From: Azolla caroliniana
Taxonomy: Eukaryota; Plantae; Polypodiophyta
NCBI GenBank assembly: GCA_043228905.1
Contig: JBHGNT010000001.1
Span: forward strand, 30,814,001 to 30,878,000
Direction of reading: 5' to 3'
DNA: 64,000 nucleotides
A program made the translations under genes and the position numbers. The notes beneath the pieces were generated by a model. That model did no database searches. It was given only the letters and a program-made list of their open reading frames with translations, and was not told the DNA's origin. Of this stretch, positions 1 through 64,000 are shown piece by piece; within the stretch, counting starts at the first letter, position 1, and the number at the start of each line of letters is the position of its first letter.

Positions 1-540
1 ATAGTGTATCAATTCAAAAAGACGAATCATTTTATATTCATTGCTCTAAATCCATCTTGGGTGAAGAAACAGAAGGCCGAATACTCATAAATGTGGTTCC
101 CTTGCACGAGCTCTTGAATGACATTGCTTTGAATCATGGTTCACAATTTATCTTACATTTTTAGAAGTCCCCCTTTCAACTCCTCGAGACCTAAACCAAA
201 CTATCATCATTTTTAGAAGCTCCTCTTTCAACTCCTCATACTGATGACCAAATAAAACAAATAAATAGATCCTTGCGTAATATGTTTGGTACATGGTGAG
301 TTTTCTACAAAATAATTTTATTCAAATTGTATTGCTTGCAAAGGTTTGCCTACAACAACACCCTATGTTCTTGAATCAAAGTGACCTTATTATTGGCTAA
401 TTATGGTTTCCATCCACATATCAATGTGGTTATCCCTGCTAGTTCTAAAGGCCGTTCTATAGAAGAATGCAACATGGTACTAAAGGAGATTCATCACAAC
501 ATGATTGTTAAGGTCATCCATGCAAATTTAAAGGCATAAG
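1..540 (+). mobile_element. Degenerate Ty3/gypsy integrase fragment
   Basis: Broken reading frames retain integrase-core motifs: ..FKKTNHFI (cf. RFSKMAHFI), NHGSQFI (cf. DRGSQF), PHTDDQ..INRSL (cf. HPQTDGQTERVNR) and FAYNN...LANYGFHP. Stops and frameshifts throughout. Confidence 0.65.
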
Positions 541-829
541 GATAAAGTTGATTGGTGATGACCACCTCGTTAAGTTAGCCTTGGTGTTCATAGACTTCAC
601 CTACAACAATACCCTACATTCTTTAATCACGATGAATTTGTTACTTGTTGATCATGGTTTCCATTAATGTTTCCATGTTGATATCCTTGCTAATGTTTCC
701 ACGTTGAACACACGTTGATAATTGAGGAGGTTTATCACAATTTGGCTGTCAAGCTCATCCACACCCAAGAAAGACATATGGATGAAGTTGATCATTGAGA
801 AACAACCTCACCAAATTTCAAAGCTAAGA

Positions 830-1110
830 TAAATCCTAGTGATGGCAACCTTTGGTAGAAATAAACTTTTGGCTTTTTGCCTCGCCCACCCCATTTTTGA
901 ATTGATGACGTTTCCACAAGATACTCCTAGAACCTTATAATGTCTTTGATCCTTGATGGCCAACCTATGATGGAACTTGAGGTTGGGGATGAGCATGAAG
1001 ATGAAGAAATCACATTGGTTGTAAATCAAGTATCTAGTATTGCAAAGCGTATACCCATCATATAAAGATACTCGGGAGCTAGGTGACCACCTCAACAAAT
1101 TGGAAGTGCA
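830..1110 (-). mobile_element. Degenerate Ty3/gypsy gag fragment
   Basis: ORF 808..1182 contains YDG....RYLIYNQCDFFIF..P..F....D....KV.GV......MGWA, resembling the Ty3 capsid pattern FDG..SKFRGFINQC..FF..P..F..D..KV.....A..WA. Confidence 0.4.
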
Positions 1111-1534
1111 CACTTTGGGAATTCTACCTTCTAAACCCACTCCTCTTGGAAGTCCACGATAGAGGAGGAGATGATTTCGCAACTACCAACGAGTGAGGGA
1201 GTTGTAGAGTTATTTGGAGATATAAATATTCCAAGTGGATTCTTCAATGAACACAAGACCAAGTAGTTGTTGGCATTGTGACCGATCTATCCAAAGGAAC
1301 AATTTGATTAACCCAAACGCGGTGGATCAATGGTTGCAAAGGCAAGGCAAGGGCTTGTTAAAGAATGCAAATGGTTTTCGATAGTCTAGTAACCGAAGCA
1401 TGAAGTAATGAATGGTTTTCGATAGTCTCGTAAGGACATGTTTATCTTTGTTAGGGTGGACCCATTGGATATTAATTATGTTGGGAGGATGGCATCGTCG
1501 CCATTTGCGGTAGATCAATCACTCAATGAAAACC

Positions 1535-1536
<2 letters not shown>

Positions 1537-1579
<43 letters not shown>
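1537..1579. repeat. (CA)n microsatellite
   Basis: About 21 perfect AC units, read directly. Confidence 0.95.
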
Positions 1580-1584
<5 letters not shown>

Positions 1585-1920
1585 CAGATGTAGAAGCCTG
1601 ACGAAGAAGACAAGGAAACGAAGAGTGCGTGTGGGGGGGGGGGGGGACCATTTTGTTACTTGACACGTGGGGGAAAAATAAAGAAAAAGAGCACAACTTA
1701 AAGATCGAACAAACCCAGCACTTTAAAGAAAAAGAAGAAAGAAGCAGCAACAGCATCTTCTTTTCACACACGTGGACACACACGAGAACCACCAAAAAGC
1801 CCCACCAAAAATCTCCCGCCCTACAGAATACACACACACTCAAAAGAACGGGGAGAACATTAGAAATTTAGAAGAAGAAGAAGAAAGAAAGAAAGAAAGA
1901 AAGAAGAAGGCAATCCCGCC

Positions 1921-3426
1921 ATGCCTCCTCCTCTGCTCTCTTTCTCCTTCACATTCCTCTTCCTCTTCCTCCTTCTTGCCTGCTCCCCCGCTCGCTGTGG
2001 CGGAGACGACGCCTCCTCCTCCTCCTCTCGGGATGAGAAGCATCATCATCATCATCATCATCATCTCGTCTCTGGGAGCGACTCTCCCTACGACCATGGC
2101 CTTCTCCACCTGCTGCCTCTGCCTCTGACTCGTCTTCACGAGAGTAGCAGCAGTAGGTATTGGCGTTTCTCGGCAGATGGAGGAGGAGATATACGTGCAG
2201 AGGATGATGATGATGAGGCTCCAGCTCCCTCACCATCTTCTTCTCCACCGCCCGCTTCGCCTCCGCCTCCGCCTCCTTCTCCACCTCCTCCTTCTCTATC
2301 GCCGCCACCTCCACCACCATCTCCATCTCCACCGCCTCCATCTCCACCTCCACCTCCACCATCTCCATCTCCACCGCCTCCATCTCCATCTCCACCGCCT
2401 CCATCTACATCTCCACCTCCACCGCCTCCTTCTCCCCCACCACCATCTCCCCCACCACCATCTCCATCTCCACCGCCTCCTTCTCCCCCACCGCCTTCTC
2501 CTCCACCTCCATCTCCTCCGCCGCCTTCCCCCCCACCGCCTTCTCCTCCACCTCCTTCTCCTCCGCCGCCATCTCCTCCACCTCCACCTCCATCTCCTCC
2601 TCCGCCTTCTCCTCCACCTCCATCTCCTCCTCCGCCTTCTCCCCCACCTCCATCTCCTCCGCCGCCTTCTCCCCCGCCTCCATCTCCTCCTCCGCCGCCT
2701 TCTCCTCCTCCACCTCCACCCCCGTCTCCGCCTCCTCCCGCCCCATTCGCTCTGCTCGCCTCCCTCTCCGTCTCCGCTGGATCCCTCTCCCCCGACTTTA
2801 GTCCGTCCATTCTCAACTACGCCGTCGCCGTCGACGCCGACGTCAGCTCCGTCACTGTCACCCCGCTTGTACCCGAGGATGTGGTAACAATTTAATAGAA
2901 TTTATAGTTCTAACTTGTCCTTCGAAAAACATCATTCCCCAGTTTTCTTTTAACCGTCCAATGTGGTTGGAACTTTGCGTTGGGGGGGGGGGGGGGCGGG
3001 GGGGAATTCCAGGTTGCTGCCGGTTACCTTCTGAGCGTGAATGGGACGGCCATCAAAAGCGGAGAGACCAGCTCTCAGTTGGCAGTTGGGCAGCCCGGAG
3101 AAACGTCCACAGTTCTCATCGACTTAGCGTCCAACGGTTATCAGCCCTCCACGTACACCCTGTCCTTTAGCCGAGGTAACCCCCGTACTCACGCACTTTT
3201 TTTTTCTTTCTTGTATCCATCTCCCAATTCACCCCATTTCACACTACTAATGATGTTTCCTTGTCTTACAGGCACTAGTGGTGCCAACGGTGGCCTCATC
3301 GCACTCATCATCATCCTCGCTCTCTTGGTGGTGGGAGCTATTGTCATTATCTTGTACAAGAAGGGTTGGATCCCTTGGTTTGCACCGAGATCCACTTCGG
3401 ACTATCGGCCCTTATCTCAAGCCTAG
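1921..3426 (+). CDS. Type-I membrane protein: signal peptide, His8, SP3/SP4 extensin-like rod, cadherin-like beta-sandwich (PF12733-like), TM helix, short tail
   Basis: Exons 1921-2883, 3013-3175 and 3272-3426 join in frame at GT-AG sites. N-terminus MPPPLLSFSFTFLFLFLLLACSPARCG; HHHHHHHH; about 170 aa of SPPP(P) repeats; LASLSVSAGSLSPDFSPSILNYAVAVDADVSSVTVTP...LSVNGTAIKSG...STYTLSFSR; TM LIALIIILALLVVGAIVIILY followed by KK. Confidence 0.85.
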
Positions 3427-5337
3427 CCCTTCCTCCTCCTCCTCCTCCTCCTGGTAGTTTTGTAACCATCTATATGCTCTCAATGTAAGTGTCAACGAAC
3501 AACTTTCACAATCTTTTGGTAGGATTGGGATCAGAATAGCTCTCGGTATTTCTCATTGTATATGATCTGATCCCCGTACTCTTTTTGCTATCCACCACAC
3601 TCTGTCCCAGTCCCAGTGTTTGGGGATCCAAAGGATTTCATTTGAAATGTCTACCCTTGCCCTTATGTACCTCTCTACAAGAAGGATGTACCTCTTTTTA
3701 CATTAACGTCCTGACTCCTTACTAAGAACTACTGGATAGTAGATTCTTCAAATCTACGTGTTACTTCATTGATGTTACAAGGTGAAAAAGTTTCCACATC
3801 TTGAAGAACAATTACTATCAGTAAATGAACATTGGCTATTTCATCAGTCTTTGCAACATGAATTTGTATGGTTAGGGTTCAGGTCATAAAATTGTCTATG
3901 TGGTTGTAGCACAATCTCACATTGTCTTGTTTACCATGGTGAGTCACTCTATTGAAGAGTGGACTTGTTAAGGATGGAGGTTAATGAAATACAAGTGTTA
4001 GGGATTTAAGAAAATTCACGTAATTAGCTAAATGCGATAGTAACACTTGATAAATAAAAAATTGGTAAAATTAAAATCTGCCTACGGTCTACCCAAGGAA
4101 AAGGTCCCCCCTGCTTGTTTCCATAAAGAATACAGTACACTAATTATACATAAAAAAATTGTGAGATTCTACAATTTCTTTTCCAAGAAAGTTTAAAATG
4201 TTGCTTCTCCAAAATATGCCCAGTGTCTTCGTAATTGAAGATATATTTTTAACCAATTGTAAATTTGTAATATAGAAACTTGTTTGACAGTGATGTGATC
4301 TCTTAACTAAATGGCTACAGGGCATGGCATATGCACTGTCTGTCGTTGTAGATCTTCCAACTCCCTTCAATCATCTCATGATCACCACTATTGATTATGA
4401 CAAGTGAAATAAGACCTGGTTATGATCAAACCATTCCCAACTGATAATCAAAGCATGTAACTTCCATCATCTGTTGATCGTGTGAGCTCTTCTATCAATG
4501 CCATGTTTGTCTCTTAAAATAGTGTAAGACATTGGTTTCTGTTGACTGTATACAGTGAGCAGTCACCTCCTCTCACTCTGAGCTTTTTTATCAATTTCAA
4601 GTGTACCTCTTTTGTTTTTTCTAAAACAAAATATCCTTCCATTAGTTTTTAAAAAACTCATAACTACAACATACAAAATATTTTTCCCAAGCCGGTCTTG
4701 TGTAAGAAAATGGCTGTGGAAACAAATCTATGTACTCCAAAGCACGTCTACCTCTTTTAATATAATAAGACCTCAAAACTTAAGTTCTTGATATAATTAA
4801 AACTTATGTTCTTAATGCATGCGTCCTTCAAAAGAAATATATATATAATGTGGAACCAATTCATTAACTTAAATTTGCCATCACATATCAACGAGGGAAT
4901 GAAATACAATTTAAATGTCAACATGCAAGATTTCGATTAGTTGAAAAGGGCATTGGATCTAACACACATTCTTGGCTAGTTTATCAGAAATTTAATAAGA
5001 AAGGACAATAAGAAAACATGGTATCATTGCTAAAAACTGTCGCAATAGTTTTGAAGAGTTTTTGGACAGTACACTGGTTGATAGACAACAAACATTATAA
5101 TATAACCTGAGCCTGCTTGAGACATCAACAAATTACATATTGCCTGGCAAACCACATTTCCAAACACATAAAAGAATTAAGGGTCCCAAAATACCTCTTG
5201 ATTAGAAGCCATGATTGACGGTAAGGTGTTAAGAGTGCATGTGAGGTGCATGCACTATGAAAAAAAAATTCTCAAGGATGTGATGGCATCCTTAAATTCT
5301 AGAAGGTTGAGGAAGCCAAGTGCCTTTCGCAAATTAG

Positions 5338-5556
5338 CCCAGCATTTTGACTTATTCTCAGAGAAGCCCACCAATCCTTATCAACATTTTGATCCATCCT
5401 CAATGAAGCCCCGATACTATCAGCATTTTGATCCTTTTTCAATCAAGCTCAGCAATTACTATGAGCATCTTCCATCCTTTGTTAATGAAGCCCAACACAA
5501 TTCCTATCCGCATTTCAATCCTTTCTTTAAATAAGCATTACCAAGTCCCATCAGCA
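5338..5556. repeat. Diverged 39-45 bp minisatellite (about 5 units) just past the kinase stop codon
   Basis: Recurrent CAGCATTTTGA(T/C)CC...AATGAAGCCC units near 5340, 5382, 5421, 5463 and 5508. Confidence 0.8.
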
Positions 5557-5566
5557 TGTGATTCCT

Positions 5567-8500
5567 TCATCTCCGCCGTCTTGATATGAAATCCCCATTG
5601 CTCAACGAGCTAATGCCTTCTTCCTCATCCTCAGCTGACATCTTCCCTTTTCCATTCTTTATGACTGTCCTTTGTGGATCTGCATCCCTATAACCTGCTG
5701 CCATGTATGGAGAACTTTCTTTAGGAATGCTTTGGTTTTCAGATGCCACTTGAAAATGGGATCCATTCCTTTGTCGCGATGTCTCCCGAACATTATTCTT
5801 CCGTTCCTTTAACATTATAATGCATGAACAAAGATCTTTTTAGGTAGTTTCAAACATGGTAGCTAAACACAAACATATAGACGAGCAAAACACCAAAATA
5901 CACTTGCTGGGTATTTCTCACAGTAACTCGTAAGTTTCTGAATTTTCCAGAATACCCCTGTAGTATTCTGGAGAATTTAGAATCTTACAAGGTATTCTGG
6001 CACCCAAAACTCAGGGATATCTTGGTGCTTTTCCCTAAATAGAATCTGCTTACATCAATATTATAATACCTCACGAAAAGGATTGTCATCAGCCTCAAGC
6101 ATGTGAACTACTTGGCCCATTTTGGGCCGTTTCGGCGCATCAGGATCAACACATCGTAGAGCTACAAGTAATGCTCTTTTGAGAACTCTTGGTGATGGCT
6201 TCTGCTCCATCTTTGGATCTACAACTTCTTCAGAGTGGTGGTTACCGACCATTGCTTTCAGCCAGTCTACCAAATTTACCTAGGAAGTGCACAAAATAAG
6301 GATATTAATTTAAAGAGGTTTGTATAGCTGTTACTGATAAAGTACCTAGTTAAGAAATCTCACTTACCTCTCCAGCTGGCCTACTAAAATCAACAGGAAC
6401 TCTTCCTGTCACCAACTCCATAAGGAGGACTCCGTAGCTATACACATCGCTTTTCTCAGTTAACATACCAGTAAGGGCATACTCTGGAGCAACATAGCTT
6501 CAAAGAAGAAATTTACAACAAACAAATAAATGAGATTTGTCGCGTGTTAAAAAAAAGAGAAGCTCACTTCAAAGCCATGTACACTCACCCAAAAGTTCCC
6601 ATGACTCTTGTTGTAACATGGCTATTTCCTGTTCCTAAAAGCTTGGCAAGCCCAAAATCGGCAACTTTCGCATTCCATTGGCTGTCTATTAAAATATTGC
6701 TGGATTTCACATCACGATGTACAACTTTGGGTTCCAAGCCCTCATGCAAATAAGCCAACCTGTAGTTTATCGTTCTCTCTCTCTCTCTCTAAAAACATTG
6801 AATTGATTTTAAAGATTCAATATACAAAAAAGTTGAATGATAATCATAACATATATCAGCATATTTGGAATAACAAATTTGGAAAAGTTTAGTATGGAAG
6901 GCTTTTGTAAACCTTTTTCTAAATGGTCATGTTTTTTATATTAATAGCTACACAATTTGTAAAGGAAAATGGATTGTTTCACTGTGATATATTATTCATT
7001 ATTCTTTCTTTACCCTCTATCTTATTTATAATTCATAATTTAGTGAATAAGAGGCAGTGCATCACATTCTACTACGCACTTTGTTTTATTTATAGACAGA
7101 ATATTTGCAATGTTTTGAGTACAAAAGCTAAAAATTAGGACATAACCAAGGAATGGCATTCTAGTACAGATATAATAGATCAACATATATGCATGAAACA
7201 TCAAAATCTTGCAATACAGAAAATGTCAACATAAAACACAGACTCACACAAGAAAATACGAGAAATGGAAGTTTGAGTGATATGAGAGTTTTAATAAATA
7301 CCCTTTTGCAGTACCAAGAATAATCTTCATTCGCTTCTCCCAAGACAATGGTGGCAGATCTCCTAATGGACCATGTAGCCACTGGTCCAAATTTCCATTG
7401 TCAACATATTCATAAACCAGCATCCTGAACAACACAAAGGAAAATATTCTCAATCAGAAAGAGCAATACTATAGATGAAGCTACGTAAATAATCAAGTTA
7501 ACCCCACGATCGTAATTTTCTAAAATGCAACAAAGTAAATACATCCAATAATCACCATTAAAGGAAAAGGACGCTTTTGAAAAAGACAAATAACCAATTA
7601 AAGACCACTTCATTCATCCTATTCAAGTTACAACAGTTCAAGTATCTCTGAAGGTTCTGAATCAATCAGCATTGACAAATTGTACAAGTATTTGGTGTTA
7701 TCTTCAAATTCAGAAATAAAAAAAGAAATAATCACCTCTGAGATCCCTCCATGCAGTAACCAATAAGCCGGACAAGATTTTTATGCCTCACACGTCCGAT
7801 TGCCTCCACTTCTATTTTAAATTCTCTTTCTGCTTGTCCTCTGTGATTGTGAATGACATCAGAATTCAGTACAAAACATTTCAACCATCTTGGGCACATC
7901 TTTTAGAATTCCAAGTTCTGATGTACATTTCTGAATCTGATGCAGATTGCACCAGTGAAATGCAATAGATGATTTGGAGATATGGTTCAGAAAAGCATAC
8001 CTATTGTTTAGAAGGTTTTTCACGGCAATGCGAGTTCCATCAGGCAAGTGGCCTAAGTAAACAATGCCATAACCACCCTCACCCAGCACATTTGTATCAG
8101 AGAAAGAATCTGTTGCCGCCTCAAGCTCACGTAATGTGTACCAATGACCCCATCCAAGGTGAGAAACCTCGGGCACAGATATACCTGTAGGTGCTGATGA
8201 AGGTGAATCTGTAGATCGAGAATCATTACTAGCACTGGACCCTCTTTCGTGTGAATGATGAGGACCTCTCCTCTCTCCTTCCACTACACCTTTCTCCACA
8301 GGAGGTAAACGCACACGATTTGCCATCTCCATCCTGGTTTCTTCTTGTTGCCTTGCTGCTTGCCTAGTTCTCTCAAGAGTTCTGTTTTCTTGCTGTTTCT
8401 CTACTCTGTCCAAACTACTATCTCGTTGTAGAGCGTCTACAATGACCTCATTCTCTGTTTCTGAGTTGTTTTTCCCCAGTGCACTGTTGTTGGATCTATT

Positions 8501-8752
8501 CAAAACACGATAAGGAGGAGGAGTAGATTGCCTAGCACGATCATTCATCAGTCCATTTACATTAGAAGTCTTGGATACCATGAAGCTACCATGTTTCTTA
8601 TTTTGTGAGGATTTCTTCCTCGATGCTAGACATATGGAGAGACAAAACAATATGAGAACAATAAGAGCTCCCACTGCGATTCCTATGACAACCCATAGCT
8701 TCAAGCCAAAGACAATTGTACTCTTGGAAAGTTCATTACTGAGAAAATCCAT
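5567..8752 (-). CDS. Receptor-like Ser/Thr kinase, RLCK-V / At1g01540-like (N-terminal TM anchor, no ectodomain)
   Basis: Seven exons, approx. 8752-8001, 7840-7737, 7424-7302, 6759-6589, 6497-6368, 6278-6070 and 5806-5567. Motifs: [69 protein letters not shown]. Confidence 0.95.
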
Positions 8753-9769
8753 TGTCTTCTTGCAAGTTCGAAAAGCTTTTGAGCTCTAAAGCCACATTTG
8801 TAAAGGCAAGAAATCCACTTTGCTATAAGTACATGATAGATCTGCAGGAAGTTTGCACCCCTGATGCTGTCCTGATACTTTACCCTAAAATTCGATTCAC
8901 TCGCTGATGAAAAATCCAAAGGAGAGATGATCGATTTTATGATGATTTTTTTCTGCGACAATGGTGAAGGAATTTTCGAATGAATTTTAGGGTTTTCCAC
9001 AAAAAGCAGTGGTGACTTTGACAGAGATCTGATCACCTTGCCTAGATCTGCAGGAATGTTATGCCTTTCTGATACTACAGAGAAATCCTAACAGAAAACG
9101 TTTTTAGAGTGAGAGCCAGACATCTAAAGAAAAAATGTCAATCTGTGGTGGAAATTTTAGAGTTTTCTGCAACCAACAATGGCGAAGGGAAAAACTTTAC
9201 TAGAGACGTCCAGGATAACTGAAAGCGAAAAGTGAACTTTTCATGGTTAACGAAACTTTTTAGAAAAACGTTTTTCATCTGCTGAGTATATATTCCGAGA
9301 GGAGGTACCGACCTCTTAGGAAAATAAGGTTTCCTGGAAGCAGCAATGACGAATCGGTTGCCTTTCTATATAGATCTACGGGAATGATTTGTTTCTATAC
9401 TGCACTGAAATCCTAACAGAAAACGACTTTCACCTGAAGAATGTATCGTCCACGAAGAAACTTGATCGAACTCTTAGAAATTTTAGGTCTTCTGTAACAA
9501 TGGCGTTCGAGAGGTCGGCAGTCATTTTTTGCATTTCTAGAGCTACATTTCTTGCATATCTGACAGAAAAAGTTTCTATTTGGTGAACATATACTATGGC
9601 GACAAGAGATTCAATCAACCTAGGAATAACTTTTAGGGTTTTGTTTTCTGAAAATCCATCCCAGAGACAGCGATGACTATCACGGTCCAAAGGAGAGAAG
9701 AAAACGAAGAAGAATAGATCAGTACCTGAGATGAATTGAATCAAGAACGTGCTGATCAATCGTGCTTGT

Positions 9770-9770
<1 letters not shown>

Positions 9771-9819
<49 letters not shown>
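9771..9819. repeat. (GA/TC)n microsatellite, probably at the kinase 5'UTR/TSS
   Basis: Long GA run. On the minus strand it is a CT tract upstream of the kinase leader. Confidence 0.85.
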
Positions 9820-11299
9820 TGTGAAGGATTTGGCGTTGGCGATGGCGATGAAGAAGACGACGAAGATATGACAAGAAATGCAAAAAAGGCCGAAAAGCAA
9901 AAAAGCAGAAAGCAATAAGAAAAGTAAAAAAAATAAAAAATAAAAAAACAGGCAAGGATGAGCTGGAGACAAGAAGGAGCCTATAGCGATAATATGTCCA
10001 CGTGGCAGGGTCCACATATGTACATACACAATAGGTTTTTAAAATTAATTTAGAGCTGGCCAAATTTGGGAGACTAAAAATGAATTGGGAAGGGGAGCTA
10101 GTTTATCTTTAGCGGTCGCGATTAAGGAAGGAAGGCCAAACCAACAACATCCACACGATTTATATAATAAATACGATTTGCTTTGTCCAAACCCCCGCCC
10201 AAAACCAATCCCAAATGGCCCAAACACATCCCCTTCTCGGCCTTATCTCTACCCATCACGCATTATTTGTCTCTTCTATCCCACCCATGTTGTTCTTTCA
10301 CCTCCTTTCCTTCTCTCCAGCTTCTTAAGTGGGAGCAATCTCGTAATGCCATCTTAACACCCCGCCCCCAATGTCCACACACATACACTTTTTTGTACGA
10401 TCCCTCATATTGGGCCTGCTTACTTACCTTACGAAAAAAACGACTACTCGGAAAGCCACAATGGCATGTTTGATTTTGTGTTGAAATGCTAATATGCCAA
10501 TGACTTAAGTAATAGGGGGGGGAGGGGGGGGGGGGGGGGGGGGTCCCTTCCTTCCATGCTCTTTCACATCACCATAGCCTCACCCAAATTATCAATCGTT
10601 GTGATACAATACCATAGTGTGTTTGTTTTTCCTATTTAGTTACTTACCACTATGGTGGAACCATCATACACATAGTAAAGTTGGGTGGGCTACAATCAGC
10701 CCTCGATTGCTTGAGTGAGCCTCCATCATTTTTATATCATAAATCATTTATTTGGCCCATCATCATTTGAGGCAAAATGGCATGACACCTTTACATGTGG
10801 GATACTATGGTAGGAAAATATTTGAAGGCCTCGAAGAGTTTGCTACTTTTTTCTCTCATGTGTGTGTGGTTGCTCTCATGTCAATGAAAGTTTGTTGGAA
10901 TGTTGATTGATTCTCACCATGTTTGTAAGGTGTCAAACCAGCCAAGTGAGAATATATTGTTGATTAAAAATGTTATGTATTTGATATTGAAGGTGATATA
11001 TCATCACACTTTCATATATTTTAGAATAAAAACCTTGAAATTTTGAAATTTTGTTAGTAAATCAATTCGACGACATTAGATAGAGTTTTATCCACACAAA
11101 TACTTTTTATTGAAAACAAGCACAAATCTCAAAAGACTTCATACACACCAGAAAAGTACCGTGTTCATGTCGCTTGTCCCATTGTCACAAGGAAGTCACC
11201 AGCATGTGTCCCATGCACACTCTCGTAGTGCATCAAGGACTTTTTTGCATCATACGAGGATCAAGATCTATAGTGGTTGATATAATATAAAAGTTTTGA

Positions 11300-13650
11300 A
11301 AAAACAAATCTAGTTTTTGGAACATATGTATGGCATAGTATTAAGTAGTTAGGTTTGTACATTGGGACCGATTAAAATATTTTGAATTTTTGCTCACCAA
11401 TTTACATATAAAATGATTTGTTAGCAAGTCCACAAACCATGGGTTGTTATGCTCATAACACAAAGTTGTATCAAGAGGGCCAATTGAGATTCGATCTTCA
11501 ACACATGCTAAACCATGCCATGGTACCACCAATGAAATATTAATTTTAATTTGATGATCATATGGATGACAAAAATATTGTCAATTCTTATGACACATGG
11601 ACGTACAAATTCTAAGGTACTTCCAACATGATGTTGTTGTACATTGCATGGGAGACACATCAAGTCCTTGGGAAACCATGCATGGTTACAACTTACATCA
11701 TGAACGGATTCGACGGAATACAAGCTCTAACGATATTGAATTTTTTTATCCTTTAAAGGTTCGAGCATGAATAGATACACAATCCACATTTATGAGCCCC
11801 TTAAGATGGTGGTGAACTAGTTATCGGTTCTCGAGGATAATGCTTGTTCATAGTTGGTGCAATTGAACTATTTGATTGGTTATTAATATGTTTGAAGTAA
11901 AATTCTATCTTGGAATAAGTGCAACATCAAAATAAATGACACCCTAGATAAACTATATTGTTTCTCAATAACATTTTCTTCCCAATCACCTTGTGTGGGT
12001 GTTTAATGAGGATAGTATTTTGATGCATAGTATGAACAATACGTACCATACGTGCATTGGCATTCGGGAATGTTTCGATCATTCGAGTATGATAAAAGCC
12101 CTCGAAGTATGGTAAATACCATAATTTTGTATTCATTATTTATTATAAGGTAACTTTTTAAAAGGTAAGAAATTTAAGGTAAAAAGTATAAAAAAACCAT
12201 AAGAATGTTTTGTTAACATACGCATTCGTAGGGAAAAGAATGCTTGCCTATGCATTCGAGTATATTACGACTATGAAATTGGATGTATGAAACTTATGTA
12301 AAAACTTGCCTATTTAATGTGTCACAATGAATATGCATATAATTGTATTTTTATGTGGAAAGAGATTAACCTATACAATTCAGCTATGGGGCACCCAAGA
12401 TAAGAAATCACTGAATGGGACTTTGTGCGAGTTCATCCCCAACAAGCCTTATGATCATGAAGGTCTAATCACAACGATATTTAAGTGAACGTTGAACTAC
12501 CTAAACTATGAACTTGGAGCCATATAAATAACGACGTCTTTTTCTTTTTTTGATAATGAAGGCAAACTATTCTTTTTCTAGGATGGTGTTTTAAGCATTT
12601 GTGAGCTTTCAACTTTCCTATGTTATAGCCCAATTTAACTTGATAAATAGCAACACTTATCATAACATCATTGACATGCGTCTACATCTCAAAGGGCTTA
12701 TTCAAATTCCTAATCAACAACACGAACATTGTGATTTAGAAAATATGTATTCTTGAAACCATTGCTCGAGCTTGTATGTCCATTGAACAAACATATATAT
12801 AGCTTGACATTTGGTTTCTATCCCCAGTAACGGACATTTAATGGGTTCACGCAATACAAGTTACAACAATACAAAATGCTTGACTATGACTTCAACATCC
12901 ATGAGATACCCCCATGATCAAGATTGGTATGCAATTTGGCTATATTAACCATTCACATGTTTTTTTGTGCATTTCAATTGCTATGCACAGAAAAATGCGC
13001 TTTAGACATTTTTTAAATTGTAATAAAGGTGCATGGTGCCCATTCAAAGGAATACCAATGCATAAGTACTTGGAATATGAATGCAGTGTTGTATGTCCTC
13101 TAGATACTCCAATGTCCTTTCTACATATTATGGTATAGAAGTAATATAAGTTGGGTATATGCATGTGCAAACTTGTTAACACTAATGATTGTATTTATAA
13201 TTGTCTCTCTAAAAAGGCAATCTATTGTTCAAGTGACATCATTCAAAAAGTAAAAGTATGGTCTGAATTTCAGGACGAAAAAGATTTGTCAGTGTTTTAT
13301 CAAACATAATTGGACATTTCTTATAAAAATATTTGACCTTTTTCTCGAGATAAGTGCATTTTGTTTACATAATTGTCTAGGCTACATTCCCTTTGAAATA
13401 TTATTTTCATTCTGTTCTTTTTGTTTTTGTACCTGTAGTGAGGATCTTATAGCAACTTAAACCCTGTAAGGTGTTATAAGACTATAGTCACCACATAGAG
13501 GTAACTCCTTGGACAAAGTGCCTATAGAGCTCAATTGGAAGGATTGCTAATTCAATTTTCTTTTCCAATTAAGCACTTGTTGTCGTGTTCCATTGATACC
13601 AACAAGCAATAACTTGTTTCTCATACTCCAATCAAGCAACCAAATATTAA
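11300..13650 (-). mobile_element. Highly decayed Ty1/copia-like relic (interrupted by a MITE)
   Basis: Scattered minus-strand remnants resembling the zinc knuckle (~12850), K.HK.PF (~12420), integrase YF.F.D...R (~12320) and GGE-like (~11525) motifs, in copia order. No open frame. Confidence 0.3.
12026..12275 (-). mobile_element. hAT-like MITE (CATAGT...ACTATG family), diverged copy
   Basis: Terminal inverted repeats CATAGT/ACTATG. Interior is the reverse complement of the copy at 27176-27432. No TSD recognisable. Confidence 0.7.
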
Positions 13651-13719
13651 CTTATGCAACAAAGGTAAAACTTTGGTTCTCTAGACAAAAACCCACTAAA
13701 AGGATGACAAAATAATCTT

Positions 13720-14182
13720 AGTTAATAATACCCAAATGGTTTTAGCAATTAAGCATGTAATGAATGTATGCATGCCATCATTCTCGATGTACAAAATCCC
13801 ATTCCACCCGACCACCCCCAAGTTATGATCAAGACATAACCATCCTACCACCGATGTCCCATATCGACAGATATTATTATGACTAATATATTGGAGGAGA
13901 TAACACACTTATAGTGACAAAAGCCTAGCACACACCACTAGTGCCTTAAGACTGCAACCTTCCAACATAATGTGTTTCATGAAGGTAGCTTGGCCTCATT
14001 TTATACCTCTTCCAAGGCTCCTTAAAGAGACTTCATTCATTGGTTGTCAATATCATGATAGTGCATGCACCTATCATTCCTTCTATCCGATCACATTAGT
14101 CCCTTTCTAACACTAGCAAACATACCCTTCACGTATGTAAATATTTGTGACCTACCCTCACCGCGTCATGTGTGCATGATCC
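13720..14182 (-). mobile_element. Diverged (probably solo) LTR of the chromovirus family at 50349-57377
   Basis: Reverse complement matches the LTR collinearly, e.g. GGTGAGGGTAGGTCAC, TGCATGCACTATCATGAT, TATGGGAC.TCGGTGGTAGG.TGG.TATGTCT.GATCATA.CT.GGGG.TGGTCGGGTGGAA. The spurious peptide RYGTSVVGWLCLDH is shared. Left boundary approximate. Confidence 0.85.
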
Positions 14183-17100
14183 CTCGATTAGCCTACCAAG
14201 AGGATGGTGACTCCTCAAGACTAAAAAAAACATTGGAAGTGCAACACTCCAATATATGAGTCATGTTGGCCAATGCATTATTCACTTTTTATATCATTGA
14301 GTTTTCTTCATCTTTCTTTCTTGTAAGATCAACGTTGCTTGCTTTCTTCAAACCTTCCGTTAATTAATCCTCTTTGTATTATCGTGGATAACAATTAATG
14401 AGTGAATTGTAGTAAAGTTGTACGAGTGCTTTCTTCTCTCTTAACTTGCTTAAGGGTCTTGAATAAGTTCTAAGGTTGCTGAGTGAGCTTCATAACCAAG
14501 TTAGACATGGACAATTTGTGAAGTGGATATAGCTTAAGTATGAATACAATTGTAGGCACCTTAGGAGCAATTACACCCACTCCTACCCACAATGGTCATA
14601 TCCCACATTGAGACCTCAAAAAAGAGATAGAATTACGGTCAACAGAAAGAAGTGTAGTCATTGGACCATGTGGTGTACTATATATTAATATGTGTATATA
14701 CAATGACTCCACTATTTACTTTGCAACGTGTACTTTAGTTTAAAAACCAATTGTTCATGGTGGCAATGACAAATTAGATACAATAGAAATCATTATTGAT
14801 TGTGACCCTTTTAGTTGATTAGCAAAAGAACCAAGCCTAAAACCTCTACTATACAAATTTATCTAAGATTGTATCCAATTTCCAATTCAAACTTTGAAAC
14901 GATGGGTTACTAACACTAATAGGGTAACATAAGTGATGATAAACATTACATTGGTATATTATTTGGCCATGCCATCCAAGATCAATGAGATGTATTTCAA
15001 TGTATCAAATAAGTACAACTCACTAACAATAAAGCATCAATTCATTGCCTCTATCTTTCTCACCTCGAATATTTTTTTTCTATATTTGTACATCAAATAA
15101 GAGACAATCCATTGCACGGGGTTAATATATGTATATTCTTGCGTGTATATTTCTTACATATGAGTGTGAACATAAGTGTTTATTTGCTTGCATGTGTGTC
15201 AGAAGCCTCAAGATGAGGTGAGCACATAGAAGTTGAGGGAAATCACAAGACGTATAAATACATGCACTCATAAACAATATAATTGTTGATGAATAGCAAT
15301 GAATCACCCCACAATAAATTATGTTAATAAGGAAATTAAACTATGCATTCATGTCGTCTAGACCTCGAAAGCAAATATACATTGTTTCATGTAAACTAGT
15401 TTTAGTAATGTGTCTTTATGCTGAGAAAAGAAATGCAGGAACTGGCATTATATCTCCACTAGAGAATATAATTACTAAACAAAGTGTATGGTGTACAATG
15501 CTAAAATATTATGCTTTCTAAGTTGGGTTTAGTGTTCCACCCATTTTAAAAATCATTTATATATTGACATTGATAATTCTATCTAACATTTTCCCAAAAA
15601 TGTGGCTTTATAAATTCATTATTCATAACGTATGGGCCAAAAGTGACAACATTACATTACAAAAGGCGGTGCTAACAAAGTGATTATTTATGAGCATTGC
15701 GCAATTCACATACAAAAATATTGAAATATCGAAAAGCACAATTGTTATATCACGTCACTCAAAATAAGCATTCATATATTTGACTTTTGGGATAAATATA
15801 TTAACAATTAGCTACACCTCCCTAAAAATCCATTTTCCACCACCCAAAGGTTGAAAATAATCTCATTAGCTCATCGAACAAATTGATACCAAATTATGTG
15901 CATTCTAAAATTGAAAATGCACAATGGTCAATGTTTTCAAATATTTGAACACATTATCGTTACATCACAAAACCCAAATCAACAATTCCTTTATGAGATT
16001 GAATAATCATTTGAATAGCACTAGTCCCAAGGCCATGAATAGAAACAAAGCACTAACTTTCAATGACCTAATGCTATAAAGTGTTTGTGATAAAAGAAAA
16101 ACATACTCCAACGCATATGAATAATGCTAATAAACATCCCAAATGGATTTATGGCACATGTTTTCTTTCCTCGTTCTATAATTGATTGTGTCGAGTTGTT
16201 GTTGTTTTCATCATTATGACCATGTGAAAGACACACCTTAGGTAAAGTTAAACCAATTGAAGGCTTTCATAATGGAAAACACTTGGGTATTAAATACCCA
16301 TTCACATCATGGAAAAGCACAACGATATCAAGTAGGACTATCAATAGAAATATGTGATAAGACATTCAACATATGATTCAAGAATGCATATTGGCACCAT
16401 CCCAAAAGTATTAGAATCTCATAGATGGGAGAAGAAGGTTTAACTACCCAAACCATACAACCATCTATCTATCTATCTATACAACAGGCAATTTATTGCT
16501 TTTAGTAGTCAACCAAGTCATTGAACCCTAACACCATGCCAAGTTTTTCTGTCATATTATATGAATGGGTCACCCAATTGTAGTATCACACACCCTTTTT
16601 TCTACATCATGGTGAGTATATCCTCTTGATCTTACTTGTTATATCCCCTTCTCAATTATAGGTCACATGGCATGGGCAGGGATAATTTGCAGATCTCTCG
16701 TGGTCCTCTCCAATGTAACATCTCGAGATCAATTCACATTGCCGCATGAAGACTAGTGGTGGAGCATTGAAGCATCATGTGCCTCATGCATGTGTAGGTA
16801 ATGGGGCATCCACTATTGCTTCTCTTCGTTGTAACGATGTGTGTCCGGGTGTCTTAGGAAAGAGTCCCAATCGTAACATAACATTAACCGGGACAAAGTG
16901 AGGGGTAGTCGAGTAAATATGAAAAATAGCAGCGCTATGTTGGCGAATTGAACGGTTTCCTTCTTCTTTGATGAGGAATGCTTTTGTTTTCTTTTCCTTT
17001 TGTTCTCATTGTGATGGCCATGGCGATGATCGATCGTCGTTCATACTATTTTTCCTTCTTCTCAGTATCCACAGCTGTGCTTCCAATGGCGAAACTTACG

Positions 17101-18429
17101 CAGAAAACATCACAGAATATATTCTCACAAAATCTACATCCTACCATACCCTGAAGGCTCATTATCTCTTCCTCCATTTTTTTGCCCCAGGTAAAAGTTC
17201 TTCCGTGAAGCTCGTTTTAATATGATTTAATTGTTTTTTCGTTCATCGTTTCTTCAGTTTTGTTACAAAGATTAATAAAATGCATTTCTGTACGTTAAAT
17301 TTTTTTAAAGAATAAATAGTTTCAAGCAAAACAAAAACCGAAATATAGTACTAATGCACATATAATATACATACCATATGCCATTATTTATTTTCCTAGC
17401 ACAGGAGACTCTGCATATAATAATCAAAGTTCAAATTTTGAATAGTGATCCTCAAATTTGTCAAATTACTCTAATTATCTGTACGAAGTTATAACCACGT
17501 ATACCTTGGGCATTGAAAAATTTAGGCTTCCTTTAAACTCAAAATGGGTTTCAAAATTCTATGCATAATCATATGAGGTTCTAATTATGTGGAAGGAGTA
17601 TAATTTAGTTTAAACCATCTATATTACGTGCATTCAAGGATTATTTAAAATATCCCTTATATCCCATTATTCACATATTGACATAATGTCTGTCCCTTAT
17701 ATTACATAGCGGGACTTGAAAATTGATAAGAAAAAAAAGTTTGTTCCTTCTAACAGTATCTCTCTCTTTTAAAAGGTTAATTTTGCTTTGGGTGATGAAA
17801 CTATTTCGTGTGATTCATTTATATTTCAGGATGAAATGAACCTTTGATGAAATGTGTTTGTACGAAAACTTGATAAAAGTGAGTTTGGTAGACAATTGAA
17901 TTAGTTATGGTTGAGGAAAGGTCTCATGCAGTTGGCCCTAAATTGAGACGGCTCAATAAATGTGATAGTAGCAAAAGAAGAACTTTGGATACTAACCAAA
18001 TTGAGGTATCTATGTTTTCACAACAAATGCATTCTTGATCTTTATTTGTGGTCTATGAAAATTTAAATATCCTTGTTCAATAGTATGTGCACATCAATGT
18101 CATATGGATTATTATATTTTATATTTCATTAGGTCTCCACACATTTTAAGTGTATTTGGATGCATATATGCAGATGCATTGTGTTTCATTTTCCCTCATC
18201 TTGAAACAATTCAAAAACTTTTTGGCGAATATTTTTTAACCATTTGTGTTTTCAGCAGAATTTTAACATTGTTTCTTGCCTATGTATATGATACTGGAAT
18301 AGCCATAATGGTTTAGTGTTCGGCTGTTGTTTTGGTTTTTTTATGAAAGAGCTTTCTCATCGATATCGGTATTAACATGGGCAACTGCACCAACACATTT
18401 TGACTTTTATCTTTGTATATTATTTGCAG

Positions 18430-21400
18430 TATTGGCTTTGAATGCTTACTCAGGGTGTTTAAACCAATATCAAGTTTTGGACAAGATACATTTGAAGGTG
18501 AGCATGAAAAGGCAATGTGAAGGCCATATCCTATTCAAAGAGAAGACACATGCACGCGATTTTCTTTAGAGATTAAATCCAAGGGTTGTTGAATCTTTGG
18601 GCTATAAGGGGTAAGAAAAACGAGTAGTCATAGTCATGTTTGTCATTGATTGACAGAATATGCTCACATATATGTAGGTAGGTCAAACTGTTGGAAAATG
18701 AGCTTGTTTCTCTGTGAGATTTTCATTTCTTTATTAAAAAACATGGGGGCTATGATTTTTGGTGGAGAAAAACCATCATAATCATGTATCAACAAGGGGC
18801 TTAGGTCTTTTTGAAGGTAGAGATGCCTTTTTGCTTGAGTGATTGCACTGTCTCTCTTCTAGAGGAGTGAAGGAATACTACTTATAAGCATCTTTCTTGG
18901 TGCATTATTAAGGATCACACTAAGGATGAGCAAAAGAAGAAGAGATTAAGGAGAAGAATGGATTTAGTGTGCTTAACCACACTAACCACCCTTGAGCAAA
19001 GGACATGAGACACAGAAAATATCATTGGTGTCCCATACCACCAAATATCACATTATGATATACCATGGTTGTTTAAATAATGGATCTGAAGAAGAGAGCT
19101 TAGCCTCACCAATAGAGTATGGACAACATTTTCACGATGCTGTAATGAAAGGGTAGCTAGTTCCCTTTATATAGCTCAATGCCTAAGGATCCCAGACCAT
19201 GTTTTCCATGTGTCATAGGTCCATATGGGTTGGTTCAAGTCCCTAGGGTAACCATTTTCCTGACCATCCTACCCTTAACAAATTAAAACTAGCTATAAAT
19301 TTGGTTTGTAAGGTTATGCCTATAACATACATGGAGTTCAAGCTATCTCATATTTCTTGTATCTTTGTGGAGTATAGCTGTTGATTTCGTTTTCCTTCAG
19401 AACACCTTTTTGTCACTTTACGATTGAATGGCTTCCTATATTTTTCTTTATCACCTTATAAAACCTTAGATGTGAGCTTTGGATATATCTTTCAGGGTGC
19501 TTTCTTCCTTAATGTAAGTTTCATGGGTTTGGCACATGTTTTTTTTAGTGCTTTTATCCTTGGTTCTTTGGAGAGAGCATAATCAATTAGCTTCTGGCTT
19601 ATCATTCACCATCTAATTAACTTTGCAAATCAGAAGTTTATTCCCTATTTCATATATTTATATGTACACTTCATGTACTGATTTATTTTCAGAAAAATGT
19701 GAATGAAGTGATTGCGTCGGATCTTTTGGGGATTGCCAAAGCACTGAAAAGATCAAGTGTTTCTACCTTACATTTGTTCCAGAAGCATGCAGAGCTACAA
19801 AAGAGGAATGAAGGTTCACTCTCACTAGGGATATATGTAACTGTTTTGTAGTCAAATGATGGATCAACATTAAATTAGTTTCTCCATCTGAGATACTGTA
19901 GCCTTGAATCTCCTGCAGAAAACAAGAAGCTGGGATTTCTTGGGGACAGGCATTCAGAAACTCTGTATACATTTTCTAAGTAAGCAATAGGCTTCAACAT
20001 GGTTTTGTGAAAAATTGTCAAGTAAGTGAACTTGGTTTAGTGAATTAAAGGTTCTTGACCTTGTTTCTTCTGCAGAAATTTGGCATGGGCTTTATCAAGT
20101 GGGGGATGTCTGCAAGAGTTAGAACTTGGCTTTGCCTTATGGCAGAGAGATCTGAAAATAATTGCAGAATCCATCTGTATGTAAATCTCCTACAACTGAA
20201 TGTATGAGATTCTCTATTGTAAAATGATGGTCTGCCTCCCCCCGCTCAGGATCCCTACTGTTCTGACATTGTTCTACCTGCAAACCAAAATAATTTAGAC
20301 CAATTTTTATTTACTACCTTTAAGATATACATAACCAGAAACGTTGTGAGCCGCTGTTACTTCCCTGATAACATGTTACAGTTTTTGCTACCTAACAAGT
20401 TGCCACCACATAAAATTTCATTTGTACATTGAGGATTTCTCCGGCTAACTCATCTAAGACAACTCTCATTGGTTTTTTCTGAATAGTGAATATGCAATTC
20501 TGTGACTGAGTTATAATATCAGTTCCAAAATGCATGTAATAAAATTTGTATCTTATTCTTTTAACGCCCAATATGTTGAAATTAGGTCAATCACCAACGT
20601 TGAAGCGATTGTCATTCGCAAATAGTGAGCTTGGAGATCACGGCCTCCAAATTCTGGTTAGTTGTTAATGTTAAACAGAACAATTGATTCTGATACTGAT
20701 TACAGCTCCTATATCTTCAATTTAAAATTTGCTATTGATGAAGCTAGATTTGTGAAACTCTTAAACGAACTATTCACTTACTTAATAGGGTAAAAGCTTA
20801 CAAGAATGTGCACAGTTGGAGATTCTTAATCTTTCTGCATGTGGATTAACTGATGCAGTTTCTGCTCTCTTAGGTGTAATCCTCAAGGTGCCGATTCATC
20901 AGTGTTTCCTAAACATTTATTTTTTCATATGCATATGAACCTTATGTAAGGGTCCTTTTTTAAGTGTATTGATGATAGATTGTGATATTGAAGGCACATG
21001 TATGTAGAAGGACTCAAGGAGATTGGCAAGCAAGTCTTAGAAGCTCAAAAGGAGTGAATGCACTGACAATGAGACCAAAGGGTCTGATTGCCCTTGACAT
21101 TTCTTTGAATCGCCTCTCAGACTTCACTGTACAGACCATCTGCACTGTCTTGAGGATTGGCACCCCACTTGAATGTAACAAAATCCTCCTTAATCCTTTA
21201 GTTTTTATATATATTTTTAAAGGATATTGCATTACGATTACATGCTATATATAATTTACAAAAGAGGCAATCTTCCGTGATGTTGAATTTGGATTTAATG
21301 TACAAAAAACAGCTCTGAATCTGAGGGGTAATCAGCTCACTAGAATTAGTGGGAAGCTGTTACTCGATGTAATGGAGGAATGGACAACTTTGAGACTGAT

Positions 21401-22734
21401 TGACCTTCGAGATAATACCGATAATAAACTTATGGGTGTCCTTGAGGATCGACAACACTTAACTACCTTTACAAAGAGACACCCTCCCTTTTGGACGGCA
21501 TCGTTTTCGAGGCTGGGAAGAATAACACGTCTGAAAACCTCTTCAAAAAAGATGAGAACACTAAATGGTTCTCTCACTGGCAATGCAGCTATCCGTCCTC
21601 AGTCTTGCCCAAACATCATTCAATCCCATCCCCAACCTAAGAGTAGGTGTGTAAAACCTCCATTGGTACTTCAACAATCTACTTCAAGACATATTGAGTA
21701 TATGAAAGACAACAAGCATATGCAAAGGCCATCAACATCTCCAACAAAGGATAACACATCTTTATCATCATGTCCTTCTGAATTTACAGCTTGGAGGGAT
21801 AATGATTCAAGCACAAAAGAAAACAGGATGCCATTTGACACATCTTGGGTCAACCCTAATGTGGTTGAGGAGTTTGCGCGAAAGCAAGCCAGCTATTTAA
21901 ATGTGAAGAGAGCCCAAGATGAAGAAGATGATGTATTGAAACCAATGGACTTGAGAAGAAACTTTGATTCTGGAAACTATCAAGCTGAAACGTTTAAGAC
22001 AAGACAAGGATCAGAACCGGTATTGAGGAAGGTGAATTGTGATGAACAACAGTTAAGAAGAAATAAATATGATGAAAATTGTAACCTTGATCAGGAGTTT
22101 GAGCAAATGGATGCAAAAAACCATGGGCGTCAGACAGCATCACTTCTGAAGGAAATGACGCGGGCTATCCTTCATCTCCAAAGTATGGCATACAAAATCA
22201 TATCCAGCATGTTGCATGCACATTTCCAATGCTTTGAGCAGCTGTCTTCACTCTATATCATTATGTTTTGAACATCTGTACTATTCATTAGGGTTTTGCT
22301 GTAAACATTCCACTGAAATTAAACATAATTTGCACGTGCCCACACATTTTCTGTATTGTCCTAAAAAAATGCCCACTCCTTTTGCTCTCTCTATGCATTT
22401 AATGTGGTGCTTAAGATGTTTCATTTGGATGTTTTTGTTTGAGATACGAAATAGTGGGGCATTGTTTTGGCAAATACATCGAATTGTGTGATATTTTTAT
22501 GTGTGTTGAATAGCATTTTTAGACGTGCTTCTTATCTGTAAGCATTTCTTAAGAGATGAAGGAACCAAATGCATGCATTTTTTTGGATTGAATAAGGTGA
22601 CAATACCATAGGTTTGTAAAACAGAGACACTGAAGTGTTTTCCTTTTTCAGAACGTCTTGATGAGCTTATTGGCCCCGCTCAGGCAGATTCGTTAGCAGA
22701 ACAAGCGGCATCCCAATTGGAAGTGCTTGGTTAA
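18430..22734 (+). CDS. CEP78: CEP78-like centriolar LRR (RNI-like) protein; 5' end unresolved (probable upstream exons ~17000-17190 and ~17830-17878)
   Basis: In-phase GT-AG exons 18430-18497, 19496-19513, 19693-19813, 19919-19979, 20076-20176, 20586-20656, 20789-20887, 20994-21174, 21313-22182 and 22652-22734. The translation LQELELGFALWQRDLKIIAESICQSPTLKRLSFANSELGDHGLQIL...LNLSACGLTD...ILKAHVCRRTQGDWQASLRS parallels recalled human CEP78 (LKNLELNGLILRERDL...LSLANCPIGDGGLEII...[20 protein letters not shown]). The first two listed exons are less certain. Confidence 0.8.
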
Positions 22735-23852
22735 GGTTGTAAGGAATTTATAAGAAATCATCCAATACTGAACAATTGTGATTAGAAGGCGAGTCTTGTT
22801 CAAATGTATGTATATGCACAACTGTCACATTTCAATGATGGTTAAAACTTGATGAGAATGTATGGCTCGACAAAGGAGTGCAATGGCAGTATTATAAACA
22901 GGTGAAAGCAGATGCAGCCTGTGATTCAAAAAATAATAAATGAAGAGAAGTAAATTGAATTTCTCTTTTCTAACCTCTTCCTTGTAATGTAAAGAAGACT
23001 AATTCTAACATTCAAATGTGGCACATTCTTGTGTACATGAACCTTAAAAACTAAATGATGTGTCTTTGTAGATAACTTTTTCTTATTGACTTCATGCATA
23101 GCAAATAAATGTAAAAGAAAATTGCGATATGTTTTTGGTCTAACTGATGGTTGTGTATTGGTATTGATGCACATCTTCAAGATGTCCAATGGAATGGCAT
23201 TGTATCTTATTTATTAAAGAATATTGGGATGGGCATTGGGATTTGTGACCTCATACAACATGCATTATTATGTAGTCTTGCATGATGTGGGAATTTGCAC
23301 TTTAGTCTGAGGCTGAAGATGTTACGAAGTAATGATAATGAAAGTGACAATGGATCAATGCACCCATAATAATTTTACATCTTCCTTTCTACTTTCACAC
23401 AACACTGAATACAACAAGATGTCATGTTATTTGGGGAAGGAAAAAAGTATAGGGTATGAGAATTGGCCAATATAGAAGAGCAACAATTTAACATGCCGAT
23501 AGACAACTTTTTCTAATGCCAGTGTTGCAATACAGTAAGGAGATATTCAAGCTAGCAAGATAGTGAGACACAAATGAATTTAGGTTAGTGCACACGATGA
23601 TAGAGAATTAGATGAAGTATCGACTTGAGTTTACGCACATTTTTGTCTTCTTTCGTGATGTTTTGTTTGTCCTTTTGTAGTATCGTTCTCATTTATATTT
23701 GTTTCTATTGAGGGAAAAATCTGAAAATGTCTAGATGTTATGATTACAAAAACAAAAATGTAATGCTTATTTACAAATTATTTGACTAAAGAGATGGACT
23801 TCTTCATACAATCCATTTGCGAGGCCAAATGGTTGTGATGTCACGCACAAAA

Positions 23853-23943
23853 TTCATTTCATTGCTAATAAAAATGATCTCATCAATATGTACTCACATT
23901 CATTTCATTGCTAATAAAAAAGATCTCATCAATATGTACTCAC
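23853..23943. repeat. Tandem duplication of about 45 bp
   Basis: ATTCATTTCATTGCTAATAAAAA(T/A)GATCTCATCAATATGTACTCAC occurs twice, head to tail. Confidence 0.9.
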
Positions 23944-24367
23944 AAAATCCGAACATGTGAAATTTATCCTTGTCAAACTTTGTTGGGTAAATCTACATGC
24001 TAGCTCCATTAATATCATTAATCCAATCATGGAGCATACAAATGATTATTTTAGAAATGAACAAACTTCATATTGGCACCTTGAAAGGCATGTCCTGCAC
24101 TCGGCTTTATGGCAACCCTAAGAATGATCTACATAAAAATAGCCCCCAAAAAGATATCAATTAGCAAGAATTTTGAATGGTTGGTTGAGGGAAAAGCTTG
24201 TTGTGAGCGCATTGCTTGTATTTTGTTCCCCAGTTTGAAGTGACTGTAGATGAACGTGTAGGGATCTTTAAACTCTCATAAACTGTGGCCATGTTTCTAT
24301 CAACTCTTTTTAAACGCATTGAGTTGTTAATGAATAGTAGGAGGAGGAGGAAGACGACGAAGGACCC

Positions 24368-25519
24368 ATGGAAGCATGCTTTCCGACACATCAAACAGGC
24401 CCAGGTGCTATAGAAGATCAATCCGCCCATCTTCTTCTGCATTGGCAAGCTCAATTCTCTCGATCTTTTCAGTATTATCTTGACAAATCTGCTCCTCACG
24501 CTCTTCTTTACCGTGGATCGTTTCTCTCTTCTTTTCCATAGCTTACTGCCTGCGTGTTTGCTATATCCAAGGTTTCTATATCGTGACTTATGGTCTAGGG
24601 ATCTATCTTCTGAACCTTCTTATCGGTTTTCTTTCTCCTCAAATTGATCCAGAGATCAGCAGCGATGGTCCTCTCCTTCCTTCCAATGTCTCGGATGACT
24701 TCAAGCCTTTCATTCGACGCCTTCCCGAATTTAAGTTCTGGTTAGTTTCATGATCATCATCAATTGTGTATGCTATGGTTAGTCTAATTGTTTTCTAATT
24801 CGTGTTTTACTTCTCATCATAACAATCACCATCGTACATGGCTGCTTTTCTTATGAAGAGAAGTGTATACAGTGAGAATCATTTTGAATGGATGAACTCA
24901 TGAATATTATCTAGCATTCACCAAAATGAATTTTTTTCTTTGCACATTGTTTTTACCGAGGAACTTGGCTTCCTTTGAAATGGAAACATGCTAGAGAAAT
25001 TACTGTTCTTTAAAAAATTAGCTGATTTGCTCTCCAACTTTATCATCCTCTTATGTTTTGTGTTTCTGTAACTCCAGGTATGCATTTACAAAGGCTTTTT
25101 GTGTGGCATTTGGCATGACCTTCTTTTCAAGATTTGACGTTCCTGTCTTTTGGCCGATACTGCTACTCTATTGGATAGTTCTTTTCACTCTCACAATGAA
25201 GCGTCCAGCTACGCCACATGATCAAGTTTAAATATGTACCATTCAGTTTTGGCAAACAGGTAAGAATATTATCCTCAAAAGCATGTGTGTGTGTGTGTGT
25301 GTGTGTGTGTATGATATGGTATATGCATATGTCAATGTGTATGTGAATGAATGAATGAAACTTGTAAGTATGTATGTATGTTTGTATGCATGCATATTTG
25401 AATATGTATATGTATGTGTGTATGGACGCATAGTTGAATCTGTGAAAAATACCAGTAGACCTTTTCTTGTTGCTTAGAATTTTTGCAATTTGTTCAGCGC
25501 CTACACAGGGAAGAAGTGA
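24368..25519 (+). pseudogene. RER1: RER1 (Golgi-to-ER retrieval receptor) with apparent frameshifts: pseudogene or consensus error
   Basis: Exons 24368-24740, 25078-25259 and 25498-~25519. Motifs [69 protein letters not shown] and [15 protein letters not shown]. Frame breaks at ~24500-24513, 25205 and probably 25501. Confidence 0.9.
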
Positions 25520-27114
25520 CGAATGACATGAAGCGCAGGGTTTAAATGGTCGATTTTTTTTGAAGTTCCAAGAAACACATGGATTGTTGTTCCATGTCAT
25601 CATCGCTTTGCCATGTCTGAGGTTACCCATTCTCTCATTATTTGCCTCCTGCAGCACCAACACTAGCGATGAATTGAAGTGCATTAGTTTTGAAGGAATT
25701 GAGAGTCCATTTTCTCTCTAGAATCTGTTAAAATACAATCTCACTGTGTCTCCGTGTTTTTTGTAACACAATCTCTCTCTCTCTCTCTATCCATCTCTTT
25801 GTACATGAAAGAGAAACATTTTAAAGGGGATGAGCATGAAGGGCAAGTAACATTTAGATAGAGCATAAAATGCATATGCCCATCATTGGAAGAGATATAA
25901 TTCTATTATGCTTTTTTTCAAAAACATTGTCCAAAATTCTGTTTTCATATTTTATAACAGCTTATCTCCAAAATACTTTTGTTTTTTTTTGACGGTTGTG
26001 TATGACAGTTGGTGTGACACATTGCTTCTCGCTATTGCTATTGCTATCTGTATCTCTTTTCTTGCTATCCCACCTTACTCAAAGGTACCATGCCAACTCT
26101 ACACATGCACATACTGATCTTTTTAAGTAGAAGATTTGTTGCATCTGGGACTAACATGGACAAGTCATTGGCCGGACCTATGTTTGTCTAATGCCAAGTG
26201 TAGTAGCAACCATAGCCTCAAGGTTACTCTAGCTAAGCGAATTTTAGCTTGCATGTACGAGTCGATTCTTGGAATGGGATGCTCTTCGAGTCACATTACA
26301 AGATTACTCTCTCTTAATCAATGGTCTGACCACGCACAAATAACCTATAAGGGCATCCCCGTGAGGTTTATATACATGCCCAACCGTAATCCTTACGTTA
26401 GGAGAGGGGTCCTTCAATGCTTATAGCATAGGTAGAGGACCATTTGAGCAACAACTAAAAGGTAATTTATGGAGAATATTTGAGAGTGGGAATATGTTTG
26501 AGCATGAAGTAAAAGGTAATGGAGGTAGAATGTTGGAGTGTGGGCTCGATGCTAGAGGTTCCTTCACCACTTTCTTGGATTATTGTCTTATGTCACCATC
26601 ACTCCTCATCATCAAGTTCATAATGTTTCGCAACTTTTCTAACTACTATCACTTATATAGAATTCATATGAGTAGAACATATTCTTTCGTTTGCAAACAC
26701 AATACATAATTTTATACTATACAGTACTAAGGGCACTATGATAACAGGAATCCATGATTCCATGTGCATTGTGATCAATTGAATCCATTAGTGCGGCCAA
26801 TCATTTCAATTTCCAATGATTAATGAAGCTTTAAAAGTTAGTAATGATGGCTATCAGCTCATGTGGTTCATGGATGGCCACATGGTTGGCAACAACAAAA
26901 ACCAATATGTAAGCCATGGAGCCATTCATTTGCAAGAAGATGGGTCAAATGTTAGATTTATTGAGTCCTTAAGGTTATGCACTAGGGGAAGATATCTACA
27001 TTCTATCTATCTATCTATATTGACGCGATTTGGGGACTACTTTGGGAGTTTCGAAACCCCAGGGGCATTCTTGGAATAAGTTTGGGGAAATAACAATATC
27101 CTTACCAACGTCTG

Positions 27115-27147
<33 letters not shown>

Positions 27148-27175
27148 GTATGTAATAATGTATGTATGTATGTAT

Positions 27176-27432
27176 CATAGTACATAAAATTCGTGTTGGT
27201 CTAGCATAACATTCGTTTTCATACGTTGGGAAACGAAAGCGAATGTTATTCAAACATTCTTGAGTTTTTTTTTAGTTTTATTCCCCTTTTTTAAAGTTTT
27301 CTTTTTCTTTTTTTAGGTTTATTTACCTCATAATAAATAGTCAATCCAAAAGTATGATATTTACCATTCTTCGAGGGTATCAAACCATACTCGAATGCGA
27401 ATGCACGTATCGTACGTAAGGTTCATACTATG
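27176..27432 (+). mobile_element. hAT-like MITE (CATAGTA...TACTATG) about 250 bp upstream of the lectin ATG
   Basis: TIRs present. Interior AAAATTCGTGTT.GTCTAGCATAACATTCGTTTTC and TATTTACCTCATAATAAATAGT is shared with the copies at 49420 and 49691. Confidence 0.8.
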
Positions 27433-27444
27433 CGTATAACGGTA

Positions 27445-27473
27445 AATGTATGTATGTGTGTGTGTATGAAAAT

Positions 27474-27560
<87 letters not shown>

Positions 27561-27571
27561 TATATACATAC
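27445..27571. repeat. Compound (CA)n/(TACA)n/(TA)n microsatellite
   Basis: Read directly. Confidence 0.9.
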
Positions 27572-27686
27572 ATGATACATATATTAGCGGCTGAAGTACG
27601 CAGACCGACCCAGCGCTGTGTGTGTATATACTATAAACACACAATCAGAGAGAGAGAGAGAGAGAGAGGCAGGCAGGCAGGCAGGC

Positions 27687-29643
27687 ATGGTGGGTACAAC
27701 AAGCTCATTGGATCTACAACAGATCCTGAGAACCGATCCGCACGCTCACTTCCACGTGGACACCATCTGCTGTGACGGACTGTGCCTCTTGGAGGAGGAG
27801 GAAGGCGTGTTCTATCCATCTTGGTCGGATTTGTGGCAGCAACAGAAAGGCGGAATCCCCTTGAGAGACCATGTATTCCGTGTCTTCTGCAAGTCCCACC
27901 CAGGATTCAACCTCGCCGTCCAACACCATTGCCTCGCCTTGCTTCCCGCCAATACACTTGACCTGTCCCAGGTACATTTGTACATATGTATGTGTATGCC
28001 TGTCAGATACATATATGTATTATAGATTTATTATATTTTGTTTTAGAAATTTAATTTCATGAAGCATCCATACTTGCGAGCATAACATATAAGCTTATTT
28101 CACTAATTATACATATATTCCCACATGCTTTTTCTTTTGTGATTTTCATACGTATAAGCACGTTTTTATTATTATTCATACACGATATCGTTTTGTTTTT
28201 TTTTGTATTAACTATTTTCAAGTGTAATTATGTTCTTAATCTTAGTTGCAGCTGATTAGTAGAGGAGTTCAACCAGCCAGGCTAGTCATCCTCAATCAGA
28301 ATCCCAAATCAATGATGCTATTTGTTTCTATAATTAATCTTCTTTTTTTGTGGGTTTAGTCTTAAATTTGAACTTGGGAACTTTGTGCTACTTGATGTTT
28401 AATGTGCAAATATAATGGTTTCGTAACATTCATGCAATATATATTTTGAAAAGAAACATAAAAGTGCATTCTTTTTGCAGCAATGGCTGAAGGACGATTC
28501 CTATAGCTTGAGAGTGAACGATAACTATGGACACCCCGCCTTTAGTCTTATTAACAAGGGAACAGGGAAGATCCTGAAGCATGGAAAACGCAAGGGTGAG
28601 CAGGTATGAACGATTTCAATACTATTTAAGGACACCTAAGTGATTGCTTTTCGCAGATTTTATGACAGTTGAATAATTACTCACTGTGATTGGTCATTAT
28701 AAAGAGTTGAGACAAATGGAAAGGATGATTTGTAAGTGCCACAGGAGTCCTGGAGCTCTACTCCTCCCCTGGCACATAAGTGAAAACAGAAGTGCCTTGG
28801 TTAGATGAAATATCACATTATATATCTTCAGGTGCAAGTATATGAGTGAGCATGTATACCCATCCCAATTGGAGTTTTCTTACTCTCTAAACCTGCCACA
28901 AAATAAGAAAAATTGTATATCTGTATGTGTGTGTATATATATATATATATAGTAGCCTGGAAAATGTATCTATATTTGTGTTTTTAACTATTTCTACTCT
29001 CTAATGGGAGTTTCACTCTGCAACGGGTTGCATCCCCACCCAACGAGCCCCTCATAAGGAGAAAGGAAGTCTGATCCCATCCCAAATATATATTAATACA
29101 AGAAAAGTATTCATTTAGAGTTCTACGTTGGTGATATTTATTTTCCTAATTTGTGTTTAGCTGGTTCCATCATCCATTTCAAAAACTGCCTTGAAAAACA
29201 AAACCAGTAAGGCTACTATCTTATTGATATTTTATTGAAAATAATGTTAAGTGAGGCATGAAGCCAGAAGTCCTTTAATCTTGTTTGAAAGGTTGCACTT
29301 TAAGAGCTGCACTTGTCATGATTAGAGTATATTTTGGCCAAAAAACTCAGAAATAACAGGTGCACTTGAAAGTTATTTTGGGGTTTTTCTCCATTGTTTG
29401 TCGATTTTGTTTATCTTTTCTGCTTCTTATTGACACCAGGTGCGTTTGATGGATTATGAAGCTAATATAAGAGATGATGACATAATGTGGACGGAAAGCC
29501 AAGATTTTGGAGAGGGTTTCAAGACTGTTCGATGTGCTAGTAATACTCTCTTGAACTTGACTGTCTCTGGGGGAGGTAAAACCTTGGAGCTTGACACATG
29601 GCATAAGACAGCTAATCAACTGTGGAAAATCTTTCCACTCTGA
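27687..29643 (+). CDS. Euonymus-type (EUL, ricin-B-like) lectin, single domain, EULS3-like
   Basis: Exons 27687-27971, 28481-28603 and 29440-29643 with phase-0 joins. Motifs FRVFCKSHPGFNLAV, QQWLKDDSYSLRVND..GHPAFSLINKGTG..LKH, WTESQDFGEGF and NQLWKI. Confidence 0.9.
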
Positions 29644-31632
29644 CTTCATATTGGTGGTGTTTATGTCCTATGAAATCTATATAGAAGTTCATAACCGTAT
29701 ATGTACAAATAACAAAGTGATGTAACACATGGGGTAATATGTTTCTCTCAAAAGTATATGATTGTCTCAAAGCTGTTCGGGTTAATTGTTGCATGTTAAT
29801 GATTTTACCAAGCCAATCATCTTTGGATGTTTAGGGAACCACGGTATATTCTAGTTAGTAGTGCAATTGTTTTACCTATATGCTTTGATACATTATCGTT
29901 TTCTTTACTCAGCAAGCAAGGTTCTAATATCATTTTCTTTATCACTCTCATGACATAATGATAATATGTTGGCTAATAATTTTACCGAGGCCCACTTCTA
30001 CTCTTTTCTAAGGATAGAAAAGCACATACAAAGATAACATTGTATTCACACCATAGGCATTCTTGTGGGACTCTATACTACTATCATGCTCTAAACAACT
30101 AAACACGAATTTATAGTATAGTAGCGTGTTAATTGAATGAGGAATACGTGTATATGTTGCATTTTCAGAATGCTTGGTAAATGCAAGCTTTTAATGTATT
30201 TTGTAGAGGGGGAAGGATATTTTGTGTGACTAAAAATTCATTTGGAGCTCAATACTAGATCATTGCAAACGAGTGACAATTAAAAGAAAAAGATTTTATT
30301 GCATTGGCAAGCAAAGGTTTTGATCTTTTTCACAAAGATTGATAGATTTTTTCTTATAATCAATAACTATAATTGTATACTGAAATAAACAGAAGATCTG
30401 CCAAGCTTTGATTGTTTTCAATTGGAAATATTGTAAAATGGGATAGGTGTCCAATATATATCATCTTGTTAGATACTAGAGAATATGAAACCTCAACCTC
30501 TTTTACAAATTTAGTTATACGTCTTGTTTGCAAATTTCTATGTATTTAATCTGTAGCCATGATGTTATCATTGCTTAATTAGAAATGTTCATCAAGCTAA
30601 CTTTATCCTCAAATGAATAAGATAAATTTTTGATCCCACAAAATTAACCACTATATTCCATGTAGGAAATCAGTGGTCATTCAATCAAAAGATAGACTAG
30701 GGTATTTGTTGAAGGCGCATAATGACATCAAACTACGATAAGAATGAAATACACAAATCCTGGGAATCTACTAAATCTTAGAGGATCTCAGAAACATATG
30801 TTAGCAAGTTTACTTACTTTTAACGCACATCCATCTATGACAAACACGAGCTAAGCTGAAACATACTAGTCTTTGAGAATATCTGAAGTATACATTTGCA
30901 ATGTTTCCTGAAGGCTCAAGAGTTTCCTAATCTCATAACCTACTGAATGCACTTGGAATGACATTTCTTAGAATTTCGCAAAATTTGAGACAAACTAGCC
31001 TAAAGAAATACGGAAGCTACAACTTAAAAACTTCTGCTAAATGCACTTGAATGCTTGATTGTTAGAATACTAAACACAAATTTTGTGAAATTTGAGACAC
31101 TAGCATAAAGAAATAAGAAAGTTTGAACATAAAACTTCTCAATTTCGAAATGATGGATTGCCACACTCCTAAATTTAATATAATCTGGTTTGGAAATATA
31201 CTTCAAAAACAGTACCTATCTGCCAGATTTTTACTACAATAATTTCAGTGTGCTACCACCGGTACATGAGCTCAGATGATGTAGAGTATGGAAAGTATCG
31301 GTTTGACATACTATCAACTACTATCATACAAAAAGTCAAGGATGGAAAACAAGTACATTCCTGTGCGCGTATTCGATACATAATGTAAGATATTTCTTTT
31401 ATTATTCAGCAATTGTAAGGTAATGCTCCAAAAGCCTTACCGTGGAAACTTTCCATTAATTGCAACACCTAAATAGACCCTTGGCATGAACTCAAAATTT
31501 CTTATCATTTTCCTTACCCTCTAAACCTTCACTCCTCTTTAGTATTCCTCTTTGCTTGCTTAAGAAAATGCAAAATTTTGACAACACGATTATCTTCGGT
31601 TCAAAGAATTACTTGAAATTTCTATGGTTGTG

Positions 31633-34600
31633 TTACGATGGATCTTTCTTCTGAAGTGAGAAGATCTCCCCTGTAGTATCTGAAGGAAAAGAAAATGTAC
31701 TGTCCCCAGGAATCCTGCCAGAATCTTGAACATGTCCATCCTTGGATGAACCTCTTTTATCATTAATGTCTTCCTTTGATGGAATGTGTGTTCTGTTACC
31801 ATGAACAATGTTCTTGTATATTGTAAGGGCTTGTGCTACCATACTTGACGGATCACCCGCATTGGTTGGAAGCAGCATGGTTGTTCCCTGCATTGATTGG
31901 ATGTAAAAACTGCAAATTTGAGGTTCGAAAATAATTCATGATAGAAAATTGCCAAATATCATGACGAATATGCAGCATTTTCAAACAATAGATCTAATTG
32001 ATAATCATGAATGTTACTAAGTATGATGCATGTTACCAGCATAAACAGAAATTTCATTTGCTTAACAAAGTTGAATGTCTGCAGAATCAACAGACACTCT
32101 TGTAGAATCCATTCATGTTGTACCTATTTTTATGTGCTACTCTCAGATTGAATCTTCTTCTCAGTATTTTTCTATCATAAACCCCCCGTTTTTGCATCAC
32201 CTATATATGCACAAACCCCCTGCATATTTTCCCATTGTCTGCGTATTCATTGATCAACCAGAACTCATAATTGGGAATTATATCTTCATTTCTGTAAACC
32301 TTAAACTAGCAGATCAATATTTTTAAAAGTACACATAATAGGCACAATGAAATTAACAGACCTCCCTTGCAATGTTTTTGAATGCATCAAGATACTGTTC
32401 AGCTATTTTCAATGACACTGCCTGCACAAAGACACGAGAATTTAGGAAACTGGTCAAGAAAACATAAATAACACTAATTTTGCAAGGGTGAAACATACAT
32501 AAGAGGTTGAAGATGAGAGATCTAAATCATAGGAGGAAGATCAGATGACAGGATAAATTCATGAAGAAAATGGATGAAACCAATTTGAAGTGGAAAAAGT
32601 AAACCTCCTATTCAAGAAAATACGGTTCTGGGCAAATCTGTTGTGTAAAAAAGAGATTTTCAGCACCAAAGAGAGTTTTGTGGCGCAAAGCTTTTTCCCT
32701 TTTTCATATCCAACACCATCCACAAATTCAAGTGTATATTTTAATTAGAATATAATTACTTTCCAACCTAACGGATCCAACATCATGGATGAGATGAGTG
32801 TTCCTTAGTGTTTGATCCATGGAGGTAGTTAAAAACCTGCATAAACTACTGGTAGGCATGAATTAACCCTTGTGGTCAAAAGGCCATCCTATGGGTTTGA
32901 TCCCCCATAGTTTTTGATGATCAAAGCAGTATAACTTGGAGAGATAAGAGATGGTAAATACCCTGGTAAGTGGTGATTGATCAATAGAAAAATGACAAAT
33001 TGTAATTAAGATTGCATTGACTTTGACTATGACAAGGACGGTGAAGACAATGCAAATCTTATGTGGCATGTATGAATCTTCTTAATGGAGTGATTGACAG
33101 GTTTCTGTAAAAAATATTATATAAACGAAGAATATTATTATCACCCAGTCCAGTTTGCACAACAAATCAGAGTTCACATTCACCTCTTGGCCTCCAGTTT
33201 CTTGGATAGCTTCTGCTATCTGCCGTAACCCTTTTGCAGTAGATTCAGCCTTGATAACAACTGATCTACCCTCTCCTGGCATAGAGACAAATAATATTGA
33301 TTAAATGTGCAAAAATACAGCCATTTCCTTTAGAATCTACTGATAAATATTTTCGGTATACATTATTGCAAACTTGAACCTTTCTCCAGAGATAAATTAA
33401 CTACCTTCTGCGATATTGATATTAGATTGTCTTTCTCCTGCATGATCATATCAGATCATCATTTGTTTGAAGTTTGCAATTAGATTGCAAAACAAAAAAT
33501 TATTTGAAGTTCACAAACGGAGATATTAGTTTTTACCTTCAGATTCAAGGATCTGAGCCCGTTTTCTCCTCTCAGCTTCTGCTTGCATTTCCATAGCTTG
33601 CTGAACACCAGGAGGTGGAGTTATGTCCTCTGTAAGATTATTATGTTATCTTCTGTACAGACTCTATGTGTTTTACAGACATTGGATTATCTCAAACATA
33701 ATAAACTATGAATCAATACAGACGATTATCTGCAACTCACTTATCTCATAGCGTAGACATTGGAGCCCCCATGCCTTGGCTGCAACATTGATTGCTTCCT
33801 GAGAAAAATGATAGTGATTCATACATACAGTAGAAAAATCGAGATCTGAAGTTTGAAACCCTGAATTTTCAGTTATGTTAAGGGTCAAACAGAGAGAAAG
33901 GTTCTTAGCGTCCATGGGAGACTGCTATAATCTATGTCACAGGGTCAAGCCCATGGAAAGGATCAGGCAGGGTTCTCTTGATTTCATAGCTTTGAAGCTA
34001 TGGTGTAAACCATCAATGCAACAACAAGTGAGAGAAGAAAGAAAGAAATATCGGCATCTCCTAAAGACCACGATAGCATGTGGGACCTGACAAAGAACAT
34101 TCTTTAGGGAAGTTATATGTTCTTGAAAACACATGCCATGTACTTGGAACCAATCTTTCATTCATGAATACCAACAATTGGTTTCACCTGCCTCTATTAG
34201 TCACATAGATTAGGCAAGAGCCAACTGTGGACAGCAATGCTTCCTTCAGTAATTTCCCGGTATGATGTATAGAAGATACGGTTTGAAAAAGTGCATTTGT
34301 GACTATTGGGTCTGTTCACAACTCAGCTCTGACTATCTCACATCGTTTTGATATTTTGCTCCTTAACATGCAGACAATTACCATAACTAATGGCCATTCA
34401 ATGTTTCTTCAATCATCCATATTGACGAGTTACTCACATATTCTCTTTTTCTGCTCAGCGTTCCACCCCAGCTTCCATTTTCAATGTGGGTGAGCAAGCT
34501 TTGGGCTATCTTAGCCCACTATACTGGTCGTCAATCCATGAAAATCATACATTCTACTTCAATATATTTCAAGCAAAACTAGCTATTGCCTATCTTGGTT

Positions 34601-37600
34601 GTCCTTCCCAAGCTGCTCTATTTTTCAATTGAGGTTTGACTGCACATTTTCTCATCTCTAATGGGTTAACATGATCAAGTAACAAGCACAAGTGCAATAT
34701 TTTTATTTTGGTATGAGACTCGGTTGGAGAGGGCCTAAGTATATGAAGTGACCTTTTACCACTTCTCCTGAGTATGATCCATGAATAAGTCTAAAAATAT
34801 AAATACAATATTGTGAAACTATTAGCAATCCAGTGGAGGACATGTAATTCCGTTGAATTGAAGAGGTAATTCTGATGATATTATTTGGACATAGATATAA
34901 ATAAAAGAAAGTACATTTTGGGAATAAGAAAATGGAACCTTGAGATTTCCATTGATCAAAATTATTAAGCAACCAACTAGTGTAAGATCCATTCAGGGGC
35001 CGTATTTTGATACCTGTCATAGGAATAAGAAGTACTTTATCTCCAGCAGGCCATGCATGTAGCACGCCCTTCACCGTTGTATTAAAAAAAAAAATTGAAG
35101 AGTGGAAAGGCTGAGAAGAGACGCAACAATGCATATTCTCTGTTACTTGCTTTCTGTGTATGATCGAGTAATGCTGTTTTGATCAATTTGTTTTCTGATT
35201 GACTGACATAACCTCACAAAATTTACTCTGAGGATAGTGAATGACTCTCTCAATAAGGAAGAAGATTAATAAAGGAGTAAATTTTCCTAAATTGGTCTGC
35301 ATAATACCCCTCCCTTGTGTTGATGGCCTCTGCTACCTATCACGCTCAGAAAGCCATCCCCTGTTTAGGGCCTGTTTTTGGTCCGAGTGCTTGACATTGA
35401 GTGTGACTCCCTGTACTGACGAAAAACAGTAAGCCTGACCGTCACCAATGCAGAAGTCTTAGCATCTGTCAAAGTTATTAAGGGCTTGTGCGTATCTGTG
35501 GACAGAGAGAGCGGAGCTCTAAGATCTGTGACCTCCCATAAACCCCACAATGATAACAAACCCATTCGCAAAAGCTTTTATGTTGATAAATGATTCCATA
35601 TATGGATTGAGTCTTGGAACTTGCTCATTAAGGAAGAACTCAAGGCCTCTCTTGTCGAGCAATAATTGGCTATAAGTTTGTTCACAAACATTACTTCAGG
35701 TTCAGATTTGGGTGAATGCCCAACATTGTTCTAAGCTTTCTTCTTGTGACATGAGGAATTGAATTCCTATTTAAAATTTATAAATAGCAGTTTTTAGACT
35801 TACCACTATCTTCTCATTAAGTGTGTCCCTTTCTTCAAAAGTCTTGTCTAGAGTAATTTTACCCAACTCGCTGCGCATTGTAGTTTGAGCAAGTTGTATA
35901 ACAGCATTCAATGGGTTCTCAACACCATAAGACGCCTTCACAGCATCTTCTATCTGCATTAAAGTGACAAGTTTCAGATCCACATACTTACTGTCTGTAC
36001 CACAAGACGTTTCAATATAATGTCTTTAAAGAAATTTACCAAAATAACCTTACCTTTTTACAAAATTATCAAGATATACCTCATATGTTCATAATTCCCA
36101 AAATACCCCTCAGGTTTCAAAATTCTCAAAATATTCTTGCTTTGGCAAATTTCTCTCCCTCCTGCCAATTTTTCTCCTTTCTTTCCAAAATTGGAGAGAG
36201 AGGGAGATAGAGATTTCGCAGAGGGACAAAGATTTTGAGACTTCTGAAAAATAAGGAAAATTTTGGATATTTTGTCAATAATTAAGTGTAGCATGATAAA
36301 TTTCCCTTTTTTAATTCCATCACCTTCACGTACAGAACTCCATCTATTGATATGCTGACGTTATCTTTTGTGATAGCACTCTGATCAGGTATAATGATTG
36401 CTTCCTCTTTTAAGGAGTGTACATAGGCAATCCGATCTACCAAGGGTATCAATAAATGAATGCCTGGATCCAATGTCTTTGCATATTTTCCAAAACGCTC
36501 TATGACATAAGCAGTTTTTTCCGGAACAATGCGAATACCCCAATTTGTTGGTGTGGGCATTACAAACCTTCATGAATGGTGGATAACAAACAAAAAAGAG
36601 ATTGGACACATCTTAGAATTAGGCCAAACTAATGAAAGAATAAAATTCAAGTAAATTAATAGTATGAATATTGAAGCTAACAAGTTCTAAGAGATTCAAC
36701 TTTTCTTTTGCACCTGCTTTCCAAAAGAAGTAGCATCATGATTATGGAGAACCTCAGAGATGAAAAGTTGAATTTTTTTCTTGAAAATTTGGTTTCTTAC
36801 CATGTTTTAATGGCTTGAAGTGACATGTGTAGCTGAAACTTTTTGAGTTATCTCAAACTTTAGGTGAGATCTTTCATATGTCTGAATGTCTTTAAATCTA
36901 TATTCATTTTATCTTAAAGCTTTTCTAGATATCTGAATGTTAATGTGAGATCTTTAAAACGTCTTCAAGTCTCTAAATTTTATTTTCTTCTCATCTGAAA
37001 GCTTTTCCAGATGCCTGCATAATTTATATGAGATCTTTCATGCTTCCTAAAGTCTCTAAATATTATACTTGTCTCATTTGAGAGCTTTTCCAGATGTCTG
37101 CAAAAATTATATGAGATTTTTCAAACTTCTTGAAGCCTCTAAACTTTATGTTCATGCCATCTCACAACTTTTCCAGATGTCTGAAAGTTAACATATGTTT
37201 CAATTCTGGTCATGTTGAACGACATTATATTTGCAAAATGAGAAATTTTCAGCCACATACTTTCATATCAACCGATGGAAACATTACATCATGAATAACG
37301 TAAATATTAAAAACTCACTGAGTTACAAAAAACGACTTGCCAGAGGAAGAGGATGAAAATGCATTACTTTTAACCTGCAACCATGATGGACCTTGTAGTG
37401 TAAGAAACTTCAAACTTTTCTCTATTAACTAATACATGTGGAAGACTAAAGCATCCACTTGTCTTTCCAATGTCTAAAAATATGGTCTTTGTTAGACTAC
37501 ATAATGTGTATCATTAGTCGGCTGATTGCTCGTGAAATTGCACATATACGCAGCATTGAGATGGAAAGCAAAGAGTTATAGGACCTATGTAGAATTAAAA

Positions 37601-37971
37601 CAGTGATGGTAATGGTTAGGAAAATGGGAAATAGAAGTAACCAGGAAGTAGACGAAATCAGAAAGGACGAGGAAATATACAACAATGCATGGAATGAATG
37701 GGCAACGTTTCGACGCTAGAAGCGAGCAGGAAATAATGACAATGATATCAAAAAAACATCAAAATGATGATGAATACCTTCTGCTATACTCCTCATGTCG
37801 ACCACCTCTGAAGCTTCTTGTCGCAGAAAAGCTCCAAGGAGGAGAGCGATCTGCGAGGGAGGAAGTGGTCCGGGAAACTACAGTTAGAGGTTGCGATTGA
37901 GAAGACGAAGCAGAGGAAGAAGAAAGGAGGCGGGAAGCATAAAATCGGAACAATCTCGTGCTGCTCGCCAT
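31633..37971 (-). CDS. Mitochondrial stomatin-like protein (SPFH/band 7; SLP1/SLP2, STOML2-like)
   Basis: Nine exons, approx. 37971-37777, 36567-36324, 35953-35804, 33798-33741, 33629-33536, 33438-33405, 33275-33184, 32421-32362 and 31887-31633. Arg/Ser-rich transit peptide; [93 protein letters not shown]. Confidence 0.95.
36835..37200. repeat. Diverged ~82-bp tandem repeat (4-5 units) in SLP intron 1
   Basis: Recurrent AGCTTTTCCAGATG.CTG.A...ATGAGAT.TTT.A...AAGTCTCTAAA units. Confidence 0.75.
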
Positions 37972-38899
37972 GGCCTGGTCGTCGCCGTCGTCTGCTCGAA
38001 GGGTTTCCCCCCTCTGTGTGTAGAGTTTGCAAATACAGCAGTAAAATCACCATCTTCTTCATTCATTTCCTTCTTAATTAATTTACACATATCGTCCGTC
38101 CGTCGATCAGGATTGAGTAGGCCCCCACTTCCCTCTCTACTCTACATGTTCAACGTAAAGAAGAGAAGTAAAGTAAGTAAACACTCGGACATATGAAGCT
38201 TATGTGGCCGTGTCCGATTGGTCGGATCTCCATGTGGCGACGCCTAATTGGTTAATAAGCTCTTATACGGAGGCACCACCATCCTACTCGTGCTATCCCC
38301 TACGTGTCGAAATCCTCGCCCATGAGCCGATATAGAAAAAAGACAAAGAGATGTGGATCAACTCGATCAACTTGTGCTTCTTGTACATATATATTTGTGA
38401 TTGTCCTCTTCTTCATGTATCCCCACCCACCTCCTCCTCCTCCGGTAACGCCTTGCATTGCCCGTCTCCATGTCTACTCCATTTATCTCTGCTTACCTTA
38501 TTTTCATGACCCCTTGATTAGGTTTAGGCGGTTCGTTATGGTTGAAAACTTCAAGTCGATGATGCCTGCAAGCACAACGGTTGTTGGTTGTCTATATTGA
38601 ACGAAGCTTGTGTGGTTGACATCTAGTCTTGGTTCAACCGCGCTTTTTGTGCTATGTGAATGTTTTCCCCTTCTTTTGGGGAAAAAACAATACAACATCA
38701 TTTCTCTTTGGCATTAGAAGCAACGTGAATCGAGGTGGACTTGATGATCGTATGTTCAATCACATCCAATGGATGATCATGAATTCAAGATGCATAAAAA
38801 TGCAAACGGTTGGTCTCAGAAGCAAAGGTAGGGAGATAAGGTGAATCTATTTGTCATAACATTGCAAATTTCGTTATTTGAACTTTCAAACAAATGTTT

Positions 38900-40350
38900 T
38901 GAGGAGCCGAGAACAATTCAAAGCTACGAAAAAGCATGGCACACATGAGTAGCTCAAAACTTGACGCGGCATAAATCATCATGCTTTGCTCACCTTTTAT
39001 GAATGATCAACTCGAAAACAATTCAAGGCTACTCGTAGTGACATGCTATGCAATGTCAACCTAATCATCACAAACCATATGTGATGGCAAGTTTATTGAG
39101 TCAAAATATGGAGTTGAGAAGAATTCCAGGTTACATAAGCATAATAAAATGATACCATGTAGAGCATAGTCAATTATTGTGAACTTAATGATCATATGTA
39201 ACTCCCCCTCCTTTGTTTTGGAAAATAAAAAATATTTAATATACGAAACACTTAGATTTTGTTCTTCTTGTGGGAATAAACAATATTTCAAGTCGTGAAA
39301 TGGAGCTTTCATTTCTACATGTTCAATTAAGCATTCACCGAGTTACCAACCACACGATCCCTTGATAGTTGTTGGACATTCAGGGTTGTGTTGTGACCCT
39401 TGCCAATACCTAATGTCGATCTATCAAAATATCAAGTGGATGGAAGATTAAGTTGTCCATGGGACATGCATTATTGTCAATTCAAATTGGAAACAAATTA
39501 TCCATTTGACTTGCATTATTGATTGTTTGATTCAATTTATGCACGACACTTGCAACATTGCCAATTGGAATTAGATGATCCTTGAGGTTTGCATTATTTT
39601 CCAACAGTAATGGATTATCCATGGAATCCAAACCAACACAACAAAATGTATAAATGACTAGAGTAATGCATTCCTCGTGGATGATACATTGTTCATGTTA
39701 TATAGTAGATGTCAGAATATCAAGTAAATTTGATATGTGTTATCTTCCACATAGATGTCCTCGAAGTTGAAATAATAAATCTCTTCACATTTGTCTGATT
39801 GCAATTGCACGTATGAAGATGTATTTCTATAGTTTACTCATTTTTAATATACCAACAAGCCATTAGTGATATTGTGTTGTGCACGAGGCTACTAGACCTC
39901 CCAGACATTTTGTGCTCACATAAAATATTTTATTTCCTTTTGTTGCATGGAAATCAGGTTTTACCACAAGCCTTGTGAGGTAAAGTCCTAATAGATCGCC
40001 AAGTCCTATTGGTTTGCCGCAGGTCTTCGGACAAAATAGATTCCCATCAATACTCTTAAACAATCAAAACTAGCATTTAGAATAATTGATCCCTAAGATC
40101 ATGCCTACAAGAACGAGAATTCTTGTACATAGCGTTGTATCTATCACAGATAAGACATTTATGGTCTCCCACGTCAAGTGGTTGATGACGCACCGTCCAT
40201 TGCTCTTTCTCATTTGGAGTGTCATAGGACCAAAGTAGAGTTTGTTCGGACATCAGGTGGTTGTGTCGAGCACATCCCAATAGTTTTTTGTGGGGAATGA
40301 TCTCGAAGCCACAAAGGAAGGCCACATCAATGATCAAAGCGGGCATCGGT
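38900..40350 (-). mobile_element. Decayed Ty1/copia-like gag/protease/pre-integrase relic
   Basis: Minus-strand fragments KNYWDVLD..CP and EKEQW.. (gag N-terminus), W.G.DS-like (~39630), GIG (~39405) and W.H..L..N (~39150), in copia order. Many stops. Confidence 0.35.
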
Positions 40351-41888
40351 AAGTTGCAGAGGGGGGGGGGGGGGCATTGTATCGGTAACCATGGCCGGTG
40401 TTAGAGGGATACGTAAGTACATGGAGTTGATAGTGACAAAACTCATGGCATGATATGAGAGGAAGGCGAAAACCGAGATGGACGAGAGAGATAAAGAAAG
40501 GCAACAAATATGTATGTATGTACACACAAGCACAAGGAAAGGAGTGGGCGGGCGTGTTCACACGTGGGGCCCCGGACAGCCTCCATATGCATACATACAG
40601 ATGCATACATACATACATGCTCATACACAACACATAAATATGTAAGATTGGGATTGGGGCCAAGAAGTGGGGGATACAATCTCATGCGCCAACCTCGGAT
40701 TTTGGAGGCCTAATTTAGGCCGCCTCTCCTTCTCCTTAATCTTCTTCTTCGTGCTCCTCCTCTCCTCCATGCAGCAGAGAAGAAAAATTAACAACAACAA
40801 CGTCATCGGCGCGAAATAACGTTGGAAACAAAACCCTAACCCTAATTCCTCTTCTATCAGCACCGAATACATCCAACTATCGAAGCTTCTAACACCCACA
40901 CTCGTTGATCGTGAATCCTCGCTATTAATATACTTGTCACTACAGGAATGACAACATTGGAATGAATCGAAAACCATGATCTTCTCTTTCTTTCGTACAC
41001 GTTTGCAGGGAAATATTCTGTTTTTGTCTCTGTTATCAATATCAATGCATGACCGCTTGCCATAGCTTGATCTTTAACATTAAGGTCTTTTTGCCATGAA
41101 GAACATGAAACGTTTCTTCTACTTCTTCTTCTTCTTCCTCATTTTCCTTATTCTTGCAAAAGGTTGCAGAAGAAGAAGAATGTCCAACTTATAATAAAGC
41201 ATATATCGACTGCATTCGTCACAGGTAAGTCTTTTCTATTTTTCTCTGCATTTTTGCTTCTTCTCGTTGTTCATATACATATTTTCCTTTTACTTTTTGG
41301 TCACAAGATAGGGTTGTATTTCTTCAAGATTTCTTCTTCCGTTTCTTCTTTGCTTCTTCTTCGTCTATCTAAATTTCCTTTCTTTGGCTATGTTTAGGGT
41401 TTTTCCTTTTTAATTATATTGTCTTTGCTTCATTTTTTTTCTTCTTCTGTTCTTGTTCTTGTTCTCTTCTTATATATTTAGATTCTCTTCAATGGCTGAA
41501 CTTGTTGGGATCTTCTCCCCTTCCTTATTTGTTCTTGTTTGTTTCAAAATTTCCTTTCTTTTGGTCGCATGTATTATTAATTTTTCTCCCTTATTTTCTT
41601 CATATATTCTTTCATAATAAGTAATTAACCTGTCATTTTTTCTGTACATTTTCCATCCCTTTATTGTTCTTCTTTGTATCGTTTTCCTTTGTCTCATTTG
41701 TTGTCATATATGTATATGTATGTATGTATTTTCCTTTCTGATCTAAATCATTTCTTTATCTAAATAAATTTGTCTGGCTAATTCTGCTGAACAGGATGCA
41801 AAATTAATCAAAGGTTATAAAAGCCACATATTAGAGGATCAATCTCTGCAAAATACTGTTGATATCGCTGGATATATGCTTTCTCGAT

Positions 41889-44800
41889 ATGTCAACTTCT
41901 TCAGCTTTGAATAACAATGGGACAGGATCGTCGAACATATGTACAGATCCAATATCAGCTGTTTCTAATGGTGTTTGGCAAGGAGATAATCCCATGAACT
42001 TTTCTCTTCCTTTGTTGATCGTCCAGATCTGTTTAGTCCTTGTTGTCACTCGTTTCTTGGCTCTCCTTCTTCGCCCCTTTCGACAACCGCGGGTCATAGC
42101 GGAAATCATTGTAAATTCATATCTTAATCTCTTGTTATTTGCTCCAATAGTAATTGCACTGTTAATGGTATCATGTAATATAGCTTCTCTAGTGTCATAT
42201 GCTGGAAAATCTACATTTTTTCTTGACATAATTTAATATAGCTTCTTGTGCAGTAATACATTCCCAGTAAATTTGTTCTTGACACAGTGTAATAAAACTT
42301 TACTTATGTATGCATTGAAAAAATATTAATCGATTAATCCTAAATTCAACAGGGAGGGATACTACTCGGTCCTTCTGCATTGGGTCGCAACAAAACCTAC
42401 GTCAACCATATATTTCCCAAGCAGAGTATTACTGTGCTTGACACAGTAGCAGATCTAGGCCTTATATTTTTCCTTTTTCTCGTGGGTCTCGAGCTCGACC
42501 TACATGCCATCAGAAGGACAGGAAAACAAGCATTGAGTATAGCTGCGGCTGGAATCTGTGTCCCCTTCATTGCAGGTGTAGGAGTTTCAGTTGTCTTACA
42601 TAGAACTATTGCTTCGGATGGACGATTTGTCCCCTTTCTAATCTTCATGGGAGTGGCCATGTCTATAACAGCGTTTCCTGTATTGGCTCGAATTCTAGCA
42701 GAAAGGAAACTTCTCACTACAGATGTGGGACAAATGGCCATGTCAGCAGCAGCAGTAAATGATATGGCAGCGTGGATTCTTCTCGCATTGGCAGTTGCCT
42801 TATCAGGCTCTGGAAAGAGCCCTCTGATTGCCCTGTGGGTGTTTCTATGTGGGCTTGCTTTTGTGATAGTTATGTTTGTTATTATCAGGCCCCTTATGGC
42901 TTTATTTACTAGACAAGCCGTGGAGAATGAGCCTGCCAATGAGCTTCATGTTGCAATAACTCTTGGTGGAGTTTTGATTTCGGGTTTTGCAACCGATGCT
43001 GTAGGTATTCATGCTATTTTTGGAGCTTTTGTGTTTGGGCTGATCATACCAAAAGAAGGAGCATTTGGAACCATGATGATAGAGAAAATTGAAGATTTCG
43101 TAACCATTCTCATGTTACCGCTGTACTTTGCTTCCAGTGGATTGAAGACAAATATCAGATCTATCCACAGTGCACAATCCTTCAGTCTTCTGGTCCTCGT
43201 TATTGCCACAGCATGTATTGGGAAAGTATTCGGTACTTTCGCAGTTGCTTCTGTCCACAAGATGAATATCCGGAAATCACTAACCCTAGGATTTCTTATG
43301 AACACGAAAGGTCTAGTGGAGCTCATAGTCCTCAATATCGGCAAGGATAGGAAGGTAATCAATGCATTTGTTTTTCATGTGCTTAAAAACACTTGTTTCA
43401 TTTCCATCGTTCAGCACCATTTCCATTTCTTCCCAAGAGTAAAAGAATCTATCTTCTGCATTTATATAATTTCAAACACGCAGGTCCTTAACGATGAGAC
43501 ATTTGCTATCATGGTTTTGATGGCCCTAGTCACGACCTTTATTACTACTCCTACGGTTATGGCATTGTATAAACCAGCCCGGAACCAAGTACCTTACAGT
43601 CGAAGAGTTCTCTACATTCCAGGAAGTAAAGATGACGCAGAACTACGTGTTTTGGCATGTGTGCACGGGATGCCAAATGTTCATGCCATAATTAATCTCA
43701 TTGAAGCTTCTAGAGGAACAAGAAAGCGGACTCTCCGAATGTATATTTTGCATTTGCTTCAGTTAACCGAAAGGCCTTCTTCGATCATGAAAGTGCAAAA
43801 GGTAAGAACAAATGGGTTGCCATCTAGTGATTATCACGACAACATGGATAGTGTTGTGCTTGCCTTTGAAGCATATGGACAGTTGAGCAAAGTAACCGTC
43901 CAAGCCATGACTGCTATATCAAATTTTGATGATATGCATGAAGATATTTGTGCCATAGCTGGGCAAAAGAGAGCTTGCTTCATTGTGATACCTTTTCACA
44001 AGCATGCCCGTCCAGTAGATGGTGTTTGGGAGGGTAACAATCCGGGTCTACGGAATGTGAATCTGAAAGTTCTTTCACATGCCCCTTGTTCGGTCGGAAT
44101 CTTAGTGGATCGTGGAATCGGCATGGCTTCTCTGTCTTCAAATCATGTGGACCACAATGTGGCTGTTTTGTTCTTTGGAGGTCCTGATGATAGAGAGGCA
44201 CTTGCCTTTGGCTATCGCATGGTAGAGCATCCAGGAGTGAAATTGAAGGTCTTTAGGTTTATTCAAGGACCTATAACGGATCATGTATCAATATCTATAT
44301 TGTCGTCTGAGTATTGCGATCAACATTCATGTCATAGTGATATTATTGAAGGGGATGTGCAAAACTCGAGGTTCTCTCGAAGCTCTCCTTTTTCCATGGC
44401 GCACGGTAATTCCTTAGAGACTTTGAATCGCAACATGGCAGAGGAAGAGAAACTAGATGAAGAGTGTTTGGCAGTGGTGAAGGAGGCAAGCTTGGTCACA
44501 ATGATAGAATCGCAACAAGAAATTACTATGACACGATCTGTCACATTTGAGGAGATAGTAGTTAATACCAACCCGATCGAGGTAGCGATTGATATTGGAA
44601 GGATCAAAGATTTTACCTTGTTGGTAATGGGCCGAGGAAGGACTCCGTCTCCGATGATCGCAACGTTAACGGGGAGGCAAGTAGAGTTTCCGGAGCTAGG
44701 TCTTATAGGGGATGCCCTCATCACTTGTAGTCACCACACTCATTCTTCGATATTTGTTATTCAAAGGCACGATCCTGCTTTGGTGAAAGAGGAGATAGAT

Positions 44801-45064
44801 TGTCGGAAAGTAGAGGGTGCTTCCTTCTCAAAGACAAATAACTTGCTTTCTAGGGGGCTCCTTGTTGCTACAGGTCCCCGTACTCCGTCTCTCCAATCCT
44901 CTCCGGGGAGGGATAATGATGATAGCATTGATCATGATGATAACCTTGATAAAGTTCCTGGTGCAGCTTTTGATAATGATAATAAAGTTCCTAGTAGAGC
45001 TTCTGATAATGATGATATAAATGATGACAATGTTCCAAGTACCGTGTTTGTTGAAAGAGATTAA
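41889..45064 (+). CDS. Cation/H+ antiporter, CHX family (CHX17-20-like, CPA2)
   Basis: Exons 41889-42110, 42353-43354 and 43484-45064. Motifs [113 protein letters not shown]. Confidence 0.96.
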
Positions 45065-45249
45065 TGTCACTAAGATTATGAGTCAACACTGACCCCATTG
45101 TAAGCATATGCCACGGCCCTTCATGGTATACAATTATTCACATGTGTATTTCCGAGTATCCCCTCCATTTTTCAAGGTTGGAATTTTGTGATGTATATAT
45201 TCATGATCTCATGAAGCTATAACTTGAGCTAATATTTCAATGCAACTTA

Positions 45250-45950
45250 ATTAGAGCAACGCAACGAGCGTTAAGTATAATGCACAGCTTTGATGATGTT
45301 TTTCATACATGCAACTTAAGAGTATCATGCCACCTAAATATAGTTCAATTCCAATCTAGCCACATTACCATATAAATAATTCATGGCTTATCATGCAATC
45401 TACTTTGCTTAGAGCCGACCTTGCTAGATTATTATGTCATTATCAATTATTTTGTTCATACTTAGATTTTGGGTGGTGAATATAATTAGCTTGCCTAAAA
45501 GTACAATGTTTGATACCCTTCCAAGGTCCAAGCTTGAATGGGGATTTATATTATCAAAAATATCAACATTGCACGAGGGGATATTTCCATTTGGATGTAA
45601 TTTGCATTTGCCATGTGGTATAGCTATCACTATCCATGGTAGATGTGTCGAATAATCATAATAATTGTACAAGCATCAATATATATAGCCCATGGTTATT
45701 TGAATGTGAAAAAGTTTTCTCTTGCACTTAAAGCCAAGTATATGCATGTGCTTTGGAACATGCTATCATTAGATAGTTTTCTAGATAGCCTTGTATATCC
45801 TTTTGCAATGCACATGTTGATTCCAAGTGCATCTTAGAAATGCAATGGGTACCTATTGAAAAGATTCATATAGTCACACCACAATGTTAAAAATGATGGA
45901 TTTTTAGTTATTATAGATAGAAACTTCAATGACTGAAAAAATAAGTAATG
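45250..45950 (-). mobile_element. Decayed Ty1/copia RT relic
   Basis: Minus-strand remnants IAKGY (~45800), DLG.V...LG (~45520) and VGS (~45420), in RT order. Confidence 0.35.
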
Positions 45951-46377
45951 GGGAAGGATCATCACTTAAACAAAAAGAATGGATAAAGCATATCTATAGT
46001 GCATGGTCATTTTGGAACTGTGCATTTGAAGGATAATGGTTATAAAATATACAAAACCTAAATAAAGAAAACACCTTGCTCTTTCCAAAACACAAAGAAC
46101 GCAAATTAATAATATCTCCTATATATGCTTCTTGCATTTGTGATTTCTAGATGGTGAATACATTCTTCGTCAACAACAATCTTCATATACAATGTCCAAA
46201 GCTAGTGGTCAAATCCACTATTCATGATGTTGTGGAGACATGGATCATACGTGAACTCAAAACTTTGAAGGCTTGGTTGATCGAAGGCTTCATGTTTCAA
46301 GCGAGTTCATTCTCAATAATGAGCATGAGAATGCATGTAGACAAGCTTTGGTGATCGATGCCATCATTCTTCTAGTA

Positions 46378-46578
46378 AGGGGAATTTACCAAAATACCCC
46401 TCCGAGAACAACACTCATCATTCTAGATGTTTACGAGAGAATGAGGGATCAGAGGGAGAGGGGTATTTTGAGAATTTTGAGAAATGAGTATTTTTGGGGT
46501 TGATATTTGGAGGGTATTTTTGGAGACTATTTGGAGGGCTATTTGATATCAGAGGGATAATTTTGGTAGAAGTTGCCT
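46378..46578. mobile_element. Putative Mutator-like MITE directly upstream of PIG-P
   Basis: Imperfect inverted ends GGGGAATTTACCAAAATACCCCT and AGGGATAATTTTGGTAGAAGTTGCC, with internal AGGGTATTTT repeats. Similar CCAAAATACCC-type sequence occurs in introns at ~36030-36270 and ~5890-6030. Confidence 0.45.
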
Positions 46579-46651
46579 CTTTTAGAACGAACGTCAATCC
46601 CCTGTTCTTCTTCGTTTCTGTTACCGTCTCCGACAAGAAGCAAGAATCGAT

Positions 46652-48742
46652 ATGGCCGCGGATTCTTCTTCTTCTGTGGCGAGCCCTAGAAGGGCGCTGT
46701 CTATATCAAGGGAGAAAGCCTCAGTTTTCATATTGGCTGAAGGTGAAGGGGACAGAAACAAGCAAGGTGCCAAGCCAGCAGAGGTCTATGGCTTCGTTGG
46801 ATCTATTTCCACCATTGTGGCAACAGGTAGGTCTCTCTCTACATATATGATGTGCATATATGTGTGTGTATAATTCTATTCTGTTTACGATAAAAAGGTC
46901 ATGCATAGCATCCACAGGTCAAACATAGTATGACTAAGGATGGGTTTTGATTCAGTGGCTGTTACTCGAATCTGAACACTGTTATTCATAATGGACATAC
47001 ATGCTAATGCGGAAGACCATCACTGCTTACAAAAAAAAGACATCTTGATGCCTGGGTTCTCCAGCTGCAAAGTCATGCATAACATCCATTGTCTAGGTTC
47101 CAAGCGGAGTATCACGATGGCACAAAATTATTGGTCACAAAAGATAATCCACGCTTACGTGGCAGATAGTCATTGATTGCAAAAATAATCGTGAGCCAAT
47201 GTATGAAAATTCAAAAACGTCCATAGCAAGCATGTGATGTGATTATGTCTAAGTTTGGAGTAGATGCAGCCAGTGGAAATCTATGCTAATCCTCAGGATC
47301 CATGATGCAACTAAGCTTATACAACATCCATTGTCTTCAAGAGCCATGATATGCCACACCATTATTGGTAGCAAACAAATTCTGTGCTGATGTGACACAC
47401 CTTTGTTGTTCTCCAAAATATCAGGTTTGTACCAGAAATCCATAAAAGAAATTTGTACCACACCATCGACAGGCTCAGAAGGAATGATGAGATGAAATTA
47501 CATGGTGATTTTGCACATGATAATTGGTTACAAAACTTATATGAGGGGCTGGATTAGGCGAATGGCACAATATCAACGGTTGCCGAATGTGGACTTCCAA
47601 GCTGATGTGGCAAACAAAACATGGACAGAAATTGGTGCTGATGTGTCTCAAGATTATATGGTCGCTAAAATGTGAATTTTGTACCAAGACGAGTAATAAG
47701 ATAGCTACAAACACCTAAGTGGTTAATGATAGAACAAAGTTCCCATCAAATGTGTCTTGGTGTCTATGTTAATGGGTGCTAGGTTTGCAGCTGTGAAACT
47801 TTGATATGCCTATGGAATACCAGTGTGAGATAAGTGGAGAGAGTATGTTTTTTTCTTGTGACCATTCATAGGTTTCTCCAGCGATGAGTTGTTCAACACC
47901 TATTGTGATCCGTTTTGGTCATTGTTTTGATGTTTGGAGTTTCTTTATTCCCATTTTCCAGTGAGTCTTTGCACAGGACATCACATCACATCCTTCTTGG
48001 CAATTCCACTTTGTTTTCAATACATTTAAATACTGATCTGTTGGCATAATTGGTTGACACACAGTTTTTTCCTTTAATGCTGTTGCGAATCAGTCCTTTC
48101 AGGGGAAGAGTGAAAAGACAAGTATGGAAGAGAGAGAGAATGATTATTCCCTGATATTTGCAGTTCTATTTTTTGGATGGGCTTATCTACCAGAATCGTG
48201 GCTTTACTTAATTGGCATTACGTACTATCCCAGTCGGTAATTGTTCTTGGCTGTAAATATTTATAGATTTTTATGGGTATGTGTGGTAATAGCATAAAGT
48301 TTCTAAAACCTAGCTAGAAATGCTGTATTAGATAACATTAACTTTTACACCTTGCATGCATATTAACTGACGTTCGGTTCCCTAAATACAGGTACTGGGC
48401 TGTTGCATTCCCAGCATATGCTATGATGCTGATCATTTTTGTTTGTGTTATGTATACAAGTTTGAATTATATCGTCACAATCCCCCCCAACTCATGGAAC
48501 TCTTTATGTGGTGAGGTTTTTTCATATTTCATTTCATTTTTATGTTCTTTTGTTTGGCTTCGATGGAATTATTATTGCTATCATGGAGATGATTGAAATT
48601 CTCCTTTAAAACTGCAGATGAATTCACAAGAGCTCCTGTAACTCTTCCTAGTGGCAGTTCACTCCAAAGTGAAAGGCCGATTGATCCAATCTCTGACATT
48701 CCAATTACTGAAGTGAATCTTATGATGTTTGGTACAAGGTGA
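46652..48742 (+). CDS. PIGP: Phosphatidylinositol N-acetylglucosaminyltransferase subunit P (GPI-GnT)
   Basis: Exons 46652-46826, 48164-48236, 48392-48510 and 48618-48742. Motifs KPAEVYGFVGSI, WAYLPESWL..IGITYYPSRYWAVAFP, DEFTR and IDPISDIPITEVN. Confidence 0.93.
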
Positions 48743-49419
48743 AGATAATATTTGGTTAAAGGTTAAATGAAGTTTTGTTTTTTTATCAAATTAACTGCAT
48801 GAAGCAATCCCCTCATTGTTAAGATTGACGCAGGAATACTGATTGGGCTGAATTGGCGACAAACTCCACAAAAAAATGTTTGATAAGAAGATAGGATAAA
48901 TATATATATACATATTATATTCATGCATATTGGATGTTACATATCCAAACCGAGATCTGATAAATGGCGGATAAAGTGATATTTACTATTCCGAACATTT
49001 GTGTTCACTTTGATCACCATCCAAGATTGAATTCTTCCCACTTTATCAAGATATACGGGATTTGAATGGTAAATCTCAATATAAAAAAAACTACTATAAA
49101 GCTTACCAAAGTAATCAACTTTTGTGAAAAACACAATGCTTAATTACAAGCAAGTTATTTACGTGGGTTTGGTTTTTGGTGATTTAGAATTTTACATGAA
49201 TGTTTTTGAAAAGGTCATAATATCTATCTTATTGCAGTCCTTGACTCTGTATACATGGTTTATTTGCAATGATCTGTAATACATCCTCTATCTAGAATGT
49301 TGTATTTTCTTTAGAAGAGATTCAATGTAGACTTTTAGAAGATCATTCAATGTCAAAAGCAATTCACTTCAAACATAGATTCAAAAATGAGTATCACTGG
49401 ATAGCAATATGGTAATAAC

Positions 49420-49582
49420 CATAGTACGTAAAATTCGTGTTCGTCTAGCATAACATTTGTTTTCCTACGTTGGAGAACGAATGCAAATGTTATTCAAATG
49501 TTTTTTTTTCCCATTTTTCAGGCTTATTTACCTCATAATAAATAGTTAACCCAAAAGTATGGTACATATGGTTCATACTATG
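49420..49582 (+). mobile_element. hAT-like MITE with 8-bp TSD GTAATAAC
   Basis: GTAATAAC|CATAGTAC...CATACTATG|GTAATAAC. Confidence 0.85.
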
Positions 49583-49690
49583 GTAATAACATAACTTTAG
49601 AGTCATAGATACTCATGCATTACATAACATCAATAAGTGGCCACAACAAAACATTCAATGAGTATCACTGGATAGCAATATGGTAATAAC

Positions 49691-49854
49691 CATAGTACGT
49701 AAATTTCGTGTTCGTCTAGCATAACATTCGTTTTCCTACGTTGGAGAACAAATGCGAATGTTATTCAAATGTTTTTTTTTTCCCATTTTTCAGGCTTATT
49801 TACCTCATAATAAATAGTTAACCCAAAAGTATGGTACATATGGTTCATACTATG
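49691..49854 (+). mobile_element. Second copy of the hAT-like MITE, arising from the tandem duplication
   Basis: Same TIRs, same TSD and same flanks as 49420-49582. Confidence 0.85.
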
Positions 49855-50348
49855 GTAATAACATAACTTTAGAGTCATAGATACTCGTGCATTACATAAC
49901 ATCAATAAGTGGCCACAACAAAACATTCAATGTCTTTACTTCGTCTTTGTAGTCATTGAAACCATTTGTCCTTGAAGCTTAAAACTTGAGCTTTGGTTAT
50001 CCCAAACCTCACCAAATTGGGAAGCTATATGCATCACAAACAACTCAAGAAATTTACCTAAATACAAAAAAAATCCTGTATGGAATCCTCATGAAAGTGA
50101 TGAAGTATTTTTTAAATCATTGAACTACCCAATAAGCCTCTTAGTTTTTGGAGATACCTTTGGGTTGAGTTGGTAATATATCTTGTAGGTCACATAACAA
50201 GCACTTCCACCATCAAACATTTGACTTCTACATGTTTGCCAAGTGGTCATGATTAACACAAGCTTGCAATGTGGAGAGACGAAAAGAAAAGGTGAAAGGA
50301 ATTATTACTTATTGCATTATAGATGCATACACTAGCCATGATAGCCAC

Positions 50349-50821
50349 TGTTATGTACACATAACGTTGGTGAGGGTAGGTCACTAATATTTACATTAGT
50401 GAAGGGTATGTTCACTATTATTAAAAAGGGGACTAATGATTGGATAGAATGAATGATATGTGCATGCACTATCATGATTTAGACAACCAATGAATAGAGA
50501 GCCTTTTAGAAAGGCACATCTATTCAAGGGGCCTAGGAAAAGGTATAAATATGAGGCTTAGCTACCCTCATAGGATGATCACGTCGGAAGGCTGCTGTCG
50601 TAGACACCGGTGGTGCGGGCTAGGCTTTCGTCTCGACGATCGTGTTTATCTCTTCCAAGGTATTAGTCATCCTAATATCCGGCGGTATGGGACGTCGGTG
50701 GTAGGTTGGCTATGTCTAGATCATAGCTCGGGGGTGGTCGGGTGGAACGGGTTCTTCTATCCAATCTATTTTCTTCCTTTTTACTTGATTTGGTCTATTG
50801 ATTAGTAATAGACTCTTAACA
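50349..50821 (+). repeat. 5' LTR (473 bp)
   Basis: TGTTA...TAACA inverted ends; TATAAAT at 50544; direct repeat of 56905-57377. Confidence 0.98.
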
Positions 50822-50822
50822 G

Positions 50823-50834
50823 TGGTATCAGAGC
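50823..50834 (+). promoter_or_regulatory. Primer binding site (initiator tRNA-Met)
   Basis: TGGTATCAGAGC lies 1 nt after the 5' LTR. Confidence 0.95.
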
Positions 50835-51064
50835 TTTTACTAACAATTTTTTTGTTGTTTTGATGTTTTTTGCGTGTGAGCGAGGGGGATCTAACAAGGC
50901 TCGTCATGCTCTTCTCAGGATCAAAACAACACTCTAAACCCGGTATTCTTCTTTTTTGATCTCTTCTCTTTTTCTATTATGCGTTCTTTATGGTCGAATC
51001 AAATTGGTATTACGTTTTATTCTCTTTCTTTCTACCTCCTACTACGCTACGATTTTACTTATTA

Positions 51065-51510
51065 TTATGCATCGGGCCGAGCGTGTTTGCACTAATCGCA
51101 CACGCTCAACTCATGGCCTTTTGCATATTGCGATATATATCCCACTCTCTCCTCTCTTGAACTCTTACGATAATAATTATTCTTGTGCATTGGGTCGAGC
51201 GTGTTTGCTCTAATCGCACACGCTTATCTCATGGCCGTTTTGCATATGATGTTGAGTATACCACTCTACTCTCTATTAAGCCATCAATTGGCCGATTCTA
51301 TGGGATGTTGTGGCCTTGACAAGGTATATGTAGCTTACATATGCCACTTTCCTTTTTAATTAGCCATCAATTGGCCGATTCTAAGGGATGATGTGGCCTT
51401 GACGAGGTATATGTCACTTACCTATGCCACTTTCCTCTTTAATTAGCCATTACTTGGCCGATTCTAGGGATATGTGGTGGTCTTGAGGAGGTGCATGTCA
51501 ACTACCCTAG
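51065..51510 (+). repeat. Two tandem arrays in the retrotransposon leader (2 x 118 bp, then 3 x 83 bp)
   Basis: GAGCGTGTTTGC.CTAATCGCACACGCT at 51079 and 51197; AGCCAT.A.TTGGCCGATTCTA at 51279, 51362 and 51445. Confidence 0.9.
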
Positions 51511-52493
51511 GGTTTCGTATCTTAGGGCATGTTTGATTCCATACACCTAATTGTCGATTATTCTAATTAAATTTTAATTTCATAAGTATTGTTTCACTTA
51601 TATGATTTTCTAGTAATTATTATTTACCCGCCCACAATTAACTCTCCTTTTTCCACTTCCTTTTCATGTATAAAGTATTTACATCGTTTATTTTTAATGT
51701 AACCTTTACGTGTAGACTATTTTTTTCGTATGGAGTGGCTTGTTGAACGATTTTTTTTTTCAACGAGTCATCTAGGTTTAACTCTTATCATCAAGCCTTA
51801 GAAAACGAGTAAAACCATATGAGTTCCCTTATTGATGTTTTACTCATGGATTTGAGTATTACATCTTTGCGCACAACACCGTCATCACTTGTATCAATTT
51901 GTGGCTTATGTCACAATTGTGCAAGTTATAACAATCATATTGGGATGTATATGTGCATACCTTGCACTTCCCATTTATTTGTGACATTGTTTTTTTCGTA
52001 GGTAACACATGGGTTCTTTTTTTTTACCCTTGTTTTCGTCACTACTTAACTCTTATGAGTAGTGCCTTATTTTATCATTTTATCATCACGTTTGCTTATT
52101 GCTCGCAAGACTAGAATATTACTTGTGAGTGCACTTGTTTTTTCACGTAATACACTTTCTCGACCATATAATACATGATGGGTTGGCATTAATATAAGGC
52201 TATCTAGGAAATTTCATTGATGTAAGAACCATGGTTGAGCCTCGGGGAGCCGCCATGATTACTCAAGATAGAGATCCGAGAAATACATCTTAGTTATGTT
52301 TTCCCCCATGGTTTTTAAAACACCATAGTGTTACCATAGTTATCGGATCTCGAATCACATCTCATATGTCTAGAGGGGTAAAGACATGAGATACTTTCTT
52401 GGATAAAGTTCTTTCAATCAAAATTTCAAGCATTCATTTTGCTTGTGTATTTTCTGAACCTCCTTATTTTATTGCATACCCACAGCGTGCATC

Positions 52494-55400
52494 ATGGAAC
52501 AAGTTTTGAACGCAGTTGGAACGATCTCTCCAAATGAGACCTCTCAACCCCAATCCGCATCTCGCACACAAGCTGAGATCACTATTGAGCAATTGCTCAC
52601 TACTACCTTGAATCAATTGGCCGAAATGAGACAGGCCAATATGGCATTGGAAAAGAAATTCCAAGAATTAACTATTGAGTCCAAGAAAGAAGGTGAACCT
52701 TCCTTCGTAGTCACGCCTTTCAAGGGAGATAAGAAAGAAAGAACCGAGGAGGCTATTAGCACTTGGCTTGGTCGTTGGGAGTCTCACTTTGAGCTTCATC
52801 CCAAGCCCGATGCAGTAAAAATTGGTTATGTCGGTCGTGAGTTAGGTGGCCGAGCTGCTGCTTGGTGGCGTGGCCTAAGGACCGCAAAAAACTTACCCAC
52901 AACTTGGGAAGGTTTCGTTGATGTTTTTAAGAAACAATTCTTGCAGCCACCTTCTCAAACCGAACAAGCGCAACACTTGCTCACATTGTCTAGTAAGCCA
53001 TTTACCTCTCTCGAGGATTATGTGCATCACGCTCGGACCCAGATCCAAAAATCGGGACTTACGGGTGAGAAATGGTTTGTCGCTTGTTTTTTGAATGGTA
53101 TTCCCAATGGGGATTATCATTGGATTGTCCATGACAAGGACCCCACAACTTTCGAGGAAGCCGTCAACATTGTGCTGCGATACCATAGGACTTCCAAGAA
53201 AGACCACAATAAACCTGAGTTCGCCAAAACTCCGAATGTCAAGTTCATTGGGAAACGTAAGCAATCCAGTGACACTCTTGACCGCGACTCAAAGAAACCG
53301 AACCTCTTCTGTGCATATTGCAAGAAGCGGGGCCACACAAAGGATACCTGTCGTCGTCTTGAGAGGAAGTCAATGAACACCCCTCCTCAAGACAAATCTA
53401 CGAGTCACACAGGTGAGTCTTTTGATATTGTTGAAGTTCATACCAATCACTTAAGTTTATGTGAATGCACTTTTCCTTCACATTTACTTGGACCTAATGA
53501 TTTACTCCGAGCAGTCGGATATATCAATGGAACACAAGCACATTTCTTGTTTGATTCCGGTAGTTCTCACAATTTTCTTAATGATCACTTTGTGCAGCAA
53601 ATGGAGCTCCACATAAACGCAAGTGATCATATCTATCAAGTTCACATGGCAAATGGAAACGTTCAATACATCAGTGGCATTGTTTGTCAACTGCCAATTC
53701 AAATAGATACTTATTTGGAGAAGCTTGACTTTCATGTTATGAAATTACAATCCGCAGATGTCATTTTAGGATATCCTTGGTTTTTTAATAAAAACCCTTC
53801 TTTGTCCATTGATTGGGTTAATCACTCAATCACATTTGAACTTAATAATTGTAAACATTTTATTCAATGTTCCAAACTTCCTTCTCATTCACTTGTGTCT
53901 TCTAAATCTTTAAGTGAGTATTCTAGTTCATTAATTTATTCGTGTGTAATTGATCCTGCGGTTCAATTTTATTATTTTAATATTGACGCCACACAATTAC
54001 CACATTTTGAGCAACGATTGCTCGACTCTATTTTAGAGGATTTTCAAGATGTGTTTCCTACTGAATTACCGCTTACTTTACCACCTAAACGTAATGTGGA
54101 CCATCAAATTGAACTCATCCCTGGGGCTGCTCCTGTGAGCATTCCACCTTACCGACTTAGTCGATTAGAAGAGGATGAGATCGCTAAACAACTTAAGGAA
54201 TACTTGAGTATGGGCCACATTAGGTATAGTAAATCACCTTGGGGTGCGCCACTTCTATTAGTCAAGAAGAAGGAAGGTTCGTGGCGAATGTGTATCAATT
54301 ATCGCCGTTTGAATAAAATGACAATTAAGAATGCATATCCATTACCTCGTGCCGATGATTTGATTGATCGTTTGCACGGGGCTCGATATTTTACGAAAAT
54401 TGACTTACGAACTGGTTATCATCAGATTCGCATCGCCGAGGATGATATTCCTAAAACCGCTTTTCGTACGCGTTATGGCCATTATGAGTTTTTAGTCATG
54501 CCATTTGGGTTGACTAATGCTCCAGCCACATTCCAACAAGCGATGAATGATGTTTTCCGAGATCAACTCGGTGATTTTGTTGTCGTCTTCTTGGATGATA
54601 TTTTGATATATAGCCGTACCTTGCAAGATCATGTTCAACATGTTCGATTTGTTTTGCGAAAGTTGCGTGACAACTCTTTCTATGCAAAACATTCAAAATG
54701 TGACTTCTTCCAAAAATCTATTGTGTACCTAGGTCATTTAATTACAGAAAATGGCGTTGAAATTGAACATTCTCGTATTGAAAAGGTTAAACTTTGGCCC
54801 ATTCCTCGTAATATTCGTGAACTTAGATCATTCTTAGGGTTTGTTGGATTTTTACGAAAATCAATTCGTAACTATTCCAAATGGACTACGCCATTAACTG
54901 ACCTTTTAAAAGGTCATCCACGTAAGTCTGTCAAACCAATTTCATGGAATGAACAACTTGACAAATCATTTGAGACACTCAAGGAGCATGTGTGTCAGGC
55001 TCCCACTCTTCTATTACCAGACCCTTCTAAGCCTTTCTCAATTGAAACCGATGCTAGTGATTATGCTATTGGTGCCGTTCTTTATCAAGGTGGTCACCCT
55101 ATTGCTTTTGAAAGAAAGAAGCTTGATGCTGCTCAATCTCGGTATTTGGTTCAAGAGAAAGAGTTGTTTGCGGTGATACACGCACTTAAAACATGGAGGC
55201 ACTATCTCTATGGAAATAAATTTGTGGTTACAACAGACCATCAATCATTAAAGTATTTTTGTGACCAGCCCGATCTTGTTGGTCGTAAAGGCCGTTGGGC
55301 TGACCTTATGCAAGATTTTGATTTTTCCATACGATATCGCAAGGGTTCTATGAACACCGTTGCTGATGCTCTTAGTCGCATTAAAGAAGTTAACATGCTT

Positions 55401-56897
55401 AGCTTCACGGAAATAAAATCTGATCTTTTAGATCACCTTCGAGGGAAATACCTTGATGACAGTTATTTCTCAAAATACTGGACGAAAGCCGAATCTGGTT
55501 TAGATGCCGATACTAGCACCCTACCCTCGAAGGCGACCTTTCACATTACAAACGGTTTGCTCTACCGTAGTGGAAAGGTCTGTGTTCCAGATTTACCAAA
55601 TGTTAAACAGAAAATTTTTCATGAATGTCATGATGCACCATCTGCTGGTCATCCTGGAATACAACGCACACTCGTTCTCATCTCGTGTACTTTTTTCTGG
55701 CCTAAGATGCGCTCTGACGTGCATAAATACGTAACTCAATGCTTACAATGTCATATTAATAAGTCGGAACGACTTAAAGCTGCTGGTCTTTTACATCCCT
55801 TAGATATTCCCAACAATAAATGGGAAAGTATCTCGATGGATTTTATTGTTAGTTTACCTCGTACACAGAGGGGTCATGATGCCATATGGGTTGTCGTTGA
55901 CAGGCTAACAAAATTAGCTAGATTTATTCCTACAAAAACCACGGTAACCGCTCAACAGTTGGCTTATCAATTTGTTGATGAGTTATTTCGTTTTTATGGA
56001 TTACCGATGGATATTGTTAGTGATCGAGATTCCAAGTTTACTAGTGACTTTTGGACTCAGGTCTTTAAGAAACTAGAAACTACGTTGAGCATGAGTTCCG
56101 CAGATCATCCTCAGTCTGATGGACAAACTGAACGAGTTAATCAAATTATTGAGGACATGCTTCGAGCTTATGTAGCAAAAACCCCTTCTAAGTGGGAGCA
56201 ATACCTTCCTATCTTAGAATTTGCCTATAATAGCTCTAAACATACATCCACTGGATATAGTCCTTTTATGTTGATGTATGGTTTTCAGCCACGTGCCCCA
56301 GTTGATGTCACGATTCATCGTGATACATTAGACAGTACACGCAATTTTTTGCAAGACATGAACCAAATGTTGCATATTGCCAAAGAAAATGTCAAGACAG
56401 CTCAAGATCGTGCTCGATTTTATGCTGATCAGGATAGACGTCCTCGTGCATTTACTATTGGTCAAAAAGTTTTTTTGCGTGTCCCGACTGATTCTACGTC
56501 ATTATCTACGGGCAAGTGCGCTAAGTTAGCCCCACGATATTGTGGCCCATTTGAAATCCTTAAGCGAGTTGGGTCATCTGCTTATCACCTTGCCTTACCT
56601 CGTAACGTTGGTATTCATCCTGTTTTTCACGTCAGTCGTCTAAAACCATTTTTAGGCTCTGGTGATAACACCATCACAATCCAAGATCTTGTAACATTAG
56701 AGGATTTTTCTTACAAACCTCATGTTCCTGAACGAATTCTTGATTCTCGTACTAAACGTTTACGTTCTAAAGAGATTCGGCTATTCAAGATCAAATGGAT
56801 GGATAAACCTATTGATGATGCCACATGGGAACGCGAGCATTCGCTTAAGGCACAATTTCCTCACTTTATATTGCAAGAGTGCAATCTTTTGAAGTAG
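52494..56897 (+). CDS. Gag-Pol polyprotein (gag, zinc knuckle, PR, RT, RNase H, IN, chromodomain), 1467 aa
   Basis: CAYCKKRGHTKDTC; LFDSGSSHNF; KTAFRTRYGHYEF.VMPFGL.NAP; FLDDILIYS; ETDASDYAIGAVL; H-H-C-C and SMDFI/SDRD/QTERVN; GPF; PERILDSR...KIKW...DDATWE. Confidence 0.98.
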   Translation: MEQVLNAVGTISPNETSQPQSASRTQAEITIEQLLTTTLNQLAEMRQANMALEKKFQELTIESKKEGEPSFVVTPFKGDKKERTEEAISTWLGRWESHFELHPKPDAVKIGYVGRELGGRAAAWWRGLRTAKNLPTTWEGFVDVFKKQFLQPPSQTEQAQHLLTLSSKPFTSLEDYVHHARTQIQKSGLTGEKWFVACFLNGIPNGDYHWIVHDKDPTTFEEAVNIVLRYHRTSKKDHNKPEFAKTPNVKFIGKRKQSSDTLDRDSKKPNLFCAYCKKRGHTKDTCRRLERKSMNTPPQDKSTSHTGESFDIVEVHTNHLSLCECTFPSHLLGPNDLLRAVGYINGTQAHFLFDSGSSHNFLNDHFVQQMELHINASDHIYQVHMANGNVQYISGIVCQLPIQIDTYLEKLDFHVMKLQSADVILGYPWFFNKNPSLSIDWVNHSITFELNNCKHFIQCSKLPSHSLVSSKSLSEYSSSLIYSCVIDPAVQFYYFNIDATQLPHFEQRLLDSILEDFQDVFPTELPLTLPPKRNVDHQIELIPGAAPVSIPPYRLSRLEEDEIAKQLKEYLSMGHIRYSKSPWGAPLLLVKKKEGSWRMCINYRRLNKMTIKNAYPLPRADDLIDRLHGARYFTKIDLRTGYHQIRIAEDDIPKTAFRTRYGHYEFLVMPFGLTNAPATFQQAMNDVFRDQLGDFVVVFLDDILIYSRTLQDHVQHVRFVLRKLRDNSFYAKHSKCDFFQKSIVYLGHLITENGVEIEHSRIEKVKLWPIPRNIRELRSFLGFVGFLRKSIRNYSKWTTPLTDLLKGHPRKSVKPISWNEQLDKSFETLKEHVCQAPTLLLPDPSKPFSIETDASDYAIGAVLYQGGHPIAFERKKLDAAQSRYLVQEKELFAVIHALKTWRHYLYGNKFVVTTDHQSLKYFCDQPDLVGRKGRWADLMQDFDFSIRYRKGSMNTVADALSRIKEVNMLSFTEIKSDLLDHLRGKYLDDSYFSKYWTKAESGLDADTSTLPSKATFHITNGLLYRSGKVCVPDLPNVKQKIFHECHDAPSAGHPGIQRTLVLISCTFFWPKMRSDVHKYVTQCLQCHINKSERLKAAGLLHPLDIPNNKWESISMDFIVSLPRTQRGHDAIWVVVDRLTKLARFIPTKTTVTAQQLAYQFVDELFRFYGLPMDIVSDRDSKFTSDFWTQVFKKLETTLSMSSADHPQSDGQTERVNQIIEDMLRAYVAKTPSKWEQYLPILEFAYNSSKHTSTGYSPFMLMYGFQPRAPVDVTIHRDTLDSTRNFLQDMNQMLHIAKENVKTAQDRARFYADQDRRPRAFTIGQKVFLRVPTDSTSLSTGKCAKLAPRYCGPFEILKRVGSSAYHLALPRNVGIHPVFHVSRLKPFLGSGDNTITIQDLVTLEDFSYKPHVPERILDSRTKRLRSKEIRLFKIKWMDKPIDDATWEREHSLKAQFPHFILQECNLLK

Positions 56898-56904
56898 GGG
56901 AGTA
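56891..56904 (+). other. Polypurine tract
   Basis: GAAGTAGGGGAGTA abuts the 3' LTR and overlaps the pol stop codon. Confidence 0.85.
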
Positions 56905-57377
56905 TGTTATGTACACATAACGTTGGTGAGGGTAAGTCACTAATATTTACATTAGTGAAGGGTATGTTCACTATTATTAAAAAGGGGACTAATGATTGGA
57001 TAGAATGAATGATATGTGCATGCACTATCATGATTTAGACAACCAATGAATAGAGAGCCTTTTAGAAAGGCACATCTATTCAAGGGGCCTAGGAAAAGGT
57101 ATAAATATGAGGCTTAGCTACCCTCATAGGATGATCACGTCGGAAGGCTGCTGTCGTAGACACCGGTGGTGCGGGCTAGGCTTTCGTCTCGACGATCGTG
57201 TTTATCTCTTCCAAGGTATTAGTCATCCTAATATCCGGCGGTATGGGACGTCGGTGGTAGGTTGGCTATGTCTAGATCATAGCTCGGGGGTGGTCGGGTG
57301 GAACGGGTTCTTCTATCCAATCTATTTTCTTCCTTTTTACTTGATTTGGTCTATTGATTAGTAATAGACTCTTAACA
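56905..57377 (+). repeat. 3' LTR (473 bp)
   Basis: Matches the 5' LTR except GGGTAAGTC versus GGGTAGGTC (one substitution found by eye). Confidence 0.98.
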
Positions 57378-57544
57378 GCCACCCTCCTACGTCCTTCGGG
57401 ATCTCGTTGGATCCCTAAAGTGGGAGAACACCAACATCTCCCTTCTTGTGAGAATGTCTAAAACATCATGATCATATCTAACCATGTCATTGTGTTCTTG
57501 TATTAATTGGTACTACTTTAGAGCCCTGCTTGCTTTAACCGTGT

Positions 57545-57930
57545 TGATATAAATTGTGTATATTGCTTGGTTTATAAATCACACAATGTCTATTGTCTCG
57601 ACCTTCGAGCTAGCATCAAAGTCCATCATGTCTTTCATGTTACTAGTCTCAACAAGGTTTTGGGTTCTTACAATAATTTCGTTCCCATTAGAACTATGGT
57701 TGTTTTTTAGGATTTGGCATCCAACCCTCACAAACCAAATAGAATTCTCGATTCTCAAACTAAATGTTTATGATCTAAGTATATTCAAGAGTTTTAAATT
57801 AAATGGATGGATGGTTCTATCAAATATGCTACCTAAGAGTGAGAATATGCTCTTAAAACCAACTTTTTTGACTTTTCATTGCAAGAGTGCAATCTTTTAG
57901 AGAGGATAAGGATGTTACGAGCATAATGTT
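57545..57930 (+). mobile_element. Degenerate 3' end (IN C-terminus, chromodomain, PPT, LTR start) of an older related chromovirus
   Basis: Reads KVHHVFHVTSL..VLGS...PNRILDSQTK.L*SK.I...IKWMD....AT*E. It ends in TTGCAAGAGTGCAATCTTTT like the intact copy, followed by a purine run and TGTTA. Confidence 0.8.
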
Positions 57931-59246
57931 AGTCATAGCTCTCTAACCTTGGGTTTGATGTGAGGTAATTCATAAGGAACAACCGGTGAGGATCAATTTA
58001 TCTCAATCTTGCAATGGAGATAACTTAAGAGTGTTTCATCAATCGGTCACTTATAATAAAACAACCTTGTGTGCATCAAATGAGGGTCAATTGTTTCTGC
58101 CTATTTACGAAGGTTAGCTAGCTTCATGAAGTGGATCATCTATATTATTTTGGGTAGACTCTAATAGTGTGGCAAAGCTCTAGCTTCATACATGTGTGAC
58201 TCCTTCAAACTCAAGGTACAATCCATGTTCAAACTTGGAGGTACATACAAAACATTGCACATGGGACTTGGATCTGTCTCTCACCTCTGTTAGGGGTGGT
58301 AAGGTGGACTAGCGTCTTGTCTATTAAAATGCATGATAACATGATTATTACAATATTACACATAAGAAGGATCAAGAAATTATGCATACCATTCAATGGA
58401 TGAATTCCACAAAAAGAAGGATTTGAAAGTGTATTTTCTTCGATTAGAAATCTCCCATTTATGAAGAGTCATTCACATTACACAAGGGAAGTAAGAAATT
58501 ATTCTATCTCATCAGTCTATACTTAGTAGAAAATACATACATTTTGGCTTTGCTAGGTTGTTGATGTAAAAAGTTGAACAACATAAAAGGAAGGAAGACA
58601 AGACTATGCGAGAGTACGTAGTTTGTAATTGGTGCACAAAGTGGTATAAACCCTTGTCGGGTCAAAGCCATGAGGTTCAATAGTATATGCTATCTAGAAC
58701 TTGCCAATCTGCAAGCCTTGAAAACATAAAATACAACAAGCAATAGCCATTAGTCTAGTCGAGGGCTACCTTACATTGTTTGATGTCCGAGAGGGAGTTA
58801 AGGATCCCCTTATGTGGTACTCTACCTCAAATGCCCTCTTTTAAACCTCCTACATGTTTGCTTTTTGAGCACTTCCTAGACTCCATCGGTTGTACATACA
58901 AACATACATATTTATCGCAACCAAACTCAATTGTTATTCTCACTTTTCATACGTACAATTGTGTGCTTTCGTATGGGTTTTACACATGTTTTGGTTAGTT
59001 CCTACCCATTTGTGCTCACACCCAACAAATGATCCCTAACTCTCTCTACACCTAATAGCTCATAATGGCCTTGCATCCTTTATCTTTTACCTTGCAAGTG
59101 TCTCTACAATTTAAACTTACTATAATTTACATGTCCCCCATTGGATGACCAACAATATCCAATATGGGTTTCTAGATCCCTGATGTGACGTTGGTCATGT
59201 ATTATCCCTTTTTGTAACCTTCAAGATGTATTTTATTATGTTTTTT

Positions 59247-59252
<6 letters not shown>

Positions 59253-59305
<53 letters not shown>
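59253..59305. repeat. (GA)n microsatellite
   Basis: About 26 GA units. Confidence 0.95.
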
Positions 59306-59307
<2 letters not shown>

Positions 59308-61715
59308 TTGACATGTCCTTAGATGACCAACCTGACCGATGAGACCCCAAACAACAATCTCCTTGACTAATGCAGGGCCTTTTGTATTTTAAACTATTCT
59401 AGCTCAATACAAAGCTACCCACCTTAAAACTCTCTATTGATAGAAAGTTATGTGCACCTTACATTAGAAGCGATATAAGAAAAGTAATAGTGATAAAGCA
59501 ATACATTCAAAGTGACACTTGGGATAAAGCCATCGCAAATGCAGGGTAGGTAAAGAGGGTGTCCACATATATTGGTGGTTTGTGACGACATTATGCATAG
59601 TTTCAAGCATGTTGGATAAGAAAACGAGGACATGTAGGTCAAATGGGTTGAGGTGACGACAACATGAAGTATAAAGCATGAACATAGGTACAATATCAAA
59701 ATGGATGTAAACAAGGGTATGTAGGTTGAGTGCTTGACTTGATGACATCGTGTAAAGTTACATAAACACAAACCACCTCAAAAAACATTTTGGAGCATGA
59801 CCCACAACACTATTATAACACTGTGAAAGAGAAATACCAAAATATTAAAAGTGGTTTGTACGCCATAAATTTAAGATATAAAACATAAACATTGATTAAA
59901 ACAAAATAATTTTGATTCAAAAAATAGAGCAGTTTGACTTGTTGATGTTGTAACATCCTTTATACTAATGAAAATCCAAGTTGCAGAAATTAATCTTGTT
60001 TTAGAGAATAATGAAGGTAAGTTTATTAAAAGATGAGTTATTAATTTAACTTGCAAAATTAGTCTATTAAAATGTACAAGAATGTGACTATTGTATAGAA
60101 GAGGATCAACAAAATATGCACAACATCACCATGAATAAAGGCCAAAGACACACATGTGATTTTAAATATTGCATTTAAGAAGAGGAGTCATTCACATTGT
60201 GCAAGGTCAACAAAAAACACTTCCACCCCACCATTTTATGCCCATGTATTGATACCTTTGGCAAGAGAACTTATCTAGTGGAAATGACATATATTTTGGC
60301 TTTGATTGGTTATTGATACAAATAACATAAAAATGGAATAACGATGGGACAAAGAGAGTACATAATTTTGTATTTCGTATGTGAAATGTTATGGTTTAAT
60401 ATGAATTTCACAAGTCATAAACTATAAATAGGATGAAATCTGCTCAACTGTTCCCATAATCGAAATGTTTCCTCTAATTGATTATTGACGAGGTGGATTT
60501 CACTCTTTTTGTTGTGTTGGGGTTTGGCCCTCACACACCAATTCGTATCAAACTTTTGAACTTAAAGGCAACAACATGTGACACATTCTACTTGTTGACA
60601 TGCCCACATGCATATGTCATATTGATGCCAAATAGAGTTGACCAATGACAAGGCTACAACTTAAGTCATATTTTGCTTGGTTATGTGTGTGTGGCTAGTG
60701 ACTTTGTTTAGTGCTACCATATGTTTGCCACTCATTGTTTGCTTCCTAATGAGTCAACGGTTCATAAGCTTCCACACATAACAATCATATATATAGTATG
60801 CAAGTACATCAAGTGGATTAGGGAGTTTATTGAGCCACGATACCCAAGCAATCATCAATAAATTGAGTTGAGGCCATTACAATGTTCGTAACAAAATATT
60901 TCTGTCTCTAATGTACTACCATTCGTGCTATGAGATTCCTTATTGGATGGTGCCAAACTTTTCTCTAATCTTTCAAATGTCAACATGTGTTGTGCCATTG
61001 CTCAACAAGGGCGTGGAAATTTTTCAAAAAAGCGAGCAACATTGGACCAGATAAAAAATTGATGCTAAGTTTATCATGAATTTTCTCATTATCTCGTGCA
61101 TGAAAAGGAAAGGATACCAAATATTGCTTCACGTGGTCAACAACGATCCCTCTCCCTTTCTATCAGTTGACATATTGTTTTAACATCCCATCGCCATCTT
61201 GTTTGTATGAGAAGTGGTTAAAAAAGGCGATTCATTGTCTTATTTATTTTTTCTTGCGATGGACCAAAATAAGTCCGATTGGAAAGGCGATTTGTTCATC
61301 CTAGATGTGGTAGCGCATGAGCTAACGGAGCAACGCAATATCAAGATGGACAAAGAAACTGGTAAGGGCCCTCAGGGGGAGCACGGAAAAACTCTCTCTG
61401 TCTCGTTTGCTTGTGATATGAGTTGATGTGGTAACAAAAAGGAGAAGAGATGTTTTTTCCTCTGCCCCAAGTGGTTGGGCAGTGGTAGCACAAGTGTGTG
61501 TGTGTGGCCTTTTACTTACTTAACTGGGTATGGTGGTTATCTACATGTTGCCCAAAACAAGTAAAAAGAAGACCAAAAAACATTTCTTCATACCCTGAAA
61601 TTGGAAGGAAATTAAAAAAAAGTTTTTATTTTTTATTTTTTCTCATGTGTTTTCCTCATCCTCCCCCTTCTTCTTCTTCAAGTCTCATTTCTTCTTCTCA
61701 GATTTCTCCTTCAAA

Positions 61716-61730
61716 AAACCCTAACCCTAG
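61716..61730 (+). promoter_or_regulatory. Telo-box-like motif in the probable first (non-coding) exon of the HAC-like gene
   Basis: AAACCCTAACCCTAG within a CT-rich leader that ends at the donor CAG|GTATG (61801/61802). A similar motif lies at ~40831, upstream of CHX. Confidence 0.4.
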
Positions 61731-63489
61731 CTTCTTCCTGCAACCCTCTTCTGCAGACACCCTCCATTCTCCGATCCTCCTCGACTTGGCTTCTTCTTCA
61801 GGTATGTGTTCCAAAGATTCTCTGTTTCACTTTTCCCTTTCCTTCCCACAATTCAATCCTTTCAACGATACGTTAGATCTCTCCATGAAGCTATATGTAT
61901 TCCTCCTTTTATGTGAAAGATTCCAGGGTTTCACCACCCTTTTATCTCGCAAATCGCACCTGTATAATGTTTAGTCCGACTAGTTTTGATTTATTTTCAA
62001 AGTCTGCATATGTCAACCGAAGAAGGAGATCTCTCAGTTCAGGTATGGAAACGGAATGATTTCTGCTTAATGCGGCTGTTTAATCGACCAAATTTCCTTC
62101 TTTGGACTTGTACCGGGCTTTTCGACTTATTTCGACCTAGTTTCAAGTCTGTCATTGGTTAACTGAGATGAAAGATCTCTTTGTTCAGTTATGAAAATTC
62201 ACCGGTTCTTGTTAAATTCGACTGCGTAAAAGTGGTTTCCTCATTCTTTGCACCTGTATCAGGATTTATTCTACTCGCGTTGACCTTGTTTGAAGTTTTT
62301 ATATGTAAAATTAAGGGTGAGAACCTCTCCCTTAAAAGTATGGAAATGGGCTCATCATTCCCTTCTGCATTCGACTGTCTTCCGTTCTTTGCATCTGCAG
62401 CAGGGGATCTATTCCACACGTTTTGACCTAATTTCATGTCTATATTACATGTCAATTGAAGGGTGGTGATCTCTCCCTTGAGCTATGGAAATGCACATAT
62501 TCTTGTTTAATTGGATTGTGAAAAAGTCATTTCTTCCTTGCATTGCATCTGGAACAGGCTTTATTCTAGTCGTTTGACCTAGTTTCAAGTCTTGTATATG
62601 TCAGCTGAAGCTGTAAGAACTCCCCAGTTCAGACATGGAAATGCCATGAATAAAGCACAAGTCATTGTTTTTTATGTTTACATCGTATTATTTTATTTTG
62701 CAAGTATGTTTGCATTTTAATCAGGTCTAGTTAGCAATCACAATGATTCAGTCTGGCTCAAAATGAAATCGTTTAAAATAAATGAAACTTGAATTAAACC
62801 TTGAAACTGTTTAAAATGAAACCATTTAAACTGACCTGTTTAAGAGACTCTCATATCTAAATCATTAACTTTTCAGAAAGTCATTTGCATGAAAATTAAA
62901 ATTGAAAATCAACTGATTAATTGTAAACCATTAAATGAATACATTTCAAGATGAACCAAATCAAACAGTTAACCGTCATTGCAAAATTAAACCAAATCCT
63001 AACTGTCTTCCAAGTTTTGAACCGAAATTAAAGCCATTAACATGTTAAACCACAGTTACTGATTGCTAGATCTAGCTCTACCTGTCTTAATCATGTAAAG
63101 TCTATATCATCAATTGGATACAGCACAAGTCATTGTGGGACAATCATTGTTTTTCTGTTCCTATATCATTTCCATCCTTTTCTTAGTAGTAAAATTGCTT
63201 CTTATTCAGACCTAGAGCTTGTTTATGGGGCAATCCATGACATTGCTCAGAAGTTACAAATGTCATTCTCGTGACAAACTTTCTCTGATAATCTATACCA
63301 GTGAAATTAATGTTTTGTTTATGTTCATGCAACGTTACATCTGACGAATTTTCTTTTGGTCAAGAATCCTCACTCTCCTGTCCATAATGCTATTCTCATT
63401 TTGAATAATATGCTAACATTGTGTTTTATAATCTTGGGTAAAAGTGAATCAGTTGTGCCAGAAGTTTCTCAATTAGAAAGAAGCTCAGG

Positions 63490-64000
63490 ATGCAGAATCA
63501 GGCTCAGATAGCTGCACAGAATGCTCATGCTACACAACTTTTGATGAATGGGGCAGCTATCTCTCAAAAGGGCATGGCTTCTCGACGGAAATCTTGGCAC
63601 AGTGATAGTGATTTAAATCTCAGGAGAGAAGTTTTTTCCCACATGTAAGTTTTTCTTTTCTTTTCTCAAGTCTCCTTTATCTTGCGTCCATCAGAGCCCT
63701 CCTTTTTTTTAGCTGAAGTCTTGTAACATTTTATTTTATTTCACCAATTGCTTTAGTGCAAGGCTCATCCAGAAGCACAATCTAGAAAGTAAATTGCCAG
63801 CTTTGGCTCGTGAATTAGAAAGTGCATTATACTCTAGCGCAGACTCAAAGGTATGATTTATGCCATTTGGTAAATGCAACAAAACTTTGACTTGAAGTGT
63901 TATTCACATCTGTTCTCATTCTCGACAGGAAGAGTATGGAAATTTAATAACCCTAGAACGCCGAATATGCACTTTAATGCTGCACTGGAGAAATAGACAA
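63490..64000 (+). CDS. N-terminus (KIX-like domain) of a CBP/p300-type histone acetyltransferase, HAC1/HAC12-like; runs off the window
   Basis: Exons 63490-63644, 63757-63850 and 63929-end. MQNQAQI...WHSDSDLNLRREVFSHI...LPALARELESALYSSADSKEEYGNLITLERRI resembles recalled HAC1 VARRLEEGLFKIANTKEDYVNPSTLEPRL. It could be another plant KIX protein. Confidence 0.65.

What the first reader, a model, noticed from the sequence alone, without database searches (positions are those of the whole stretch)
1921..3426. Extensin-stalked membrane protein carrying a bacterial/algal-type cadherin-like beta-sandwich domain
Seen in sequence: after a ~170-aa SP3/SP4 rod, the spliced product has LASLSVSAGSLSPDFSPSILNYAVAVDADVSSVTVTPLVPEDV/VAAGYLLSVNGTAIKSGETSSQLAVGQPGETSTVLIDLASNGYQPSTYTLSFSR, then a TM helix and a ~22-aa tail. 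Established knowledge (recalled): this fits the Pfam PF12733 cadherin-like pattern L..LSVS.G.LSP.F.P....Y...V...V.SVTVTP......VNG....SG.........TYT....R. That domain is common in bacterial surface proteins and also known from chlorophytes and animal CPED1, but it is not among the classical chimeric extensin partners (LRX, PERK, formin). Inference: this may be an undescribed chimeric HRGP class that tethers wall to plasma membrane, either horizontally acquired and then intronised or retained from algal ancestors and lost in seed plants.
Basis: partly seen in the sequence, partly recalled or inferred. Interest (0 to 1): 0.8.

Follow-up and report, generated by a model that had tools for sequence, protein, structure and literature searches.

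The report
Membrane extensin with bacterial-type Ig domain
This spliced, transcribed plant gene encodes a predicted membrane protein with a long proline-rich cell-wall rod on a small domain found mostly in bacterial surface proteins; relatives in a fern and a spikemoss share the plan and a likely sorting signal, and we found the family only in tables, never studied.

Summary
Confirmed. The gene has three exons (1921-2883, 3013-3175, 3272-3426) and gives 426 aa: signal-like N-terminus, 174-aa Ser-Pro rod, one PF12733 domain split by intron 1, one hydrophobic helix, 22-aa tail. Contigs of several public runs skip both introns. The domain sits at the membrane, under the rod, so it is a pedestal and not a head on a stalk. 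It is Ig-like but lacks conserved cadherin calcium motifs. The plan is not new: Ceratopteris KP509_34G031600 has it, Selaginella 403585 is listed as 'Chimeric (Cadherin-like)' in one supplementary table, and this scan noted it twice before in peat moss. Ten literature searches found no study of it. Added here: the plant domains form one clade with a 4-5 residue loop insertion that holds intron 1; the domain is as close to bacterial-type repeats (44-46%) as to the fern relative (42%); and all four plant tails keep D/E-Y-x-x-hydrophobic. Best reading: a mucin-like, non-covalent wall-membrane linker sorted by clathrin adaptors (inferred). Origin by early bacterial transfer is plausible but unresolved; loss in seed plants is untested.

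The parts
1921..2883 (+). Exon 1: signal-like N-terminus, head, Ser-Pro rod, first half of the PF12733 domain
   Evidence: one open frame from the ATG, in-frame stop upstream; last 138 bases covered by transcript contigs
1921..1998 (+). Predicted signal peptide, about aa 1-26
   Evidence: hydropathy above 1.8 for windows starting at aa 1-6; cleavage site inferred, no signal predictor run
1999..2217 (+). N-terminal head, aa 27-99, with a His8 run and an acidic run; poorly conserved
   Evidence: sequence; no Pfam match
2218..2739 (+). Extensin-type rod, aa 100-273: 132 Pro, 37 Ser of 174 residues, 28 SP3-7 units, no Tyr or Lys
2746..2883 (+). PF12733 first half (profile 1-34)
   Evidence: 25.8 bits, E 1.5e-5
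2884..3012 (+). Intron 1, 129 nt, phase 0, GT..AG, inside the plant-specific loop insertion
   Evidence: bridged in X2, X3, X13, X5, X8; 113 nt in the allelic copy
3013..3175 (+). Exon 2: PF12733 second half (profile 39-88)
   Evidence: 22 bits, E 2.3e-4
3176..3271 (+). Intron 2, 96 nt, phase 1, GT..AG, no in-frame stop
   Evidence: skipped in 7 of 8 runs laid
3272..3426 (+). Exon 3: short linker, membrane helix, tail, stop
3295..3357 (+). Predicted transmembrane helix, about aa 384-404
   Evidence: hydropathy peak 3.58; helix at the same place in the model of the fern relative
3400..3414 (+). Tail motif D-Y-R-P-L (aa 419-423), a candidate tyrosine-based sorting signal
   Evidence: D/E-Y-x-x-hydrophobic also in P0012, P0009 and Selaginella 403585

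Best explanation
The gene is spliced and transcribed and encodes a predicted single-pass membrane protein that likely works as a mucin-like, non-covalent linker between cell wall and plasma membrane, with its tail likely sorted by clathrin adaptors. Shown: exon structure, transcripts, Ser-Pro rod, PF12733 domain next to the hydrophobic helix, the same plan in Ceratopteris and Selaginella, and the tail motif in 4 of 4 plant sequences. Predicted: Ig-like beta-sandwich (model of the fern relative), signal peptide, outside-in topology. Inferred from established extensin chemistry: the prolines are hydroxylated and arabinosylated and the rod forms a stiff polyproline II helix of about 54 nm (174 residues at 0.31 nm, recalled value) that reaches into the wall. 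Inferred: with no Tyr in the rod it cannot form isodityrosine cross-links, so the grip on the wall is through sugars; the Ig-like domain is a rigid pedestal or docking site for a membrane partner; the 22-aa tail has no enzyme, and its D-Y-x-x-L motif binds a mu-adaptin to place or retrieve the protein. The domain most likely came once from a bacterium into an ancestor of at least vascular plants (about 0.55), against retention from algae (about 0.4).
For: Splicing and transcripts in runs of several studies. Coding constraint: in X13, of 33 listed differences (42 in all) 18 fall on third, 10 on first and 5 on second codon positions, 13 codons silent and 12 changed, no stop, no gap. Same plan in P0012 = Ceratopteris richardii KP509_34G031600 (PF12733 51 bits), in the unnamed fragment P0009, and in Selaginella 403585 (read by eye). 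Model of P0012: domain blocks mostly pLDDT 96-97, six listed strands, helix 214-242. Best solved match by sequence profile and by Foldseek is the C-terminal beta-sandwich of Bifidobacterium AgaBb, 8yk1 (E 2e-7; E 6e-4), which its authors found to be a stabilising domain (PMC11368712, passages): this fits a structural role. Tail motif kept while the rest of the tail varies; YMPL of vacuolar sorting receptors binds mu-adaptins in vitro (PMC3355779, passages). Plant domains are one clade, 100/87, with 16-17 residues in a loop that has 9-14 in all 53 other rows (12 in 47).
Against: No localisation, glycosylation, binding or mutant data exist here. Only four plant sequences were seen, one by eye and one a fragment. 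A Y-x-x-hydrophobic motif is short and does not tell plasma membrane from Golgi or vacuole routes. The fold was predicted for the fern relative (42% identical in the domain), not for the window's protein, and the best VIA-align scores (Z 8.0, rmsd 2.6-2.9) are generic Ig-like matches. The tree has 95 columns, 33 of 53 inner branches open and an unsettled bootstrap; its non-plant rows were picked by likeness to plant queries, most are unnamed, and none is a named alga. The head and the rod length differ widely between relatives.
Confidence: 0.5

Rival explanations
1. It is a trafficking protein of the Golgi/TGN/vacuole path that cycles like a vacuolar sorting receptor and carries cargo on its Ig-like domain; it is not a wall linker.
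For: YRPL and YVPL resemble the YMPL motif of vacuolar sorting receptors.
Against: A 174-aa extensin-type rod is a wall feature by established knowledge; no PA, thioredoxin-like or EGF domain was matched; two of the four tails are less YMPL-like (YKEV, YSLL).
Confidence: 0.2
2. It is a wall-integrity sensor like yeast Wsc1 or plant PERK ectodomains: the rod reports strain and the tail or a partner kinase signals.
For: Rod plus single helix plus short tail is the recalled plan of such sensors; a conserved tail Tyr could be a docking site.
Against: No kinase domain, tail only 22 aa, no conserved Cys-rich or lectin head at the tip. The kinase gene next door is only a neighbour.
Confidence: 0.15
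3. It is a membrane-bound precursor: the rod is cut off and built into the wall, and the stub is cleared through the tail motif.
For: The distal position of the rod and a retrieval-type motif fit shedding.
Against: No conserved cleavage motif seen between rod and helix in the three alignable sequences; the domain is intact and conserved.
Confidence: 0.1
4. It is a true cadherin-like, calcium-dependent adhesion molecule.
For: The Pfam name; weak Foldseek rows for cadherins at E 0.017-0.045.
Against: One domain only, buried under the rod; the single D-x-D (aa 305-307) is D-x-H in close relatives and absent in Ceratopteris; cadherin rows score no better than unrelated Ig-like folds.
Confidence: 0.04
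5. Origin rival: the domain is an old eukaryotic module kept from green-algal ancestors, with no transfer near the base of land plants.
For: A paper lists cadherin-like domains among chlorophyte kinase ectodomains (PMC12757656, passage); the unnamed P0057 has polyproline linkers between such domains and cannot be excluded as sister (AU p 0.27).
Against: That paper's supplements hold no PF12733 row; P0057 does not join the plant clade in the free tree and lacks the loop insertion; the window's domain is 44-46% identical to bacterial-type repeats.
Confidence: 0.4

Closest known systems
Selaginella moellendorffii 403585, 'Chimeric (Cadherin-like)' AGP (PMC5266747 supplementary Table 7) and 'CHIMERIC EXT' (PMC4769139 S6 Table)
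   Same: Signal peptide, Pro-rich rod, one cadherin-like domain with the same loop length, one TM helix, tail with E-Y-x-x-L (compared by eye).
   Different: 293 aa with a short, broken rod (3 SPn units by the table) against 426 aa with 28 units. Listed only; neither main text uses the word cadherin.
Ceratopteris richardii KP509_34G031600 (KAH7283935.1, UniRef A0A8T2QK90)
   Same: SP4 rod, PF12733, TM helix, tail with D-Y-x-x-V; 42% identity in the domain; same clade.
   Different: 265 aa, rod about 50 aa, no His-rich head; annotated as hypothetical.
Bacterial PF12733 surface proteins; solved relative AgaBb beta-sandwich 2 (PDB 8yk1)
   Same: Domain sequence and fold; up to 46% identity.
   Different: There the domain is mostly in tandem arrays (up to 28 copies) beside SLH, RCC1, FG-GAP or enzyme domains, lacks the plant loop insertion and has no extensin rod.
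Named chimeric extensins: PERK, formin-homology EXT, LRX
   Same: SP3-5 rod fused to another domain; PERKs and class I formins also carry a rod outside a single TM helix (recalled; classes as defined in PMC4769139).
   Different: No kinase, FH2 or LRR domain; tail of 22 aa; the partner domain is outside the membrane.
Animal transmembrane mucins and yeast Wsc/Mid2 sensors (recalled analogy)
   Same: Glycosylated rod, membrane-proximal folded domain, one helix, short Tyr-bearing tail.
   Different: No homology tested or implied; the rod is Ser-Pro, the domain is PF12733 and not SEA or WSC.

Membership tests
PF12733 cadherin-like beta sandwich | Score over the curated cut-off of 24.2 bits | tested here: met
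   First half alone 25.8 bits, second half 22 bits, collinear 1-34 and 39-88 of 89; fern relative 51 bits. The spliced domain was not scored whole against Pfam.
PF12733 cadherin-like beta sandwich | Ig-like beta-sandwich fold | tested here: met
   On the fern relative only: high-confidence all-beta domain, best match 8yk1, Ig-like rows at Z up to 8.0.
Other chimeric extensins (PMC4769139) | Two or more SPPP repeats | tested here: met
   28 SP3-7 units.
Other chimeric extensins (PMC4769139) | A further domain that is not LRR, kinase or formin | tested here: met
   Only PF12733 reaches significance.
Other chimeric extensins (PMC4769139) | Signal peptide (most members) | tested here: inconclusive
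   Hydrophobic N-terminus by hydropathy only.
Other chimeric extensins (PMC4769139) | Hydroxyproline O-arabinosylation of the rod | not testable with these tools
   Needs protein chemistry.
Classical extensins | SPn repeats throughout the protein with YXY cross-linking motifs | tested here: not met
   No Tyr in aa 81-299, no YXY anywhere; rod is 41% of the protein.
PERK / formin-homology EXT / LRX | Kinase, FH2 or LRR domain | tested here: not met
   None matched in exon 1, exon 2 or the 3' frame.
Cadherins proper | Tandem EC repeats | tested here: not met
   One domain.
Cadherins proper | Conserved calcium motifs (D-x-D, D-x-N-D-N, L-D-R-E; recalled) | tested here: not met
   The only D-x-D is not kept in close relatives or in Ceratopteris; the others are absent.
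Yxx-hydrophobic adaptor cargo | Y-x-x-bulky hydrophobic motif in a cytosolic tail | tested here: met
   4 of 4 plant tails seen.
Yxx-hydrophobic adaptor cargo | Binding to a mu-adaptin | not tested
   No complex was predicted and no partner sequence fetched.

The most novel reading that the evidence does not exclude
A bacterial surface-repeat domain was captured once near the origin of land plants, gained an intron-bearing loop, and was fused between an extensin rod and a membrane anchor with an adaptor-binding tail, giving seed-free plants a single-copy, mucin-like wall-membrane receptor of their own that flowering plants lost.
Probability: 0.25. Interest if true: 0.7.

Novelty: new variant of a known kind. 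Interest (0 to 1): 0.42.

Why it matters
How plant cells hold and sense their wall is studied almost only in flowering plants (PERK, LRX, formins, malectin kinases). A small, apparently single-copy family in ferns and lycophytes with a rod, an Ig-like pedestal and a conserved sorting motif is a simple candidate linker that can be knocked out in Ceratopteris. If the domain is bacterial in origin, it adds a structural cell-surface module to the known transfers into land plants. The plan itself is already on record in tables and databases, which limits the surprise.

Tried and rejected
Artefact or contamination: rejected; the gene lies on a 37-Mb contig among plant genes, has spliced introns and a collinear allelic copy. 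Paralogue on contig C153: read as an allelic haplotig, 92-99% identical over the 20 kb of flanks compared, domain, helix and tail identical; three protein searches of the genome found no other copy, a family search found nothing and its control did not ring either, so these do not prove single copy. Donor at 2881 and retention of intron 2: not seen in any contig; database protein P0001 reads through intron 2 and is a gene call on unspliced DNA. Word-based protein searches: none of 38 candidates, 1 of 42, the self-like P0001, 31 of 7993 with no plant-type row, crowded by repeat proteins; these missed even Selaginella, so they say nothing about absence in seed plants or algae. Representative search: 33 hits, 2 plant-type besides self. 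Metagenome scan: none of 596. Atlas: only bacterial-dominated PF12733 clusters, scores under 0.9 for the plant queries. Motif searches of the two papers' sequence lists found only 403585; they are crude, one file was cut when stored, and files 4-6 and 13-23 of PMC4769139 were not searched. Ten literature searches found no study of the family; the library lacks most subscription papers, including large transcriptome surveys of these glycoproteins whose supplements may list members. Alignments A1 and A2 misplaced the halves and were dropped. Tree rows: one domain per protein (two for P0057), only matches of at least 20 bits over 80 positions, 56 rows from 429 domain hits; Selaginella could not be included. 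No complex was predicted.

Full report
Observation. The frame that opens at the ATG at 1921 runs to 2883 and continues through two GT..AG introns to a stop at 3424-3426, giving 426 aa. It reads: hydrophobic N-terminus, a 73-aa head with His and acidic runs, a 174-aa rod of 132 Pro and 37 Ser with 28 SP3-7 units (20 of them SP4), a 100-aa domain, a hydrophobic helix and a 22-aa tail. The two halves of the domain match PF12733 in order, profile 1-34 at 25.8 bits and 39-88 at 22 bits, against a cut-off of 24.2. One correction matters: the domain is under the rod, next to the membrane.

Expression. A search of public runs listed 16 rows from 8 studies that hold the stretch or part of it; 8 were laid. 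Intron 1 is bridged by contigs of X2, X3, X13, X5 and X8 with a skip of 129 nt, and intron 2 is skipped in 7 of 8. X13 is on record as RNA and carries a relative about 90% identical. Its 33 listed differences (of 42) fall 18, 10 and 5 on third, first and second codon positions, with no stop or gap. Contigs give no level or tissue.

Copy number and setting. Three protein searches of the own genome found this place and one on contig C153. C153 is collinear at 92-99% over 20 kb of flank, with identical domain, helix and tail, a 113-nt intron 1 and a rearranged rod (437 aa), so it is read as the other allele. Neighbours are ordinary: a receptor-like cytoplasmic kinase, a CHX antiporter and a Ty3-type element.

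Relatives. phmmer over 1.84 billion representatives gave 33 hits; besides a self-like call, two have the plant plan: P0012, which is Ceratopteris richardii KP509_34G031600 (rod, PF12733 at 51 bits, helix, tail), and the unnamed fragment P0009. Most of the rest are long repeat proteins, bacterial where named; at least three are chance hits. Neither main text contains the word cadherin. That single row is consistent with absence from angiosperms but weak, as the table is filtered for AGP motifs. Two earlier notes report the family in peat moss, one also in conifers; I could not check that.

Fold. AlphaFold2 of P0012 with a 23-row alignment gives a confident all-beta domain at about 107-210 and a helix at 214-242. 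Profile and Foldseek searches both put the C-terminal beta-sandwich of Bifidobacterium AgaBb (8yk1) first; its authors show that this domain stabilises the enzyme (PMC11368712, passages). The wide structural search gives generic Ig-like rows, best Z 8.0. Cadherins appear only among weak rows. The one D-x-D is not kept in close relatives, so 'cadherin' is a Pfam name and not a mechanism. A review groups PF12733 with accessory domains of bacterial glycoside hydrolases (PMC4928363, passages), so sugar binding is possible but untested.

Origin. In a 56-row tree the three plant domains form one clade (100/87); the next row is a long-branched unnamed protein (99/91) and the backbone is open. The loop before the V-N-G strand has 16-17 residues in the plant rows and 9-14 in all 53 others; Selaginella has 16 by eye. 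Intron 1 lies in this insertion. The window's domain is 45.8, 44.2 and 43.6% identical to three bacterial-type repeats and 42.0% to Ceratopteris. So the domain entered once, before ferns and lycophytes split, and has stayed close to bacterial repeats. That favours an early transfer, but the non-plant rows were chosen by likeness, the alignment has 95 columns, no named alga was available, and grouping with the possibly eukaryotic P0057 is not rejected (AU p 0.27).

Mechanism. The tails of all four plant sequences keep a basic, G-x-hydrophobic-P stretch after the helix and D/E-Y-x-x-hydrophobic near the end (DYRPL, DYVPL, DYKEV, EYSLL). This is the form of tyrosine-based adaptor signals; YMPL of plant vacuolar sorting receptors binds mu-adaptins in vitro (PMC3355779, passages). 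The rod has no Tyr or Lys, so it cannot be cross-linked as classical extensins are. I therefore commit to a mucin-like plasma-membrane glycoprotein: a glycosylated polyproline rod in the wall, held non-covalently, on a rigid Ig-like pedestal, placed and retrieved through the tail motif (0.5). Architecture and expression are shown; location, glycosylation, adaptor binding and wall role are inferred. Rivals are an endomembrane cargo receptor (0.2), a wall-strain sensor (0.15), a shed precursor (0.1) and cadherin-type adhesion (0.04).

Verdict. It meets the working definition of 'other chimeric extensin' and of PF12733, and fails those of classical extensins, PERK, formin, LRX and cadherins. The plan is tabulated for one lycophyte protein and named in UniRef for one fern protein, and ten searches of the held library found no study. 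It is an unstudied variant of a known kind: real, conserved, testable, moderately surprising. Interest 0.42.

Noticed in passing
window 5985-8785, - strand: Multi-exon receptor-like cytoplasmic kinase with an N-terminal hydrophobic anchor, convergent with the gene; kinase Pfam hit on one exon.
   Followed up: partly
window 41835-45061, + strand: CHX17-type cation/H+ antiporter with a 906-codon open frame (PF00999, PF23256, PF23259).
   Followed up: partly
window 52458-56894, + strand: Ty3-type retrotransposon with one uninterrupted 1479-codon frame: gag, protease, reverse transcriptase, RNase H, integrase, chromodomain. Observed only.
   Followed up: no
window 21255-22268, + strand: 338-codon open frame with no Pfam match at E 0.001.
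   Followed up: no
window 2981-3012: Intron 1 has a G-run of about 22 bases just before its acceptor in place of a pyrimidine tract; the run is much shorter in the allelic copy, yet the site is used.
   Followed up: no
window 2746-3396, runs X1, X3, X15: These runs hold a second spliced transcript about 6-12% different beside the near-identical one; a homoeologue or a second species in the sample.
   Followed up: partly
G000 C153 (L002, L011, L012): A 64-kb contig repeats this region at 92-99%; likely an unmerged haplotype. The rod differs in unit order and length between the two copies.
   Followed up: yes
window 2041-2064: His8 run (His9 in the allelic copy) in the head; Selaginella 403585 also has short His and Asp runs before its rod. 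Metal binding is possible, untested.
   Followed up: no
protein P0057 (unnamed): Three to four PF12733 repeats joined by polyproline linkers; possibly from a eukaryote, not in the plant clade.
   Followed up: partly
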